From Synechococcus sp. (lineage in GTDB: Bacteria > Cyanobacteriota > Cyanobacteriia > Thermostichales > PCC-7336): a DNA stretch of 64,000 bases. The notes under the pieces are model-generated. The model did not search any database and was not told where the DNA came from. It worked only from the letters and a program-made list of their open reading frames with translations. The stretch is from NCBI GenBank assembly GCA_051439605.1, contig JBFRWN010000017.1, positions 128,001 through 192,000 on the forward strand, written 5' to 3'. Every line of letters starts with the position of its first letter. The stretch's first letter is position 1. Below, piece by piece: positions 1 to 64,000 of this stretch. The position numbers were made by a program, and so were the translations under genes.

Positions 1-723
1 ATTGAGGCAGTCGGTAATAAATTCTATCGCTTTCTGCTTTACCCATCCCTTCGCTACTGCAGCCTCGGCAAAAGAGAAGCCAGAAGTCTGCTTGTCTTGA
101 TTGAGCTCCATGACTTGACCTTGTGTTAGCAAGCCAGCTTGTTGTAAATAGTCACAGATCGAGAGGCCCCGTGGTCGCGATCGCATTCGTGGTAGGACTA
201 TCTGTAAAAATCGAATTGTTTCTGCTTTAATCCAGCCTTTCTCCACCAAAATCATGGTCATTGTTCGCTGATACCGGCAGGTCATTGTCTCCATGCGAGC
301 AATCTCAAGCTGACAATCAGAAATTAAATCCATGGCCTTCAGCTTCTCTTCTAGAGAGAGTTCGAGCGGATCTTTGTTCTGCGTACCTTCAGAGGGGGTG
401 ACAGGGGCTGGAACTGGGAGGGTTGACTGAGTGGAGGGATTGGGTTGTTGAACGGATGCCGCTGTTTTTAAGTGAGCGAGTCTTTGTTGGTTTTGCCAGC
501 GTTGTTGCTGCCGTTCTCGATAGCCAGCATTCCACTTAGCGATGGTTGCAGCAGCTTTTTCAGGGGTGAAGCCATTGACTTTCATCAAAGCTGATTGCGC
601 TTCATACTGTCTTAGTTTTCTAGGAACACCAACACGTCCTAGGTAATATCGGTGAATCTCTTGTATTTCCCGTTGAATTTGTTGTTGGTTAGGCTGATGT
701 TTCCGAATTGGGAAGAGTCTCAT
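1..723 (-). CDS. Hypothetical protein (3' end runs off window) with two degenerate MshEN-like repeats
   Basis: Hand translation: ATG at 723 is open to position 1 (241 codons), MRLFPIRKHQPNQQQ...LEKKLKAMDLISDCQLEIARMET...ILVEKGWIKAETIRFL...ICDYLQQAGLLTQGQV...AAVAKGWVKQKAIEFI; absent from the ORF track because no stop lies in the window. Confidence 0.7.
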   Translation of the reverse strand, partial: MRLFPIRKHQPNQQQIQREIQEIHRYYLGRVGVPRKLRQYEAQSALMKVNGFTPEKAAATIAKWNAGYRERQQQRWQNQQRLAHLKTAASVQQPNPSTQSTLPVPAPVTPSEGTQNKDPLELSLEEKLKAMDLISDCQLEIARMETMTCRYQRTMTMILVEKGWIKAETIRFLQIVLPRMRSRPRGLSICDYLQQAGLLTQGQVMELNQDKQTSGFSFAEAAVAKGWVKQKAIEFITDCLN

Positions 724-1026
724 GGCATCAACTAGTAAGAGGGAACAAACTAACTTGAGCAATAACAGGCCGAAGCAATGTGTAGAGTCAGGGATGCTAG
801 TTCCCAGGCTCCTGCAAAGCTATGGAATGAAAGCAGTTCAATCCAGATGGATGGGTGTAAGAACTGGAAAACTCAAAATATTTATCTTATGTAAAGTCAA
901 ACTACAGCTGCATGAAGTTTGTGTAAAGTATGAAATCTTGGATTGATGTATGGAGATCCGAGAATTTTAAGTGTTTTTACTGATAGGGCTGAGCTGGCTG
1001 TCATCAAAGCATTGCTGCGAAGAAAA

Positions 1027-1051
1027 TGTGCCGAGTTAAGAACTCGGCACA
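1027..1051 (-). terminator. Intrinsic terminator of serA
   Basis: Hairpin TGTGCCGAGTT-AAG-AACTCGGCACA followed by TTTTCT on the minus strand. Confidence 0.7.
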
Positions 1052-1077
1052 CATACATATTGTTGTATTAAAAAGGA

Positions 1078-2658
1078 CTAAAGCGTGATGGTATAGGCAT
1101 CGCGAATGCCTGCTTCCTTGCGGATTTCTGCAATCAAGCCCTCGGGCAAAGGATCGTCGAGGCTAAGAATCATAACTGCATCACCACGAACGATTTTCCG
1201 ACCCAGGTGCATACTGGCGATGTTGACGTTGTAGGAACCCAACAGGGAACCAATTTTCCCGATCATGCCAGGCATATCTCGGTGCAACGTCATCAGCATG
1301 TTGTCGGTAGGTGGAACGTTGATGGGGTATTCGTCAATGCTGGTAATGCGCATCTCGGATTCAGCCAGCAAGGTACCCATAATAGAGCGCTTACCATTAC
1401 TGCCGTGGGCAGTGAGATGCAAAGATGCTGTATAGTCGCGAGCAGCGGCATCGCGGGTTTCAACGACGCGAATCCCTCGCTCCTTGGCTTCAATAGATGC
1501 ATTGACGTAGTTGACACGCTCGCGCAATGCTTGAGATAACAACCCTTTCAGCGAACCAACAATAATGGGTTGGGAATCTTTTTCGGCGAGCTCACCCTGT
1601 AGGCGAACATCCAATTGAGTAATGCGATCGCCCGCCAGCTGGGCCACCATATTTCCTAGCTTTTCTGCCATTGCCAGGTAAGGCTGCAGTTCTTGCAAGG
1701 CTTCTGGCATCAAGCCGGGGATATTGACGGCAGAGCGAGCAGGCAAACCTAGCAGTACATCGCGGATTTGTTCGGCGACATCGATAGCAACATTGGCTTG
1801 TGCCTCTTCGGTCGATGCCCCCAAGTGCGGAGTTAGCACTACCTCTTGACCCAGCGTCCAGAGGGGTGATTCTGCCATGGGCTCGCTTTCAAATACGTCT
1901 AAAGCCGCACCTGCAATGTGTCCGGACTTGAGCGCTTCATATAAATCTTGTTCGTTAATCAGACCACCTCGAGCACAGTTAACGATACGGGCCGTAGGCT
2001 TCATTTTTTTGAAGGTTTCGGCATTGAATAGATTGACAGTTTCGGGGGTTTTGGGGATATGGAGGGTGATATAGTCTGATTCTTGAATCAAGGTTTCGAA
2101 ATCGACCAGGCGCGCCCCCAGCTTCTGAGCTCTCTCATCGGACAGATAGGGATCGAAGGCCAGGATTTTCATTCCCATTGCTCTGGCCACTTGAGCAACG
2201 TGGGAACCAATTTTGCCCAAGCCAACAACGCCCAAATTTTTCTTATAAACCTCGACCCCTAAGAACTTCTTGCGCTCCCACTTGCCACTTTGTAACGAGG
2301 CGTTGGCTTGAGGTGTATGGCGAGACAGGCTGAGCATTAACGCCAAAGCATGTTCGGCTGCTGCAATGGTGTTGCCTTCAGGGGAGTTGACGACAACGAC
2401 CCCTGCGCGGGTGGCAGCAGGGATATCGACATTATCAACACCGACACCAGCTCTACCCACAATCTTGAGGTTCGTACCTGCTTCGATCACGTCTTTCGTG
2501 ACTTGAGTGCCCGACCGAATCATGATGGCGTCGTAGTCGGGAATAGCAGCCACTAGCTCGTCGGGGCTGAGCTTGAGCTTGACATCCACCTGAGCAACTT
2601 GCGACAGGATTTCAATACCTGCGGGGTCAATGGAGTCGGTGACTATAACTTTCGGCAT
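1078..2658 (-). CDS. serA: D-3-phosphoglycerate dehydrogenase
   Basis: GRAGVGVDNVD, GLGKIG Rossmann motif, NCARGG, TPHLGAST, C-terminal ACT domain. Confidence 0.97.
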   Translation of the reverse strand: MPKVIVTDSIDPAGIEILSQVAQVDVKLKLSPDELVAAIPDYDAIMIRSGTQVTKDVIEAGTNLKIVGRAGVGVDNVDIPAATRAGVVVVNSPEGNTIAAAEHALALMLSLSRHTPQANASLQSGKWERKKFLGVEVYKKNLGVVGLGKIGSHVAQVARAMGMKILAFDPYLSDERAQKLGARLVDFETLIQESDYITLHIPKTPETVNLFNAETFKKMKPTARIVNCARGGLINEQDLYEALKSGHIAGAALDVFESEPMAESPLWTLGQEVVLTPHLGASTEEAQANVAIDVAEQIRDVLLGLPARSAVNIPGLMPEALQELQPYLAMAEKLGNMVAQLAGDRITQLDVRLQGELAEKDSQPIIVGSLKGLLSQALRERVNYVNASIEAKERGIRVVETRDAAARDYTASLHLTAHGSNGKRSIMGTLLAESEMRITSIDEYPINVPPTDNMLMTLHRDMPGMIGKIGSLLGSYNVNIASMHLGRKIVRGDAVMILSLDDPLPEGLIAEIRKEAGIRDAYTITL

Positions 2659-3033
2659 TCTGCTATCTCAAACCTTTGAAATCGTGAAACGGAGGCAGCC
2701 AACTGAGGTTGGGCAGCAGACTGATACTGGCGATCGCGTGGCTTCCGCGCAATGGCCCTGAACTTCTGGTACCAACCGGCAACATAATTTATCACGCAAT
2801 CTGCCTACTACCTCTGAGAATTTAGCCTTTACTTTGCTCCCCGTCTATCTGGTGCAGTTCAGCCCACGGATTGCTGGGGATTGCTTGTTCACTTCTGGGT
2901 AAGAGATGGCTCCCGCAATCCTCAGCACCTTGGCGATCGCTCCATTGCCGATTGCACGGGTACCTTTTTCGGAACTGGTACGTCTCTCAGGCTTTCCAAC
3001 AACTCAATTGAATAACGTCCTCCACCCTACTGG

Positions 3034-3978
3034 TTATTGAGGAGAAATAATCAAATCCACGCGTCGATTTCGCTGTCTACCTTCCTCCGTTTTATTATCA
3101 GCTACCGGAGCCGCCTCGCCATATCCAGCCGTTGTCCAGCGATATCCCTGCCCTTCTTCGGGCAATACCCCCTTCAAAAAGTCTTGTACCGAGGTCGCTC
3201 TTTTCACTGAGAGCACCAGGTTGTATTCCGAATCACCCACGTCATCGGTGTGTCCTGCCACCTGTACATGTGCAAATGGCATTGACTCTAGGATTTCTGC
3301 CACCTGTTCCAACATGCTGGCTGCTTCTGGACGGATGTCAGACTGATTGAAATCAAACAGGACGTCCCCTGGAAGACTGATGGTTTGGGTTCCTAGGCTG
3401 AGTTGTGGGGGAGGCGATCCTTCGAAAAAGAGATTGGGCTCGGGGGTAGGAAATGGGGTCGAGCTTACAACAGGTGGCGGTGGAGAACTCTGCGGTTCAG
3501 TGGGACCTATACCAGGGCTGGATTTCAGTTGTGCCTCTAACTGTTCTAGACGAGTTAGCAGTTGAATCAGTTGGCTGCGAATTTCGCGGATTTCATCTTC
3601 TGGATTGCTGCTGGAAGGGGGTTGAGGGGCACTAGATGCGGGTGTTATGGGTTTAGGAACGACCGGAGACATGGTTGGCGTCGGCGTGGAACGATTGACT
3701 GGACGGTTGGGTGCCGTGCTGGTGGAGTCTGTATTGGCCGAGTCTGCGTCGAAGTCATTCCTGGCTCCATCGGCAGATGTGCTGTCAGATGTTCTAGTTC
3801 CGTTTGGTTCCGACACTGGATCGGGGGAAGCTTGCGCCAACCCATTCTGGGGCAAACCGGTGTGGGAAACAGATGCTGGTGGGGGAAAGGATGATGCTGG
3901 CAGATACCCAGTTAATCCAACTCCTATGCCAGCAATTAAGCCCACAGCTAATAATGCAGATTTTTTCCGCTGCATCAA
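3034..3978 (-). CDS. Exported OmpA/MotB-family peptidoglycan-binding protein with Pro/Ser-rich linker
   Basis: Signal-like N-terminus; LPGDVLFDF, GHTDDVG..YNLVLSVKRA, GRQRNRRVD motifs. Confidence 0.85.
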   Translation of the reverse strand: MMQRKKSALLAVGLIAGIGVGLTGYLPASSFPPPASVSHTGLPQNGLAQASPDPVSEPNGTRTSDSTSADGARNDFDADSANTDSTSTAPNRPVNRSTPTPTMSPVVPKPITPASSAPQPPSSSNPEDEIREIRSQLIQLLTRLEQLEAQLKSSPGIGPTEPQSSPPPPVVSSTPFPTPEPNLFFEGSPPPQLSLGTQTISLPGDVLFDFNQSDIRPEAASMLEQVAEILESMPFAHVQVAGHTDDVGDSEYNLVLSVKRATSVQDFLKGVLPEEGQGYRWTTAGYGEAAPVADNKTEEGRQRNRRVDLIISPQ

Positions 3979-4056
3979 AATGCTATCCCCTACGACTGAC
4001 CCTCAACTCGCACCCATACTAGCTAGCGGTGCCCACAAAAAAAGAGAAGATCTGGC

Positions 4057-4851
4057 TTAAAAGAGTTCGGTGGTGCGCATTGCCGTCAGTTTGCTGACAG
4101 AGGTTAAAACAATATCGGCCCCCCGATCGCCCATCATGGCCACGTGTTCTGCCTGTCTGGCAGGTTCTTTCCACAGATGGGGGGGGACGACACCGACAGC
4201 TTTCCATCGGCGCTCGAGTTGCTGTTGTTTAGCAGCGGCCAGCGCTTGCATATCGCTGGAGGTATCTCCACAGTAGACAATTCCAGCCAAGTTCAGGCCC
4301 GCCCGCTGCTCGAGCTGCTCTACCACCCGAAACAACCCAGTTGGATCGGGCTTTTCCGGTCCATCCTCCATGGCGTACAGGATAGGGTCTTGTAACTGCA
4401 GCCGTCGGGTAAGGATGTAATGGGCGGACCCTCGCGTAGCTCCGCTAAAAAAGCCCCAGTGGATACCCGCGGCGGTTAATTCCTCGAAGTATCTGGGGGA
4501 AACGAGTAGAGGTTCGTCGTTAATGTAGCCATCCCAGGCATCGGGATTATCCCCCCGTCCGCGGTAGCGACTTTGAAAAAACGCCACCATTTCTTCAAAG
4601 TTGAGCGGGAGAGAGGCGCGATCGCCCTTTGCTTTCTCCCATGTCCGCGCAATGAACTCCCGCGATCCTTCCCAATCGTTATTCCACACTCCTTCCCGTT
4701 TCAATTCGTCAATTTCGAAGTTCGATGGCCGCCAAGGATTTGACAGCAAGCGCCCAGTATATTCCTCTACAGTGTCAGCGAGGGCCCGTCGATAGGAATT
4801 GCCGACATCGCGAATGACGCCATCAATATCGAAGACAACTGCATAGCTCAT
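4057..4851 (-). CDS. HAD-superfamily hydrolase (TIGR01548-like)
   Basis: FDIDGV motif I, KPDP and GDT motifs. Confidence 0.85.
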   Translation of the reverse strand: MSYAVVFDIDGVIRDVGNSYRRALADTVEEYTGRLLSNPWRPSNFEIDELKREGVWNNDWEGSREFIARTWEKAKGDRASLPLNFEEMVAFFQSRYRGRGDNPDAWDGYINDEPLLVSPRYFEELTAAGIHWGFFSGATRGSAHYILTRRLQLQDPILYAMEDGPEKPDPTGLFRVVEQLEQRAGLNLAGIVYCGDTSSDMQALAAAKQQQLERRWKAVGVVPPHLWKEPARQAEHVAMMGDRGADIVLTSVSKLTAMRTTELF

Positions 4852-4900
4852 AGTGCTGCGGTAACCTCTATTAACCAGGGTACGAGAAATTTATAGGGAC

Positions 4901-4928
4901 AAAAAAGCTCCCCCTATTTGAGGGGAGC
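4901..4928 (-). terminator. Intrinsic terminator of tkt
   Basis: GCTCCCC...GGGGAGC stem with A6 run on plus strand (U-tract on minus). Confidence 0.7.
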
Positions 4929-4982
4929 GATCGAATCTACTCACTTAAAGGCTTGTCAAGTCACAGGCAGCTAAGCTTGCGA

Positions 4983-6977
4983 CTAAACCAGCAGACCGCG
5001 GGCGGTATTGCAGATGTTTTCGACGGTAAAGCCGAACTTCTCCATGCAGACAGGGCCGGGGGCTGAAGCACCAAAACGATCCATACCGATAACCGCACCT
5101 TCGGTACCAGCGTACTTGTACCAGCCGCCAGTTACACCCGCTTCGATAGTGACACGCTTGGTAACAGAGGGAGGCAGGATGGAATCGCGGTATTCCTTGG
5201 GCTGAGCGTCGAAAACGTCGCAGGAGGGCATGGACACCACTCGCACTGCCTTGCCTTCGCTACCCAGGACTCCAGCCGCCTCAACTGCGAGGGCCACTTC
5301 GGAACCAGTGGCAATCAGAATCAGTTCGGGGTTTGCAGCATCCACAACGGTGTAGCCACCCTTCTGGGTGCCTTCCACAGAGGTACCTTCCAGGTTCTTC
5401 AGACCCTGGCGGGAGAAGGCGAACAAAGAAGGAGTTTTGGTTTGCTTAATCGCAGACTTGTAAGCACCAACAGTTTCTTTTACGTCAGCAGGACGGAAGC
5501 AGTGCAGGTTGGGAATTAAACGTAAAGACGCTATCGTCTCAACGGGCTGGTGGGTAGGACCGTCTTCACCCAAAGCCACAGAATCGTGAGTCATGACGTA
5601 AAGAACGCGGACTTCAGACAAAGCAGAGAGGCGAATGGCCGCACGCATGTAGTCGGTGAAAATCAAAAAGGTAGCGCAGTAGGGGAGCAGTCCGCCGTGC
5701 AGGACCATACCGTTGACCACGGCACCCATGCCGTGCTCGCGCACGCCAAAGTGAAAGTTACGACCTTCATAGGAACCGGGCTCGAAGTAGGGCTCGTTCT
5801 TGATCTCAGTCATGTTGGAGTGATTCAGGTCAGCGGACCCCCCCACCAATTCAGGCAATGCTGGAGACAGAGCGTTGAGGGCAAATCCGGATAGTTTACG
5901 GGTGGAGTTTTCCTGGTCCAGGATGGTCTCTAACGCTTCTTCCCAACCGTCGGGCAACTCGCCAGACAGCATGCGCTTGTACTCGGCAGCCTCAGCAGGA
6001 TAAGCCTTTTCGTAGGCGGCAAAGCGCTCGTTCCAGTCCGCTTCCAGTTTGGTGCCATCGTCCACAGCGGTGCGGAAGTGAGCCAAAACATCTTCAGGGA
6101 TGTGGAATGAGGGTTCGGTGGGGAATCCGAGAGCTTCCTTGGTCAGGGCAATCTCGTCTGCACCAAGGGGGGCGCCGTGTACGCCGCAGGTGCCGGACAT
6201 GTTGGGGGAGCCGTAACCAATGGTGGTGGTAATGACGATAAAGGAGGGCTTATCAGTCACAGACTTGGCTTCAGCGATCGCCTTTTCAATGGCGTCAAGG
6301 TCGGTGTCGCCATCTTCAACGTAGGTGACGTGCCAGCCGTAAGCTTCGTAGCGCTTGCCCACATCCTCGGTGAAGGCAATATCGGTACTGCCCTCAATGG
6401 AGATGCTGTTGCTGTCGTACAGCACGATTAGCTTGCCGAGGCCCAAGTGACCGGCCATGGAAGCGGCTTCACCAGAGACACCTTCCATGTTGCATCCGTC
6501 GCCCGCAATCACGTAGGTGTAGTGGTCGACAATGTTGTGGCCAGGCTTGTTGAAGCGAGCCGCCAGATGAGCTTCGGCGATCGCCAAACCAACGCCATTA
6601 CCTACGCCCTGACCCAAGGGACCTGTCGTCACTTCTACGCCGGGGGTTTCAAAATTTTCGGGGTGACCAGGGGTCTTACTGCCCCACTGGCGGAAGTTCT
6701 TAAGGTCATCCAGAGAGACATCGTAGCCGGTTAGGTGCAGCAGGGCGTACTGCAGCATGCAACCATGACCTGCAGACAGAACAAAGCGATCGCGGTTGGA
6801 CCAGTCAGGGTTCTTGGGGTTGAACCTCATGAATTTCTTGTGGAGCACGTAGGCCATGGGAGCCGCACCCATGGGCAGACCGGGGTGCCCCGAGTTAGCT
6901 TTTTGAACGGCATCAACCGCCAAAAAACGAATGGAATTAACTGCAAGTTCTTGCAGGGATTGTGTAGCTACTGTCAT
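4983..6977 (-). CDS. tkt: Transketolase
   Basis: [43 protein letters not shown]. Confidence 0.98.
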
Positions 6978-7779
6978 GAGCGATCTCTCAGTCCGTAATT
7001 AACAGTCTGTTATGGAGGGGGGTGCGACCTCAGGTGTGCGTCTGAAGGTACAGCGGGCGAGGGATTTGCTCCGGTGAGGAGCAGGGGTCGGTAGGGAAGA
7101 TTATCCGCCAGGGAATTTTCCCAGAGTTGAGATATGTCAATGGAGGCAAAGCTCTCGGGAACTATCTCACGAAGCTATCTTGCGGGTGCAGATAGATGCC
7201 ATTTGCCTAATGAACAAACAGCTACAGTGTACGGTGAATCATCGTTTAGTCACTGACGTTTTTTGATTTAGCTCCATCCTGCCGCTCGGCTTGCAGAGCT
7301 GTTCGACCTGCTTTAGTGGAGGACTCAAGATTTTTCGAATCTAAATCCCATGATTCTCTATATCGAGAACCCTGCCTAATTAGGGCAGTTGCGGGAGGAG
7401 CCAGCAGAAGTATTTTTTCCTACCTTCAGCGAATTGTTAGCGCTGTACTCGAGGTTACCGATCTGCATATTTTCGTAAACGCCTCTGCATTTTCACATTT
7501 ACTTTGGCTTTGAGGCAAGGCAGCGGGAGTATTTTTACCTAGTTCCCAGGCTAGATTTCAGTGCAAGTGCATCGATCTCATGTATTTCTGTAGTGACAAA
7601 CAGTTCAGGTGAGGATGTTTTTCAAGACTTTTTGCCGGTAGAGAGTCAAGGATGGCGACCATGAGGCTATCTCAGCTGTCCAGCCCCCTTACTAGGCATG
7701 GTTCTGTCTTTTCTAACTGAGACAGAGCAAAAGCTATAAGCTATTAGGCTAGCGATCGCACAATTGTGTGAGGGTATCT

Positions 7780-8670
7780 ATGGTGCATTCAGTGCGTAAA
7801 GCAATTATCCCCACGGCTGGTCGGGGAACCCGGCTGAGACCGGTCACTGAAGCCGTACCGAAAGAAATGCTGCCGATTGGGGCGGTGCCGATGGTGCATC
7901 GGGCGATCGCTGAATTAGTCCGAGGCAAAGTGGACCAGATTGCGATCGTGGTCAACTCAAGCAAGCTTGTAATTCGAGAGTACCTGCAGGCACATCTGCA
8001 GCACTTAGACTGTCAGATTCACTATCTGGTGCAGGATCATCCTCGGGGGGTGGCAGACGCCATCCTACTGGCGGATGACTTTCTGGCAGATGAACCCTTT
8101 GTGTTTTTTATGCCTGATGAGGTGTGTTTGTGTCCGATGTCTCCTATTGCCTTGTTGGGGACAAACTACGACCGATATCAACAGGCGTTGTTGGCGTTGA
8201 CCTGGATTCCCCCCGAATGGGTGAAATTTTTTCAGGGGACGGGGAGAATCGCTACCGAACCACTGGCTCGGGACACATTGTTTATGTCAGAGGGTTTGGA
8301 GAAATCAGATGGATTTGAGAAGGAGGGCATGCAGCAACCTGGATTGGCGGGGGATGTATTTCGGATTACGCAACTCAAGGATAAGACTCAAGATTGCTTT
8401 TCAACCTCCGATCGAGGCCAATTGAAAGGTGTGGGCATTGGGATTTTGGATGGGGAATTTTTAGAGCTGGCTCGACAGCACCAGCAGCACTTTGACGGGG
8501 AGGGGGAGTTTGATGATGTACCGATTTGGCAGGAACTCGTTCAGCGCGATCGCCTGTTGGGGGTGATGACAAATGGGGCGATCGTGGATGCAGGCAATCC
8601 GCTGGGATTTGGACTAGCGAATCGCTACTGGCTCGAAACTGCAAGGCATTTCGAGCATCCATACTCTTAA
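7780..8670 (+). CDS. Sugar-phosphate nucleotidyltransferase, GalU-like
   Basis: KAIIPTAGRGTRLRP..PKEMLP, Q..PRGVADAI, DAGNPLG; ATG at 7780 preferred over the GTG at 7768. Confidence 0.75.
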   Translation: MVHSVRKAIIPTAGRGTRLRPVTEAVPKEMLPIGAVPMVHRAIAELVRGKVDQIAIVVNSSKLVIREYLQAHLQHLDCQIHYLVQDHPRGVADAILLADDFLADEPFVFFMPDEVCLCPMSPIALLGTNYDRYQQALLALTWIPPEWVKFFQGTGRIATEPLARDTLFMSEGLEKSDGFEKEGMQQPGLAGDVFRITQLKDKTQDCFSTSDRGQLKGVGIGILDGEFLELARQHQQHFDGEGEFDDVPIWQELVQRDRLLGVMTNGAIVDAGNPLGFGLANRYWLETARHFEHPYS

Positions 8671-8753
8671 TTCAGGCAGAAGAGGTCTTTTCCTGCTCGG
8701 TTTAGGGCGATCGTTCTGGTGCCAGATGAACGGAGGAAAGTCCTTGACCGGAG

Positions 8754-9179
8754 CTAGAGAGCGGCCTCATTCTCCACCACCGCATCCACCTCAATCTCAA
8801 TCGTCATGTCTGGGTTAACTAGCCCCTGAATCTCGACCATTGTTGATGCTGGCGGACAATCGCCAAATATTGCGTTGTGCCCGCGGGCATAATCCTCCCA
8901 CCTTTGCATATCCGTCACAAACATGCGCGTACGCACAACATTGTTCCGATCCGCCCCAAATTGACCAAGAGTCTGCTCGATAATCTCCAGACAGCGTTTG
9001 GTTTGGGCAAAGGCATCATGGGGCGCAAAGGTCCCACCGCCTTCAGTTGCGGGTGCAGTTCCTGACACGTAAATGTGATTTCCTGCCTTTACGGCCCGGC
9101 AGTAGCCCACTTGCACTTCCCAAGTTGTTCCGCTCGAATATCTTTCCACGCCTGCACCGCAATCGTTTGGTAAACCCAA
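8754..9179 (-). CDS. RidA/YjgF-family protein
   Basis: WE..VGYCRAV, VSGTA, VVRTRMFV, PASTMVEI, IEIEVDA. Confidence 0.88.
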   Translation of the reverse strand: MGLPNDCGAGVERYSSGTTWEVQVGYCRAVKAGNHIYVSGTAPATEGGGTFAPHDAFAQTKRCLEIIEQTLGQFGADRNNVVRTRMFVTDMQRWEDYARGHNAIFGDCPPASTMVEIQGLVNPDMTIEIEVDAVVENEAAL

Positions 9180-9293
9180 CCTACCTTCACACCTCCCAAA
9201 ATGGTGGTGTCCAAGCTGGAAAAGTTATGGAAGAAATGGCTGCTATCCTACAACCCCTCTTAACGTTTTGACAGGCCCTATTCCAGTAGCATT

Positions 9294-9446
9294 ATGACCC
9301 CGGTTCTTTTTTTAGCCCCTGTAGCCATCGGTATCGTATTGATGAAATTTGTGAGCCCTCAAGTCGGGTTGCTGACTTGCGCGGCCCTCCTGGTTGCAGC
9401 GTCCATCTACGCACTAGCCAGTTTTAAGGGGGAATTACCTAGCTAA
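9294..9446 (+). CDS. Putative 50-aa two-helix membrane microprotein
   Basis: Hand translation MTPVLFLAPVAIGIVLMKFVSPQVGLLTCAALLVAASIYALASFKGELPS; TTGACA about 25 nt upstream. Confidence 0.5.
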   Translation: MTPVLFLAPVAIGIVLMKFVSPQVGLLTCAALLVAASIYALASFKGELPS

Positions 9447-9591
9447 GATGGGCATTTCCTGAGATGCGAATGAAAGAACCTTCTCAATACTCTTCATCCC
9501 CTTAACTCTCTTAACAAGCCTTCTCTCAGAGCAGTTTCGTTAACTCGGAAGTGTCAGGAAAACACGTTCCGAAACAACGGAGGTTACTCTG

Positions 9592-9813
9592 ATGAAACTG
9601 AAAAAAATTGCCTTAGCTGCGACACTCCTACTGTCCACCGTTGGAACTTTGACTGTTGATGCTCACCGTGTTGAAGCAACTCCTCGTATCTTATTGGTGT
9701 TAGCAAAGCTAGAAGCACGTGGCACTAGTTCTGAAAATGGTGCGGTGCGACCCGAGGTGGATGAGGCGCTAAAATTGGATACCTGCCCCAATCGGGCAAC
9801 TTTTTGCTCCTAG
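9592..9813 (+). CDS. Small secreted hypothetical protein
   Basis: GGAGG RBS; MKLKKIALAATLLLS..VDA signal peptide; C-terminal Cys pair. Confidence 0.6.
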   Translation: MKLKKIALAATLLLSTVGTLTVDAHRVEATPRILLVLAKLEARGTSSENGAVRPEVDEALKLDTCPNRATFCS

Positions 9814-10090
9814 CAAATGATGACTTCCTGTAGCAGTCCTAAAAGCACGCTCATCCCCTTGCTATCTGCTTGAAACCTAAATTATCCCCCTTAGGTATTC
9901 TGTTACCGTTCGTTCCCTAGCCTTATAGCTTCTCCCTTAGAACTAAAGTTAGGGATTGTTGTGGTCAGCGACCGATCCATGCAAAGAAGTCAGAGCAGAC
10001 AGCGTAGCCGATTAGGCAAGAATATCGATATCCATCTGGAGCATTTTGCCTAAACAATAGGAATAATCGTGATTTAGATTACTTTTCACC

Positions 10091-13000
10091 TTGGTTCAGC
10101 ACTTCCTCAGCCGTCAGGCGCAACAGCGAGCTGGATTAGCTCGCTATTACGACTGCGTTCGTACCACCATCCTCGATCGCCAGCACCCCATTTCTGGCCT
10201 GTTACCGGCGAGTACTGCGATTACTGAACATGGAGACTATACCGATGCTTGGGTGAGGGACAACGTTTACAGCATCCTGGCGGTTTGGGGGCTCGCCCTC
10301 GCCTATCGCAAAGTGGACGATGGCGATGGCCGTACGTACGAGCTCGAGCAAAGTGTTGTCAAGTTAATGCGCGGCTTGTTGATGGCCATGATGCGGCAGG
10401 CGGACAAGGTGGAGCGATTTAAGCACACCCAGGATCCCCTCAATGCGCTGCATGCCAAATATGACACTGCCACCGGCGTGGTTGTCGTAGGGGATACAGA
10501 ATGGGGGCATCTACAAGTCGATGCGACGTCACTGTTCCTACTCATGCTGGCCCAGATGACTGTATCGGGGTTGCGAGTTATTTTCACACTGGATGAGGTG
10601 AACTTTGTTCAAAATCTGGTGTTTTACATCAGCAAGGCCTATCAAACGCCCGACTACGGAATTTGGGAGCGGGGGAACAAGATCAATCACGGCACCGCAG
10701 AGCTAAACGCTAGCTCGGTGGGGATGGCTAAAGCGGCGATGGAGGCGATTCACGGCTGCAATTTATTCGGTACTGAGGGTGGCCAAGCATCCGTGATTCA
10801 CGTGCTTTCCCACGATGTTGCGCGGGCGCGGGCCACGCTAGAGTCTCTATTACCTCGGGAATCTAGCTCGAAAGAAGTCGATGCTGCGGTGTTAAGCATT
10901 ATTGGATATCCAGCCTACGCGATCGAAAACGAGGCTTTAGCCGACCTAACTCGGGAAACGATTCGGGAAAAACTGGAGGGACCCTACGGTTGCAAGCGCT
11001 TTTTACGGGACGGTCATCAAACGGCGATTGAAGATAACCGACGCTTGCATTACGAACCAGAAGAGCTAAAGCAGTTCCAGCATATTGAATGCGAATGGCC
11101 GCTGTTTTTCACCTACTCGGTGCTGGATGGCTTGTGCAGAGGCGATCGCGAGCAAGTGGAACGGTATCGCCAAAAACTACAGTCTTTACTAGTGCAGCGG
11201 GATGGCCAGCAATTACTGCCCGAACTGTACGTGGTCCCCCCTGGCGGGATTCCTGACGAGCGGGCGCAACCGGGGAGCCAGCAGCGCTATCCCAATGCCA
11301 ATCTGCCTCTAGTATGGGCCCAGAGTCTTTACTATTTGGGGGAAATGGTGGCCGAGGGGCTGTTGACAGTGGAAGACATCGATCCGCTGGGGCGGCGGTA
11401 CTGCTTGGGGCGACATGCGGTTCCCGTCGTGCAAGTTGCCCTGATGGCTGAGAATGCTGCGCTGCAATCAGAATTATTAGCTTTCGGCATCGAAACTGAA
11501 ACCCAGGCAGAAATTGCTCCCGTACAGATATACGGCGCCGATCAATTGACGGCGGCCTATGCTCAGGTGGGTCGCAACGATAGCCTCGGACTGACTGGGT
11601 GCCCTCCCCAGCGCATGCGCAGTTTGGCTACTTCCAGAATCTACCGCCTGCGCGATCGCCTGGTGGTATTTCTGCCTGCGTTTTTGGACGTCAACCAGTT
11701 TTATTTGACGATTGACTATCACTTCTTGGTGTCAGAAATTCGTGGAGAGCTAGCCTACCTGCAATCCCATTGGCAGCTGCCAGGGCGGCCGACAATGGTA
11801 CTGTTACTCACCCGCACCATGCTCGCCTCCAGTAGTTCGGCTCTATTGGATCTGATGCGAGAGCTGCAAGAGGGACGGTGCGGTACCACGATTGTCAAAC
11901 TGGGAAAATTGCGGGAATTGCTGCGCACTGCTTGCACGGAGAGGATTGACTTTTTACATGGGTTTGAACCCTCGCGCAAAATTGTGTTGGGAGATCGGGT
12001 GATGCCTGCTTATTTGCGCTTTGACCCGGGGGCTACTGACCTCCTCAACAGCAGTCGCGAGCTGTTGTTGGAGTGCGAAACCGATCTGATTTCGCTGCTA
12101 CACATTTTGCGCCAATCCGGCAATATTTACGAGCAAGCGGAGGTGCTAGCCACCCTGCACAAGTTGCAAGGGCTAAACTACGACACCCTCTTGGGGCGAC
12201 ATGAGGGCCTGGATGTGACCGTTAGGGACCTACTGGATGAGGTGTACGACCGAGCGGTAGTGATGCAGGAATGGTCGGTAGTGCGTCGAGCAGCCGGTCT
12301 ATTACAGAAGGTAGACATTGGCTTGGCAGATGCCGTCACAGATATTTTGGTCCGCCAGAAGGTGGTGGCGGTAGGCAAATCCTATACGGATGAATCAACT
12401 ATCTTTAAACCGTTAGCTCAAGAGCAAATCGTCCACAAAATTCTCAAGTTTTGTAGTGAGGACGTGCGGGAACACGTGCTCACCCAAGAAATTTTGATTT
12501 TCCTCAGCGTGCTGATTCGCTCGAATCCAGGGCTATTTGATAACTTAATGACTCTGCGGGTGAGTAATCTCATTCTGATGATTTCCGGGGAAATTGCGCG
12601 CGAGCTATCGCTCGAACAGGATGCTGCCTACGAAACCTTGATGGGGCTGAGTCCCTTTGAGATCAAGACAAGATTGCAGGCGGTTTTGCAGGAATACGGT
12701 CAGTTCGATCGCGTAGTGGAACAGCAGGAATCGCTGCATGTCAGCGCGGACAATCCCGATTTGCAAGATGTGGAAGTTCCGGATGCCCAGGTACCAGAAC
12801 CAGAGGGGGGATGGTTGCGCCAGCGCAAACTGGAGGGGAGCATCAACCGAGTAACCTCAGACTTTTATCAGCGGGTGTGGAACATCATGCAGCGTTGCCG
12901 GGGGCTGACGATTGGTGACAAGCTAGAACGACGAAACCGTCTGGATAGCCGCACCTTGCTCTCTGAAATGACTCCGGGTGAGAAAAACTTTGCCTTGGCG

Positions 13001-13336
13001 GTGGAACACCTACTGAACAAGACTGCTGCGCCGGAATATCGGCAGCTGAATGTGGAGGCGCTGATGGCCATTTCCCAGGCGATCGAGGCGAACCCCAACT
13101 TGAAGTTTGACGATTACCTGGTCATGGACGTGCTCATCGGCCATGCGGTGAGATTGGCATGGTTGGAGACCCATCCAAAAGATGCTCATCGCTACCGTTT
13201 GGACGGGGGGTTGAGAGCGCAAGCCTGGTCTGCCTTTTACGAGCGCTCTCCTCACGATTGCGAAGTGTGGGCGATCGAGGCTGTGAAGTACTTGATTGAC
13301 ATGGGGCAGCAGATGAGGCAACCCATTGGGGCTTAG
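10091..13336 (+). CDS. Glycoside hydrolase 15-like / phosphorylase kinase alpha-beta subunit homologue
   Basis: GLLPAS, DAWVRDNVYS, WGHLQVDA, PDYGIWERG, GCKRFLRDG, IECEWPLF, EMTPGEKNFAL. Confidence 0.9.
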   Translation: MVQHFLSRQAQQRAGLARYYDCVRTTILDRQHPISGLLPASTAITEHGDYTDAWVRDNVYSILAVWGLALAYRKVDDGDGRTYELEQSVVKLMRGLLMAMMRQADKVERFKHTQDPLNALHAKYDTATGVVVVGDTEWGHLQVDATSLFLLMLAQMTVSGLRVIFTLDEVNFVQNLVFYISKAYQTPDYGIWERGNKINHGTAELNASSVGMAKAAMEAIHGCNLFGTEGGQASVIHVLSHDVARARATLESLLPRESSSKEVDAAVLSIIGYPAYAIENEALADLTRETIREKLEGPYGCKRFLRDGHQTAIEDNRRLHYEPEELKQFQHIECEWPLFFTYSVLDGLCRGDREQVERYRQKLQSLLVQRDGQQLLPELYVVPPGGIPDERAQPGSQQRYPNANLPLVWAQSLYYLGEMVAEGLLTVEDIDPLGRRYCLGRHAVPVVQVALMAENAALQSELLAFGIETETQAEIAPVQIYGADQLTAAYAQVGRNDSLGLTGCPPQRMRSLATSRIYRLRDRLVVFLPAFLDVNQFYLTIDYHFLVSEIRGELAYLQSHWQLPGRPTMVLLLTRTMLASSSSALLDLMRELQEGRCGTTIVKLGKLRELLRTACTERIDFLHGFEPSRKIVLGDRVMPAYLRFDPGATDLLNSSRELLLECETDLISLLHILRQSGNIYEQAEVLATLHKLQGLNYDTLLGRHEGLDVTVRDLLDEVYDRAVVMQEWSVVRRAAGLLQKVDIGLADAVTDILVRQKVVAVGKSYTDESTIFKPLAQEQIVHKILKFCSEDVREHVLTQEILIFLSVLIRSNPGLFDNLMTLRVSNLILMISGEIARELSLEQDAAYETLMGLSPFEIKTRLQAVLQEYGQFDRVVEQQESLHVSADNPDLQDVEVPDAQVPEPEGGWLRQRKLEGSINRVTSDFYQRVWNIMQRCRGLTIGDKLERRNRLDSRTLLSEMTPGEKNFALAVEHLLNKTAAPEYRQLNVEALMAISQAIEANPNLKFDDYLVMDVLIGHAVRLAWLETHPKDAHRYRLDGGLRAQAWSAFYERSPHDCEVWAIEAVKYLIDMGQQMRQPIGA

Positions 13337-13667
13337 CCACAAATATTATTAGATGTGCCGAAAAGACGGGTTACGCGTTGAGCAAAGAAACAACCGCATC
13401 AGAAGCGAAGCCTCGCACGATCGCTTCTCCTGCTTAAAGCTCCTTTTTGCCGTTCCGTAGCATAGGGGAGGAAAGAATTAAAGACCAAAAAGCTTGTTAA
13501 CTTATGTTAAGCAAGGCTAAGTCTTTGGGTAATTTGATTTACAAGCGGGCCAGGTTGAAAAGAAATCAACTGCCGCAATTGTTTTGTTACTAAATAAGTA
13601 GCACGAGATTGTATGGCGTTCGATCTGGAGTGCAACCAAGCAAGCATCTCTATTTGCAGGGCATCAC

Positions 13668-13967
13668 ATGCAGTACACCATCAGATTTGTTGAGCCAGCT
13701 CAGGGAACTGAGCAATCAGTAGCGGTTGAGCCCGGCGAGAACATATTGGACGCCGCTGACGAGCAGGGAGTGGACTTACCTTATTCTTGTCGAGCAGGTA
13801 AATGTGTTTCTTGTATCGGCAGGATCGTCAGTGGCACAGTCGAGCAGGATCATGACTTTTTGAAGCCCAACGAACTAGATGCAGGGTTTGTTTTAACCTG
13901 CATGGCTCATGCGAAAACTGATTGCGTGATTCACACTCATCAAGAGGATGCTTTATTCGATCTGTAG
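13668..13967 (+). CDS. Plant-type [2Fe-2S] ferredoxin, divergent PetF-like paralogue
   Basis: LPYSCRAGKCVSC...VLTC cluster motif, HQED tail. Confidence 0.9.
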   Translation: MQYTIRFVEPAQGTEQSVAVEPGENILDAADEQGVDLPYSCRAGKCVSCIGRIVSGTVEQDHDFLKPNELDAGFVLTCMAHAKTDCVIHTHQEDALFDL

Positions 13968-14210
13968 GCAAACTCTTGGGGGCGAATTCATTTGAGCTCA
14001 GACGTTCTTAATTTCCATACAGGTTCCTCAAATTCAATAATCTAGGGACTTCGTCGAGGTTATAGGCACCTCAACTTGCCAGTAATTATTCGCTGCGTAA
14101 AGACATGAAACTTGTTATGTCTTCGTGGTGGTGAGGCTGCGATCGAGCCCCTAAACTTGTAGGTCAAGGTTGAGTTGAAAACACCTTGTGTCGTTGTGAG
14201 ACTTCAAGCT

Positions 14211-14963
14211 ATGACCTCCCCAAAAATTGCTGCCATGCTAGAAGCCCTAGCCAGTCGTCGCGCTCTGAAAGTGATTAGCGGCTTGCAGAATTTTGATGCC
14301 ACGAGCGTTCGACGAGTGGTACGTGCGGCGGAAATGGGTGGGGCTGCCTGGGTGGATATTGCAGCCGATCGCAGCCTGATCGAGATGGCTCGGCAGGAGA
14401 CTCAACTGCCCATCTGCGTGTCGGCTATAGATCCTGACCTCCTCAAAGGGGCTGTCGAGTCAGGGGCAGACTTTGTGGAAATTGGTAACTACGACAGCTT
14501 CTACGCCTCTGGCCGCGAGTTTTCTGCAGCAGAAGTGTTGCAATTGACCCAGACCACCCGAACCCTGTTGCCCCGTACCCTGTTGTCGGTTACGGTGCCC
14601 CATACGCTGCCCCTCGATCGCCAAGCGGAATTAGCAGAACAACTGGAGACACTAGGGGCAGATTTGATCCAAACGGAGGGGGGCACCAGTAGCACCCCCG
14701 CCCACGCAGGCACCTTGGGGTTAATTGAAAAAGCTGCCCCCACGCTGGCTGCTACCTACGAAATTAGCCGTGTGGTTTCAATTCCCGTGCTGTGCGCATC
14801 GGGATTGTCCACCGTCACCGTTCCCATGGCGATCGCCGCTGGAGCTGCTGGAGTTGGCGTCGGTTCTGCCATCAGCCAACTGGATAATGCAATTGCGGCC
14901 GTCGCTCAGGTGCGGGCATTGGTGGAAGCTCTTTCCAGTACGGAGACTCGCATTTCCGCTTAA
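14211..14963 (+). CDS. ycf23: DUF561 / Ycf23 family protein
   Basis: LKVISGLQNFD, EIGNYDSFY, LSVTVPH, IQTEGG, LIEKAAPTLA; ATG at 14211 is the likely start. Confidence 0.85.
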   Translation: MTSPKIAAMLEALASRRALKVISGLQNFDATSVRRVVRAAEMGGAAWVDIAADRSLIEMARQETQLPICVSAIDPDLLKGAVESGADFVEIGNYDSFYASGREFSAAEVLQLTQTTRTLLPRTLLSVTVPHTLPLDRQAELAEQLETLGADLIQTEGGTSSTPAHAGTLGLIEKAAPTLAATYEISRVVSIPVLCASGLSTVTVPMAIAAGAAGVGVGSAISQLDNAIAAVAQVRALVEALSSTETRISA

Positions 14964-15308
14964 TTGAATACTTGTCAGGGTTAGGGCATGACAACTTGAA
15001 GCTCCCCCCTCAAGTGAGGTGTCTAGCGTGTGACTTGCCTTGGGCAGATGGAAGACCGATGTAACACTTTGCTTACTAGAGACCGGGGCATTAGTTCTCC
15101 GGTTTTTCTATTGCGACTGTGCATCAGCCTGTTTAACAAATCATTAACATTGGTAAACTCCCATCCCAAATACAGATAAGTGGAGAAGCTGCGATCCTCT
15201 CTAGGTTTGGCTTGTGGCGTATTACGAAGCCTTACAGGTAGACGCACAAAACCAGCAGGATACGACCCTCAAAACGCTAAGATAACCTTAAGAATTCAAT
15301 GATTCATA

Positions 15309-17741
15309 GTGACTAACCCTGTGTTGCTTCCTCTAATCCCGTTGCGTGACACAGTGGTTTTTCCACGTTTGGTGGTGCCGTTGTTGATCGGTCGCGCGCG
15401 ATCGCTGGCGGCCCTTGAGGAAGCATTGGAAACTGAAGAGCAGCTGGTGGTGTTGGCGGCTCAAAAACAGGGGGATGTTGAAGATCCTTTGGCCAAAGAT
15501 CTCTTCCGGATGGGCACCATTGCCAAAATTCATCAGGTCATGAGACTACCGGATGAGTCCGTCAAGATTTTGGTGGAAGGACAAAGTCGCATCAGAATTT
15601 CGAAATTTCGTCGTCGCCAACCGGGATTTCAGGTGTATGTCCATCCACTAGCTGTGGAAACTGAGGATGAGTCCCCGAAGCAGCAAAAACGCTTGGATGT
15701 GATGCAGCGGATTTTGCGGGATGAATTTGCTAAATACGTCAGCGCCCATCCCAAGCTGCCAAGTGCCGCCTACGAGTCTGTGCAAGAGATTACGGAACTT
15801 GACCACCTAGCGGATTTGATCGCCTCTTTCTTGCCCATCGAACTAGAGCAGAAGCAAGAATTACTAGCGGAAACAGACCTCTCCAAGTTGCTGATGCGGG
15901 TAAGCCAGCTGTTGCACACCCAAATGAAGCTGGTGGAGATCGAACAAGATATCCATGCACGGGTACGGGAGCGGATTGAGGCCAATCAGAAAGAGTACTA
16001 CTTGCGGGAACAACTGAAGACGATTCAGTCAGAGCTCGGGGATGATGTCGAAGAGGTAACCACGCTGCGCCAGAAAATAGAAGCAGTAGGGATTCCAGAG
16101 GCATCGTGGCCGCGGGTGGAGCGAGAACTAAAGCGATTGGAGCAGCTGCCTGCCATGACTGCGGAGGCGGGAGCGATTCAAAACTATCTCGAGTGGCTGT
16201 CCTCGCTGCCCTGGCAATCGATGCAGAAGGAGACGCTGGATCTGGAGATCGCAGAGGATGTGCTCGAGCGCGAGCATTACGGACAGGACAAAGTGAAAGA
16301 GCGCATCCTGGAATTTTTGGCAGTGCGTCAGCTGTTGGTCAGCCAGGAACAATCTAAGGGGGGCAGTCCTGCGATCCTTTGTCTGGTGGGACCACCAGGG
16401 GTGGGGAAAACTAGTCTGGCGAGATCGATCGCCGATAGCCTGAAGCGCAAACTGGTGAGGGTCAGTCTTGGGGGGGTGCACGACGAATCCGCCATCAGGG
16501 GGCACCGCCGCACCTACATTGGGTCGATGCCCGGTCGGATTTTGCAGGCGTTGCGGGATGTGGGGACGCGCAATCCCGTTATGCTGCTGGATGAAATTGA
16601 CAAGTTGGGCGCGTCTTTTCAGGGGGACCCGGCGGCGGCTTTGCTGGAGGTACTAGACCCCGAACAGAACGCCACCTTTAGCGACCACTTTGTAGAGATT
16701 CCGTTTGACCTGTCGCAAGTGTTCTTTATCTGTACTGCGAATACAGATGACACCATTCCTGCACCGCTGCTCGATCGCATGGACGTGATTCGACTGGGGG
16801 GATATACAGAAGCGGAAAAAGTGGCGATCGCCCGTAAGCATCTGATCCCTAAACAGATTGCCAAACATGGTTTGGAACCGGATGCTCTAGAGCTACAAAA
16901 GTCGGCTCTGCAGAGGCTGATTCGGGAATATACACGGGAAGCGGGAGTGCGCAACCTCGAACGCCGAGTCGGTGCCCTCTGTCGTAAGGTGGCTCGCAAA
17001 TTGCTGGCTTCTCCGAAACAGCGACGCCGCCGGATTAGTGCCAGCAATCTGGAATCCTATCTCGGTACACCTATTTATCTGCAAGAGAGTAAGGATCGCA
17101 AAAATCAGGTGGGCATTTGCACTGGCTTGGCCTGGACCCCCTACGGCGGCTGTACCCTGCCAATTGAGGTGAACGTCATGCCCGGCAAAGGTAAACTGCA
17201 GCTTACCGGCCAGCTAGGAGATGTGATGAAGGAGTCCGCCCAAGCGGCATTTAGCTACATTCGCTCCCATTCTGAAGAGCTGCGGGTGACGGACGGATTC
17301 CCCGATCAGGTGGACGTTCATATTCATATTCCCGAAGGGGCAACGCCGAAGGACGGTCCTTCGGCAGGTATTGCGATGGCGACTGCCCTTGTCTCTGCTT
17401 TATCTGGGCGATCGGTGCGACATGACGTGGCCATGACCGGCGAGATAACGCTGCGGGGACGAGTGCTACCCATTGGGGGATTAAAGGAAAAATCGCTAGC
17501 GGCCAAGCAGGTGGGCATCAAAACAGTGTTGCTGCCGAAGGCCAATCAAAAAGATTTGCAGGCTATCCCTGAGGAAGTGAAGCGCAACTTGGACCTGCGG
17601 CCAGTGGAGCACCTGTCGGAGGTACTGGACTGTGCCCTAGAAAAACCCCATAAGGGGGAGACCCGCACGTTTGTGCTGCCCTGGGTGAAGGTGGGGGGCG
17701 CTGCGGCACTGGGTGAGGGACCCAGTCTGAATCCTTCTTGA
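15309..17741 (+). CDS. lon: ATP-dependent protease La (LonA), full length
   Basis: LON N-domain (PLRD.VVFP), Walker [22 protein letters not shown], catalytic PKDGPSAG and GGLKEK. Confidence 0.96.
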
Positions 17742-17793
17742 ACGTCGAATGCCTGTTGACTGAATTGGCATCTAGAAAGATTGATGCGATCGT

Positions 17794-18858
17794 CTAAATA
17801 GGTCCCAAGTTGGATTGGGCTGCCTGGGGATTGCTGTCTTCTGTGGCGGAAAAGACCCCGGCTTCGTATCCTTTGGAGGCAAGGAAACGCACTTGATCGA
17901 GGGCTTCGGCCTCTGTGGAGTAAGCTCCGGTGCGCACCACTTGTTGCTGGTTGTAGAGGGTAGGTTGAGCCTCCGGCACGATCGCTTTGACGGCGGGATA
18001 ATTTTGGCCGATGGGATCTGCAATCAGTACCCAGTAGACAGCTATAGGGGCAGCTGCTTGTGGGGCAGGCACTTGAGGTGTTTGAGGGGCAGCTGTCAGT
18101 GGGGCAGCCGTCTGAGAATCGGCAGATTGTGTAGCGGAGTCATCGGTGGGGGCAGCGATCGCCGTCCATCCCTGCTCGGCGAGCCAATCTGCCTGCAGTT
18201 GGGCTTGCGATCGGCTGGAAAAGCTGCCGGTTTGGATGGAGGGTTCACCAGCACGGGACCGCAGAGAGGCTTGGGGGAAATAGTGCTGAAGTTTTTGTAG
18301 GGCCTCTTCCGGAGGGGTTTCAGGGGGGATAGAGGCCAGCGTAGTATAGCGGCGATCTGCGGTCTGGGTTGGGGATGGCTGACTAGCCGTTGCAGTTGGC
18401 TCTGGGCTTTTGGCGGTATTGCCTGTGGAGTCAGAGGCGGTTGTGATACTACCGGAGTTTTCGCTGGCCTCAGCAATAGTCTCTGTGGCCTCTGGCTCGT
18501 AGCTCTTGATGGTGCTGGAAACGTTTAGCGCATTGAGGATGGCTGCTTGTTCGCGAGCATTTTCTTCTTTGGCAAACGTACCAGCCACGATCGCCTCTTT
18601 ACCATCGGGGGCGGTAGCGATGTAGGCGTCCGGCACTTTAGTGCGAACGGTGGCCAACACGTCGGGAGAATTGGAGAGCACGGCCACTTGGAAGAATGGG
18701 TCTGCGGCCACCCGGGTGGAGATGGCTAGAGTCGGGAATGCAAGCGCAGCAAACGCCATCATGGTGGAGGCCACAATTCTCCGCTGTGTCTGAGGGGGAA
18801 CGCGTACCGTAAAGATGAGGGACCTTACGCTGATGGATGGTTCGATTAATTGCAACAC
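17794..18858 (-). CDS. Exported protein with three SPOR-like repeats (start uncertain)
   Basis: Repeated motifs [23 protein letters not shown] and [12 protein letters not shown] separated by S/T/P/A linkers; hydrophobic N-terminal segment. Confidence 0.65.
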
Positions 18859-18984
18859 GCCGACTCCTCCGTCTTGTCTTGAACTTGACCGTACCTCAAC
18901 CGGTGGAGAAAGGATGGTGCTTTAACGTAAAAATAACCCCATGGGTGGTGTTGTTTGCAAAAGTCAAGGGACGGTATTCCGCAT

Positions 18985-19002
18985 GTTACAAACTTTTACA
19001 AA
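18985..19002 (+). promoter_or_regulatory. HLR1 (RpaB-binding) direct repeat upstream of ftsH
   Basis: GTTACAAA-CT-TTTACAAA is an exact match to (G/T)TTACA(T/A)(T/A)-N2-(G/T)TTACA(T/A)(T/A). Confidence 0.7.
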
Positions 19003-19130
19003 AAACTAATCTGTGCCACCCTGAATATAGATGGTATCGGACAAAAACCAGCGAGATCGGGGGTGAAGTTTGCTGGTCAACAGCATGTTCTAGCCATTTA
19101 CCCATTGCTGCATCGATAGAGGTCTACAAA

Positions 19131-21029
19131 ATGGGAATCAACGATAAACCGCGTAATTCGCGCAACCGCACCATCGGCAATGTGTTGCTGGCGATCGCCG
19201 GATCGATTTTGTTACTCAACCTGATTGGTCCGCTGTTTTTCGGGCCGCAAACCCCGAGAGTCCCCTACAGCTTTTTCATCGACAAGGTGGAGGATGGCTT
19301 GGTCGAACGCGTTCAGGTGGGCCAGGAAAAGATCTTGTTCCAGGTGAACGAGGGTGAGAAAGAGGCAATTTACTCCACCACTCCGATTTTCGATTTGGAC
19401 TTGCCCAAGCGCCTTGAAGATAAAGGCATCGAATTCGCGGCTGCCCCTCCCCCTCAAAACCGTTGGTTCTCCAATATTTTGGGTTGGGTGATTCCCCCCC
19501 TGATTTTTGTGGCGGTGTGGCAGTTCTTTTTGGGACGCGGCATCGGTGGAGGAGGCCAGGGGGCGCTGTCCATTAGTAAGAGTAAGGCCAAAGTCTACGT
19601 TGAAGGGGAATCCACCCGAACGACGTTTGCAGATGTAGCCGGGGTGGAAGAAGCCAAAGCGGAACTGGAGGAAATCGTCGAGTTCCTTAAAAACCCCCGC
19701 AAGTACACCAATATCGGCGCCCGCATTCCTAAAGGGGTCTTGCTAGTTGGCCCTCCCGGCACCGGTAAAACTCTGCTGGCAAAAGCTGTTGCCGGTGAAG
19801 CTGGAGTGACATTCTTCAGCATTTCTGGCTCCGAGTTTGTGGAGTTGTTTGTGGGTGCGGGGGCAGCACGGGTGCGCGACTTGTTTGAGCAAGGGAAAAA
19901 GCAAGCTCCTTGCATCATATTCATTGACGAATTGGATGCAATTGGTAAATCCCGAGCCACTGGTGGTTTTGTCGGTGGTAGCGACGAGCGGGAGCAAACC
20001 CTGAACCAGCTTTTGACGGAAATGGACGGCTTTGCGGCGGGGGACAATACCGTAATTGTGTTAGCAGCCACCAATCGCCCCGAAACCCTAGACCCCGCTC
20101 TGTTGCGTCCTGGTCGTTTCGATCGCCAAGTGCTGGTCGATCGCCCCGACCTATCAGGTCGTCTGGAAATCCTCCAGATTTATGCCCGTAAAGTGAAGTT
20201 GGGGGATGACGTCGACCTGAGAGCGATCGCGACTCGCACTTCGGGTTTTGCCGGTGCCGATTTGGCCAATTTAGTGAACGAAGCAGCACTGCTGGCCGCC
20301 CGCTCCGGCCGTACGACGGTGGCTCAAGAGGACTTTGGAGAGGCGATTGAACGGGTGGTTGCGGGTCTGGAGAAGAAGAGCCGCGTGCTCAACGATCGCG
20401 AGAAAGAGATCGTGGCCTTTCACGAAGTCGGTCACGCGCTGGTGGGGGCTGCGGTTCCTGGCGGAAACGAGGTGGCAAAGATTTCGATTGTGCCACGCGG
20501 TATGGCGGCGTTGGGTTACACTCTACAGCTTCCGACTGAGGATCGGTTCTTAAATGACGAGACCGAATTGCGCGGCCAGATTGCCACGCTGTTGGGGGGC
20601 CGGTCGGCTGAGGAGATTATCTTTGGCAACGTCACCACTGGTGCGGCGAATGACCTGCAGCGGGCCACCGATGTGGCGGAGCGAATGGTAACCAGCTACG
20701 GCATGAGCAAAGTCCTGGGTCCTTTAGCTTACGATCGCCCGCAGTCCAATATGTTTCTGGGGGATGGGGTTGGCAATCCTCGCCGGATGGTGAGCGATGA
20801 AACGGCTCGGGCGATCGATGAGGAAGTGAAGGGAATTGTGGAAGGGGGTCACCAGTTGGCTCTGTCCATCCTGAAGGAGAATCGCGATTTGCTGGAAGAG
20901 ATTGCTCGCAAGATTCTGGAGCAGGAGGTGATTGAGGGGGATGAGTTGAAGTCCTTGCTCGCTCGCCTCAACTCTAGCCATGTATCAGCGCAGAAGGATG
21001 AAACCGGAGTTGAGACAATCGCAGCCTAA
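19131..21029 (+). CDS. ftsH: ATP-dependent zinc metalloprotease FtsH, FtsH4-like
   Basis: Two TM helices, [38 protein letters not shown]; true start likely ATG 19131 (GAGG upstream), not 18837. Confidence 0.95.
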
Positions 21030-21055
21030 GTTGCATTTGAAATGTTATGTGAATG

Positions 21056-21080
21056 AAGCGGGTCTATGACCCGCTTTTTT
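21056..21080 (+). terminator. Intrinsic terminator of ftsH
   Basis: AAGCGGGTC-TAT-GACCCGCTT followed by a T-run. Confidence 0.8.
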
Positions 21081-21709
21081 GATTAGCTAAATACTTTGGT
21101 GTCAATAGTCTTTTGCAGTGGGTTCTATTTGCCAGAATGGGAACGAATCGGCATGAGCTCTGTGCTCGGGAGGCCATTTTGCGTAGGTTTGATAATATTC
21201 CAGCGGGCCAAGTCAACAATCTTCTCTCTATGGAATGCATTCCCCCCTGGCAGCGAGTGACAATTTTGATTGAGGAAGATCTACCAGAGGGGGTTAACCG
21301 TCCATCACAAGAGGGATACCCAAGAGGGAGCCACCCTCCTAATGATTCTCAAGGTTTTCCCAACCCTGCCACTGGCAGCTAGACCTGAAATTTCTCAACG
21401 AACAAAGCGGGTGATTTTCTCGCTTTTGATATTGCTGAAGCCAGTTCTGTGCTGGCTGTTGCCCTTCCAGTCAGGACGGCAAGAACTTTGTCCAATATGG
21501 GTTCTGCAATGGTTGAGCTGTCGCAACCTTTCCCTCCACACAGGATTGTCGGTGAAGAGGGATTTATCCACCATTACCGTACAGCAGCGCATCATAGTTA
21601 GCGGGGGATTGCTAGCAGATCTTCTGCCTACCATACTGGGCCATGACTGTTGCTCGGGTTGCCATGCAATCTGCGTGGAAGTTAGGCTGAGCTCTGTCGC
21701 GACCTGTTG

Positions 21710-22138
21710 CTAGTCGGTGATTTTGGTTTTTCCTGCTAGCTGATACATGGTTTCAACAGAAGCGTGCATCGAGTCTTTAACCCGAGTAACTTCTTCCTCC
21801 CCCATTTCTTCCACAACAGCCATGTTGAGCTTGCGAACAAGCTTGATAAAGCGATCGACTTCTTCCCGCAAGGACTGATACCGCCGTTCGCTAGTTAAAA
21901 CAGGGTTAGCCCCATACCAAAGCCCTATCTCCAAAAACACTAAGCCAATGGTGACTGCAATCAATTTCAGGGTGTCATCTGCAAACAGAACGAAACCGCT
22001 GTAAATGATGAGAAGACCTGTAAGAGTCGAAACAACAGGAGCTTTTTGATTCAGTCGACGACGCCAGGAAACTTTGGAGGAGGGAGGCATAGGTAAACTC
22101 ATAACCAGAGAATAATGTCTCATCACTAAGATTCCCAC
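21710..22138 (-). CDS. Hypothetical two-TM membrane protein
   Basis: Two hydrophobic segments followed by a helical charged C-terminus; start uncertain. Confidence 0.65.
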   Translation of the reverse strand: MGILVMRHYSLVMSLPMPPSSKVSWRRRLNQKAPVVSTLTGLLIIYSGFVLFADDTLKLIAVTIGLVFLEIGLWYGANPVLTSERRYQSLREEVDRFIKLVRKLNMAVVEEMGEEEVTRVKDSMHASVETMYQLAGKTKITD

Positions 22139-23062
22139 TCAACGTCCACTGCATTCACGAAGTGAGATATATCACCCTATTGAACCTACTATTGCTATTG
22201 CACTTGAAAATTGTTTATAGTTTTACATCGACTTTATGTTACGTTGTAAAATTTTATCCCGCAAAAATAAAGGTTCAATGACACTGCAGGATTGCTGTTC
22301 TCCAAGTGATTTTCCGATCTTTCTTTAGCTTGATAATATTGATCGACTAGAATGTTGTATTGTCATAAGAAAAACTGTAAGAGATGGCAGTCATTTGTTG
22401 TGTTTTTGAGTATTTGCGTATGTTTTAATCGTGAATAAGCACCAAGTTTGCCCAGATTTACTTGAGCTTTTAAGTGAAGGATAGACTTGGATCATGACGT
22501 GAAAACATTAATTTTTTAACCATTTCGCCTGGCTGAATAAGTCTCACATCAGATGGGAATTGAGCTATTGAGCTATCCCTGTTTATGCATGCCGAAGTAT
22601 TACTGACAATTCTCCTAGACAAGGGCTACAGGGTTCAGGATTAGATAAATGGCGCGATAAAATTTCACAAACCTCTGATTTGAAAAAGTGGAAATACTTG
22701 AGTCCTTGCTGAAGCCCATGCAGTTTTTACTCAGTTAGCCTAAAGCTATTACTATTAACTCAAGCTTATAGCTGTCAAAAAACGATTAAAACTCGCTCAA
22801 GCTATCGCCAATATTGTATAGAGTCATGCCTTGACGCTTTATTCCTATCAAGAATTACTTTCCAAGGTGGTAACTAGCAAATTACGTTGTTGTAGTCTTT
22901 GTTGGTTACCTCCCTGCAAGCCCTTTAGAGCCAATCTCTTTCTCTCTTTCTGGAGATTGTGAGATGTTGCGTATTCCACAGGGGTTAGTTGGGCAGACTG
23001 TGTGAGCAAGATGCAGAGTCTGCATTGAGTTTGGAGTGCATACCGCAAGAGGTTTTTTAGGC

Positions 23063-23839
23063 ATGAAACTTACCCCCTTGGCGATCGCCCTGAGTGCCAC
23101 TGTTGGATTGACCCTCTGCTTTGGGGGCGAGAACGCCGCCATTGCTCAGCAGATGGATGATAGCGCTGGCAATTCCCAGCTGCTTGCTCAGTTTCGGGTT
23201 AACACACCTGGCCCTGGCGGCATCAATATCGATGTGGGCGGCGGCAGTTCCGACTCGGACAACACGGAGGACACTAACACCTCCAACAGCCAACCCGAAA
23301 ATAACCAATCTGCCGCAGCCTCAGGTGATGCGGGGGATTTTTCCGGAGAATTCAGCGCCTACGAGGATGACTTCAACGGGTTTGCCATCAATGTACCGGT
23401 AGAATTTACCCTCAGCTCCAAAGGACAAACCACCGATTGGCAGGGGCCAATCTTGGATGGTTTGGGCACCCTGATCTACATCAATTCGGCCCCAATTCCC
23501 GGTGTCTCGTCACAAACTCTTTACGACGCAAATTTCCAGCAATATCAACAGGATCGCTTCTACATCGAGGTCGAGCCTGTAGAAATTTTCTTCAAGGAAG
23601 AGGGGAAAGAACCCATTCGCGTGCCCGCCTTCAGTGCCAAAGAAGTCGACAATCAGAGGGGAACTCGGGATTCCAAACTGCCCGACGATATTCACCGCTG
23701 GCACCTATTCGTGTTTGGCAATGAGCGCACCTATACACTGGGTTTCACTGGTTCTTTCCAGACCTTCCAAGATAACGATGTGCAGGATGTTTACGAGCAA
23801 GTGCTAGCATCCGTTCGTCTGATTCCCATCGTGGAATAA
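23063..23839 (+). CDS. Secreted hypothetical protein, possibly PsbP/DcrB-like fold
   Basis: Signal peptide MKLTPLAIAL..AIA, acidic linker, YEDDFNGFAINVP and ERTYTLGFT..VLASVR patterns. Confidence 0.6.
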   Translation: MKLTPLAIALSATVGLTLCFGGENAAIAQQMDDSAGNSQLLAQFRVNTPGPGGINIDVGGGSSDSDNTEDTNTSNSQPENNQSAAASGDAGDFSGEFSAYEDDFNGFAINVPVEFTLSSKGQTTDWQGPILDGLGTLIYINSAPIPGVSSQTLYDANFQQYQQDRFYIEVEPVEIFFKEEGKEPIRVPAFSAKEVDNQRGTRDSKLPDDIHRWHLFVFGNERTYTLGFTGSFQTFQDNDVQDVYEQVLASVRLIPIVE

Positions 23840-23866
23840 TATAGACAACCAGGATATACAGTCCAT

Positions 23867-23903
23867 TGAAAGATCCTCCTCAAAAATTGGGGGGGATCTT
23901 TCA
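23867..23903. terminator. Hairpin between convergent genes
   Basis: TGAAAGATCC...GGATCTTTCA inverted repeat. Confidence 0.6.
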
Positions 23904-24042
23904 TTTGGAGGGATTCGGGGGATGCTTACTTGAACATGTTACCTATAGCAACCGTCAAGTCGATTGGTACAGTTTAGCTATCCCAATCGAGGACTGAGTA
24001 TAGAGACTTATGTCCTAGCTAAAACTTCAAAGACTTTATCAG

Positions 24043-25302
24043 TCAGCCTTCTGGTGACATTGCAGAGATGTTTGAGGTCATCATGCGATCGCGACCGGCT
24101 GCTTTGGCTTGATACAACGCTTTATCTGCCTCTGCCACCAGCATCCCAACACCGACCTCATTCTGAGGAACCATACCTGAAATCCCGAAACTGAGGGTGA
24201 CGCGATCGCGGACTTGCGAATTGACATGAGCAATACCTAACCCCTCGACCTCCGCCTGAACCGCTTGCACCACTGCCTCTGCTCCCTCAAGATCGGTGTT
24301 GAACAGCACCAGTGCAAACTCCTCTCCACCAAATCTGGCGGCCAGATCGGAGGGTCGCTTTAAGGCTTCCTTGAGCACAGCCGATACCTGTTTGAGGCAG
24401 AGATCCCCTTGCAGGTGACCGTAGGTGTCGTTGTATTGCTTGAAATAATCGATGTCGCACAAAATCACAACCATGTGCGCCTGTTCGCGACGAGACAGCT
24501 GCCAAGTTTGCTCTAAAAAATCATTAAAGTATCTGCGGTTGGCTAACTCCGTCAGTTCGTCGTGGGTGGCTAAAAATTCCAGACGGCTGTTGACGCGGTC
24601 CAGTTCTACATTGGATTTTTCCAGCTCAGCTTGGGCTCGCTTGCGCGAGACAATCTCTTGCAGCAACAGTTGATTTTTGGTTGCCAACTCTTGAGTGCGT
24701 TCTTGCACCAGAGCTTCCAGATTTTGGTTGATGTGTTGCAGCTGGCGGTTAAGGGCATCTACCTGTTGACGACTTTCCTCCACCTGCAGGATGCCTCGGT
24801 AGGATCTCAATGAGGTAATAGTGATCGAGAATAGCTTTTGCTGGGTCAGTTCGGTTTTATTGCGATAGTCGTTGATATCGTAGGCCTCGATCACCGATGT
24901 CTCGGGTGCAATCCCGGGCTGGCCAGTGCGCAAAACAATTCGCAAAAACTGGTTGTGTAGGGTTTCACGAACGTATTTGACCACCTCCAGTCCCGAGAGG
25001 TCAGTCTCCATCACGACATCCAGCAGGAGCACGGCGATGTCGGAGGTATTGGCCAGAATCTCTTTGGCCTCTGCCTCAGAATAAGCGGATATTAATTCGA
25101 CGGAACGACCTTCAAATTCAAAATTCTTTAGCGCTAATTGGGTGACGGAATGCACCTGTTCTTCATCGTCAACCACCAACACTTTCCAGGGACTGAGATC
25201 GCCAGCTTCAAGAGCAGTCAGCCCGGTGTCCTCGTCTAGAAAGACAAGCTCGTCATCCTCCTCTTCTTGCCATAGAGCAGCTGGAACTATTTCGCCCTCC
25301 AT
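24043..25302 (-). CDS. Receiver-coiled coil-GGDEF diguanylate cyclase
   Basis: VVDDE, LLDVVME receiver; DELTELANRR, DIDYFKQYND, RPSD I-site, GGEEF. Confidence 0.93.
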   Translation of the reverse strand: MEGEIVPAALWQEEEDDELVFLDEDTGLTALEAGDLSPWKVLVVDDEEQVHSVTQLALKNFEFEGRSVELISAYSEAEAKEILANTSDIAVLLLDVVMETDLSGLEVVKYVRETLHNQFLRIVLRTGQPGIAPETSVIEAYDINDYRNKTELTQQKLFSITITSLRSYRGILQVEESRQQVDALNRQLQHINQNLEALVQERTQELATKNQLLLQEIVSRKRAQAELEKSNVELDRVNSRLEFLATHDELTELANRRYFNDFLEQTWQLSRREQAHMVVILCDIDYFKQYNDTYGHLQGDLCLKQVSAVLKEALKRPSDLAARFGGEEFALVLFNTDLEGAEAVVQAVQAEVEGLGIAHVNSQVRDRVTLSFGISGMVPQNEVGVGMLVAEADKALYQAKAAGRDRMMTSNISAMSPEG

Positions 25303-25323
25303 CCGGTTTCTCCTCTCTTTGCT

Positions 25324-26580
25324 TTACTCTACCGCCAAGGTTTGCGGTAGGTTCAAGATAAATGTAGTGCCTTCCCCCAAAGTGCTTTTACATTGCAAGG
25401 TACCCTGAAGGCTTTGGGTCACAATGTTATGCACGATATTGAGCCCTAAACCACTGCCACCACGATCGCGTGCGGTGGTGAAAAACGGGTCAAACATCTT
25501 CTGTTGAACTTCCGGGGCAATCCCCTTTCCATCATCCGAATATTCAATCGCGATCCGACCCTGTTGCTGTTTTACCTGGAATACTAGGCTACCCCGCTCC
25601 CCCGGCTCGTAAGCATGCACCAGCGAATTCATCACTAAGTTCGTAACTACCTGCGAAACAATCCCCGGGCAACCCTCCATTTCAATGTCGGCATCCCCTT
25701 GAACGACAAATGAATGTTTAGCTTTTTTCCACTGGGGTTCCAAACTCACGGCGATACTTTCGAGATAGCCCACCACCTTGAAGGCACGCGTCTCTAAGTT
25801 GGTTTGGTCGATCGCCACCTGCTTGAAATTTTGAATAATGTCGGCAGCTCGACGCAGGTTATTGAGAACTAAATTGCTGCTTTCAGTAGCGGTTTCCACA
25901 TAATGTTTGAGCATCGATTTTTTGAGCGCCCCGCTGCTGAAAGAGCGATCGAATAGGGCGGTTTCCTGGGCGAGCACGGAGGCAGCCAAGATGGCGTTTC
26001 CCACCGGCGTATTGATTTCGTGGGCCACTCCTGCTACGAGCTGACCCAGACTGGCTAATTTTTCTGTCCGGACCAGCTCCTCCTGCATGGCCTCCAGTTC
26101 GGAGAGGGTTTGAGAGAGTTCTTGGGTGCGCTCCCGCACTTGGTCCTCCAGGCCTTGGCGATACACCATTAACTGTTTTTCTTTCTCGTAGCTATTTAGG
26201 GCTTCGCGCACAGTGAGCTGGAGGTCGGAAGGGGGCCAGGGTTTGCCTAAAAAGCGATAGAGATTTGCGGTGTTGATGGCATTGGCAATGCCTTCTAAGG
26301 TGGCATGTCCGGTAAGCATAACCGCCAACGTATGGGGGGAGATACGGTGAATGTTGGTGAGCACTTCGTCTCCTTTCATGTCTGGCATGATGTAGTCGGA
26401 GATGACTAAGGCTAGCTCGCAATCGTCCTCAAGCAGATCTTCCACCAGGCTGAGGGCATCCTCTCCCCCAATGGCCGTTTCAATTTCACACCGGTCTTCA
26501 AACGCTTCAGACAGTTCCCGCCGTAGGCTATCTAGCACAGAGGAATCGTCGTCAATACAGAGAACAATCGGTTTAGACAT
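25324..26580 (-). CDS. Hybrid histidine kinase (REC-HisKA-HATPase), no sensor domain
   Basis: CIDDD / ISDYIMP receiver; GVAHEINTP H-box, NSLVHA, DDGKG, FFTT, GSGLGL. Confidence 0.93.
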   Translation of the reverse strand: MSKPIVLCIDDDSSVLDSLRRELSEAFEDRCEIETAIGGEDALSLVEDLLEDDCELALVISDYIMPDMKGDEVLTNIHRISPHTLAVMLTGHATLEGIANAINTANLYRFLGKPWPPSDLQLTVREALNSYEKEKQLMVYRQGLEDQVRERTQELSQTLSELEAMQEELVRTEKLASLGQLVAGVAHEINTPVGNAILAASVLAQETALFDRSFSSGALKKSMLKHYVETATESSNLVLNNLRRAADIIQNFKQVAIDQTNLETRAFKVVGYLESIAVSLEPQWKKAKHSFVVQGDADIEMEGCPGIVSQVVTNLVMNSLVHAYEPGERGSLVFQVKQQQGRIAIEYSDDGKGIAPEVQQKMFDPFFTTARDRGGSGLGLNIVHNIVTQSLQGTLQCKSTLGEGTTFILNLPQTLAVE

Positions 26581-26592
26581 GGCAGGGCATGT

Positions 26593-26991
26593 TTAAGTCA
26601 ATTTGGCTATGGCCGTTTTAATACAGTTAGCCAGTTCGTGGCTATCCCACGGCTTGCGAAGGCATGCGTGCAAATTAGCGTTCTGACGAGCATTGTCGAC
26701 CGCATCGTCGTCTGCCTGACCGGTAAGCAACACTTTAATGGTTTCGGGATATTTGCGATGGGCCTCAATCAACAGCTCGTCCCCTTTTTTGCCGGGCATC
26801 AGCCAATCAGAAACAATCAGCAGTACGGAGGTCTTCTCCTCTTCCATTTCCTCCATCAGCTCAAGGGCTTCGTCGGCATTGGCAGCTGTTTCGTAAGTGT
26901 AGCTGTCCCCAAAGGCTTCTTCCAGTTGCCGGAGGAGACTGCTGAGGATAATTGCTTCGTCATCAACACAGATAATGGCTGGTTTGGTCAT
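26593..26991 (-). CDS. Stand-alone response regulator receiver
   Basis: CVDDE, VSDWLMP, LTGQ, KPW. Confidence 0.92.
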   Translation of the reverse strand: MTKPAIICVDDEAIILSSLLRQLEEAFGDSYTYETAANADEALELMEEMEEEKTSVLLIVSDWLMPGKKGDELLIEAHRKYPETIKVLLTGQADDDAVDNARQNANLHACLRKPWDSHELANCIKTAIAKLT

Positions 26992-27676
26992 CTCAGTTCA
27001 AAAAAGGAGTGAGGAGATAGGATGATACCGTCTCCGATCGCAGATTAGGTTCGATGCTGCCTAGGTAAGTTTTACAGGGCATCGTAACAATTTTGTCATA
27101 GGTCATCGCTTTTGAGCCTCCTTTTGTGGCAGAAATAAAATAACTGGTGCGAAATCTCGTGAGGGTAGGAAAGGTGGCAGTTTGAGAGGGAGTCTCAATA
27201 GAACTTGCGAGGATGCAGCTCTATTATTGGTGGCCCGATCGAGTGCAATTATGCTAGTCATCGATCGCCACGCGCCAGTTTGAATTCACTGCCCCGTCAA
27301 TGGTAGTGAACGAGTAGAAAATATCCATAGATGGTCATTTTTTGACAGCATGTTTTAACGATTAAATAGTTTCATGTAGCAAATTCCCTCATCAAAGACT
27401 AAGAGCGATCCAACAAATAAAGTATCAAGAGATCGTAGCAACAAGGCCAATACAGATGAATGGATTCGGCTGTTTTGGCCGTTTTTGAACATGACATCTT
27501 TCAAGCTTGTGGGCCACGGCTGTTGGGCGAATTCAGATCTATTTTGATTTAGATGGACCTGCAGCGAGCTGAGCAGACCCCCCTAACCCGATCGCTATTC
27601 TCCGATCTCCATTTGGCGAACGCAGGAAATAATAGCCCTATCCCCCAGCGCGATTTCACCCCAAGGAGCCCTTTGC

Positions 27677-28525
27677 ATGAGACAGGTATCCGCGACGCAG
27701 TCTGTAATTCAAGTCGATGCGTTTTCCAACAACCCATTTACTGGTAACCCTGCAGCGGTGTGCGTGATGGAAGAAGGGACCAACAATGACTGGATGCGTC
27801 AAGTGGCGGCGGAAATGAATCTTTCGGAGACTGCCTTTGTGGTGCGCTGTGGGGACGATTTTGGGTTGAGGTGGTTTACTCCTGTTATGGAGGTGGACTT
27901 ATGCGGTCACGCCACATTGGCCAGTGCCCACGTGCTGTGGTCTGAAGAGTACGTGACCCAAAAAGACAGTATTCGCTTTCATACTAAGAGCGGCTTACTA
28001 ACCGCTACTCTGAAAGGGAATTGGATCGAGTTAAATTTCCCCAGTCAGCCGGTGCAACCCATCGAGCCCCTACCTTTACTGCTAGAGGCGCTGGGGTTAG
28101 CGAAGATCGATGATGGGGTAGAGGTGTTTGCCAACGCCGTAAACTATCTAGTGGAAGTCTCTAGTCCCGATATTTTACGAGGGCTTCAGCCCGATTTTGC
28201 CCATCTAGCCACATTGCCCAAGATGGGGTCAATTGTCACCTGTCCAGGGGAAGGGGATTATGACTTTTTGTCCCGCTACTTTGCCCCGAATGCGGGGATC
28301 GACGAAGACCCGGTGACTGGGTCTGCTCACTGTTCTTTGGCTCCTTATTGGAGCAATCGCCTAGGACAATCAGAATTGTTGGCTTACCAAGCCTCTGCAA
28401 GAGGAGGAATTGTAAAGGTGGCAATGTTGGGCGATCGCGTAGCGGTCAGCGGACAGGCAGTAACAGTGATGCGGGGGCAATTATCTGTGGCCCCTCCCAA
28501 ACCGGGGGATGAAGCGGTATGTTGA
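27677..28525 (+). CDS. PhzF-family isomerase
   Basis: QVDAF, GNPAAV, EMNLSETAF, DLCGHATLA, EDPVTGSAH. Confidence 0.92.
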   Translation: MRQVSATQSVIQVDAFSNNPFTGNPAAVCVMEEGTNNDWMRQVAAEMNLSETAFVVRCGDDFGLRWFTPVMEVDLCGHATLASAHVLWSEEYVTQKDSIRFHTKSGLLTATLKGNWIELNFPSQPVQPIEPLPLLLEALGLAKIDDGVEVFANAVNYLVEVSSPDILRGLQPDFAHLATLPKMGSIVTCPGEGDYDFLSRYFAPNAGIDEDPVTGSAHCSLAPYWSNRLGQSELLAYQASARGGIVKVAMLGDRVAVSGQAVTVMRGQLSVAPPKPGDEAVC

Positions 28526-28533
28526 CACCATGC

Positions 28534-28560
28534 AAAAAAAACACCACAGAGACTGCGGTG
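28534..28560 (-). terminator. Intrinsic terminator of msrB
   Basis: Minus strand reads CACCGCAG-TCT-CTGTGGTG followed by a T8 run. Confidence 0.6.
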
Positions 28561-28669
28561 CCAAAATGTGTATTGTCAAAGTGAAACTTGCAATTCTCTT
28601 TGATGCTCTATCTCCGTTATGGCATTTCCAGATATAAATCTGGGGGAGTCAGTAGGAAACTTCACGAAT

Positions 28670-29071
28670 TTATTCATCTGTCGGTACGAAATCGAGGGAT
28701 GCGGAGTTCATGCAGTAGCGCAGGCCAGTGGGGCGAGGACCGTCGTTAAAAACGTGCCCCAGGTGCGCATCGCACTGGTTGCAAAGCACCTCGGTGCGTC
28801 GCATAAATAAACTGTTGTCCTCTTCTAACTTGACGTTGTCCTTATCCGCTGCATCCCAAAAACTGGGCCAGCCGGTGCCGGATACAAACTTGGTGTCGGA
28901 GTCAAACAGCTTGGCACCACAGCAGATGCAGTTGTAAACCCCTTTTGATTTATTGTCCCAATACTGACCAGTAAAGGCCCGTTCCGTTCCCTTCTTACGG
29001 GTGACTTTGAACTGCTCGGGGGTGAGTTGCTCACGCCATTCGGCGTCAGACTTTTGGATTTTTAGGGCCAT
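28670..29071 (-). CDS. msrB: Peptide methionine (R)-sulfoxide reductase
   Basis: [42 protein letters not shown] at 29071 likely. Confidence 0.96.
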
Positions 29072-29230
29072 GATTTGACTGTGCAATAGATGGACTGAGC
29101 AATCAATTCGCTCGGGAATCAATTCTCTGGGAGTACAGTCACAACCAGGACAGCAAAGCTCCTGGAAATAACTGCAAACAACGCAGCTCTTGCGTCCCGT
29201 TCATCTTAACTGCGCTTTTTGAGCGTTTGG

Positions 29231-30520
29231 TTAAAGCTGCTTGAGGAGATGCTCTGCAGCCAGCTCGCCGCTACGCATCGATCCTTCAATACTGCTGTGT
29301 TGGGTGAATTCCCCCGCCAGGATTAAACCCGGAACCTGGCTGATGTTGTTGGGGAGTCGATCGTGGATGCCGGGGGGTTGATCGAACTGGGCAAAGGGAA
29401 TGCGATACTCCTTCAAGAACGTCAGGCAATCTCCCTCCAGATGAGGAAACCACTGCAACAGTTCCCGATGGCAACGTTGAACCAGCTCGGCAGTAGTGAA
29501 TTCTGGATTGCCCAACACCGTGACGGACAGAAGGTTGCGAGTGGCGGGGGCGAGGGCGGGGCTGACGTTACTCAACTGCACGCAATTGTTGATGGTGCCG
29601 TTGGAGGAGAGGGCGCTATTGAGGTGGATGGCGGCTTGGGGATGAGCGGAGATGGGGGTGCTGAAATACAGGCAGGTGACCCCCCTTGGATTGCAGGGGG
29701 AAGCGGGTTGGCTCACCTCTAGGTCAGGGAGCAGGTGGGGGATGGCGGGGGATGAGGTGGCGCATATAACCCAATCCGCCTCAACAGATGTGCCATCTTG
29801 CATGACAACTCCCGTGGCTTTTCCGTCCTTAACTTGAATGCGTTCTACAGGGGCGTTGCAGCGCAACTGCTGCGAGGATAGGTAAGCGGCTAACTGCTCG
29901 GTAATCGCCCCCATGCCATGCTTCGGCGTCACGATCGCCCCTTCCGAGAGCATCTTGAAATAGAACTGGAACAGGCGGGCGCTGGTTTTAATCTCGGGAT
30001 CCAAGAAGATTCCGCCGTAAAAAGGAAGGAAGAAATGCTGAATGATTTTGTTAGAAAATCCCCATCGCTTGAGGAAGTCGATAGTCGGTAAATCAGGCTG
30101 CTGCCATATTTGCTCGATGGAGGTACGCCACAGTTTTGCCCGCAACGCTAGCACTCTGACTTTGTCCGGCAGCGTCAGCAGTGGGTTGGTCAATGACGGC
30201 AGCAGGGTGCCGGGGGCACGCAGCGGATCGCCGATAGGATAGTGGCGATCGCCCTGTACCAACACGGCACCGGGATCGTAGTTGCACACTTGCAACGCTT
30301 CCAGATCCAGATGCCGCTGTACGCAGGGATAGGCGGTAAAGAGCACTTGAAAACCGCGATCGAGCTTGAATCCATCTATCGTGTCTGTTCGCACCCGACC
30401 GCCAGGGCGATCGCTTTGCTCCAAAACTACAAAATCTTCGCATCCCCCTTGGCGCAAAACTTTGGCGCAGGTTAACCCCGCTAGCCCTGCCCCCACGATC
30501 GCCACAGACCGTTTCATCAT
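29231..30520 (-). CDS. FAD-dependent oxidoreductase (amine oxidase family)
   Basis: GAGLAGL, GGRVRTD, LDRGFQV, SIEGSMRSG. Confidence 0.88.
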   Translation of the reverse strand: MMKRSVAIVGAGLAGLTCAKVLRQGGCEDFVVLEQSDRPGGRVRTDTIDGFKLDRGFQVLFTAYPCVQRHLDLEALQVCNYDPGAVLVQGDRHYPIGDPLRAPGTLLPSLTNPLLTLPDKVRVLALRAKLWRTSIEQIWQQPDLPTIDFLKRWGFSNKIIQHFFLPFYGGIFLDPEIKTSARLFQFYFKMLSEGAIVTPKHGMGAITEQLAAYLSSQQLRCNAPVERIQVKDGKATGVVMQDGTSVEADWVICATSSPAIPHLLPDLEVSQPASPCNPRGVTCLYFSTPISAHPQAAIHLNSALSSNGTINNCVQLSNVSPALAPATRNLLSVTVLGNPEFTTAELVQRCHRELLQWFPHLEGDCLTFLKEYRIPFAQFDQPPGIHDRLPNNISQVPGLILAGEFTQHSSIEGSMRSGELAAEHLLKQL

Positions 30521-30580
30521 GACTCGCCCTCCTCTGACCCCCGAGTTCTACCATTATGGGGATGACTGCTGGCAGAACAA

Positions 30581-32209
30581 ATGGGATTGACGGGATTTTT
30601 CGATCGGCGACCGGGTAGCAAAACCGTAGCGATCGCTGCGATAGCCTTTTTTACACTAGTTTGCGGTTTGGCCCTCCATCGCTACTTAAATTTCTTCGCA
30701 TCAGAAGCCAGCTTCGATCAAGGGATCTTTAATCAGGTGTTTTGGAACGGCTTGCACGGCCGTTTATTTCAAAGTTCGCTGTCCTCTACCCTGTCCGCCT
30801 CCGTCACCCTAGAGGGGGATCTACCTCGCGTTGACTACCATCGCCTGGGGCAACATTTCACCCCTGCACTGCTGCTGTGGTTGCCGATCTATGCCCTTTA
30901 TCCCAGCGTGGTTACCCTCAGCGTGCTGCAAGTTGTGCTAGTCACTTCCGCTGGTATGGTCCTATTTGCTTTGGCCCGCGAACACCAGCTAGAACCGGCC
31001 CTTGCCGCCACCCTGACCATCAGCTTTTACTGCGCCATCGCCGTCATTGGCCCCACCCTGCAAAACTTCCACGATTTTAGCCAGCTGCCCCTGTTCGTGT
31101 TTGGCATGATGTACGCCCTGGAAAAGCGCTGGTGGTGGCTTTATGCCCCCCTGGCCATCTTGATACCCATGGCTAGAGAGGACTCTGGGGTGATTTTGCT
31201 TAGTCTGGGATTCTTCCTGACGGTGAGTCGCAAAGCCCCACGCTTGGGGATGGGCTTGTGCCTATATAGCGTGGCTTATATCCTGACCGTGACCAACGTC
31301 CTGATGCCAATGTTTTCGGAGGATGTGTCGCAGCGATTTGCAATCGAGCGCTTTGGACAATATGTCGACAGCGATTCTGCCTCCACCCTTGAATTGATTT
31401 GGGCCATGGCGCGCCGTCCCTGGCTAGTGGCCGCAGAGATTCTGCAGCCCTTTGACCGCACTCTACTCTACCTACTCAGTCAGTGGTTACCTCTGGCATT
31501 TATTTGTGTTATCTCGCCAGCCGCTTGGCTGGCCGCAGGGTTCCCGCTCCTGCTTCTGCTTTTAGCCCAAGGGCAAACTGTTCTATCAACCACCACCCGC
31601 TATGCCATGGCCATTGTGCCCGGTTTGTTTTACGGCACGATGCTGTGGTGGACCCACCATCCTAAAGGGTTTCGACCGGGGTTCCGCCGCTTTTGGAGCT
31701 TTTGTCTGGCTCTCTCTCTATTGTTTACCCTGACCCCAAATCCCCATCGCACATTTTCCTTTTTAATTCCTGACTCTTTCGATCCGTTGGTGTATGCCAC
31801 TGCTGGGAAACAGTGGCAACACGCTGCAGCAGTTCGCCCTTTGCTGAGCGCAGTACCCGCAGACAGCTTTGTGGCAGCCACGTCCCACTTGGTGCCCCAC
31901 TTATCGAGCCGAAGAGAAATTGTGCGTCTCCCAGGGTTGCGATTACAAAACGATTCTGGAGAGACGGTTACTGCGGAATATCTGCTAGCAGACCTGTGGC
32001 AACTGGAGCAGTATCAAGTGGCATTTAAGCATGAACGTAGACTCTTGGAAGCCATTAGCAACCTGATTGATGAGGCGATCTCCGAGGACAAGTATGGGGT
32101 AGTGGGGTATGCAGATGGAACGATCCTGTTGAAACAATCGGCCCCCAACGATCCGGACCTGCTGCGGCAATGGCAGAACTACCGCGAGCAACTATCTGCA
32201 GTCGCATAG
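30581..32209 (+). CDS. DUF2079-family polytopic membrane protein
   Basis: FDQGIFNQVFWN, LGQHFTP, NFHDF, RED, RYA motifs; many TM helices. Confidence 0.8.
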   Translation: MGLTGFFDRRPGSKTVAIAAIAFFTLVCGLALHRYLNFFASEASFDQGIFNQVFWNGLHGRLFQSSLSSTLSASVTLEGDLPRVDYHRLGQHFTPALLLWLPIYALYPSVVTLSVLQVVLVTSAGMVLFALAREHQLEPALAATLTISFYCAIAVIGPTLQNFHDFSQLPLFVFGMMYALEKRWWWLYAPLAILIPMAREDSGVILLSLGFFLTVSRKAPRLGMGLCLYSVAYILTVTNVLMPMFSEDVSQRFAIERFGQYVDSDSASTLELIWAMARRPWLVAAEILQPFDRTLLYLLSQWLPLAFICVISPAAWLAAGFPLLLLLLAQGQTVLSTTTRYAMAIVPGLFYGTMLWWTHHPKGFRPGFRRFWSFCLALSLLFTLTPNPHRTFSFLIPDSFDPLVYATAGKQWQHAAAVRPLLSAVPADSFVAATSHLVPHLSSRREIVRLPGLRLQNDSGETVTAEYLLADLWQLEQYQVAFKHERRLLEAISNLIDEAISEDKYGVVGYADGTILLKQSAPNDPDLLRQWQNYREQLSAVA

Positions 32210-32243
32210 TTGGGAAGAGTTCAGTTCAGCTATTGAGTTAGTG

Positions 32244-32360
32244 AAAACCATTTTAGTTAAAGCCATTTAAGATGAATTCATTATTAATGAAAGAAATTTT
32301 AGATAGTGCTCTTTTTAGCTAAAGCCATTTTAGGCCAAGTTATTTTAGGTAATGCATTGG
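32244..32360. repeat. Degenerate 15-16 nt tandem repeat (about 7 units)
   Basis: aaaaccattttagtt / aaagccatttaagat / gaattcattattaat / gaaagaaattttagat / agtgctctttttagct / aaagccattttaggc / caagttattttaggt. Confidence 0.55.
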
Positions 32361-32564
32361 GGGAAACTCTCCGCAATGGTTTTGGCAGATGACCCGTTCT
32401 AGGGCTATTGCTGCAATTGTTTAGATCTATGTCGGAGTACTTCTACGTATCAAACAGAGAAGATTTACGTACAGCAATGTCTAATGTGCTAGGAATACTG
32501 AGTTCGCTGAGGGTGAAGACGGGTAACTTCTTTGACATCGATGTCGCTTTCTTTAACCACCACT

Positions 32565-33167
32565 ATGAAGACGGTTTTGGTAATTGATGATGACCGGGCG
32601 ATTGTAACCCTGATCGTTAAGTCACTGGAGCGAAAAAACTATCAAGCCATCGGATGTCTGAATGCCTCTGAGGGCATTGAGCAGGCAATTGCACTGAAAC
32701 CAGATCTCATTCTGTGCGATGTGGTGATGCCTGACATATCTGGATACGAGGTGCTCACAATTCTGCGTAGCAACCCTGTGACGCAGTCGATTCCGTTGAT
32801 GTTTTTAACCAATAAGACCCACAAACGAGATGTGATGGAGGGCATCTCTTTAGGGGCCGATAACTATCTCAGCAAGCCCATCGATGCAGAATTATTACTG
32901 GCCACGGTTGCGGCTCGATTTGCCGATCTCGATGAATCCTCGGTTGTGGAAGGTATGCTGGGCAGACCTGGCATCCATCCTGACCTAATTGAACAGTACC
33001 AAGGTTGGTGGGCAGCTGTAGAGCCCACAACAAACCGCTGTTTTCTGGGCAAGACCCGCGAGATGGCATACAAGTCCGCTTTACGGGCGAATCCCACCGG
33101 AGTTTTTCTGTACCAACAATTGGGCAACAGTACAAACGCTCATACCAATCAAACAGTGTACGCATAG
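32565..33167 (+). CDS. Response regulator: receiver + DUF5678-like C-terminal domain
   Basis: IDDD, LCDVVMP, FLT, SKP; tail YQGWWAAVEPTTNRCFLGKTREMAYKSALRANP; start set at 32565 by identity with the paralogue N-terminus MKTVLVIDDD. Confidence 0.85.
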   Translation: MKTVLVIDDDRAIVTLIVKSLERKNYQAIGCLNASEGIEQAIALKPDLILCDVVMPDISGYEVLTILRSNPVTQSIPLMFLTNKTHKRDVMEGISLGADNYLSKPIDAELLLATVAARFADLDESSVVEGMLGRPGIHPDLIEQYQGWWAAVEPTTNRCFLGKTREMAYKSALRANPTGVFLYQQLGNSTNAHTNQTVYA

Positions 33168-33257
33168 CTAGGGTAATTGCGCTATGACTACTGAGAGCGT
33201 TGAGCATGGAAATGGGGAACGTTCTTGAGATAGATTTCGTTTTCTCTCACCTCCCTT

Positions 33258-34445
33258 ATGAAGACGGTTTTGGTAATTGATGATGACCGGGCGATCGTGA
33301 CACTGATCGTGAAGTCGCTAGAGAGGAAAGGCTATCAAGCTATAGGGTGCTGTGGTGCCAGGAAGGGCATCACTCGGGCAATGGTGCTTAAACCAGACCT
33401 CATCCTGTGCGATGTGGTAATGCCTGATATATCGGGTTACGAGGTGCTCACAATTCTGCGCAGCAACCCTGGGACGCAGTCAATTCCGTTGATGTTTTTA
33501 ACTAGCAAGAGTAACCAACGAGATGTGATGGAGGGCCTTGCTTTAGGGGCGGACAACTATCTCAGTAAGCCCATCGATACAGAATTGCTGCTGGCCACGG
33601 TTGCGGCTCGATTTGCCGATCTCGATGAATCCCCTGCCAAGGTAAACAGTTGGAGCAAGCCTGGCATACATCCCGATCTACTTAAGGAATACCAAGGCTG
33701 GTGGGCGGCTTTAGAACCTGAAACGAATCGTTGTTTTCTGGGCAAGACCCGCGAGATGGCATACAAGTCCGCTCTACGGGCAAGTCCCACCGGGCTTTTT
33801 CTGTACCAACAATTGGGCAACGGTCCTCAGAGTAATCCAAAGAAAACAATTTTGGTCATTGATGATGACCAGGCGATCGTGACATTGATCGTGAAATCGC
33901 TAGAGAGACAAGGACATCACGTTATAGGGTGTTGTAGTCCTAAGAAGGGAATCACTTGGGCAATGGTGCTTAAGCCAGACTTGATCCTGTGCGATGTGGT
34001 AATGCCTGAAATCTCGGGTTACGAGGTACTCACAACTCTACGCAGAAACTCTGTAACACGGTCGATTCCATTGATGTTTCTAACCTGCAAGAGTAGCCAG
34101 CGAGATGTGATGGAAGGCCTCGCATTGGGAGCCGACAACTATCTCAGCAAGCCCATCGATACAGAATTGCTGTTGGCCACAGTTGAGGCTCGATTTGCCG
34201 ATCTCGATGATTCCCCTTCTAAGGTAAACAGGGGGAGCAAAGCTGATATCAATCCCGATCTGGTTAAGAAATACCGAGGTTGGTGGGCAGCCGTAGAACC
34301 TGCAACGAATCGCTGTTTTCTTGGGAAGACGCGCGAGATGGCATACAAGTCTGCACTGCGAGCAAATCCCACAGGTGTTTTTCTATACCAAAAATTAGAC
34401 AAAAGTCTTGAGAGTCATCCAAAGAAATCTTTATTCGTAAGGTAG
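33258..34445 (+). CDS. Response regulator with two tandem receiver + DUF5678-like modules
   Basis: Two further closely similar copies of the preceding protein fused in frame. Confidence 0.85.
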   Translation: MKTVLVIDDDRAIVTLIVKSLERKGYQAIGCCGARKGITRAMVLKPDLILCDVVMPDISGYEVLTILRSNPGTQSIPLMFLTSKSNQRDVMEGLALGADNYLSKPIDTELLLATVAARFADLDESPAKVNSWSKPGIHPDLLKEYQGWWAALEPETNRCFLGKTREMAYKSALRASPTGLFLYQQLGNGPQSNPKKTILVIDDDQAIVTLIVKSLERQGHHVIGCCSPKKGITWAMVLKPDLILCDVVMPEISGYEVLTTLRRNSVTRSIPLMFLTCKSSQRDVMEGLALGADNYLSKPIDTELLLATVEARFADLDDSPSKVNRGSKADINPDLVKKYRGWWAAVEPATNRCFLGKTREMAYKSALRANPTGVFLYQKLDKSLESHPKKSLFVR

Positions 34446-35039
34446 GAAAAGTTGTCCCTTACGTCAGGATAAGGGCTTACCCTTCTAGAGTTGAACAAAC
34501 TCTAACAGGTTCCGATTCGGGATGAATTTGAACAGCAGGTACGCAAGCGATTAGGAGTAGCGACAGCCACATCGATTGGAGGATATCTGTGCGATAGCCC
34601 AACTACGGACTCAGGCAGATCCGAGCTGACTTAGTCACGGATATTTTTGTATTGGTCTAGCCTGGTGGAGCCACACAACAAACGCATGGGGTTTATGAAG
34701 AGGCTATCCAGAAAACCCGACTGCAATAAATCCAACTGCCCCCAAAATCGACAAAACTGTCAAAACCGCGCCAGCGTTAGGACTACCTTTCCAAGAATAA
34801 TTTTTGTCTTTCATGAAGCAATAGTGATTTTTATGTTTATAGCTTATTGTACAGGGTTAACCACACAACCATCCGATCGCCCAGGCACTGAGGCCATCTC
34901 AGAGAACGAGACCCCTGACTAGATATAAATCTATTTGTCCTAATTGAGAGGACCGAAGCCATCAGCACTGTAACGGGCCGCTCCTTTCCTTGACACCGCG
35001 CAACGTCCGCTTCTGCCGAGTGCAGTCTGCTAAACAGAA

Positions 35040-35064
35040 GCGTCCATCAGGCAAAGATGGACGC
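35040..35064 (-). terminator. Terminator of DUF3747 gene
   Basis: GCGTCCATC-N7-GATGGACGC followed by TTCTGTTT on the minus strand. Confidence 0.6.
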
Positions 35065-35106
35065 AGTAACTAATGAAACCTGAGGCAAAATATGCAAGCT
35101 TAAATT

Positions 35107-35862
35107 CTAGTTTTGGCTGATGGTGCTGCCTGCTGCTAAGGGTAGATCGCTGGTCAAGTAAATGTGGCCCAACTGCTTGTCACCATAAACGCGACGGGTC
35201 AGTCTCCAACCAGGATTGAGAACAAAGCGGGTATAACCCGTGCTGCTGACCCCGTAGGTGCGGCCAATCTCAATGGGAGGAGCGGAATAGTCTGTGTTGG
35301 AATAACCACGTAGTAGCAGCTCACCATTTTCCTTGGCTACGCGAATGCTGTAATTCAGCCCCAAATCTCTATCGTTCATGCGAATCGAGTAAGCATTGCT
35401 ATCGGCCATGCGGCCACAAATACCTGTGAAGTCAAACGTCATCAACAGAGGGTCTACTTCAATGGGAGCAGTACCGCTTTCATTCCAGCAGGCTTGTGTA
35501 TCGGATTTTTGCTCCACGATCATGAGCAAATAATCACCGGTTTTTCCCCGAGGGACGGCCATCACCACAAAGTCTTCATCTTCTACCTCGACCTTATCGA
35601 AGATAGATGGCTTGATGGCAGTAGCAGCCGGCCTAGAAGGTGATGCCGGGGCTACTTGAGGTTGAACAGGAACAGGCGAAGCCGGAAGATTGATTTCTGT
35701 GGCATCGCTTGAGCTGGGGGCAGAAAAGTCAAATTCAGAGGCTTTGGCCGTTAGAAATGCACCACTCAAAGATGCAACTGACAGAGTGCAACAGATAGCC
35801 AGTAGTTTGGGGTTAGGCACGGTGAGTTCTCCTGGAATATTCATCACATCAACGAGTTCCAC
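35107..35862 (-). CDS. DUF3747-domain exported protein (cyanobacterial)
   Basis: CWNESG, VDPLL.TFDFTGICGR..DSNAYSIR, LNPGWR, LGHIY; start uncertain. Confidence 0.85.
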   Translation of the reverse strand: MELVDVMNIPGELTVPNPKLLAICCTLSVASLSGAFLTAKASEFDFSAPSSSDATEINLPASPVPVQPQVAPASPSRPAATAIKPSIFDKVEVEDEDFVVMAVPRGKTGDYLLMIVEQKSDTQACWNESGTAPIEVDPLLMTFDFTGICGRMADSNAYSIRMNDRDLGLNYSIRVAKENGELLLRGYSNTDYSAPPIEIGRTYGVSSTGYTRFVLNPGWRLTRRVYGDKQLGHIYLTSDLPLAAGSTISQN

Positions 35863-36230
35863 TAGAAAGAACTATTTCAAAAATTCTTCCTAATGGGGAG
35901 TGCTAGTTAGCGCATATTTAGGTTCGATAGGTGCCCATTGGTGTGGATCGATGCCGTAGGCTGGCAGAAGACTCAGCAGGCCAAAAAATGAAACCGATTG
36001 AGTCTCTAAGTATTTACTTCTATCACACAACGATAAGTTCGCTACTGTTTATGGCAACTTTAATGGGGAATAAATCGGTGGGTATTGGACTTTAGAACAC
36101 GCTCTGTCATTGTCGGGGAGAGCGGTCGAGCCGATTCCACCTGCTCTGAAATCCCTCTGAAGCTGGCCCAGTGCAATCCTTTCACCTGAACCAATTGGAG
36201 GAGGTGAAATGTCTGCGATCCCAGCAGGAA

Positions 36231-37205
36231 CTAATCGGCGGATCTGGCGATCGCAATTGCCCTGACAGGTGCCGGATATCCTTCAATAGTTTTGCCCGCA
36301 TCGTTGGGATCGAGAAAATCCTTTAGGGAGTGAAAGGTCATCCAGTCTGTCGATCTTTGCTCCGCCATAGTTGTGGGTGTGATATCGGCAATCTTCACTT
36401 TTTGGAAGCCCGCTTTCTGCAGCCACGACCGCAGTCTTTGAGAGGAAGGAATTGTCCAAATATTGCGCATTTGGGCGTAGCGTTTTGCGGGGATAAGCTC
36501 GCGATCTTCTTCTGTATCGAGCACCAGAGTTTCTAAAACCAGCTGGCCCCCTGGAATCAATGCATCCCTAAGCGTGGCGAGATGTTCGAGGGGATCGCGG
36601 CGATGGTAGAGTACCCCCATTGAGAAAACCGTCTCGAAGACCAAGAGCTTTGCAGGGAGTTGTTCTATACCTAATGGCAAGACATAGGCGTTAGGCCCGG
36701 ATAGATACCGGCGCATGGCCGCAAACTGCATAACAGATACCAGTGTTGGGTCCAAACCCACCACCATCTTTGCCCCCGCCCCCAACATTCGCAGAGCGTA
36801 GTAACCGTTGCCGCAGCCCACGTCTAGCACTCTGCGACCTGTTAGAGGCTGTAGGTGGGGCTGAACCCGCTCCCATTTCCAATCCGATCGCCATTCAGTG
36901 TCGATATGAATGCCAAATAGATGGAAGGGTCCTTTACGCCAGGGGTGCAGAGTCTTGAGCTGCTGTGTCAGCAGGTTGCGAGTGCCATCGTCGATATCTT
37001 CCGGGCTACCAATTCTGACAGCTGTTTGCAACTCAATCTGGCTGGGAGACAAATCGGGCAAGCGAGCCACGGTGGACTGCCACTGTTCTAGATTGTGGTT
37101 GCGGGCAGGAGAGAGGGCAGCAGCAATGTCATCGGGTAGGGTTTGTAGCCACGATCGGGCGGGGGAGCTGGTCAACTGGTCGTAAAGCTGAGAATAGCCG
37201 AACAT
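36231..37205 (-). CDS. cmoB: tRNA U34 carboxymethyltransferase
   Basis: PWRKGPF, IDTEWRSDWKW, LDVGCGNGY, MGVLYHRR, RYAQMRN, TIEGYPAP.RA. Confidence 0.95.
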   Translation of the reverse strand: MFGYSQLYDQLTSSPARSWLQTLPDDIAAALSPARNHNLEQWQSTVARLPDLSPSQIELQTAVRIGSPEDIDDGTRNLLTQQLKTLHPWRKGPFHLFGIHIDTEWRSDWKWERVQPHLQPLTGRRVLDVGCGNGYYALRMLGAGAKMVVGLDPTLVSVMQFAAMRRYLSGPNAYVLPLGIEQLPAKLLVFETVFSMGVLYHRRDPLEHLATLRDALIPGGQLVLETLVLDTEEDRELIPAKRYAQMRNIWTIPSSQRLRSWLQKAGFQKVKIADITPTTMAEQRSTDWMTFHSLKDFLDPNDAGKTIEGYPAPVRAIAIARSAD

Positions 37206-37269
37206 GATGGAACGGTAGAGGGGTGGTTTTGAGTGTAAGACTTAGGGCGATCGCCAAGGAGTCGCAGGG

Positions 37270-38097
37270 GTGGGGCACCATACAGGACCTGAACAGGATA
37301 AGAGCCAAGAACCTCATAGCAGACAAGAACGAGATACCAGATTGCCGCTTCAAGCAAACTCCGCAGCAGGTGCAAGGATATCTAATCTCGAACGAGTGGG
37401 GGATTCGATTGCCTCTACCAATGCGGGCTGGTCGTTTGGGGGCAAAACCAGCGTGAATTTTGAGCAGCATGTACGCCGGTCTGTGCCTCTATACGAAGTT
37501 GGGCACCAACTGATTTTGCAGATCTCTGACTTTTTTCTGGCGGATGGCTCGGTGTGTTACGACCTCGGGTGCGGGACAGGGGAACTGGCAGAACTGCTAG
37601 CCCAGCGGCATGACCAGAAGCAGGTGCAACTGATTGGACTTGATGCTGAGGCAGACATGACACGGCGGGCACATTCACGCTGTCAACCTTACGAAACTAT
37701 CGAGATTCGCTGCGAAGACGCTCTCGACTGCGACTTTTTGGCTTGCGATCTGGTGATTGCCTATTACACGATGCAATTTGTCCGCCCCCAAAACCGACAG
37801 ATGCTATTCAACCGCATCTACAAAGCGCTAAATTGGGGCGGCGGCCTACTGCTATTTGAAAAGGTACGTAGCCCAGATGCCCGCTTTCAGGACATGATGA
37901 CAGCCCTTTACACAGATTTCAAACTGTCCCAAGGGTTTTCTGGGGACGAGATTGTCGCCAAAAGTCGCAGCCTCAAGGGGGTACTGGAACCCTTCTCCAC
38001 CGAGGGTAACTTGGGGTTGCTGAAACGGGCGGGGTTTGAGGATATCACCACTGTTCTGAAATATGTTTGCTTCGAAGGGTTCCTCGCCATCAAGTGA
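37270..38097 (+). CDS. cmoA: CmoA-like SAM-dependent enzyme (carboxy-SAM synthase family, divergent)
   Basis: WSF..F..HVRRSVPLY, YDLGCGTG, TMQFV, GGLLLFEK, DFK..QGFS..EI..K; start uncertain (GTG 37270 or 37396). Confidence 0.75.
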   Translation: MGHHTGPEQDKSQEPHSRQERDTRLPLQANSAAGARISNLERVGDSIASTNAGWSFGGKTSVNFEQHVRRSVPLYEVGHQLILQISDFFLADGSVCYDLGCGTGELAELLAQRHDQKQVQLIGLDAEADMTRRAHSRCQPYETIEIRCEDALDCDFLACDLVIAYYTMQFVRPQNRQMLFNRIYKALNWGGGLLLFEKVRSPDARFQDMMTALYTDFKLSQGFSGDEIVAKSRSLKGVLEPFSTEGNLGLLKRAGFEDITTVLKYVCFEGFLAIK

Positions 38098-38213
38098 TGG
38101 GTTTCTAGATTGCTTCCAGCAACCGATTGCTTTCCTAAGATTGCTGACTTGACTCTCACTCTCCCAAATGTTCCTCGGCTTGTTAATTCGCGTCTATCCG
38201 CAGCTGATTCACC

Positions 38214-39227
38214 ATGTCTGTTTCTCAGTCCACTCGCACCAGTCCCACCGCTTTCGGCAATCAAGAGACTAACTGTGCGAGTTCTCAAACCTCTGTCACG
38301 ATCGCCACATTCTACAAATTTGCACCACTTGCAGAGCTAGAGGAATTGCGCGATCGCCTACAGCAGTTTTGCAATCGAGAAGCAATTATCGGAACCATAT
38401 TGCTGGCTGACGAGGGCATTAATGGCACGGTAGCGGGGTCGCAACAGGCGATCGATACCTTGCTGAGCCATCTAACTCAGCAGGAAGGGCTGGCGGGACT
38501 CAAGGCAAAGCAATCGGTGGCGGAAGACGTCCCATTTCATCGTCTCAAGGTGAAAGTGAAATCGGAAATTGTCACGATGGGCATTGAAGGTATCGACCCC
38601 GGACAGCGCACAGGCATGCATGTGGATGCCCAGCGATGGAACGAACTGCTGCAGGATCCAGAAGTGCTGACCATCGATACGCGAAACGACTACGAACACC
38701 ACATTGGTACGTTTCAGTCAGCCATTTCCCCCAACACCAAAAATTTTCGCGAATTTCCCCAGTTTGTCGATTGCCATCTCGATCCCCAGCAGCATCGCAA
38801 AATCGCTATGTTCTGCACTGGAGGCATTCGTTGCGAGAAAGCCAGCGCTTACCTTCTAGCGCAGGGTTTTGAGGAGGTGTACCAGCTAGAGGGTGGCATT
38901 CTCAACTATCTAGAGCAGCAGCCAGAGGAATCTCTGTGGCAGGGGGAGTGTTTTGTGTTTGATAGCCGCGTGGCTGTCAATAGCGAGTTGGAGCCAGGCA
39001 GTCACATCATGTGCTTCGGCTGTCGCCGTCCCATCTCCCCAAAAGATTGCCAATCTGAGAAATACGAAGCAGGCGTGTCCTGCCCCCATTGCTACGACAG
39101 CCTTTCTGACAGCCAGCGAGCCAGCTTTAGAGAAAGGTGGCGACAGGAGACGATCGCCCGCGATCGCCAGCAAAAGCACGTGGGAGGAGTGATGCCACGA
39201 ACGCAATCGCGCAGCGACTCGTTGTAA
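38214..39227 (+). CDS. trhO: Oxygen-dependent tRNA uridine(34) hydroxylase (rhodanese-domain)
   Basis: FYKF, GTILLA.EGINGT, IDTRNDYE, MFCTGGIRCEKAS, LEGGILNY, WQGECFVFD, C-terminal Cys cluster. Confidence 0.92.
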   Translation: MSVSQSTRTSPTAFGNQETNCASSQTSVTIATFYKFAPLAELEELRDRLQQFCNREAIIGTILLADEGINGTVAGSQQAIDTLLSHLTQQEGLAGLKAKQSVAEDVPFHRLKVKVKSEIVTMGIEGIDPGQRTGMHVDAQRWNELLQDPEVLTIDTRNDYEHHIGTFQSAISPNTKNFREFPQFVDCHLDPQQHRKIAMFCTGGIRCEKASAYLLAQGFEEVYQLEGGILNYLEQQPEESLWQGECFVFDSRVAVNSELEPGSHIMCFGCRRPISPKDCQSEKYEAGVSCPHCYDSLSDSQRASFRERWRQETIARDRQQKHVGGVMPRTQSRSDSL

Positions 39228-39444
39228 AACTCTGTTGGTTGCATGAACATCTCTAAGGCGGAGCGCTGCTTGAGCGTAACGTAACCGGGGTTAGGGTGCA
39301 GATCGCACCATTTTCAATCTGGCTGGAATGAGTATTGCCGGTTTGCCTGAAATATTGATATCCAATGTTGCTGATTGGCAACGTGCTGGTGACTGATTTG
39401 GTAGGCGGGCTGGAATTATCAGGCAGACTGAATGGCAAGCAACC

Positions 39445-41004
39445 GTGGAGGTTCGAAAAGCATTGGAGCAACGGCAAGCAAGTCCTACCCCCCTTTCCCT
39501 CAAGCGATCGCCCATGGGGTTGTGGGTCGATCGACTGATGGCGATCGTGGTGTTGGTAAACGTGGGCTGGGTGTTTTTCGATCTGACCTACGTGCGCTGG
39601 CGGGATTGGTACGTTCAGTATTTGCCTGCTGTCACCCAGCGGTATGACCCGATAAAGGGAATCGAACCCCACCGAGTCACCGTTCGCTATTTGCAGACGG
39701 TGGACAAACTAGAAGCGGTGTTGATTGCCGAAAGCCCGATTCCAGCGGAGGAGAGTGAAACTGAAGTGAGTGCTTCTGAAGGCGAGACAGCAACTGAAGG
39801 GGGTATTGAGGAGACAGACGTAGGGGAAGGGGCGACCGCAGATGCAGCCGATCCGCTAAATAGTTTGGCAACTCGATTGTTGTTAGATACGTTACGCACC
39901 CAAAGTGTGGAAATGATCGATGACAACCCTTTCGAGCTATCTGAGAGGTTGGGGGCATTCGAGCGGGCCAAAAATCGCATGCGCGAACGCATTGGACAAG
40001 AATCCTCGAAGGTGGCCTTTCAGACCTTTTGGACGGTAGAGCATTTAGAGCAGGAGGGGTGGAAGGAAGGGTTGGACTTCTTCAACCGTCAAATTCGACC
40101 CCAGTTCGATCTCAACTTTTATCGAAGTCTTGATGAGACGGGTCAGTTTGTGGAGGGCTTTTGGAGGATCGATCGCTGGTTCATGGCGGTCTTTCTACTG
40201 GAGTTTTTATTGCGTACCTGGAGGATTTGCCGCCAATACCGTAACGTCAGTTGGCGGGATGCCATGTTGTGGCGGTGGTTCGATATCCCGTTACTACTAC
40301 CTGCTTGGCGCTGGCTGCGGGTGCTTCCCTTGACGGTGCGATGGGGGGAGGCTCGGTTCGTCAACGTGAGTCCCATTCGGCTGCAGGTGGTGCGTGGCGT
40401 CAGCGCCTATCTAGCCACGGAGATGACTGAATTGATAGTTGTACGAATCATCGATCGGGCGCAGGCCAGTATCCGCAGCGGTGAAATCGCCAATCGCCTG
40501 CTGGAAAGTCCCGAGCGACAGGCGTTCATCGATGTCGATGGAGTGGATACGGTTGCTTCGATCGCCGATCGAATCGTGCAGGTGTTGGTGTATCAGGTGA
40601 TTCCGCACATCCAGCCCGAACTGGAAGCACTATTGGTCCACAGCTTGGCGAGCACTTATATCAACACCGTCCTGTACCAAACTTTAAAGAGTTTGCCAGG
40701 GTTTGAGACACTGCCTCAGCAGCTGACGCAGCAAGTGGCGCACCAATTGACTGCGGGGCTGGCTCAAACAACGATCGCCATTGTCGAGGACGAGCAGGGA
40801 CGAGAACTCTACGATCACCTAGTAGAGTCCCTACAGGAGGCGCTACGGCGGGAGTTGACAGACACCCGTACCGTAGAGCCGTTGAAAACCTTATTGGTGG
40901 ACTTACTAGAGGAGGTGAAGCTGAATTACGTGCAACAGATGCAAGAGGAGGATATGGAGCGTTTGTTGCAGGAGGTGTCAGATATTAGAGCCAGATCGGA
41001 ATAG
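39445..41004 (+). CDS. Conserved hypothetical membrane protein with ion-transport-like TM segment
   Basis: FDLTYV.WRD.Y, YDPIKGIEPHR, FLLEFLLR, WRWFDI, WLRVLP; acidic insertion. Confidence 0.7.
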   Translation: MEVRKALEQRQASPTPLSLKRSPMGLWVDRLMAIVVLVNVGWVFFDLTYVRWRDWYVQYLPAVTQRYDPIKGIEPHRVTVRYLQTVDKLEAVLIAESPIPAEESETEVSASEGETATEGGIEETDVGEGATADAADPLNSLATRLLLDTLRTQSVEMIDDNPFELSERLGAFERAKNRMRERIGQESSKVAFQTFWTVEHLEQEGWKEGLDFFNRQIRPQFDLNFYRSLDETGQFVEGFWRIDRWFMAVFLLEFLLRTWRICRQYRNVSWRDAMLWRWFDIPLLLPAWRWLRVLPLTVRWGEARFVNVSPIRLQVVRGVSAYLATEMTELIVVRIIDRAQASIRSGEIANRLLESPERQAFIDVDGVDTVASIADRIVQVLVYQVIPHIQPELEALLVHSLASTYINTVLYQTLKSLPGFETLPQQLTQQVAHQLTAGLAQTTIAIVEDEQGRELYDHLVESLQEALRRELTDTRTVEPLKTLLVDLLEEVKLNYVQQMQEEDMERLLQEVSDIRARSE

Positions 41005-41289
41005 GGGCCGATACGCAGTCAAGCTTGAGTTTCTAAATTTCTTAAGTCTCTCAAGAGCAATGTTTCTAAGGGCAAAATTTCCAAAGGGTAACGTCTCTAA
41101 CCGGTCTCGTCTCGGCAAATGGAGAGTGATTGCAGAGTTCCCATGTACGGCAAACGCACCCCAGCGAAAGCCATGGGCGATTGCCCATCGCTATAATTTA
41201 AGTAGTCTCTTAGACCGTTGAGAACGGTCAGCCTAGTTGCAGAGGCCGAATGATTCACAACCCGTTTTTTCACCGATTTACCACCGTTT

Positions 41290-42415
41290 ATGGAAACAGC
41301 CGAACTAAGCCGCTCCCTCGAGGCATTAGACTCTCGCCTGGGTAAAGCCCAGGACTATCTTTGATGTCCCTGCCCTCGAACAACAAATAGCCGTCATGGA
41401 GCAGGAAGTCTCTCAGCCCGAGTTTTGGGGTGATGCCGAGGCTGCCCGCAAGTCCATGCAAAAGCTGAATTCCCTCAAGCAGCCGCTCGAACAATTGAAA
41501 GATTGGCGATCGCGTCTTGAGGATGCGCAAGCCATCCTGGAGCTGCTGGAGGAGGATGACGATCCTGCTTTACGCGATGAAGCTGAGCAGGCTGCTTCCA
41601 CGTTGGTGAACGAGCTGGACGCCTGGGATTTACAACAGCTGTTGTCTGGCCCCTTCGATCGCAAGGGGGCTATGTTAACCATTACAGCTGGTGCTGGTGG
41701 TACAGACGCTCAGGATTGGGCAGAGATGCTCCTGCGCATGTACGTCCGCTGGTGCGAAAACCAGGGATACACGGTCAGCACGCTAGAACTGTCGCAGGGG
41801 AACGAAGCAGGGATTAAGTCCGCCACCATTTCGGTGGATGGGGACTATGCCTATGGCTATTTGTCAGCAGAGAAAGGCAACCACCGCATGGAGCGTATCA
41901 GCCCCTTTAACGCCAACGGTAAACGCCAAACGAGTTTTGCTGGGGTCGAGGTTATGCCCATTCCCGATGAGGAAGCCGAGTTCGAGCTGAAGCCCGACGA
42001 GCTGGAGTTCGAAACTTCTCGCTCGGGGGGGGCGGGGGGCCAAAACGTCAACAAAGTTGAAACCGCCGTACGGGTGGTGCACAAACCCACCGGAATTGCG
42101 GTGCGCTGCACCCAAGAGCGATCGCAATTACAGAACAAAGAGCGGGCTCTGCAAATTCTCAAGGGCAAGTTGATGGAGCTGGAGGAGGAAAAGCGCCAGC
42201 AAGAATTGTCGGAAATTCGCGGTGAAATGGTCACCCAAGGGTTTGGGGGACGCATCCGTACCTATACTTTCGACCCCTACAAAATGATCAAAGATCACCG
42301 GACGGGGGTAGAAACTCATAACGTCGATGGCTTTATGCAGGGGGATGCTGACGAGCTGGCTGCGTTTATCCAAACCTATTTGCGTCAAGTCAATGGTGTG
42401 GGAATGGAAGAGTAA
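41290..42415 (+). CDS. prfB: Peptide chain release factor 2 with programmed +1 frameshift
   Basis: ORF0 [24 protein letters not shown] ends CTT TGA at 41359-41364; +1 frame GAT GTC CCT joins the 41396 ORF, which carries SPF and GGAGGQ. Confidence 0.96.
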
Positions 42416-42601
42416 GGCGGTGTCTGGAATTCGATCCGTTCTTAAACTGGGCCAGCTACCGTTCATACTAGCTAGACTGAACACTTTGACATCGAGCGGA
42501 GAGTGGATGGCAGAGAGCTCACATTCGATGACTGTTTAGGTAGTATCTTCGAATGTTATCTTTGCCCTTAAGTTGCATTTGTGGCAGACAGTCAAGAGAT
42601 A

Positions 42602-42619
42602 GTTACAAAACTTGACTTT
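42602..42619 (+). promoter_or_regulatory. Probable HLR1 site overlapping a -35-like TTGACT upstream of hli
   Basis: GTTACAAA-AC-TTGACTTT (8/8 and 6/8 match to the HLR1 half-site). Confidence 0.5.
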
Positions 42620-42680
42620 TTTAGAGATCGAAGACACTATGAATTTAGGTTAAGTACCTCTTACTTGCAGGAGATCGCTC

Positions 42681-42824
42681 ATGGAATCTCAAGACACCCG
42701 TTTCGGCTTCACTAGTTTTGCAGAAAAGTGGAATGGCCGTCTGGCTATGCTGGGCTTCGTTATTGGTATTGCCACCGAGCTGCTTACTGGTGAAGGTATT
42801 CTGACGCAAATTGGCCTGATGTAA
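42681..42824 (+). CDS. hli: High-light-inducible protein (CAB/ELIP/HLIP), 47 aa
   Basis: Hand translation MESQDTRFGFTSFAEKWNGRLAMLGFVIGIATELLTGEGILTQIGLM; AGGAG RBS. Confidence 0.96.
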   Translation: MESQDTRFGFTSFAEKWNGRLAMLGFVIGIATELLTGEGILTQIGLM

Positions 42825-42877
42825 GCGCAGTCCAAAGAGTTGAATTCAAGCTCTGAAGTTCATGTAGTACTATGTTT

Positions 42878-42904
42878 GCCTCCGCGATCAGCGGAGGCTT
42901 TTTT
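42878..42904 (+). terminator. Intrinsic terminator of hli
   Basis: GCCTCCGC-GATCA-GCGGAGGC followed by T6. Confidence 0.8.
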
Positions 42905-43164
42905 ACGGTCTTCCTTCCCACAACTTCCACTCTAAGGACCTCGCCCTCTAGGAAATCGGTCGCGATAGCTAAATTGAAGTGGATGTGGAATAGATGACGG
43001 CCGGTTGACGGCTTAGCGATCGCTATCTTTATCTTCTCTACCACTGAAGTGAAGTCTTTATTCCAACTGCCACTTTTACACCGTACACAAAGGTTTTTCG
43101 CTGCCTGAAGGCACCCTACCGTATCGTCTGCCAGATGCCAGATACATGAAGTTGAGAGGGTCAG

Positions 43165-44172
43165 TTACAGTGGCTTTTCCGATTGGGAGTTGCGGCTTTC
43201 TGCCACAGTTGTGGAGAGAGCTAATGGATCGAAAACATCGCCCCGTTGCGCGCGGAACATGCCAAATCGGCATAACCCTGTCCCAAAGGCGAAGCGCATC
43301 AAGAGCAGTGTGGGAACCTCCCGCAAGGACTTAACAAACCCCGAAAAACCAAACTTCACAAGACCTCGGGGGCGAACAATTCCCTGCCAAATGGAGTCGA
43401 TCCAGGAGGGTAGCGTTTCTGCAGTCCAGTCATCCGTAAACACCTCTCCGGCGACAAACCCCGTTTCTGCTAGCAGTTCTGAAAATCCTTCAATGCTAGA
43501 AAATTTGGGGTGAGACCACTGATCTAGCAACTGCTTCATGACGGGCTTTTCCCAGAAATTGAGAGGAATTTGACGATCGTCCCGCTGATTCCAATCCGCC
43601 ACCACCAAGATTCCTCCTGGCTTTAGTACCCGCATCAGCTCTGTAGCAAACAGAGCCTTGTCAGGCATGTGGGGACCTGCTTCCACTGACCACACAACAT
43701 CAAAACTGGCATCGGGATAGGACAATGCCAGGGCGTCATCGACCTTGAATGTGGCGTCTACATCGGCAGGGGTCAGTTGCTGGGCTCGTTTCACCTGTTG
43801 GGGGCTGATGGTGACCCCAGTAACGGAGAAGCCAAAGTCTTTGGCTAAGATACGGCTGCTACCACCGATACCGCAGCCCACATCCAACAGTGAACTGCCA
43901 CTGGGCAGTTTGTCTAATCCTCCCCACTGCACCATCTCGCGCACGAAATCGATCTTGGCTTGGATAAAGTTCTTGCGCCGCGGGGGTAAGCCGTAGTGCC
44001 CTAAATGAATGTGCTCCCCCCAATAAAATTCGAGGATGCCGTCCTCCGTCCATTCGTCGTAGGAATTGGCCACAGTATCAGCAGACTCGTAAGCTCGGGG
44101 GGTGAGGAGATAGACAGCGATGCCGATGGCGGGTAGAGCAACAAGCAGACCAAGGATAAGGGGGAGACTCAT
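43165..44172 (-). CDS. MPBQ/MSBQ methyltransferase (tocopherol/plastoquinone pathway; sll0418-like)
   Basis: WTEDGILEFYWGEHIHLGHY, LDVGCGIGGSSR, WSVEAGPHMPDK, ADWNQRDDR. Confidence 0.9.
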   Translation of the reverse strand: MSLPLILGLLVALPAIGIAVYLLTPRAYESADTVANSYDEWTEDGILEFYWGEHIHLGHYGLPPRRKNFIQAKIDFVREMVQWGGLDKLPSGSSLLDVGCGIGGSSRILAKDFGFSVTGVTISPQQVKRAQQLTPADVDATFKVDDALALSYPDASFDVVWSVEAGPHMPDKALFATELMRVLKPGGILVVADWNQRDDRQIPLNFWEKPVMKQLLDQWSHPKFSSIEGFSELLAETGFVAGEVFTDDWTAETLPSWIDSIWQGIVRPRGLVKFGFSGFVKSLREVPTLLLMRFAFGTGLCRFGMFRAQRGDVFDPLALSTTVAESRNSQSEKPL

Positions 44173-44278
44173 TAAGGAGTGTCTTTATATTTGTTAACAA
44201 TTATTCTCTCACTATACCAAGCCTCCCTAGACTGTCCCTTCTCTCGATCGGTTGAAGACTGTGCGATCGCCAGAAGAA

Positions 44279-45934
44279 TTACGCTCCCTTTTGCAGCTGC
44301 CAAAACTGAATCGACTGGGCCGCCCCTAACTTTAAGCCTGAAATGTTGGGACTCCCGAAGGCATAGTCTATTCCTTGTACCAGTGGAATAAACGGTACTT
44401 GTTCGGCGATCGCCGCCTGAGCATCCTCCAGCAATTGTTGGCGAGTTTTGGGATCGGCTTCTACTCGCTGTGCCTGCACCATATCGTTAATCAATTCGTC
44501 AAAGAAAAAGGAGCCGTGGGCATAGGTGGAACCTTCCACGCAGATTCCATCTTCAGCGCGATCGCACAGCACAAACGGCTGTAAATAATTATCGGGGTCT
44601 AAAAAGTCTGGCGCCCAGGACAGTAACACCATGGGATAGCTGCCCTTGTCTAAATTGCTGAACAGGGAGGCCGCTTCCACCGACTGCAGCTCAAGTTGAA
44701 AGAGACCCTCCAGATCCGCTTCTAGCGATGCCTTGAGTGTATTGGAAATTAGCTCCCCGCGGGCATTGCTGGAGGCGTGCCAAAGTGTGGTTTGAGCCGG
44801 TGAATCTTGGGTAAAGCCAGCTCCGCGTAACAGCGTTTTGGCCTGTTCCAGATCGCGATCTCCGTACTTATTCAAAAAAGCAGGGCTGGCCGCCGCAACA
44901 GTGTCCGGAATAAGGGAATATAGCGGTGAAGCCTGGTTGAGAAAAACCCGTTCCTGAAGCAGGGTGCGGTTGATGGCGGCGGCGATCGCCTGCCGCACTT
45001 CTACGCGATCCAGTGGCGGTTGAGTGACGTTCAGTACCAAGTAGCGGATCAAGGAGCTAGTTTGGGCAGCCACTTGCCAGTTTCGGGACTCTTGCTCGTT
45101 GACTAACGTTTGTATCTGACTGGGCTCGAGGGTTTGAAAAGCCACATCAATGGCCTGGCTTTTGAAGGCGTTGAGTAGGGAGGCAGGGGTATTGAAGATT
45201 TGGACATCAATGCCGCTGTTGGCGGCGGGTTCCCCCCAATAGTCATCGTTGCGATCGAGCACTATGCGGGCATTCTCGGCATAGTCCACTAGGCGGTAAT
45301 GACCGGTTGCAACCACCGTCTCTGGCTGAAATCCTCCGATGGAATGGGCGGCTGGAGAAACAGCACAGGCCCCAGGAAAGGCCAGGGTAGCAGTGAGGGC
45401 GCTAAAGGGCTTCTCTAGGCCTATTGTTAGCTCGTACTCTCCAGTAGCTTGGATCGATTGCACCACATCCGCCAGTAGAAAGGCTGGCTTGCCACCGTTT
45501 TCCATCAGCCGACGCAGCGAAAAGGCCATGGCATCGGCATTAAACGCCGTGCCGTCGTGGAACGTAACCCCCTGCCGTAAAGGAATGGTGTAGGTGGTGC
45601 CGTTTTCGCTAATCTGCGGCATGGAAGTGGCTAGCAGTGGAACTAGATTTCCACTGTTTGGTTCGTAGGCGTATAAAGTTTCACCAATATTGAGCAGTAG
45701 ATTCAGGGAAACGGGTTCGAAAGCATCGGAAGGATCGAGGGTGCGGATGCGATCGGTAATGCCAAAGGAAATGCGGCGATCGCTGGGGTTTGTTGCCTCT
45801 TGCGGAGGAGAATCCTCTGGTTGCTGAGGTGTGGAGGTGGTGCCACATCCCACCAAGACCAATCCGGCCCCACCGCAAAAAGCGAGGAACCGGCGACGGG
45901 AGGGGGAAAAGTCGATCCAGTTGTGATTCATCAC
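44279..45934 (-). CDS. ABC peptide-type substrate-binding lipoprotein (family 5)
   Basis: SRRRFL Tat motif with LVGC lipobox; TLDP, FHDGT, WAPDFLDPDNY. Confidence 0.9.
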   Translation of the reverse strand: MMNHNWIDFSPSRRRFLAFCGGAGLVLVGCGTTSTPQQPEDSPPQEATNPSDRRISFGITDRIRTLDPSDAFEPVSLNLLLNIGETLYAYEPNSGNLVPLLATSMPQISENGTTYTIPLRQGVTFHDGTAFNADAMAFSLRRLMENGGKPAFLLADVVQSIQATGEYELTIGLEKPFSALTATLAFPGACAVSPAAHSIGGFQPETVVATGHYRLVDYAENARIVLDRNDDYWGEPAANSGIDVQIFNTPASLLNAFKSQAIDVAFQTLEPSQIQTLVNEQESRNWQVAAQTSSLIRYLVLNVTQPPLDRVEVRQAIAAAINRTLLQERVFLNQASPLYSLIPDTVAAASPAFLNKYGDRDLEQAKTLLRGAGFTQDSPAQTTLWHASSNARGELISNTLKASLEADLEGLFQLELQSVEAASLFSNLDKGSYPMVLLSWAPDFLDPDNYLQPFVLCDRAEDGICVEGSTYAHGSFFFDELINDMVQAQRVEADPKTRQQLLEDAQAAIAEQVPFIPLVQGIDYAFGSPNISGLKLGAAQSIQFWQLQKGA

Positions 45935-46374
45935 TCATCCACATCGCAAGAACGTTACGGATTATAGGTGCATCAAACCGTTGGAATCGAGTAAGTTTGT
46001 CTTAGCTTCATTCTTGTAGCCTATGATTCACAGAAATTTCACGCCCTGTGCTTATAGTGAGTGCAGTGAGGATTCAGACGGCACATCCGCTGTTGCGCGA
46101 GTAGGATGTTCGCGAGAGAACAAAAGCATCTAATTGCAGCATTGCTAACTTCCAATGCCCATCGATACTGCCTCCCACATCCAGTTGGAGATAGTTCTCC
46201 AATCCGTGCACGTTCAAGTGGATGTTGGAGAAATGGTTGTTATGCTACGTTTGTAGGCTCTCCCCGCCAAGTTTTATACAGACCCAACTGTCCGCGATAG
46301 GGATTTCTCCATAAGACCTGCCGCCGTTGTCACGCTCGACCGCAAACGGTCAGAGAAGATTGAGGGATACAGAG

Positions 46375-46587
46375 ATGAATCTACTCAAGTGGGCAATCGC
46401 CCGAATCAGTCACCGTTGCCCTAGTTGGCAAGATTTAGGATACATAGCCATCTTAGTCTTGTCCGCTTTGGCTGCCTTGGCGTTCTTCGAACAATATCGG
46501 GCGGTCAATGAAGGCGATCCAGCCGTTCAGATTCCCGCTGTTCTAACCCAGCTCGACGTTCCAGGGGAAAGATCCATTGAACCCTGA
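46375..46587 (+). CDS. Small single-TM hypothetical protein
   Basis: MNLLKWAI...YIAILVLSALAALAFF hydrophobic helix; purine-rich upstream sequence. Confidence 0.45.
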   Translation: MNLLKWAIARISHRCPSWQDLGYIAILVLSALAALAFFEQYRAVNEGDPAVQIPAVLTQLDVPGERSIEP

Positions 46588-46785
46588 TGTTGCGGCAGCG
46601 CAGCACGAACTATAGCTGTTGCATCTCAGTTAGGCCAGCTAGATCTGTGGGGAGTCAGGGGTCTGAATGGCTGAAATGTTCTAAGCGACTGGACAGTTGT
46701 AGGCCTTCAGAGGCTTTATAGCCGCACTCGCCGTAACTTTTGCTATACAGTCAAGAACTACTGCACATCATTCCCCAGACTTTGG

Positions 46786-47622
46786 ATGAATATCGGCATT
46801 GTTGGCATGGGTCTGATTGGCGGCTCTCTAGCATTGGAATTTCGCAAACACGGTCATACCGTTTGGGGAACCAGTCGCAATTTCGCCACCTGTCAAACGG
46901 CACTCGATCGCCAAATTGTGCACCATGCCAGCACGGATCTGGCCAGTCTTCAGGACACAGACATCGTCTTCATTTGCACCCCGATTCCCTACGTGCTGTC
47001 CACAGTGGAAGCCCTTGCCACCATTTTGCGAGCGGATGCCGTAATGACCGATGTGGCATCGGTTAAAGAAGCAATCGCCCAACCTGCTACAGACATCTGG
47101 CCGAATTTTGTGGCTGCTCACCCGATGGCGGGCACCGCCGAGCATGGAATTGATGCGGCTCAGTTCGACCTGTTTCCTGACTGTGCTTATGTCATTACCC
47201 CTGTTGCTGCTACGCGGCCGGTGGCAATTGACAGGCTTGAATCAGTATTGCAATCTTTGCGCGTTAATCTGGTGCATACGACTCCCAATACCCACGACGC
47301 TGCTGTGGCGTGGATCAGTCACCTGCCAGCGATGGTGAGTGCTTCGTTGGTAGCTACGGTGGGTAACGCCGTGGCGGAGGAGGCTCAGCTAGCTCAGAAG
47401 TTGGCCAGTAGTGGGTTTCGGGATACTAGCCGCGTAGGGGGGGGGAATCCTGAGCTGGGGGCAGCAATGGCGCAATTTAATCGACAGGCGTTGTTGAGGT
47501 CGCTGTATGCCTATCGAGAGCAGTTAGATGCGATTGTGGCGGATATTGAAGCGGAAGATTGGGCAGGATTGTTTGCCAAGTTGGAGAAAAATACTGAGCT
47601 AAGGGCTTCGTTTGTGGATTGA
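46786..47622 (+). CDS. tyrA: Prephenate/arogenate dehydrogenase
   Basis: GMGLIGGS, TDVASVK, HPMAGT, HD..VAWISHLP, SSGFRDTSRVGGG. Confidence 0.93.
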   Translation: MNIGIVGMGLIGGSLALEFRKHGHTVWGTSRNFATCQTALDRQIVHHASTDLASLQDTDIVFICTPIPYVLSTVEALATILRADAVMTDVASVKEAIAQPATDIWPNFVAAHPMAGTAEHGIDAAQFDLFPDCAYVITPVAATRPVAIDRLESVLQSLRVNLVHTTPNTHDAAVAWISHLPAMVSASLVATVGNAVAEEAQLAQKLASSGFRDTSRVGGGNPELGAAMAQFNRQALLRSLYAYREQLDAIVADIEAEDWAGLFAKLEKNTELRASFVD

Positions 47623-47758
47623 TGTGATTGCGGCTTGAGTCCTGTATTCGGTTCAATCGAAGCCAACGAATTGATGGATAAAACTATGGATAAAAACAAA
47701 GACAGCTTCGGAGGATCCTAAGCTGTCTATTGATTGCGATGGGTCTTGTAACGGGTTT

Positions 47759-48781
47759 CTAGCGGGAGGCTACAGCAACTGAGGCTTCTGCTTGCTGCTT
47801 GCGGGTCAGCTCGTTGTTATGCCAGTTCCAGGCATGCTCCACTATCGTGGTTAGATCGCCGTAGCGGGGAATCCAACCTAACAACTCCTCGGCTAGAGCA
47901 TTGCTACCCACCAACTTCGGCGAATCCCCTGGACGGCGGGGACTGATGGCAACGGGGAATTGGCGCTCGGCCACCTGCATGACCTTGTCGGCCACTTCTT
48001 TGACGGAGAAGCCGCGCATGTTTCCCAAGTTGAAGATTTGGCTACTGTGCTCTCGCTTGAGGTATTGCAAGGCGAGGCTGAAGGCGTCAGCTAAGTCCAT
48101 CACGTGGATGTAGTCACGAATGCAGGTGCCGTCTGGGGTGTCGTAATCATCACCGAACATCTTCAGGCTGGAACGCACTCCCAATGCGGCCTCAATCGCG
48201 ATCGGAATCAGGTGGGTTTCGGGGTCGTGATCTTCACCGATAGTGCCGTCGGGGGCTGCTCCGGCGGCGTTAAAGAAGCGGAACACCACCGATTGAATAT
48301 CGTAGGCGTGGCGGTAGTCCTGCAGAATACGTTCCACCATCCACTTGGTGGCTCCGTAGGGGCTGAGGGGATTGAGGGGGTGGGATTCGGGGATGGGCAG
48401 AATTTGCGGGTCGCCGTACACCGCACAGGTGGACGGAAAAACAAAGTGCTTTACATTGGCCGCCACCATGGCGTCCAGCACCGTCAAGGTGTTGGCCACG
48501 TTGTTACGATAATAGAGGCCTGGGGAGGTGGTGGATTCTCCCACCTGAATAGACGCAGCTAGGTGGCAGACTGCGGAAAATGAATGTTGGTTGAAGAGAT
48601 TTTCCAGTAGGCTGGCATCGCCAATGTCGCCAACCACCAGCTTGCCATCTGGGACAAAATCAGCACGACCGCTGGACAGATTATCGAGGACAACAACGTC
48701 GTACCCATCATTGAGGAGAACCTTAACTACATGGGAGCCGATATAACCTGCTCCACCGGTGACGAGGATTGTCTCTTTCAT
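47759..48781 (-). CDS. galE: UDP-glucose 4-epimerase
   Basis: TGGAGYIGSH, YGATK, FNAAGA, DGTCIRDYIHV.DLA. Confidence 0.93.
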   Translation of the reverse strand: MKETILVTGGAGYIGSHVVKVLLNDGYDVVVLDNLSSGRADFVPDGKLVVGDIGDASLLENLFNQHSFSAVCHLAASIQVGESTTSPGLYYRNNVANTLTVLDAMVAANVKHFVFPSTCAVYGDPQILPIPESHPLNPLSPYGATKWMVERILQDYRHAYDIQSVVFRFFNAAGAAPDGTIGEDHDPETHLIPIAIEAALGVRSSLKMFGDDYDTPDGTCIRDYIHVMDLADAFSLALQYLKREHSSQIFNLGNMRGFSVKEVADKVMQVAERQFPVAISPRRPGDSPKLVGSNALAEELLGWIPRYGDLTTIVEHAWNWHNNELTRKQQAEASVAVASR

Positions 48782-49060
48782 GGGTTTTTACAACTCTTTG
48801 TTAATAGTTATACGTGACTTCTACATTTTTCGTAAGTATCGCGGGATGCTCTTTTACGCTGAGTTCTGATACTGACTTGTGAGACTGCGGGGAGGAAGTT
48901 GAGAGCCAATGCTTGAAGTACGGGAATTTTCAGCTCGAGAAATTTTACAGTTCGGAACATAACAGGTTTGAAATTGACAGCCAGACTCGATCGCGGCTCA
49001 AAACTGAACCACCGGCGATATCCCGACCTACGATAGTTAAGAGATATAAAGGCGTGACTC

Positions 49061-50179
49061 GTGCTGCAGCTTAGTTCTGAGGAAACCCCTCCATCAACAC
49101 CTTCCATCGCAATGACAGATGCTGGCATGAAGGGCATAGGTACGGAGATCGCGATCCGGGTCGATCGCCTTACTAAACAGTTTGCCCAATTGCGGTCTAT
49201 CCCTCAGCTCTTGCGCAATCAACCGGTTCAGTCCCAGACCGTCTTGCAGGATGTCTCCTTCCAGGTGGGCAAGGGGGAGGTGTTTGGGGTGCTGGGCACT
49301 AATGGGGCGGGGAAGACCACTCTGACTCGCATTCTATGCACGATGGTGTGGCCCGATCGCGGTTCGGTGCAGGTGGCGGGAGCAAACGTCGTTCAGCGAC
49401 CCCTAGATGTCCGAAAATCTGTCGGATATGTCACCTGCGCCGATCGCTCGTTTGAGGAACGAATTAGCGCGATCGGAAACTTGAGATTTTTTGCTGCCCT
49501 GAATGACTTAAATGGCCGAGAGCTGGAGCATCGGGTGGCTGAAGTGATAGAGCAAGTGGGCCTGAATGACTTCGCCCACCAAGCAGTGCGGAGCTTTTCG
49601 ACGGGGATGAAACAAAAGCTAGCGATCGCCCGCGCGCTCTTGCACAATCCGCAAATTCTGTTTTTAGACGAGCCCACGAGTGGTTTGGACCCCTTGGCGG
49701 CCGATCGCTTCCGAAGGTTTTTGCAACAGCTTTCGAAAGAGCACCAGCGCACCATCTTTCTGTGTACGCACATGCCAGATGAAATCGAGCAGTTGTGCGA
49801 TCGCGTGTTGTTTTTGCACCGGGGGCGCAGTTTGGCCTCTGGCACGCTGGGGGCAATTCGGCGGACGGTGCGCCCCTACTCCGAGTACGAGATAGTCACG
49901 TTAGAACCGCCACCGTTTCAATCGGGTGCCGCGATTGCTTCTGGAGTTGAAGTGTTACAGATCCAACCTCTACACGGGTGTGCGGGTTGGCTGATGCGAA
50001 TCTCTGTGAAACAAGCAGTCATCAACCCGCAACGGGAAGAAGCGACGATTGCTGCAGTTCTGCAGCAGTTGGTTGCACTCCAGCTCGATGTTGCGGAATG
50101 CCGTAAGCAAGAGATGTCGCTGGCGGACTTGTACGCGGCACTGACCGAGAACATCGTGAGTTTGGAGGCGAGATCGTAA
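49061..50179 (+). CDS. ABC-2 type exporter ATP-binding subunit (start uncertain)
   Basis: GTNGAGKT, FSTGMKQK, FLDEPT; TAATG overlap with the permease gene. Confidence 0.9.
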   Translation: MLQLSSEETPPSTPSIAMTDAGMKGIGTEIAIRVDRLTKQFAQLRSIPQLLRNQPVQSQTVLQDVSFQVGKGEVFGVLGTNGAGKTTLTRILCTMVWPDRGSVQVAGANVVQRPLDVRKSVGYVTCADRSFEERISAIGNLRFFAALNDLNGRELEHRVAEVIEQVGLNDFAHQAVRSFSTGMKQKLAIARALLHNPQILFLDEPTSGLDPLAADRFRRFLQQLSKEHQRTIFLCTHMPDEIEQLCDRVLFLHRGRSLASGTLGAIRRTVRPYSEYEIVTLEPPPFQSGAAIASGVEVLQIQPLHGCAGWLMRISVKQAVINPQREEATIAAVLQQLVALQLDVAECRKQEMSLADLYAALTENIVSLEARS

Positions 50180-51006
50180 TGAACGCTGCCAACATCGCGG
50201 GATGGACACGCAAGCTGCTGGCATTTGCTCGTAAAGATTTACAGGTGGCTACCAGCTACCGCACCGATTTTCTAGCCCGCAATTTTGGCATCCTCAGTTT
50301 CACCCTGCTGTTTTATTTCGCGGGGGGGTCGATGGGGGGGGAAGGCGGCATTGGGCTGCTGGGGGGAGAGAGTGTCGAATACTTTCCATTTGTCGTCATT
50401 GGCTTGGCGTTCCTGACGTTTATCAACACGTTGGTGAACGACTTCCCCGAAACCATTAAGCAGGCTCAAACCTTTGGCACTCTGGAGCCGATGTTGATTA
50501 CCACCACGCCTATTTGGCTCATTTTGGCGGGTAATCTCAGCTATCCCCTGATTCGCAGCAGCCTCAACGTACTGAGCTATTTCCTCCTAGCGGTGCTGTT
50601 GGGGGTGGATTTAACGCAAGCCAACTGGCTGTCGGCGATCGCCGTATTCATCACTACGGTGGCAGCCTTTGGAGGACTAGGGGCGCTTTTGGGGGCCAGC
50701 GTGATGGTGTTTAAGCAGAACTTCAGCCGCTTTGTGCTGCAAACCCTGTTTGCCCTTTTTGGCGGGGTATTTTTCCCAATTGACTCGCTGCCTACAGGCT
50801 TACGCTGGTTGGCCTACTGTATTCCCCTCACCCCAGCGTTAGAAGGGATGCGAGCGGCAATACTGCGGGGGGCAACAGTGGTGGAGTTGTGGCAGCCACT
50901 GCTGCAGCTCTCAATATTTGCAGCAGTGCTCTTACCCCTGGGGTTCGGTACATTTCGAACAGCAGTTCGCGTGGCTCAAAAAGACGGCACGCTGACGTAT
51001 CGGTAA
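50179..51006 (+). CDS. ABC-2 type exporter permease
   Basis: About six TM helices, GTLEP, GGVFFP..LP motifs. Confidence 0.88.
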   Translation: MNAANIAGWTRKLLAFARKDLQVATSYRTDFLARNFGILSFTLLFYFAGGSMGGEGGIGLLGGESVEYFPFVVIGLAFLTFINTLVNDFPETIKQAQTFGTLEPMLITTTPIWLILAGNLSYPLIRSSLNVLSYFLLAVLLGVDLTQANWLSAIAVFITTVAAFGGLGALLGASVMVFKQNFSRFVLQTLFALFGGVFFPIDSLPTGLRWLAYCIPLTPALEGMRAAILRGATVVELWQPLLQLSIFAAVLLPLGFGTFRTAVRVAQKDGTLTYR

Positions 51007-51161
51007 GTCGTTGCCCTGCATTTCAAAACGTCCCACTTGCGGCAAGGGAATGACAAGAGATTTCCTAATCGGCGGACTGACCTAAAGGCTACATAAAGAG
51101 TAGTCTAAGGTACTAAAATCCCCCTTTAAGATTGGGAATCAGCCGCTTTTTCTGGTGTCCC

Positions 51162-53123
51162 ATGAGTGCAACCGCCGAATCCAGCACCATCGAGTCCGTT
51201 CTGCAAGAAGTCCGCCGCTTTGAGCCCCCTGCTGACTTTGTGGCCAGTACAAGGGTGAATGCAGAGCAGCTCAAGCAGATGGTGGCAGCTGCGCAAGCTG
51301 ACCCTGAAAAATTCTGGGGGGATCTGGCCGCCTCCGAACTGGAGTGGTTCCAGCCCTGGGACAAAGTTCTGGACTGGCAATTGCCCTTTGCCAAGTGGTT
51401 TGTGGGGGGCAAGCTCAATTTGTCTTACAACTGCCTCGATCGCCATCTCTCCACCCACCGCCGCAACAAAGCCGCCATCATTTGGGAGGGGGAACCCGGC
51501 GACTCTCGCACCATCACCTACGCCCAACTTCACCGCGAAGTCTGCCAATTTGCCAACGCTCTGAAGTCACTGGGGGTTGCCAAAGGCGATCGCGTGGGCA
51601 TCTACATGCCCATGATTCCCGAAGCAGCGATCGCCATGTTGGCCTGTGCCCGCATTGGAGCCCCCCACTCGATTGTGTTTGGTGGATTCAGTGCAGAGGC
51701 ACTGCGCGATCGCCTCAACGACGCCGAAGCCAAGGTGGTCATCACAGCAGATGGAGGCTTCCGCAAAGACAAAATTGTTTCCCTCAAACCCAAAGTAGAC
51801 GCGGCGATTGCCGATGGCCAAGCCCCATCGGTCAAACATGTGCTGGTAGTGCAGCGAACCAAGCATGACGTTCATATGGAATCCGGGCGGGACGTGTGGT
51901 GGCACGAGCTACAACCCACCATGAGTGGTGATTGCCCCGCCGAACCCATGGATAGCGAAGACCTGCTGTTTATCCTCTACACCTCCGGCACCACCGGTAA
52001 GCCCAAAGGCGTTGTGCATACGACAGGTGGCTACAGCCTTTACACCCACATGACTACCCAATGGGTATTTGACCTCAAAGAAACCGATGTCTATTGGTGT
52101 ACAGCAGACGTGGGCTGGATCACCGGCCACAGTTACATCATCTACGGCCCTCTGTCTAATGGAGCCACAACAGTGATGTTTGAGGGGGCTCCCCGTCCCT
52201 CCAAGCCTGGTGCGCTCTGGGAAGTGGTTGAAAAGTACGGCGTCAATATCTTCTACACCGCTCCGACGGCAATCCGAGCCTTTATCAAAGCCGGGGAAGA
52301 CATTCCTAACCAATACGATCTGTCGTCTCTTCGCCTGCTGGGCACCGTGGGCGAGCCGATTAACCCCGATGTGTGGATGTGGTACCGCCGGGTGATTGGC
52401 GGCGATCGCTGTCCCATTGTCGATACCTGGTGGCAAACGGAAACGGGAGGCATCATCATCACCTCGCTGCCCGGAGCCGTCCCCTCCAAGCCCGGAGCTG
52501 CCGGGTTCCCCTTACCGGGAATTCAGGCGGATGTTGTCACCCTCGAGGGCAATCCCACTCCGACCGACCAGGGAGGATTTTTAATCATCAAGCAACCCTG
52601 GCCCGGAATGCTTCGCAATGTCTATGGCAATCCGGAGCGATTCCACAGAACCTATTTCGGAGAGGTCGAAGGAGCTTATTTTGCTGGGGATGGCGCTCGT
52701 AAAGATGCCGATGGCTATTTCTGGGTGATGGGGCGGGTAGACGATGTCATCAACGTCTCCGGACACCGGTTGGGGACAATGGAGATTGAATCTGCACTGG
52801 TGTCCCACCCAATGGTGGCAGAGGCAGCGGTGGTTGGCCGTCCCGACGACCTGAAAGGAGAAGCGATCGCGGCGTTTGTCACCCTTGAGGGCAACCAGCA
52901 GGGCTCGGATACAGCCATCGCCGACTTGAAACAACATGTGGCGAAAGAGATTGGGGCGATCGCCCGACCGGACGACATTCACTTTACCGATGCCTTGCCC
53001 AAAACGCGATCGGGCAAGATTATGCGCCGTCTACTCCGTAATTTGGCGGCTGGTGAGGAGATCGTCGGAGATACCTCTACTCTCGAAGATCGGACGGTGC
53101 TTGAAAGTTTGCGGCTCTCTTAG
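51162..53123 (+). CDS. acsA: Acetyl-CoA synthetase
   Basis: [35 protein letters not shown] at 51162. Confidence 0.97.
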
Positions 53124-53380
53124 GTATAAGTAACTAAACGTTAAGCTGTAGACAGCAAGCTAAGGTCACACTTTTTGCTTCGTGTTCATCCAGTTGGATG
53201 AGAACATGGCATATAAAGTGTCTGGGCATGACTCCTACAGCGAAATAATGCTATGAAAAGCAATGTTGCAACGGTAACCAACTCAAAGGCCCCCTTGAGT
53301 TAGTTTATTGAGCCAGCAGTGATAATTATTCGTTTTAACCACCCGTAACCACCAGTAATTGCCAGGAGAGCACCGAACAA

Positions 53381-54277
53381 ATGGCCGACCCCATCGTTGT
53401 AGATAAGAAGTCCCTTCAGGTAAACAAGTACCGTCCCAAGGCTCCGTTCGTAGCCAAGGCTCTGGAAAATTACCCCATTGTCAAAGACGGTGCGCCTGGT
53501 GATACTCGCCACATCGTGATCGACTTAGAAGGGAGCGGGATCGAATATGTAGAAGGCCAGAGTATTGGTGTTGTCCCCCCCGGCACCACTGAGGAGGGTA
53601 AGCCCCACAAGCTACGCCTCTACTCGATCGCATCCAGCCGCAACGGTGACGATGGCGATCGCAGGACAGTGTCTCTCAGCATCAAGCGCTTGGTCTACAA
53701 CCACCCCGAGACTGGCGAAGAAGTGAAGGGTGTCTGCTCAAACTTCCTTTGCGACCTCAACCCTGGCGATGAGGTGATGCTGACCGGTCCCGTTGGAAAA
53801 AGTTTCTTGCTGCCCAACGACCTAGAATCCACCATCATCCTGATTGCCACCGGCACCGGTATCGCCCCCTTCCGCGCATTCATCCGTCACCTGTTTGACG
53901 AGCGCAATGACTTCAAGGGCAAAGTTTGGCTGTTCTTCGGCGTTCCTACCACCTCCACCATCCTCTACAACGAGGACTTGGATGACTACGCCGCTCGCTT
54001 CCCCGAGCAGTTCAAGGTGGACTACGCCATCAGCCGCGAAGAGAAAACTGACGACGGTCAGAAGATGTACGTCCAAAACCGGATGGCTTACTACACCGAC
54101 GAGCTGTGGGAGCTGCTGAAAAAGGACAACACCTATACCTACATCTGTGGTCTCAAGGGTATGGAAGATGGCATCAACTCAATCATGGGCCCCAAAGCAG
54201 CAGCAGAAGGTCTAGATTGGGTTGAGTACCAGCGCAGTCTGAAAAAGTCCCACAACTGGCACGAAGAAACCTACTAA
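53381..54277 (+). CDS. petH: Ferredoxin-NADP+ reductase, short form without CpcD-like domain
   Basis: KLRLYSIAS, GVCS, ATGTGIAPF, YICGLKGM, C-terminal ETY; AGGAG RBS; in-frame TAA at 53336. Confidence 0.96.
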   Translation: MADPIVVDKKSLQVNKYRPKAPFVAKALENYPIVKDGAPGDTRHIVIDLEGSGIEYVEGQSIGVVPPGTTEEGKPHKLRLYSIASSRNGDDGDRRTVSLSIKRLVYNHPETGEEVKGVCSNFLCDLNPGDEVMLTGPVGKSFLLPNDLESTIILIATGTGIAPFRAFIRHLFDERNDFKGKVWLFFGVPTTSTILYNEDLDDYAARFPEQFKVDYAISREEKTDDGQKMYVQNRMAYYTDELWELLKKDNTYTYICGLKGMEDGINSIMGPKAAAEGLDWVEYQRSLKKSHNWHEETY

Positions 54278-54315
54278 ACCGAATCGATTCTTCCCAGGTT
54301 TTAGATTCGAAGTTC

Positions 54316-54339
54316 GCCCCCTTTTTGAGGGGGCTTTTT
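54316..54339 (+). terminator. Intrinsic terminator of petH
   Basis: GCCCCCT-TTTTG-AGGGGGC followed by T5. Confidence 0.8.
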
Positions 54340-54614
54340 CTTTACTGGCTAAGTGACTCAACACAAATCAACTCTTCGAACGTGGAGAATAGTCTCTCGA
54401 TCCAATGTCACCAGTAAAAGATCGACGTCGTTGGTGAGTCGGGCAAACCAAGAGCAATAGCTAAACAGAGAAGGGCGTTGTCCTAATGATGGGGTATCCG
54501 CGGTGGGAATAGCATCATGTCTGGCGAGAAGGACACAGAGCAGCTTCAGAAGGGCAAAAAGAGAGTTCTGACAACCAATGCCATAACTTTCTTTATAGTA
54601 AAATTTGAGATTTA

Positions 54615-54687
54615 TGGAGCTTAGCGGACTCGAACCGCTGACCCCTTCAATGCCATTGAAGTGCTCTACCAGCTGAGCTAAAGCCCC
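54615..54687 (-). tRNA. tRNA-Ala(GGC)
   Basis: GGGGCTTTAGCTCAGCTGGTAGAGCACTTCAATGGCATTGAAGGGGTCAGCGGTTCGAGTCCGCTAAGCTCCA; G3:U70, A32-U38; CCA not encoded. Confidence 0.97.
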
Positions 54688-54836
54688 ATGTCTTACGGAC
54701 TTATAGAATGCAGGATGGTCTGTCTAATGTCAATAGATATTGAAAATGTCTTGAGGCTAGGGAAAGTCGTCTTGCGCTTGACTCCTCCTAATCGGAGCAG
54801 AGAGGTCGCCTAAACCCTCTGCTCCAGCAGCTAAGG

Positions 54837-55325
54837 TTATGCATCCATAGCGCTGATAATGTAGTCAAAGAAGGGGGCAGCCTCAGCAGCATCCTCAGTA
54901 TTCAGTAGATCGAGAGACACTTCCTTCATCAACTTCATGGCATCTACCATGCCGGGAATCGGTACGTTGAGAGCGTTGTACATCTCTCGTACTCCAACCA
55001 AACCAATCGACTCGATAGGCCCCTTGTCACCAGCAATAATGCCGTAGGTGATCAAGCGCAGGTACCAGTCATAATCTCGCAAGCACTGGTTATATCGCTT
55101 GGGGCTGGATGCGTTTCCCCCCTGCTGGCGATATTCGGGACGCTTGGCAAACAGCAAGCGCTGAGCATCATCAATAATCTTTTTGCGGTTTTCACTCAAG
55201 ATTTCCGCAATTCTCAGGCGGCGAGCACCAGTGCCCATATATTGCTTTACTGCATCCAGTTCGCTAGATGTGGGGTAGCGCAGTTCGTCATCAGCGATTT
55301 CGATAATGTCATTAATTACGCTCAC
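54837..55325 (-). CDS. apcD: Allophycocyanin alpha-B subunit
   Basis: ADDELRYPT, GGNA, QCLRDYDWYLRLITYG, GVREMYNAL. Confidence 0.9.
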   Translation of the reverse strand: MSVINDIIEIADDELRYPTSSELDAVKQYMGTGARRLRIAEILSENRKKIIDDAQRLLFAKRPEYRQQGGNASSPKRYNQCLRDYDWYLRLITYGIIAGDKGPIESIGLVGVREMYNALNVPIPGMVDAMKLMKEVSLDLLNTEDAAEAAPFFDYIISAMDA

Positions 55326-55740
55326 AATAGGGAGTCTCCGGGTGCTAACGAAATTTAATTAAATAGGGTTGCCACATTTTGTAATCGAACTTGCTGCAGA
55401 AACGCAACTGTCCTTATAGACCCAACGTATTTTTCAGGATTGCAATAATCCGAAAAAGCGGAGCGCCCCCTAACAAGAGTTATCAAGTTCGGTAATGTAA
55501 CAGCCAAATTTATTTTACTAAACCCAGCTCCACTCCCAGCAGAATTCATGCATCTCAAGATTTTGCCGATAGTAGGAGCAATCAAGATCCCATCACGAAG
55601 AGTCTCAAAGCCTTACCATCCCCTGCAAAACTTAGGGTTCCAGCAGCTTGAGTCGTTATATTGTCGAATTCAGAGCGTTCACAATGTCCCCTCGAAATGT
55701 AGCCTCCAACTAGAGATAAATTGTGAAGAAACGCAAAGAA

Positions 55741-55777
55741 TCTGGAAATCTCCCTCCCAAAGAGGGGAGATTCCAGA
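55741..55777 (-). terminator. Hairpin downstream of pilT
   Basis: TCTGGAAATCTCCC...GGGAGATTCCAGA inverted repeat. Confidence 0.55.
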
Positions 55778-55790
55778 CCTGCTGCAACTG

Positions 55791-57245
55791 CTAGATGCGG
55801 CCTCTTAACATTTGACTCATTTCATTGGGGCGGGGAGATGCCTCCAAGGCCACCTCTGAGGTGATGCGCGACTCTTCATAGAGGTTGTAGAGCGACTGAT
55901 TCATTGTGACCATACCGTCATAGGTCGATTGCGGAATCAGAGCCTCGATATCGTCGATTGCCCCCCGCTTGATGTAGTCCTTAACCGCATCGGTGTTGAC
56001 CAAAATTTCGTGGGCAGCAGCCCGCTTGCCATCTGTGGTCTTGACTAGGGTTTGGGCGATCGTCGCCACCATAGTTTCCGCAATTTGTATGCGCATGGGC
56101 TCCTGTTCGTCAGGATTGTAAATGTTTAGCAAACGTTCGATGGTCTTCACCGCACTATTCGTGTGTAAGGTCCCAAAAACCAGGTGACCGGTTTGTCCCG
56201 CCTTTAGTGCGGTATCGACGGTTTCGCGATCGCGCATCTCTCCAATCAAGATGATGTCGGGATCCTCCCGCAGTGACGCCTTAAGGGCGTTGGCAAACTC
56301 TAGGGTATGAATGCCCACCTCCCGCTGGCGGATCATGCTCTTGCGGCTGGTGTGGACAAATTCAATCGGATCCTCAATTGAAATCAGGTGTTTGGCCATG
56401 TTGCGATTAATAAAGTCCACCATTGCCGCCAATGTAGTGGATTTTCCCGAGCCTGTAGGTCCTGTCACCAAGACCAACCCCTTATGTTGTTTAGAAATGT
56501 CCCGCAACACGTCAGGCAAGTTCAGCTGTTCCATCGTCAATATGGTGAGGGGAATCAGGCGCAACACCATGGCAGGTCCCAACAAGGACACAAATACGTT
56601 GACGCGACAGCGCACTAAACCTTCGTACTGAATCGCTGTGTCCAGTTCCATCCTGTGCCGAAATTCTTCCACCTGCGACTCCGGCAGAGATTCCCGCATC
56701 CAGCTGTAAAACACCTCTTCGGTGGTGGTGGGATGGCCACTGAGAACCATTTCTCCGCGCCCTCTAAACCGGGGAACTTCCCCCACCCCCAAATGGATAT
56801 CAGAGTAGTTATTTTCGAACGCCTCCTTCACCAACTGCTCTAAGGTTATGTGATTGGATTTAGGGCGGGCAGCTATTCTTGTCGTTGGATCGGTAGAGCG
56901 GCGAGGAGGCCCTTGTGGAGGAGCCACAGGAGTAACGGGGGGCGGAGCAGGCACTTTAGCAGCAGCCAACGATACCGGTGGAGGAGGTACGGGTAGGGCA
57001 GATGCAGTGGAGGAATTGTCAAACAAATCCGCAGGCAGTGGCGTTTGAGGAGGAGCCGGTGAAGCGGAAGGAACCGCAGGTTTCTCTGCCCGGGAGGGAG
57101 GGGCCTCTGCCACCGTTCGACTTAAGGGATCCAAAGCCGTGCTCTCTGAGAAACCTCCAGGATTACTCCCAGTTTGGGAACTTCCTGCAAGAGACAAAGG
57201 GGGAATATCCGCCATCGTGGGGGGCAGTTCATTTGCTTCGCTCAT
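55791..57245 (-). CDS. pilT: Type IV pilus retraction ATPase with Pro-rich N-terminus (PilT2-like)
   Basis: SDIHL, GPTGSGKSTT, IEDPIEF, LREDPD, GEMRD, TGHLVFGTLHT. Confidence 0.93.
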   Translation of the reverse strand: MSEANELPPTMADIPPLSLAGSSQTGSNPGGFSESTALDPLSRTVAEAPPSRAEKPAVPSASPAPPQTPLPADLFDNSSTASALPVPPPPVSLAAAKVPAPPPVTPVAPPQGPPRRSTDPTTRIAARPKSNHITLEQLVKEAFENNYSDIHLGVGEVPRFRGRGEMVLSGHPTTTEEVFYSWMRESLPESQVEEFRHRMELDTAIQYEGLVRCRVNVFVSLLGPAMVLRLIPLTILTMEQLNLPDVLRDISKQHKGLVLVTGPTGSGKSTTLAAMVDFINRNMAKHLISIEDPIEFVHTSRKSMIRQREVGIHTLEFANALKASLREDPDIILIGEMRDRETVDTALKAGQTGHLVFGTLHTNSAVKTIERLLNIYNPDEQEPMRIQIAETMVATIAQTLVKTTDGKRAAAHEILVNTDAVKDYIKRGAIDDIEALIPQSTYDGMVTMNQSLYNLYEESRITSEVALEASPRPNEMSQMLRGRI

Positions 57246-57573
57246 GGAACCTCCTAATTAGCTTCTGCCCGAGCGGAGAGCACAGACCGGACATAGGGTG
57301 GACATGCATATGGCTTTGGACATTTCATTTCGTATCGGCGCTATATCCCTCCGGGATATTGACTCGTGAACGGCTTGACCACCGCAATCGCAATAGCTAG
57401 CCCAAAGACAGAGATAGCTTACCCACTCTCTGTAGCAAGGATTCGGAGGGATCGGAGAATCACGGAGAGTTAGGCTATGGATTAATCAATAGTCGTAACC
57501 CCCAGGGGCAATAGCATCTAACGACTTCAAATGACTGGCACCTTAGAGTCTTGATGGAACGTGCAACTTACAA

Positions 57574-58761
57574 TTACAACACTTCCAAGATTTTGCAGAT
57601 TTTAGTGGCAATTCTGCAGGCAGCTCCTGGATGACCCATGCGCTCGCGGGCATTAGCCCAGAGATCTCTTGGGGAATCGAGTTCTTGTTGGATAAAAGAA
57701 GCTGCACTCGCCGGATCGGGCGCAAGGCGAAGACTGATCCCTAAAAGGCGCTGTTGTGTTTCAGCAAAGGTAGAGGTAAATTGCGGTCCCTCTCCTGGTA
57801 AGGTCACCACTGCTTTACCCAATCCCACGCATTGCTCGTTAGCGGTACCGGCCATTCCTAAGACAACATCTGCCCTGCGGGCACAGCTTGCAAACTGTCC
57901 AGAAATCAATAGAGCGGGGGGAACATCCTCAGACCATAAGCTACGCAGTTTTTCCACATCGAGGCTGGGAGCGATCGCCCCGTAGCAGGTGAAATGCTTT
58001 GGCAACCTGCGTACCACGTCCCCCATTAAAGCCCAGTTACGATAGGCTTCCGGAGGTCGGGAACCGGGTAGAAGCAGCACTGCAGGGCGATCTGCAGGTA
58101 TCTCCTGCAGATCCGGGCCACTTTCCAGGTTATCCATCATGGGATTGCCCAAATCAAACACTGGCAATCCATACTCTTTGAGACTGAGAGCAGTCAAAGA
58201 ATCGCGGGGAAATACTGCACGGCAACGGGGAGGTTTCATCATCCACCGCTCCCAAGGAGCGTGAACTGACAGGTGAGGTTGTGCACGCAGGGCTAGCCAC
58301 AGACGATGCCACCGGCGGTATGGGCCTTCCCGATCGGCAATGAAGTAATCGGATTTTGCCGTCCCCACAAACACAAAGGGCGTGCAGCTCCAACGTGCCA
58401 ACAACTGCACCACGATATCCCCCACCGCGAGGACAAGATCGACAGGGCGCTCGGGATGGCGGACCGCGCACATCTGGCGCATAGTTAGTCCTCCGAGCCC
58501 CCCCTTAAGGTCTCCCAATAACTGTTTCCAATCCATGTACACAAATCCCCCGGAAGGCATCGTGTCTTGGACGGGACCAATGATTTCAATATTGTGTTTC
58601 TGGTATGCTTGCCCCCTACCCACAATTGGTAGAGCAATAATATCAATCCTCAATTTTTGCAATTCGATCGCTAATTGAGAAGCGATATAGTCTTCACCGT
58701 GACCGTTGCTCAAACACAGGACTCTATATTTGCGGTAGGGGGCGTAGCTGTGAGTTGGCAA
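57574..58761 (-). CDS. Lipid-A-disaccharide synthase-related protein
   Basis: LSNGHGED, MPSGGF, GTAKSDY, GNPMMD, LLPGSR, MAGTANEQ. Confidence 0.85.
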   Translation of the reverse strand: MPTHSYAPYRKYRVLCLSNGHGEDYIASQLAIELQKLRIDIIALPIVGRGQAYQKHNIEIIGPVQDTMPSGGFVYMDWKQLLGDLKGGLGGLTMRQMCAVRHPERPVDLVLAVGDIVVQLLARWSCTPFVFVGTAKSDYFIADREGPYRRWHRLWLALRAQPHLSVHAPWERWMMKPPRCRAVFPRDSLTALSLKEYGLPVFDLGNPMMDNLESGPDLQEIPADRPAVLLLPGSRPPEAYRNWALMGDVVRRLPKHFTCYGAIAPSLDVEKLRSLWSEDVPPALLISGQFASCARRADVVLGMAGTANEQCVGLGKAVVTLPGEGPQFTSTFAETQQRLLGISLRLAPDPASAASFIQQELDSPRDLWANARERMGHPGAACRIATKICKILEVL

Positions 58762-59318
58762 GGGACGAGGAAAGGAACGGCTTCCTTAATCAATCAACTA
58801 TTCCAGGGGAGCGTCAAGCCAAGAACAAGGAATACTCACAGTCCTGTATTTCTGCCGCCCAATAAACGTTACGGTCTTGCAAATAGGGGCACATGACAAG
58901 TTTCGACAATCGAGCCGACCATCTTGGAAGTAAGGAATAAAAGAGTCTGTACATCAACAAAATTGAGTTCTAGCCTATTAGGACAAGTCTCTGGTCACAA
59001 TCGATATCAGCAACTACACAAGCGTGAACCTAAGCGACAGAAACAACATTGCATAACTAAAATTCATTAAACTTGAACACTTGAAACTCAAACTGCGAGC
59101 ATCATTCACAATCTCAGAATGTTCGAAGGAAAACCAGAAAAACATTACAAAGGTACAAGGTTGTGCAAAGTTCGCCGAAATCTCGAAGTAATGGGATACA
59201 AACTAAACGTGAGACAATCTACCGAGCTGCAAGCGGGCTGCTATTCTCACTATTGGGGCAACATGATCTTGCGTAGGTGGTGAGGCAATCTGCTTCCCCC
59301 TAATCGTCCAGGAGCAAT

Positions 59319-60089
59319 ATGGTACTAACCTCTGAAAGCACAGTGGCATTTTCCTTCACAGTAGGATCGCGGACTGTATCCGCAAACGAGCTGCCTCATC
59401 TGCTAGAGCGCTATGATTTGATGCCTCAGTTGGTGAGGGAGTTAGTGGTCGATGAGACGATCGCTAGCATCCGGCTCTCTTCAGCCACCTTGGACGAAGC
59501 CATACAGCAATTTAGGCAGCGCAACCAGTTGGCTACCGACGAGCAATTGCAGGCATGGCTCTCACAAAATCAGATGACGCTCGCTGACCTTCAGGCACGG
59601 CTAGAGAGGACCCTCAAGATAGAGCAGTACAAGACCGATCGATGGGACTCGCAACTTGAAAATATCTTTCTAAAGCAAAAGACACAGTTTGATAAAGCTG
59701 TCTACTCTTTAATTCGCACCTCCGATCCCTATGCCGCGCAAGAGTTTTTTTTCCGGCTACAAGAAGGAGAACAGTCATTCTCAGAGATTGCCAGCCAGTT
59801 CAGCCAGGGACCAGAAGCTAAAACTGGCGGAATGGTGGGACCAGTGCCTCTAGGCAATATTCATCCCGCATTGATTCAAATCCTGTCATCCAGCCAACCA
59901 GGACAACTGCACCCTCCTATGCGCTTGGACAAATGGAATGTTATCGTTCGTCTCGAGCAGATGCTCCCCGCTCAACTCGACGATGCTATGCGTCAAACGT
60001 TGCTTAAGCAGCTGTACGAGAATTGGCTAAACGAACGGGTAGCTGAAGTCCTCGAGCAAAATAGCGACCCTGCCATGACTGAAGTGTAA
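59319..60089 (+). CDS. PpiC-type peptidyl-prolyl isomerase associated with type I secretion
   Basis: YSLIR, EFFFRLQEGE, SQGPEAKTGG.VGP; AGGAG RBS. Confidence 0.85.
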   Translation: MVLTSESTVAFSFTVGSRTVSANELPHLLERYDLMPQLVRELVVDETIASIRLSSATLDEAIQQFRQRNQLATDEQLQAWLSQNQMTLADLQARLERTLKIEQYKTDRWDSQLENIFLKQKTQFDKAVYSLIRTSDPYAAQEFFFRLQEGEQSFSEIASQFSQGPEAKTGGMVGPVPLGNIHPALIQILSSSQPGQLHPPMRLDKWNVIVRLEQMLPAQLDDAMRQTLLKQLYENWLNERVAEVLEQNSDPAMTEV

Positions 60090-60096
60090 CTGCAAC

Positions 60097-63000
60097 ATGA
60101 CCTCTACATCTTCCCCATCTTCTTCAACTGAAGCTTGGTTGAGCAAGCAATCCCCCTTCGATCTCCTCCCTCCCCGAGCGATTTCTCAGCTAGTTAAGCA
60201 GGTCAAATGGGTACGCTACCGCATGGGTCAGCCCATGGTTGCCCGAGATCGTCTGCCTGGCCAGCTATACGTTCTCTCAGAAGGGCAAGCTCGTTCTATT
60301 GGTCACGACTCTAGCACCAATCGGGCGATTTCCCTTTCCTCCAAAGAACCTGGGGAACTTCTGGGCTGGTTGAGTTTGGTACGCGATCGCCCCTGCGAAG
60401 CTGTCATTGCCTCTGTGGAAGCCACGGCAGCAGTCCTACCTGCTACCGCTTTTCTAGATCTATTAGAAAGCTATCCAGTGCTGGAAGAGTGGGTGCAGAA
60501 ACCTCAACTGCTAGAGGTATTTGACCTCTTGGGCCTCTACCTCCAGGATCGGGCCGATCGGTCCGCGATCTTCGAACGTCAACAGGTCAATGACCTACAG
60601 GGATTAGCCGTCAAGCTATTTCCCAAAGTCACCCTCCAGACTGTGAAAAAGCCTGAGGATGCGAACAGACTGGACGAAGACACCTTGTGGCTTCTCAGTA
60701 ACGGTCCTGATGCAGGCAGCGAAGTTGAATCCGTGGCGGATGCAAAGCGGTTGCTCTCTAACTCGGGAGGCAGTCTGAGACTGGTTGGTTTGCCAGTAAC
60801 AGCATTGTTGAGCTCCAGCTCGGTGGCCCATGCCCTTTCAACTGCAGCTAAAACCACTCTGGCAAAGGCAAGCGGTTCAAGTTCCGCTTCCTCCATCACA
60901 TTACATTCCGAAATCCCCTACGCAGAAGGCGCCCTTACAGCGCTTCCGGAAAGCCGTCGCCAGAGGCGAGATCGTCAACCCCAACAAAAATTTCCCTTTG
61001 TTAAGGGGCGCGGTCCAATTGATGCCCCCATGGCCTGTTTCCAAATGCTGAGCCAGTTTTTCAACGTCCCCTTCCGGCGGGATGTAGTGAAGCGAGTGCT
61101 TCTGAATCAGCAGGAACGGATGGGTAGCATATCGCTTCAGGCTTGTGGGGCGATCGCGGAAATGATGGGCTTAAATGCCCAACTCTATGGGGCTCCATCC
61201 GCAGCTATTGGCCAAATTCAAACCCCATCAATGGTGCAGTGGAACGATCGCCTAGTGGTGATCTTTAGCGCCAGCGCTCAAGAACTCACCATCGCCATCC
61301 CAGAAGAAGGCATTCGTCGCATTTCCATTGATGATTTCGTCCAAGCGGCTGACGACAACATTGAAGTCGTCTCCTTACAAAAAACCCAGTACACCCCCGA
61401 GCAACGCTTCAGCCTGAAGTGGTTTTGGCCCTCGATTGTTAAATATCGCAAGGTCCTGATCGAGGTCCTGATCGCCTCGATTTTCGTGCAAATGTTTGCC
61501 CTGGCTAATCCTTTGATGGTGCAAATCATCATTGACAAAGTCATCTCGCAAGGGAGCGTGGATACTCTGAATGTTTTGGGGGGATTGCTAATCGGGGTGG
61601 CCCTCTTCGAAGGGGTTCTAACAGCGATTCGTACCAACTTGTTTGCAGACACCACAAACAGGATAGATGTAGCGTTAGGGTCGCAGGTTATTAACCACCT
61701 GCTGCACTTGCCCATGCGTTATTTCGGTCGCCGTCCGGTGGGGGAACTGGCTAGCCGGGTGAACGAGCTAGAAAATATTCGCCAATTCTTGACCGGTACT
61801 GCCCTTACAGTCGTACTCGATGCGATTTTCTCGGTGGTCTACATTGCAGTCATGATGGTTTACAGCCCGCTACTCACGGTTGTTGCTCTATCGACTGTAC
61901 CTTTATTTGCTCTCCTGACCTTGACAGTCGCCCCTGTTTTGAGGCAGCAGGTGCGGGAGAAGGCCGAACGCAATGCTGAAACCCAGGCGTATCTGGTTGA
62001 GGCAGTTTCGGGGATTGAAACGGTCAAGGCGCAGAATATCGAACTGTCCACCCGTTGGCAATGGCAGCAAAAGTATGCACGCTACGTCAGCGCGGGTTTC
62101 AAAACTGTCATCACTTCCAGTACAGCTGGATCCCTGAGTAGCTTCCTGAATAAGTTATCCGGGCTCCTATTGCTTTGGGTCGGTTGTTACCTGGTATTGC
62201 AAGGGGAACTAACGTTAGGTCAGATTATTGCCTTCCGCATCATTGCGGGTTACGTAACCCAGCCGTTGCTGCGATTGATCCAGCTGTGGCAAAACTTCCA
62301 AGAAACTGCTCTCTCGCTGGAACGCTTGAGCGATATTCTCGATCACCCCCAAGAGGTGGAAGGGGACGATCGCAACAATATCCCGATGCCTACGATTAAG
62401 GGGGCTGTCAACTATGAAAACGTCAGCTTCCGGTTTAAAGACAATGGGCCACTTCAGCTTAAGTCGGTCAATCTGAGCTTCAGCCCCGGCCAGTTCGTCG
62501 GTATTGTCGGCCAAAGCGGTTCGGGTAAGAGTACGTTAATGAAACTCCTCATGCGGTTGTACGACCCTGCGGAGGGCAGAATCACGGTCGATCGCTACGA
62601 TGTTCGCAAAGTCGATTTATACTCTCTGCGTCGACAGATTGGCATGGTACTGCAGGATTCTCTGCTATTCGACGGCACAGTGCAGGAAAATATCGCCCTG
62701 ACCAACCCTGATGCCTCGGTTGAGGAAATCGTTAATGCGGCAAAAATTGCCTTTGCCCACGAATTCATCATGGACCTGCCCAACGGGTACAACACCCGAG
62801 TGGGCGAGCGCGGTTCAGGGCTATCGGGAGGTCAACGTCAGCGCATTGCGATCGCGCGAGTGGTTTTGCAAAATCCGAACCTGTTAATTCTGGACGAAGC
62901 AACCAGTGCTCTCGATTACAACTCCGAACGACAGGTCTGCACAAATCTAGCCACCGCCTTCTCCCATCGCACGGTCTTCTTTATCACCCACCGCCTCAGC

Positions 63001-63132
63001 ACCATTCGTCAGTCAGACACCATCGTAATGATGGACAACGGAGTGGTAGCGGAACAAGGAACCCACGATGAATTAATGGCCCTGAGAGGGAGATACTACA
63101 CCCTCTATCAACAACAGGAGGCAATGGCATAA
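60097..63132 (+). CDS. HlyB-family type I secretion ABC transporter (cNMP-like + C39-like + TM + ATPase)
   Basis: GQSGSGKST, LSGGQRQR, ILDEATSALD; C39-like region DAPMACF lacks the catalytic Cys position. Confidence 0.93.
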   Translation: MTSTSSPSSSTEAWLSKQSPFDLLPPRAISQLVKQVKWVRYRMGQPMVARDRLPGQLYVLSEGQARSIGHDSSTNRAISLSSKEPGELLGWLSLVRDRPCEAVIASVEATAAVLPATAFLDLLESYPVLEEWVQKPQLLEVFDLLGLYLQDRADRSAIFERQQVNDLQGLAVKLFPKVTLQTVKKPEDANRLDEDTLWLLSNGPDAGSEVESVADAKRLLSNSGGSLRLVGLPVTALLSSSSVAHALSTAAKTTLAKASGSSSASSITLHSEIPYAEGALTALPESRRQRRDRQPQQKFPFVKGRGPIDAPMACFQMLSQFFNVPFRRDVVKRVLLNQQERMGSISLQACGAIAEMMGLNAQLYGAPSAAIGQIQTPSMVQWNDRLVVIFSASAQELTIAIPEEGIRRISIDDFVQAADDNIEVVSLQKTQYTPEQRFSLKWFWPSIVKYRKVLIEVLIASIFVQMFALANPLMVQIIIDKVISQGSVDTLNVLGGLLIGVALFEGVLTAIRTNLFADTTNRIDVALGSQVINHLLHLPMRYFGRRPVGELASRVNELENIRQFLTGTALTVVLDAIFSVVYIAVMMVYSPLLTVVALSTVPLFALLTLTVAPVLRQQVREKAERNAETQAYLVEAVSGIETVKAQNIELSTRWQWQQKYARYVSAGFKTVITSSTAGSLSSFLNKLSGLLLLWVGCYLVLQGELTLGQIIAFRIIAGYVTQPLLRLIQLWQNFQETALSLERLSDILDHPQEVEGDDRNNIPMPTIKGAVNYENVSFRFKDNGPLQLKSVNLSFSPGQFVGIVGQSGSGKSTLMKLLMRLYDPAEGRITVDRYDVRKVDLYSLRRQIGMVLQDSLLFDGTVQENIALTNPDASVEEIVNAAKIAFAHEFIMDLPNGYNTRVGERGSGLSGGQRQRIAIARVVLQNPNLLILDEATSALDYNSERQVCTNLATAFSHRTVFFITHRLSTIRQSDTIVMMDNGVVAEQGTHDELMALRGRYYTLYQQQEAMA

Positions 63133-63457
63133 ATGCCCGCTGACCAAGCAATTTCATCACTGTATCCCGGACATCAGAATACAACCAGTGTCTTACATAC
63201 CTCCTAATGAATTGCTTTTTTCATGAGCATGCCTAACCCAGTTAGCTAAATCTAATATTGAGACTGGATGATTCATTTTTTAGTTTTTTTCTATACCTTA
63301 ATTCGATCTTACGTTCGTAGTGGCTGAGAGAGTTGGAATAGCTCGCAACATTCCTGATGAATTGATCCCTTGGGTATCCCCGAATAAGCGTCAGGAATTC
63401 CTCCCGTAATCCCCCACCCCACCTTTACCCTCCAGTTCCTTTAAGAGGAAGTAAACG

Positions 63458-64000
63458 ATGATTCGCATCCTGATAATCGATGACCTGAAAACCGTCCGCC
63501 AGATGCTGCGGATGTTTGTGGAAGGTCAGCCGGACATGGAGGTAGTCGGAACGGCTGCAGATGGAGATTCGGGGCTAGAGCAGATTGCCGAATTACAGCC
63601 CGATGTGGCCCTTGTTGATCTAGAGATGCCCGGGAAAAATGGCCTGGAGGTTGTCCGTATAGCTGGGCAAAACTACCCCAACACCAATATCCTAGTGCTC
63701 ACCACCATGGATGGAGTTGAAGTTGTCTCCCAGGCATTGCAGGCAGGAGCAAAAGGATATTTATTAAAAACGGCTTCTGAGGAAGATTTGCTCAGCGCCA
63801 TTCGCTCCGTTCACAAAGGCTTCGTCCAGCTCAGTCCTGGAATGCTAGAGCGCTTAGTGGATGCAGGGAACTCAGGCGGTGAGGCTTCCATGAGTAGCGA
63901 CTTAGCGATCGCCGCCGCCGATGATGTAACAGCGTTAGCCGAGAAATCTCCCACACAACAAAACCTTTATCGTTTCGACCAGCCTGTAGTTCTCCGCCAG
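63458..64000 (+). CDS. NarL-type receiver domain protein, probably fused to HlyD (truncated by window end)
   Basis: Hand translation MIRILIIDD..ALVDLEMPGKNG..VLTT..GAKGYLLK..QNLYRFDQPVVLRQ, open to 64000; GAGG RBS. Confidence 0.8.
   Translation, partial: MIRILIIDDLKTVRQMLRMFVEGQPDMEVVGTAADGDSGLEQIAELQPDVALVDLEMPGKNGLEVVRIAGQNYPNTNILVLTTMDGVEVVSQALQAGAKGYLLKTASEEDLLSAIRSVHKGFVQLSPGMLERLVDAGNSGGEASMSSDLAIAAADDVTALAEKSPTQQNLYRFDQPVVLRQ

Follow-up and report, generated by a model that had tools for sequence, protein, structure and literature searches.

The window, the whole stretch of 64,000 nucleotides of Synechococcus sp. DNA analysed here, contains two plus-strand genes that combine receiver domains with a short C-terminal tail. 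Gene 1 (32,565–33,167) encodes a protein of 200 aa composed of one receiver, a linker and a tail, and gene 2 (33,258–34,445) encodes two receiver–tail modules in a single frame (395 aa). Each of the three modules comprises a receiver of 120 aa, a linker of 15 aa and a tail of 52 aa. The modules start at 32,565, 33,258 and 33,840, with spacings of 693 and 582 nt, and are 75–84% identical in their DNA. The open reading frames and the Pfam matches bear out the claim of an earlier note on this DNA that a module of about 190 aa occurs three times in tandem, once as a single gene and twice fused; one receiver was recognised in gene 1 (PF00072, 85.2 bits, cut-off 30.2) and two in gene 2 (168.5 bits).

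The first receiver spans 32,565–32,924 (PF00072, E 4.5e-24), with the codons of Asp52, Thr82 and Lys104 at 32,718, 32,808 and 32,874. The second (33,258–33,617; Asp52 codon at 33,411) and the third (33,840–34,199; Asp codon at 33,993) were likewise delimited by Pfam, and in the third a lysine occupies the position of the start methionine. As the earlier note had stated, every receiver keeps the acidic triad, the phosphoacceptor Asp52, Thr82 and Lys104 (three of three copies). The first tail, at 32,970–33,125, is predicted to form a helix-strand-strand-helix-strand arrangement (model pLDDT 86); the second (33,663–33,818) and third (34,245–34,400) were defined by the alignment and the dN/dS analysis of the copies. 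A Pfam scan of all three tails gave no match at E<=10 and the NCBIfam matches, far below their cut-offs, cover the receiver alone, in agreement with the view that the tail is neither a helix-turn-helix nor an enzymatic output.

The immediate neighbours of the two genes are a DUF2079 gene and a DUF3747 gene (Pfam), and the statement that no cognate kinase is adjacent holds for these neighbours; a receiver-kinase hybrid and two receiver genes are found about 6 kb upstream of the triplet. The minus-strand region 24,043–26,991 was read by eye as a single receiver, a receiver-kinase hybrid and a receiver-GGDEF protein, at least the first two of which are syntenic in a congener. Five AT-rich direct repeats with a period of 15–16 nt lie at 32,238–32,348, upstream of the leader of gene 1. 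Their 19-nt unit is unique to this position in the genome at up to two mismatches and two congeners, whose spacers are shorter, lack the repeats; they may be binding sites or the product of local slippage. A scan of the locus matched no promoter of the sigma-70 type and showed no terminator excess. Elsewhere in the window, the plus-strand ORF 41,396–42,415 resembles release factor 2 without its N-terminus and is presumably release factor 2 with the usual programmed frameshift.

Selection on the modules and history of the triplet

Comparison of the three copies (NG86) gave dN/dS values of 0.05–0.12 for the tail, with one tail dS (1.57) near saturation, 0.14–0.16 for the receiver and 0.6–3.0 for the 15-aa linker. 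The excess of synonymous changes, based on raw counts, was significant in all three pairs for the tail (p 2.6e-6 to 1.9e-12) and for the receiver, and in none of the three for the linker. The tail is a genuine domain under purifying selection. The earlier reading of a conserved tail and diverging linkers was thus supported by the very check proposed for it, the tail ratio falling well below 1, and the low ratios of tail and receiver, together with the synonymous excess, rule out neutral duplication.

The repeated unit takes in about 120 nt of leader besides the gene. The leader of copy 1 (32,440–32,561, plus strand) aligns to 33,139–33,254, the duplicated leader ahead of gene 2, with a score of 118 (maximum of 74 in 500 shuffles), and the first part of this second leader now codes for the end of gene 1. 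At 582 nt, the second unit falls 111 nt short of the first (693 nt). At the junction of copies 2 and 3 (33,819–33,839, plus strand), identified from this spacing and the leader alignment, the frame continues with neither stop nor leader, so copies 2 and 3 form one protein; the leader and the stop would have been lost from this junction by deletion after the duplication.

An assembly artefact was ruled out by the junctions seen in public reads and by a second strain with the same arrangement. The copy 1/copy 2 junction is present in contigs of at least two of four public DNA runs and the copy 2/copy 3 junction in contigs of at least three of the four, one of which may be the window's own source. 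No RNA run was among the public sequencing runs listed for this sequence, which says nothing for or against its expression. A diverged strain encodes the same one-plus-two set, a 200-aa protein and a 388-aa two-module protein (P0003 and P0005, each on a 16,827-nt contig). In a tree of 22 rows, which excludes a truncated copy (in G018) and exact or near duplicates of included rows, the six copies from both strains group together as one clade (support 100/99). The triplication is therefore real, recent and local. Two congeners (G001 and G003) carry a single copy at the same locus, between the DUF2079 and DUF3747 genes, and triplication was accordingly rejected as a trait of the family; among congeners the number of fusion copies ranges from 1 to 3. 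Because the triplication is recent and local, with two congeners single-copy, it tells little about the mechanism of the family.

Kinship of the tail with the partner of a retropepsin-like protease

RssB, CheV and PATAN-REC are response regulators with protein-binding outputs. These and the RpaA, PleD and PhoB types share with the proteins described here the canonical receiver fold and active site, but the tail matches none of their outputs, and the proposed profile, HHpred-type and structure searches matched it to no known response-regulator output. A full-length fold search returned receivers only. With the tail model, fold searches found nothing at E<=0.001 in the PDB or a viral library, which does not in itself make the fold new; the best hit had Z 4.2 (rmsd 4.3, 58 aligned), none reached Z>=5 and no HicB was among the rows listed. 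A sequence search of solved structures with the tail profile gave no E below 0.48.

Profile comparison identified a different relative. The tail aligned over 52 columns to a cyanobacterial family of about 105 aa (HHalign probability 98.5%, E 3e-15), matching residues 45–96 of that family only and sharing with it an invariant Trp, an Ala-x-Glu-Pro motif, Phe, Ala and Pro. Among 97,226 six-frame ORFs of this genome, an unfiltered search with a profile made from that family alone retrieved only the two window genes (E 4e-11 and 2e-4). The tail profile matched 28 further places in 12 other cyanobacterial genomes, and the 20 loci that we read, holding 22 of the 28, show a stand-alone protein of about 105 aa and, directly behind it, a 120-aa protein with a DTGF motif, the stop of the first gene overlapping or abutting the start of the second. 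The 120-aa protein resembles the clan AA model TIGR03698 (E 1e-9 to 1e-11 in three of three scanned, below the cut-off), and DTG is the clan AA motif according to the main text of PMC11957051, where the retropepsin-like proteases of Pseudomonas are described as secreted (RloA) or cytoplasmic (RimB); the term DUF does not occur in that main text. An intact protease directly follows the partner gene in 17 of 22 cases and a remnant in two more. A second partner family associated with the same kind of protease is linked to the first at 96% (HHalign). An Atlas search with the window tail (best score 0.76) was treated as a lead only and left out of our conclusions, and a word-based tail-profile search among proteins of 30–105 aa yielded 42 candidates, none of which scored.

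By profile similarity, the tail is homologous to the 52-residue core of the partner and appears to descend from the partner of such a retropepsin cassette. The fusion differs from the cassette in several respects: a receiver stands in place of the N-terminal arm and helix of the partner, the Gly-rich C-terminal end is missing, new aromatic residues occupy the old protease-facing side, and the protease encoded downstream in the cassette is neither adjacent to the fusion nor found in this genome. The cassette is itself prone to tandem duplication, with three tandem partner–protease cassettes in one genome (L031 and L041 in G203) and a doubled partner in another (L044 in G221). Partner-type domains also occur in other settings: two independent Xaa-Pro aminopeptidase proteins (P0024 and P0025; PF00557, PF05195) end in two of them in tandem and P0023 is a double domain alone. 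Domain fusions in P0068, P0116 and P0119, which by eye look like misassemblies or read-throughs, were left out.

The earlier note had likened the tail to DUF5678 (PF18929), a family of similar size and pattern. The likeness stands for the pattern and for the context with retropepsins, as a true DUF5678 member is joined to a retropepsin in one protein at 20 of the 30 cyanobacterial loci read; membership does not stand. The tails do not reach the gathering score of 23.2 bits (best E 0.089, in one of 13 tails), a PF18929 search matched neither the three window tails nor anything else in this genome, and profile-profile comparison gave probabilities of 1.9–10% (E 0.003–0.03). The stand-alone partners also fall below the PF18929 cut-off, and the name that some of them bear was given automatically by Atlas and UniRef. 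DUF5678 is probably a distant sister of the family that unites tail and partner, and "DUF5678-like" is a fair label for the tail by context and pattern. The single-chain DUF5678–retropepsin fusions (L145–L174), which are about 205 aa long and carry a DSG motif, occur commonly in cyanobacteria; matches to PF18929 were present in 48 of 301 genomes, and several copies break off behind the DUF5678 part. In the literature searched, the term DUF5678 appears only in connection with an unrelated plant topic.

A likeness to the HicB antitoxin had been proposed as well, and the idea that the tail neutralises an orphan HicA under phosphorylation control is, in our judgement, extremely improbable. The N-terminal domain of HicB (PF15919) is small, of the alpha/beta kind, and has a helix preceded by Gly-x-Thr, a loose pattern that the tail has in common with it, and the pairwise HHalign E values are 0.01–0.035. 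The corresponding probability is 1.5–3.7%, against 98.5% for the protease partner; HicB models matched none of 13 tails and none of 55 relatives, and neither HicA (PF07927) nor HicB was found in this draft genome, the HicA control being positive in 10 of 14. The antitoxin likeness was therefore abandoned.

We modelled the complex of a partner and its protease with a stand-in partner from another species and its own protease dimer. The model scored 0.89, compared with 0.09 for the best of three controls; 116 of 157 solved complexes attain the mark used, as do two of 215 mismatched pairs, counts that are only roughly applicable here. The runs share at least 95% of contacts, and the pLDDT of the partner is at least 90. 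In the model, the partner makes contacts through its N-terminal arm and helix (residues 8–40) and through helix residues 76, 79 and 83, its last strand (90–95) lies against protease residues 57–59, and its C-terminal end (99–105) packs against residues 36–37 and 59–61, next to the catalytic Asp33. This supports binding of the stand-alone partner to the protease dimer with its C-terminal end in the active-site cleft. We take protease residues 54–62 to be the flap and the pose to be one of inhibition, as general knowledge of retropepsins would suggest; the ancestral partner is thus predicted to grip the flap and plug the cleft, and the same pose may instead be that of a substrate or an activator.

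Mapped onto this model, the tail has lost most of the predicted protease-binding surface of its ancestor. It retains nine of 36 interface positions, the N-terminal arm, the long helix and the Gly-rich C-terminal end having gone. At the same time, three positions have taken on aromatic character in the fused tails: position 79 is Tyr or His in 14 of 14 (Ser in 11 of 18 partners), position 91 is Phe in 14 of 14 (His in 12 of 18 partners) and position 93, variable in partners, is Tyr in 12 of 14.

No retropepsin was found beside the fusion at any of 12 loci in the DNA examined around each, compared with 17 of 22 for the stand-alone partner genes. None was detected in this genome by six family models, a pair of custom profiles or a scan for the motif; the models include TIGR03698, TIGR02281, PF13975, PF13650 and PF05618, five protease models that were positive in controls. 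A filtered search of this genome with a profile of the DUF5678–protease fusion, run without a positive control, also returned nothing. The assembly is a draft of 143 contigs, 99.98% complete by markers, and a protease gene could be unassembled; within it, the genome search suggested by the earlier note for orphan HicA or retropepsin-like partners found neither. Among the four genomes of the genus, of which one is a single contig, none gave a match to the cognate protease family of the cassette. Other fusion-bearing relatives hold retropepsin-like genes of different kinds: cassettes of the second partner family (G028), one second-family partner with a broken protease together with an unrelated small retropepsin-like gene (G002), and two other retropepsin-like genes (G076).

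Such genes, the tight tie of the ancestral family to its protease and the retention of the strand modelled as pairing with the flap of the protease would suit a fusion that controls a retropepsin-like protease in trans, one that is unassembled, too divergent or located on a mobile element. We consider this unlikely. The kept strand has a different consensus, 27 of the 36 predicted interface positions are gone, including the C-terminal end with the Gly, Gly and Ile that are invariant among the partners, and the cognate family was found in none of the four genomes of the genus, even the single-contig one.

The receiver–tail family and its candidate kinases

Within the order, the tail-profile search identified receiver–tail fusions in seven of 30 genomes, with 13 matches in all. 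Across 301 genomes sampled from the class, with only 21 candidates scored per genome, it found one such genome, belonging to another family. A phmmer search of 1.84 billion representatives gave 14 matches, seven of which are real fusion proteins; the others are long or repetitive proteins and were treated as false (four of these seven were read). The complete genome of one congener (G002) carries three unlinked paralogues. One of them is oriented divergently to a cluster some 800 nt away that, judged by eye, encodes a phytochrome-like GAF protein, a receiver and a PAS protein (L179:4884-11392). The phospho-accepting Asp is present in 21 of 22 family modules. The exception (L011:1078-2085, G023) has Ala at this site, keeps the tail and adds a C-terminal FHA domain. 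Another member (L007:1120-1749, G018) has a receiver without its first third and is probably decaying. The literature searched, with supplements and most subscription papers lying outside it, contains no description of the receiver–tail fusion or of the partner–protease pair. The proposed domain-architecture search thus showed a fusion that recurs within the order and once outside it, with no published characterisation found: this is a real, undescribed response-regulator architecture with a limited distribution, a single order and a few others besides.

A metagenome scan with gene 1 met the full-length fusion at one of 80 loci, the others matching essentially the receiver part (four were read). 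The nearest of these receivers carry C-terminal extensions that, by our reading of the sequence, resemble DNA-binding outputs. Together with several basic residues on the tail helix and two members that their sources name a transcription factor or a DNA-binding regulator, this could indicate that the tail binds DNA or RNA and that these proteins are unusual transcriptional or post-transcriptional regulators. We regard this as very unlikely, given that the tail matches no nucleic-acid-binding family, helix-turn-helix or other, at E<=10, that the source names are automatic and that the ancestor is predicted to bind protein.

The member outside the order (G076) is linked to a kinase: the fusion gene starts 16 nt after a gene for a PAS-HisKA-HATPase kinase. 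The window receivers are this genome's best matches to the receiver of that member (117–108 bits, compared with 95), and two kinases of this genome are nearest to its kinase, with 52% and 46% identity (31% for the next). These candidates are encoded at C81:66938-68671 and C27:38012-39586, and by eye no response-regulator gene follows either. The neighbourhoods of 12 fusion loci contain no common gene that points to a target.

Proposed phosphorylation and function of the tail

The AlphaFold model of the gene 1 product, built from a 13-row alignment, has a mean pLDDT of 86.6 and a pTM of 0.83. Because we estimate that two free domains would give a pTM of about 0.61, the tail is predicted to dock on its own receiver, a prediction that rests on this one pTM number.

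Based on the origin of the tail, its constraint and its altered surface, we tentatively hypothesise, at somewhat less than an even chance, that the window proteins are orphan response regulators whose tail came from the partner of a retropepsin and now serves as a phosphorylation-switched protein-binding output with a target other than that protease. A kinase encoded elsewhere in the genome, perhaps one of the two candidates, would phosphorylate Asp52. Phosphorylation would free or reorient the last strand of the tail and the aromatic patch acquired in the fused family, composed of the Tyr or His on the helix and the Phe and Tyr on the last strand, and the freed edge strand and patch would then bind a new target protein. 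The three copies, which stem from the recent tandem duplication of gene and leader with one junction fused in frame, may raise dose or valency; they are not needed for the mechanism.

A docked tail is also what would be expected if it acted as a lid that tunes receiver phosphorylation or decay, making these proteins CheY-like phosphate sinks or single-domain regulators whose additional copies enlarge the sink. The aromatic patch could then serve docking on the receiver only, and the absence of a target gene that travels with the family and the variation from 1 to 3 copies between congeners would fit such a role. This alternative seems to us rather unlikely. The member in G076 has a kinase of its own, as an ordinary output-bearing regulator would, constraint on the tail is no weaker than on the receiver, and the tail is kept in the FHA-bearing member with Ala at the phospho-site, where a lid would be useless.

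A fuller history would join the phosphorylation-switched output to its origin. In it, a receiver would first have gained the inhibitor half of a mobile protease cassette, undescribed and toxin-antitoxin-like, which brought the retropepsin under kinase control; in the present lineage this half would have outlived the protease, re-evolved its binding face and come to transmit phosphorylation to a new target. We hold this sequence of events to be doubtful, if conceivable.

The triplication, an ordinary recent duplication, is the least interesting part of this locus. The fusion adds to the response-regulator repertoire an uncatalogued output domain whose origin can be traced, and its relatives provide a concrete model for a common and unstudied cyanobacterial pair, in which a small partner is predicted to wrap a retropepsin and plug its active site. 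Comparison of the stand-alone partner with fusions that have and lack the protease would show stepwise how a domain of a selfish-looking cassette becomes a signalling part.

Follow-up and report, generated by a model that had tools for sequence, protein, structure and literature searches.

Organisation of the locus

We analysed a 64,000-nucleotide stretch of Synechococcus sp. DNA (hereafter the window), in which three adjacent genes with predicted roles in modification of the tRNA wobble uridine U34 occupy positions 36231-39227. All three are intact, stop-free ORFs at the coordinates below, as an ORF check of the window confirmed, and the arrangement described in the first-pass annotation of the DNA, with cmoB divergent from the co-oriented cmoA-like and trhO genes, was thus borne out.

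36231-37205, minus strand: cmoB, 324 aa, predicted tRNA U34 carboxymethyltransferase of gammaproteobacterial type
36247-36254: HIP1 site in cmoB
37206-37269: divergent intergenic gap between cmoB and the cmoA-like gene, 64 bp, with a HIP1 site at 37247-37254 and AAGGAG at 37256-37261
37270-38097, plus strand: cmoA-like gene, 275 aa, GTG start with AAGGAG 8 nt upstream
37963-37977, plus strand: codons for S232-R233-S234-L235-K236 of the cmoA-like protein, aligned to R199-S200-M201-L202-E203 of E. coli CmoA
38214-39227, plus strand: trhO, 337 aa, predicted O2-dependent tRNA U34 hydroxylase
38350-38357: HIP1 site in trhO
39160-39167: HIP1 site in trhO

The cmoA-like gene and trhO are separated by 116 bp on the same strand. 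For the former an alternative GTG start lies at 37396, near which the conserved part of the protein begins. The promoter scan called no sigma-70 consensus site in the 64-bp divergent gap (sigma-70-like sites numbered 5 versus 2.8 +/- 2.0 in shuffled sequence), and the sequence of the gap is not conserved within the genus. Each of the three genes is single-copy in the host genome (G000). The host is cyanobacterial, proteins of Synechococcus sp. PCC 7336 being among the named best matches (65-72% identity).

CmoB and TrhO

The cmoB product passed the cut-offs of both models for its family (TIGR00452, 460 bits, cut-off 275; NF011650, 444 bits, cut-off 209), shares about 52% identity with enterobacterial CmoB and has E. 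coli CmoB (4qnu, E 3e-111) as its closest PDB match. Mapped on the E. coli protein, it retains K91, K110, G130, D152, M196, G197, Y200 and R315; among the CmoBs of this module K91 and R315 are present in 29/29 and Y200 in 28/29. In the structural account of E. coli CmoB, K91, Y200 and R315 bind the carboxymethyl group and K91 selects carboxy-SAM against SAM (Kim 2015, PMC4482062). Read from these three residues, the CmoB of the window would transfer a carboxymethyl group to ho5U34.

TrhO likewise passed its cut-off (NF001133, 320.6 bits, cut-off 170) and consists of the UPF0176 N-terminal (PF17773) and rhodanese (PF00581) domains. It retains the CTGGIRC motif, K112, C200, T201, G203 and R205, the last five being reported as essential (PMC6599085). 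R114 of the tRNA-binding sheet, which is needed in E. coli according to the same report, is conservatively replaced by lysine (K116).

The middle gene encodes a non-canonical CmoA-family protein

The cmoA-like protein fell below the cut-offs of both CmoA models (TIGR00740, 150.1 bits against 193.3; NF011995, 97 bits against 285). Its predicted structure (pLDDT 89.5) nevertheless matched E. coli CmoA 4gek best (Z 30.4, rmsd 2.0, 224 residues aligned, 27% identity), and the three top fold matches were all CmoA structures (Z 29.7-30.4). The first-pass annotation called the gene cmoA-like; what it missed is that the protein belongs to a separate, non-canonical subfamily (here labelled CmoA2) without R199 and N132, and this absence is the more novel point of the locus. 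S232 occupies the column of E. coli R199, and Y165 that of N132, a listed ligand-site residue of E. coli CmoA. Among the SAM-site residues, Y39, G64, D89, D117 and K198 are retained and S66 is changed to G. R199 is the only residue that touches the carboxylate in E. coli CmoA (Kim 2015, PMC4482062). Within the subfamily R199 is found in 2/72 sequences, R200 in 65/72 and K203 in 70/72.

The CmoA of Synechococcus phage S-B43 is a demonstrated carboxy-SAM synthase (kcat 2.33/s) that, with CmoX/CmoY, serves DNA cytosine carboxymethylation (PMC12783734). It scored just 115.6 bits on TIGR00740, also under the cut-off, and like the middle protein it lacks R199 and N132 and carries a basic residue at position 203. 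The two are 27-28% identical and differ in detail, the phage protein having E199/R203 and the subfamily of the window a small residue at 199 with K203. In all 64 distinct viral CmoA homologs position 199 is E or Q and position 203 is R, and 53 of them adjoin a CmoX-like gene; the basic residue at 203 of the phage homologs may bind the carboxylate. Judged by the alignments and the helix spacing, K236, at E. coli position 203 and one helix turn on, would be the stand-in for R199 and would take over the binding of the carboxylate, perhaps with the aid of R233.

The cmoA-like protein is the sole CmoA-family match in the host genome. Furthermore, in 32/32 genomes bearing the subfamily its member alone matched TIGR00740 at E<=1e-20, and CmoA above the cut-off was found in 0/32; these genomes were picked for carrying the subfamily, most with the gene beside cmoB or trhO, and many are MAGs of unstated completeness. 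Because it combines the CmoA fold, its standing as the sole CmoA-family gene in 32/32 genomes and a basic residue at 203 as in phage CmoA, the middle protein probably makes carboxy-SAM despite the failed cut-offs. A large subfamily that annotation models label just "methyltransferase domain protein" thus seems to supply a true CmoB with all its carboxy-SAM, which would widen the definition of CmoA. Many of its members lie in polysaccharide loci.

Those loci enter into one alternative, in which the product of the middle gene is a methyltransferase of the common kind, or a relative that has lost activity, and CmoB would use SAM to give mo5U or the modification would stop at ho5U, as E. coli cmoA mutants produce ho5U and mo5U (Kim 2015, PMC4482062). 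It would fit the failed cut-offs and the loss of N132 and R199, as well as the location of most subfamily members in polysaccharide loci (neighbour scan of 49/98 selected ORFs) and the presence of any cmoB match in only 10/50 genomes with a member lacking a linked cmoB (55/57 loci covered). We consider it improbable, since the SAM-disfavouring K91 is kept in every module CmoB, all 20 cmoB-bearing genomes among 401 also hold a CmoA-family gene, an active phage CmoA lacks the same two residues and has a still lower TIGR00740 score, and purifying selection acts on the genes (dN 0.16-0.27, dS >2 or saturated, in 8/8 pairwise comparisons).

Distribution and linkage of the module

The check suggested in the first-pass annotation, a survey of cmoB across cyanobacteria, found the gene in 20/401 genomes of the class and the full gene set in just 8/401. 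cmoB was present in 4/4 genomes of the genus of the window and in 0/3 others of its family, in 4/4 genomes of a second genus (g137) and in 12/13 of a third (g128). The gene order is repeated in three further genomes (G001, G002 and G003), and in named Halothece and Dactylococcopsis records the middle gene adjoins trhO. Carriers among the named matches include Synechococcus sp. PCC 7336, Halothece sp. PCC 7418 and Acaryochloris thomasi. Among 80 retrieved loci of the middle-gene subfamily, all three genes occur in 22, the layout of the window in 20 and trhO beside the middle gene in 25; in two genomes (G248, G353) trhO still adjoins the middle gene though cmoB has moved away. The linkage of the three genes is not due to chance. 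Outside cyanobacteria the layout was found in 14 loci, mostly with Proteobacteria labels, and in 13 proteobacterial-type loci the module is in conserved synteny with pgi over a GC range of 41-72%, which suggests long residence in Proteobacteria.

The surprise that the first-pass annotation attached to such a linkage in a cyanobacterium was overstated. CmoB orthologs were already known from some Cyanobacteria (Kim 2015, PMC4482062), and yceA (trhO) was picked as a candidate for its closeness to cmoA in cyanobacteria in section 8 of Sakai 2019 (PMC6599085), which also lists Dactylococcopsis salina as cmoAB-positive and trhP-negative. That linkage is very likely the same module; it is given there in one clause, in which layout, CmoA subfamily, sharing with Proteobacteria and replacement of trhO do not figure. 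The literature searched, covering few subscription journals, held no description of the three-gene layout or of this CmoA subfamily.

The module comprises the same three enzyme families as TrhO, CmoA and CmoB of E. coli (PMC6599085, PMC4482062). The arrangement differs: in E. coli cmoA and cmoB point the same way and about 835 kb separates them from trhO, so the unlinked state previously claimed for it is correct, whereas here all three are clustered and, instead of the adjacent, co-oriented cmoAB operon of Gammaproteobacteria, cmoB diverges over 64 bp. The CmoA also differs, being 27% identical to 4gek and of a separate subfamily without N132 and R199, and neither TrhP nor CmoM was found in the module host, unlike in the E. 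coli pathway. A further cyanobacterial route to cmo5U is that of Trichodesmium erythraeum, with TrhP1/TrhP2, CmoA and CmoB (Sakai 2019, Supplementary Data 2). Its CmoB belongs to another clade (about 40% identity to that of the window), its CmoA is of canonical type, and a co-oriented operon without trhO supplies an O2-independent U32 hydroxylase pair. The trhP1-trhP2-cmoA-cmoB set of other cyanobacteria is a second, independent module.

The linkage also bears on the idea that the carboxy-SAM pair acts on a non-tRNA acceptor and that trhO is a mere neighbour. The model for this is TglE/TglF, the peptide carboxymethylation pair of the pearlin/3-thiaglutamate cluster; by review accounts TglF keeps K91 while acting on a peptide, and the relatives of the middle gene mostly adjoin other transferases. 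Such an acceptor seems very unlikely here, as CmoB reaches 460 bits on a tRNA-specific equivalog, trhO accompanies the middle gene in 25/80 loci, even without an adjacent cmoB, and the flanking ORFs that were scanned include no second methyltransferase next to the module.

Composition and mobility

HIP1 (GCGATCGC) occurs four times in the module (starts 36247, 37247, 38350 and 39160) versus 0.11 expected under a dinucleotide Markov model, the genome mean being 2.6 per 3 kb. The first-pass annotation had rightly noted such sites, though the cmoA-like gene itself holds none. Codon use is host-like (percentiles 31, 71 and 57 for the three genes), and the module is old and ameliorated. Nothing points to current mobility of the cassette: no mobility families were seen among 6 flanking ORFs scanned, the plasmid collection gave no module-type match (18 matches, all from Enterobacterales/Aeromonas at <60% identity), and cmoB or trhO lay beside viral CmoA in 0/80 viral loci. 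A mobile context was considered and rejected, the best match reaching 37% in GenBank phages and 34% in viral contigs, and no such context turning up on plasmids. The earlier description of the module as "portable" accordingly applies on an evolutionary timescale and fails for the present.

Evolutionary history of the three genes

All trees were quick searches without bootstraps. In the TrhO trees the module TrhOs occupied one side of a branch (SH-aLRT 96-98), on which the native TrhO of one genome (G050) also fell in one tree, made with 27/80 rows dropped (7 outgroup, long or redundant). By trees and AU tests the TrhO of the window groups with module-linked TrhOs, apart from the native TrhO of the same family, whose sister genera carry a different TrhO (47-50% identity). 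With 43/80 rows dropped in the monophyly AU tests, TrhO monophyly was rejected for the window's own family (p-AU 0.006) and not rejected for all cyanobacteria (p-AU 0.056). The module CmoBs formed a clade (support 95) in a 60-row tree; a 33-row tree did not recover it, yet the module-constrained tree had the higher likelihood, and a single origin of all cyanobacterial CmoB was rejected there (p-AU 0.0002). The CmoB of the window sits among gammaproteobacterial-type CmoBs, including that of E. coli. In the middle-gene tree, whose 79 rows were chosen to avoid duplicates, the module clade (SH-aLRT 88) omitted 2/28 rows. In both the CmoB and the middle-gene trees a locus with a non-cyanobacterial label (L050) is placed within the cyanobacterial rows, a sign that there has been some outward transfer or mis-binning.

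From the trees and the AU tests, old horizontal acquisition as a unit, as the first-pass annotation had proposed, is the most likely history, and the three genes were probably transferred together. The block would have been common to a lineage of uncultured Proteobacteria and cyanobacteria, would have replaced the native trhO and, after entry, would now be inherited vertically within three cyanobacterial genera. The same function with a vertical history, either an ancient cyanobacterial module lost elsewhere or a trhO-nucleated block exported to Proteobacteria, is less likely, though it retains some weight: monophyly of all cyanobacterial TrhOs survives narrowly, HIP1 and codon use are fully host-like, and L050 would suit export. 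It sits poorly with the gene set in just 8/401 genomes, the divergent TrhOs of sister genera and rejected family monophyly, the placement of CmoB and the pgi synteny in Proteobacteria. For the main reading, which joins transfer as one unit with the predicted cmo5U function, we estimate a probability of about 0.68. It would imply that a tRNA decoding pathway can cross phyla as a single block.

A broader scenario can be offered tentatively, its whole being in our view a little short of an even chance. A separate lineage of carboxy-SAM synthases, in which the basic residue that binds the carboxylate is shifted by one helix turn and which otherwise serves in surface-polysaccharide loci, would have been recruited to a place between trhO and a cmoB of gammaproteobacterial type. 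The resulting oxygen-only, three-gene cmo5U cassette may have passed as a unit between Proteobacteria that are uncultured and three cyanobacterial genera distant from one another, displacing the native trhO, while other cyanobacteria independently gained the O2-independent trhP1-trhP2-cmoA-cmoB operon without trhO. Cmo5U would then have been acquired twice as whole-pathway modules, with the hydroxylase matched to the oxygen regime, and cyanobacteria would hold two independent versions, one O2-dependent and one O2-independent.

Predicted pathway and decoding context

The three genes very probably constitute a complete pathway from ho5U to cmo5U; the whole-pathway claim of the first reading holds as a predicted function, CmoB and TrhO having retained their catalytic residues. 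TrhO would hydroxylate U34 using O2, as established for the E. coli enzyme, the middle protein would make carboxy-SAM from SAM and prephenate, and CmoB would move the carboxymethyl group onto ho5U34, a step likewise established in E. coli. Chorismate mutase is present. In the host genome TrhP was not found, the only U32 protein there bearing DUF3656 (at least 825 aa), so TrhO would be the sole ho5U route. CmoM was absent from 5/5 genomes searched, and the final nucleoside is therefore expected to be cmo5U rather than mcmo5U. The pathway is a variant of a known one, with chemistry already known, and not a new pathway.

The likely benefit would be that U34 tRNAs read codons ending in G better, above all GCG (Ala) and GTG (Val). 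Of the U34 tRNAs, tRNA-Leu(UAG) and tRNA-Pro(UGG) are poor substrates of E. coli TrhO. The host genome encodes C34 tRNAs for Pro, Thr, Ser and Leu, and none was found there for GCG or GTG. Compensation for missing tRNAs was rejected, as G34 isoacceptors are kept for all six boxes (Ala, Val, Pro, Thr, Ser and Leu); a tRNA-Arg(UCG) call by ARAGORN was discarded as implausible. The broadened four-codon-box reading proposed in the first-pass annotation is at most a conjecture. PF01596 is absent from the host and from 7/8 other module carriers and present in 33/54 genomes tested. Replacement of a native TrmR/mo5U route was not adopted, since true TrmR makes up about 3% of PF01596 (Ryu 2018, PMC6158493) and several non-carriers also lack the family. 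Given the known chemistry, the published cmoA-trhO link and the merely slight growth phenotype of E. coli cmoB mutants, a modest physiological effect is expected.

The three-gene block and its state in the host genome

The three open reading frames delineated by the first-pass annotation proved intact and are present in single copy in the host genome (G000), where they are arranged as follows.

Genes of the module (window coordinates, strand, assignment)
36231-37205, minus strand: cmoB (TIGR00452, 460 bits; cut-off 275)
37270-38097, plus strand: cmoA-like middle gene (best match CmoA, below both cut-offs)
38214-39227, plus strand: trhO (NF001133, 320.6; cut-off 170)

The host is a cyanobacterium, and its named best matches include proteins of Synechococcus sp. 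PCC 7336 (65-72% identity). The presence of HIP1 sites within the block was confirmed (4 seen versus 0.11 by chance; genome mean 2.6 per 3 kb), codon use of the three genes lies at the 31st, 71st and 57th percentile among 2157 long ORFs, and against genus relatives dN is 0.16-0.27 with dS above 2 or saturated; the block genes are thus old residents on which purifying selection acts. The module is genuine and well conserved; the pathway is known, whereas the gene arrangement is new and the CmoA non-canonical. The literature searched yielded no description of the three-gene layout or of the CmoA subfamily of the middle gene; in PMC6599085 a yceA homolog is judged a strong candidate on account of its proximity to cmoA in cyanobacteria.

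Mapped on the E. coli proteins, the window CmoB retains K91, K110, G130, D152, E182, M196, G197, Y200 and R315, and TrhO retains K112 and C200-T201-G202-G203-R205-C206, with R114 replaced by K. Judged by these residues, CmoB and TrhO appear ordinary and the middle gene is the unusual member. TrhP is absent from the host genome, whose sole U32 protein, which contains DUF3656 and measures at least 825 aa, is read as putatively of the RlhA type; CmoM was not found there and chorismate mutase is present. In another cyanobacterium (G053:C1:2059263-2060742) a native trhO adjoins a PF01596 O-methyltransferase gene, possibly a TrhO and TrmR-like pair.

Two further features of the window were recorded. 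At 32532-34445 lie three near-repeats of a receiver domain with a short C-terminal domain, in one 211-aa gene and a two-copy 395-aa gene; relatives G001 and G003 hold a single copy, so the repeats appear to be a recent tandem duplication. The prfB ORF (41396-42415, 432 bits) matches from model position 28 onwards, and the missing start is presumably compatible with the usual programmed frameshift.

The middle gene encodes a non-canonical CmoA-family protein

The middle gene falls below both CmoA cut-offs (150.1 versus 193.3 and 97 versus 285 bits) and is a member of a separate subfamily. Its 120 best matches, spread over several phyla, show 59-85% identity, and the figure for canonical-type cyanobacterial CmoA is only about 33%. 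Aligned to E. coli CmoA, the protein carries Y in the N132 column and S in the R199 column, R199 being the sole carboxylate-contacting residue of the E. coli enzyme (PMC4482062). Despite the loss of R199 and N132, four results favour carboxy-SAM synthesis as its predicted activity, namely the fold, its standing as sole CmoA-family gene, K91 in the partner CmoBs and a phage precedent. The structural model (pLDDT 89.5) has three CmoA structures as best fold matches (Z 29.7-30.4), other methyltransferases scoring 26.9 and below. In 32/32 genomes the subfamily gene has no rival TIGR00740 match at E<=1e-20, and a canonical CmoA is present in none; these genomes had been picked as carriers of the subfamily gene, mostly beside cmoB or trhO, and include many MAGs of unstated completeness. 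K91 is retained by all module-carrier CmoBs (29/29). The CmoA of phage S-B43, a demonstrated carboxy-SAM synthase (kcat 2.33/s; PMC12783734) whose coordinates match those of the phage gene analysed here, reaches only 115.6 bits on TIGR00740 and has E199 and R203. All 64 distinct viral CmoA homologs (viral contigs L236-L315, and L047) have E or Q at 199 with R at 203, the charges being exchanged in comparison with R199/E203 of E. coli, and a CmoX-like gene adjoins 53 of them. In the window subfamily K203 is found in 70/72 and R200 in 65/72 proteins, where E. coli has R199 and E203, and from the alignment we infer that the basic ligand may have shifted by one helix turn, to K236 of the middle protein.

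Distribution of the module

CmoAB has been treated as mainly proteobacterial (PMC6063277), with CmoB occurring in some Cyanobacteria (PMC4482062). The first-pass annotation described cmo5U as mainly known from Proteobacteria. In a sample of 401 genomes of the class, trhO is present in 321 and cmoB in 20, all 20 with a CmoA-family gene, and the window-type set is rare (8/401, three families). In G000, G001, G002, G268 and G275 the three genes fit into about 5 kb; adjacent middle gene and trhO with cmoB elsewhere are seen in G248 and G353, and in G345 the three genes are on short separate contigs. The cmoB gene occurs in 4/4 genomes of the window's genus and 0/3 of the remainder of its family, in 4/4 of genus g137 and in 12/13 of genus g128 (13/17 in the family of g128). 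Some cyanobacterial carriers have the module split by insertions of 1.1-2.1 kb (L036:8611-10287, L035:3712-5815, L052:4865-6001), and a CmoA-family gene occurs without cmoB in five cyanobacterial genomes: G259, G329, G343 (L150-L152), G383 and G393 (L136, L138).

Among the best 80 of 526 subfamily loci in a species-genome collection, which are those nearest to the query and give no estimate for the whole subfamily, 22 contain all three genes and 20 the window layout. The latter comprise five cyanobacterial loci, L050 and 14 others, labelled Gammaproteobacteria (9), Proteobacteria or Pseudomonadota (4) and bacterium (1). A pgi gene is shared by 13 loci of proteobacterial type, which have 0-1 HIP1 sites and a module GC of 41 to 72%.

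Cyanobacteria also have a second putative cmo5U module: the remaining 12 cmoB genomes have another CmoB clade and a canonical-type cmoA, mostly directly upstream and co-oriented. In 11 of them trhO is missing; these 11 hold a TrhP-sized U32 gene, seven within a few kb. Locus L037 (3159-7384) carries U32, U32, cmoA and cmoB on one strand, and the co-oriented set of U32 pair (TrhP1/TrhP2-like), canonical-type cmoA and cmoB recurs in G073, G218, G253, G267, G280 and G309. Since the first U32 of L037 scores below the TrhP cut-off (260 versus 534), it is called 'TrhP1-like' on the basis of its size, pairing and context. The Trichodesmium U32 pair/cmoA/cmoB set is given in Sakai's Supplementary Data 2, and Dactylococcopsis salina is named as having cmoAB without trhP (both PMC6599085). 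The window-module carriers tested (8 other cyanobacterial and 8 of proteobacterial type) yielded no TrhP-sized U32.

History of the module

All trees are quick searches without bootstraps, with SH-aLRT as branch support. TrhO trees place module-linked proteins of cyanobacteria and Proteobacteria on one side of a branch (97, 96, 98); one native TrhO row joined that side in one of the trees. Cyanobacterial module TrhOs group at 95-98 over three families, separate from the TrhOs of G005 and G006, members of the window's family. In a 60-row tree the module CmoBs are recovered as a clade (95); a 33-row search missed it, but constraining it raised the log-likelihood by 19 units. A single origin of all cyanobacterial CmoB was rejected (p-AU 0.0002), the window type lying among gammaproteobacterial-type CmoBs. 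In the middle-gene tree 26/28 module rows group at 88, inside polysaccharide-linked diversity, with a long and unsure root. The first-pass annotation proposed that the module was probably acquired horizontally: the module clades and the rejected TrhO monophyly of the window's family (p-AU 0.006) speak for it, but monophyly of all cyanobacterial TrhOs was not rejected (p-AU 0.056). Block transfer with displacement of the native trhO is the best reading of these trees. No sign of current mobility was found in a plasmid collection, phages, viral contigs or 80 viral CmoA loci. The trees place cmoB and the cmoA-like gene of locus L050, labelled Alcaligenaceae, within groups of cyanobacterial sequences, through either onward transfer or mis-binning. 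Locus L070 is labelled Klebsiella pneumoniae, a doubtful label because it clusters with loci of uncultured Proteobacteria.

Predicted function in decoding

By the E. coli pathway the module would produce cmo5U34. Host tRNAs with G34 are present in all six boxes and no C34 tRNA for Ala or Val was found in G000, which leaves GCG (21% of Ala codons) and GTG (39% of Val codons) to U34 tRNAs; most cyanobacteria probably likewise lack Ala and Val C34 tRNAs. E. coli TrhO is reported to hydroxylate mainly its four substrate tRNAs apart from Leu3 and Pro3 (PMC6599085). PMC13602947 names cmo5U as the best base for reading codons that end in G. By analogy, the likely effect in the host would be more efficient reading of G-ending codons, not a required widening of the code. 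ARAGORN gave no convincing tRNA-Arg(UCU) in G000, and its calls of tRNA-Arg(UCG) at C44:83653, a second Ser(UGA) at C117:3061 and Val(GAC) at C17:241286 are apparently false.

Subfamily members in glycan loci

Neither cmoB nor trhO is present in 54 of the 80 subfamily loci (L048-L127), e.g. L059, L071, L073, L095, L099, L119 and L122. There the CmoA-subfamily genes adjoin FkbM-type or other methyltransferase-fold genes, sulfotransferases, glycosyltransferases and flippases, and only 10/50 genomes with such loci have any cmoB match. These genes are candidates for carboxymethylation of surface glycans. In two loci (L079:6735-7487 and L121:6779-7534) the gene after the CmoA-subfamily gene encodes a membrane methyltransferase of the PEMT family.
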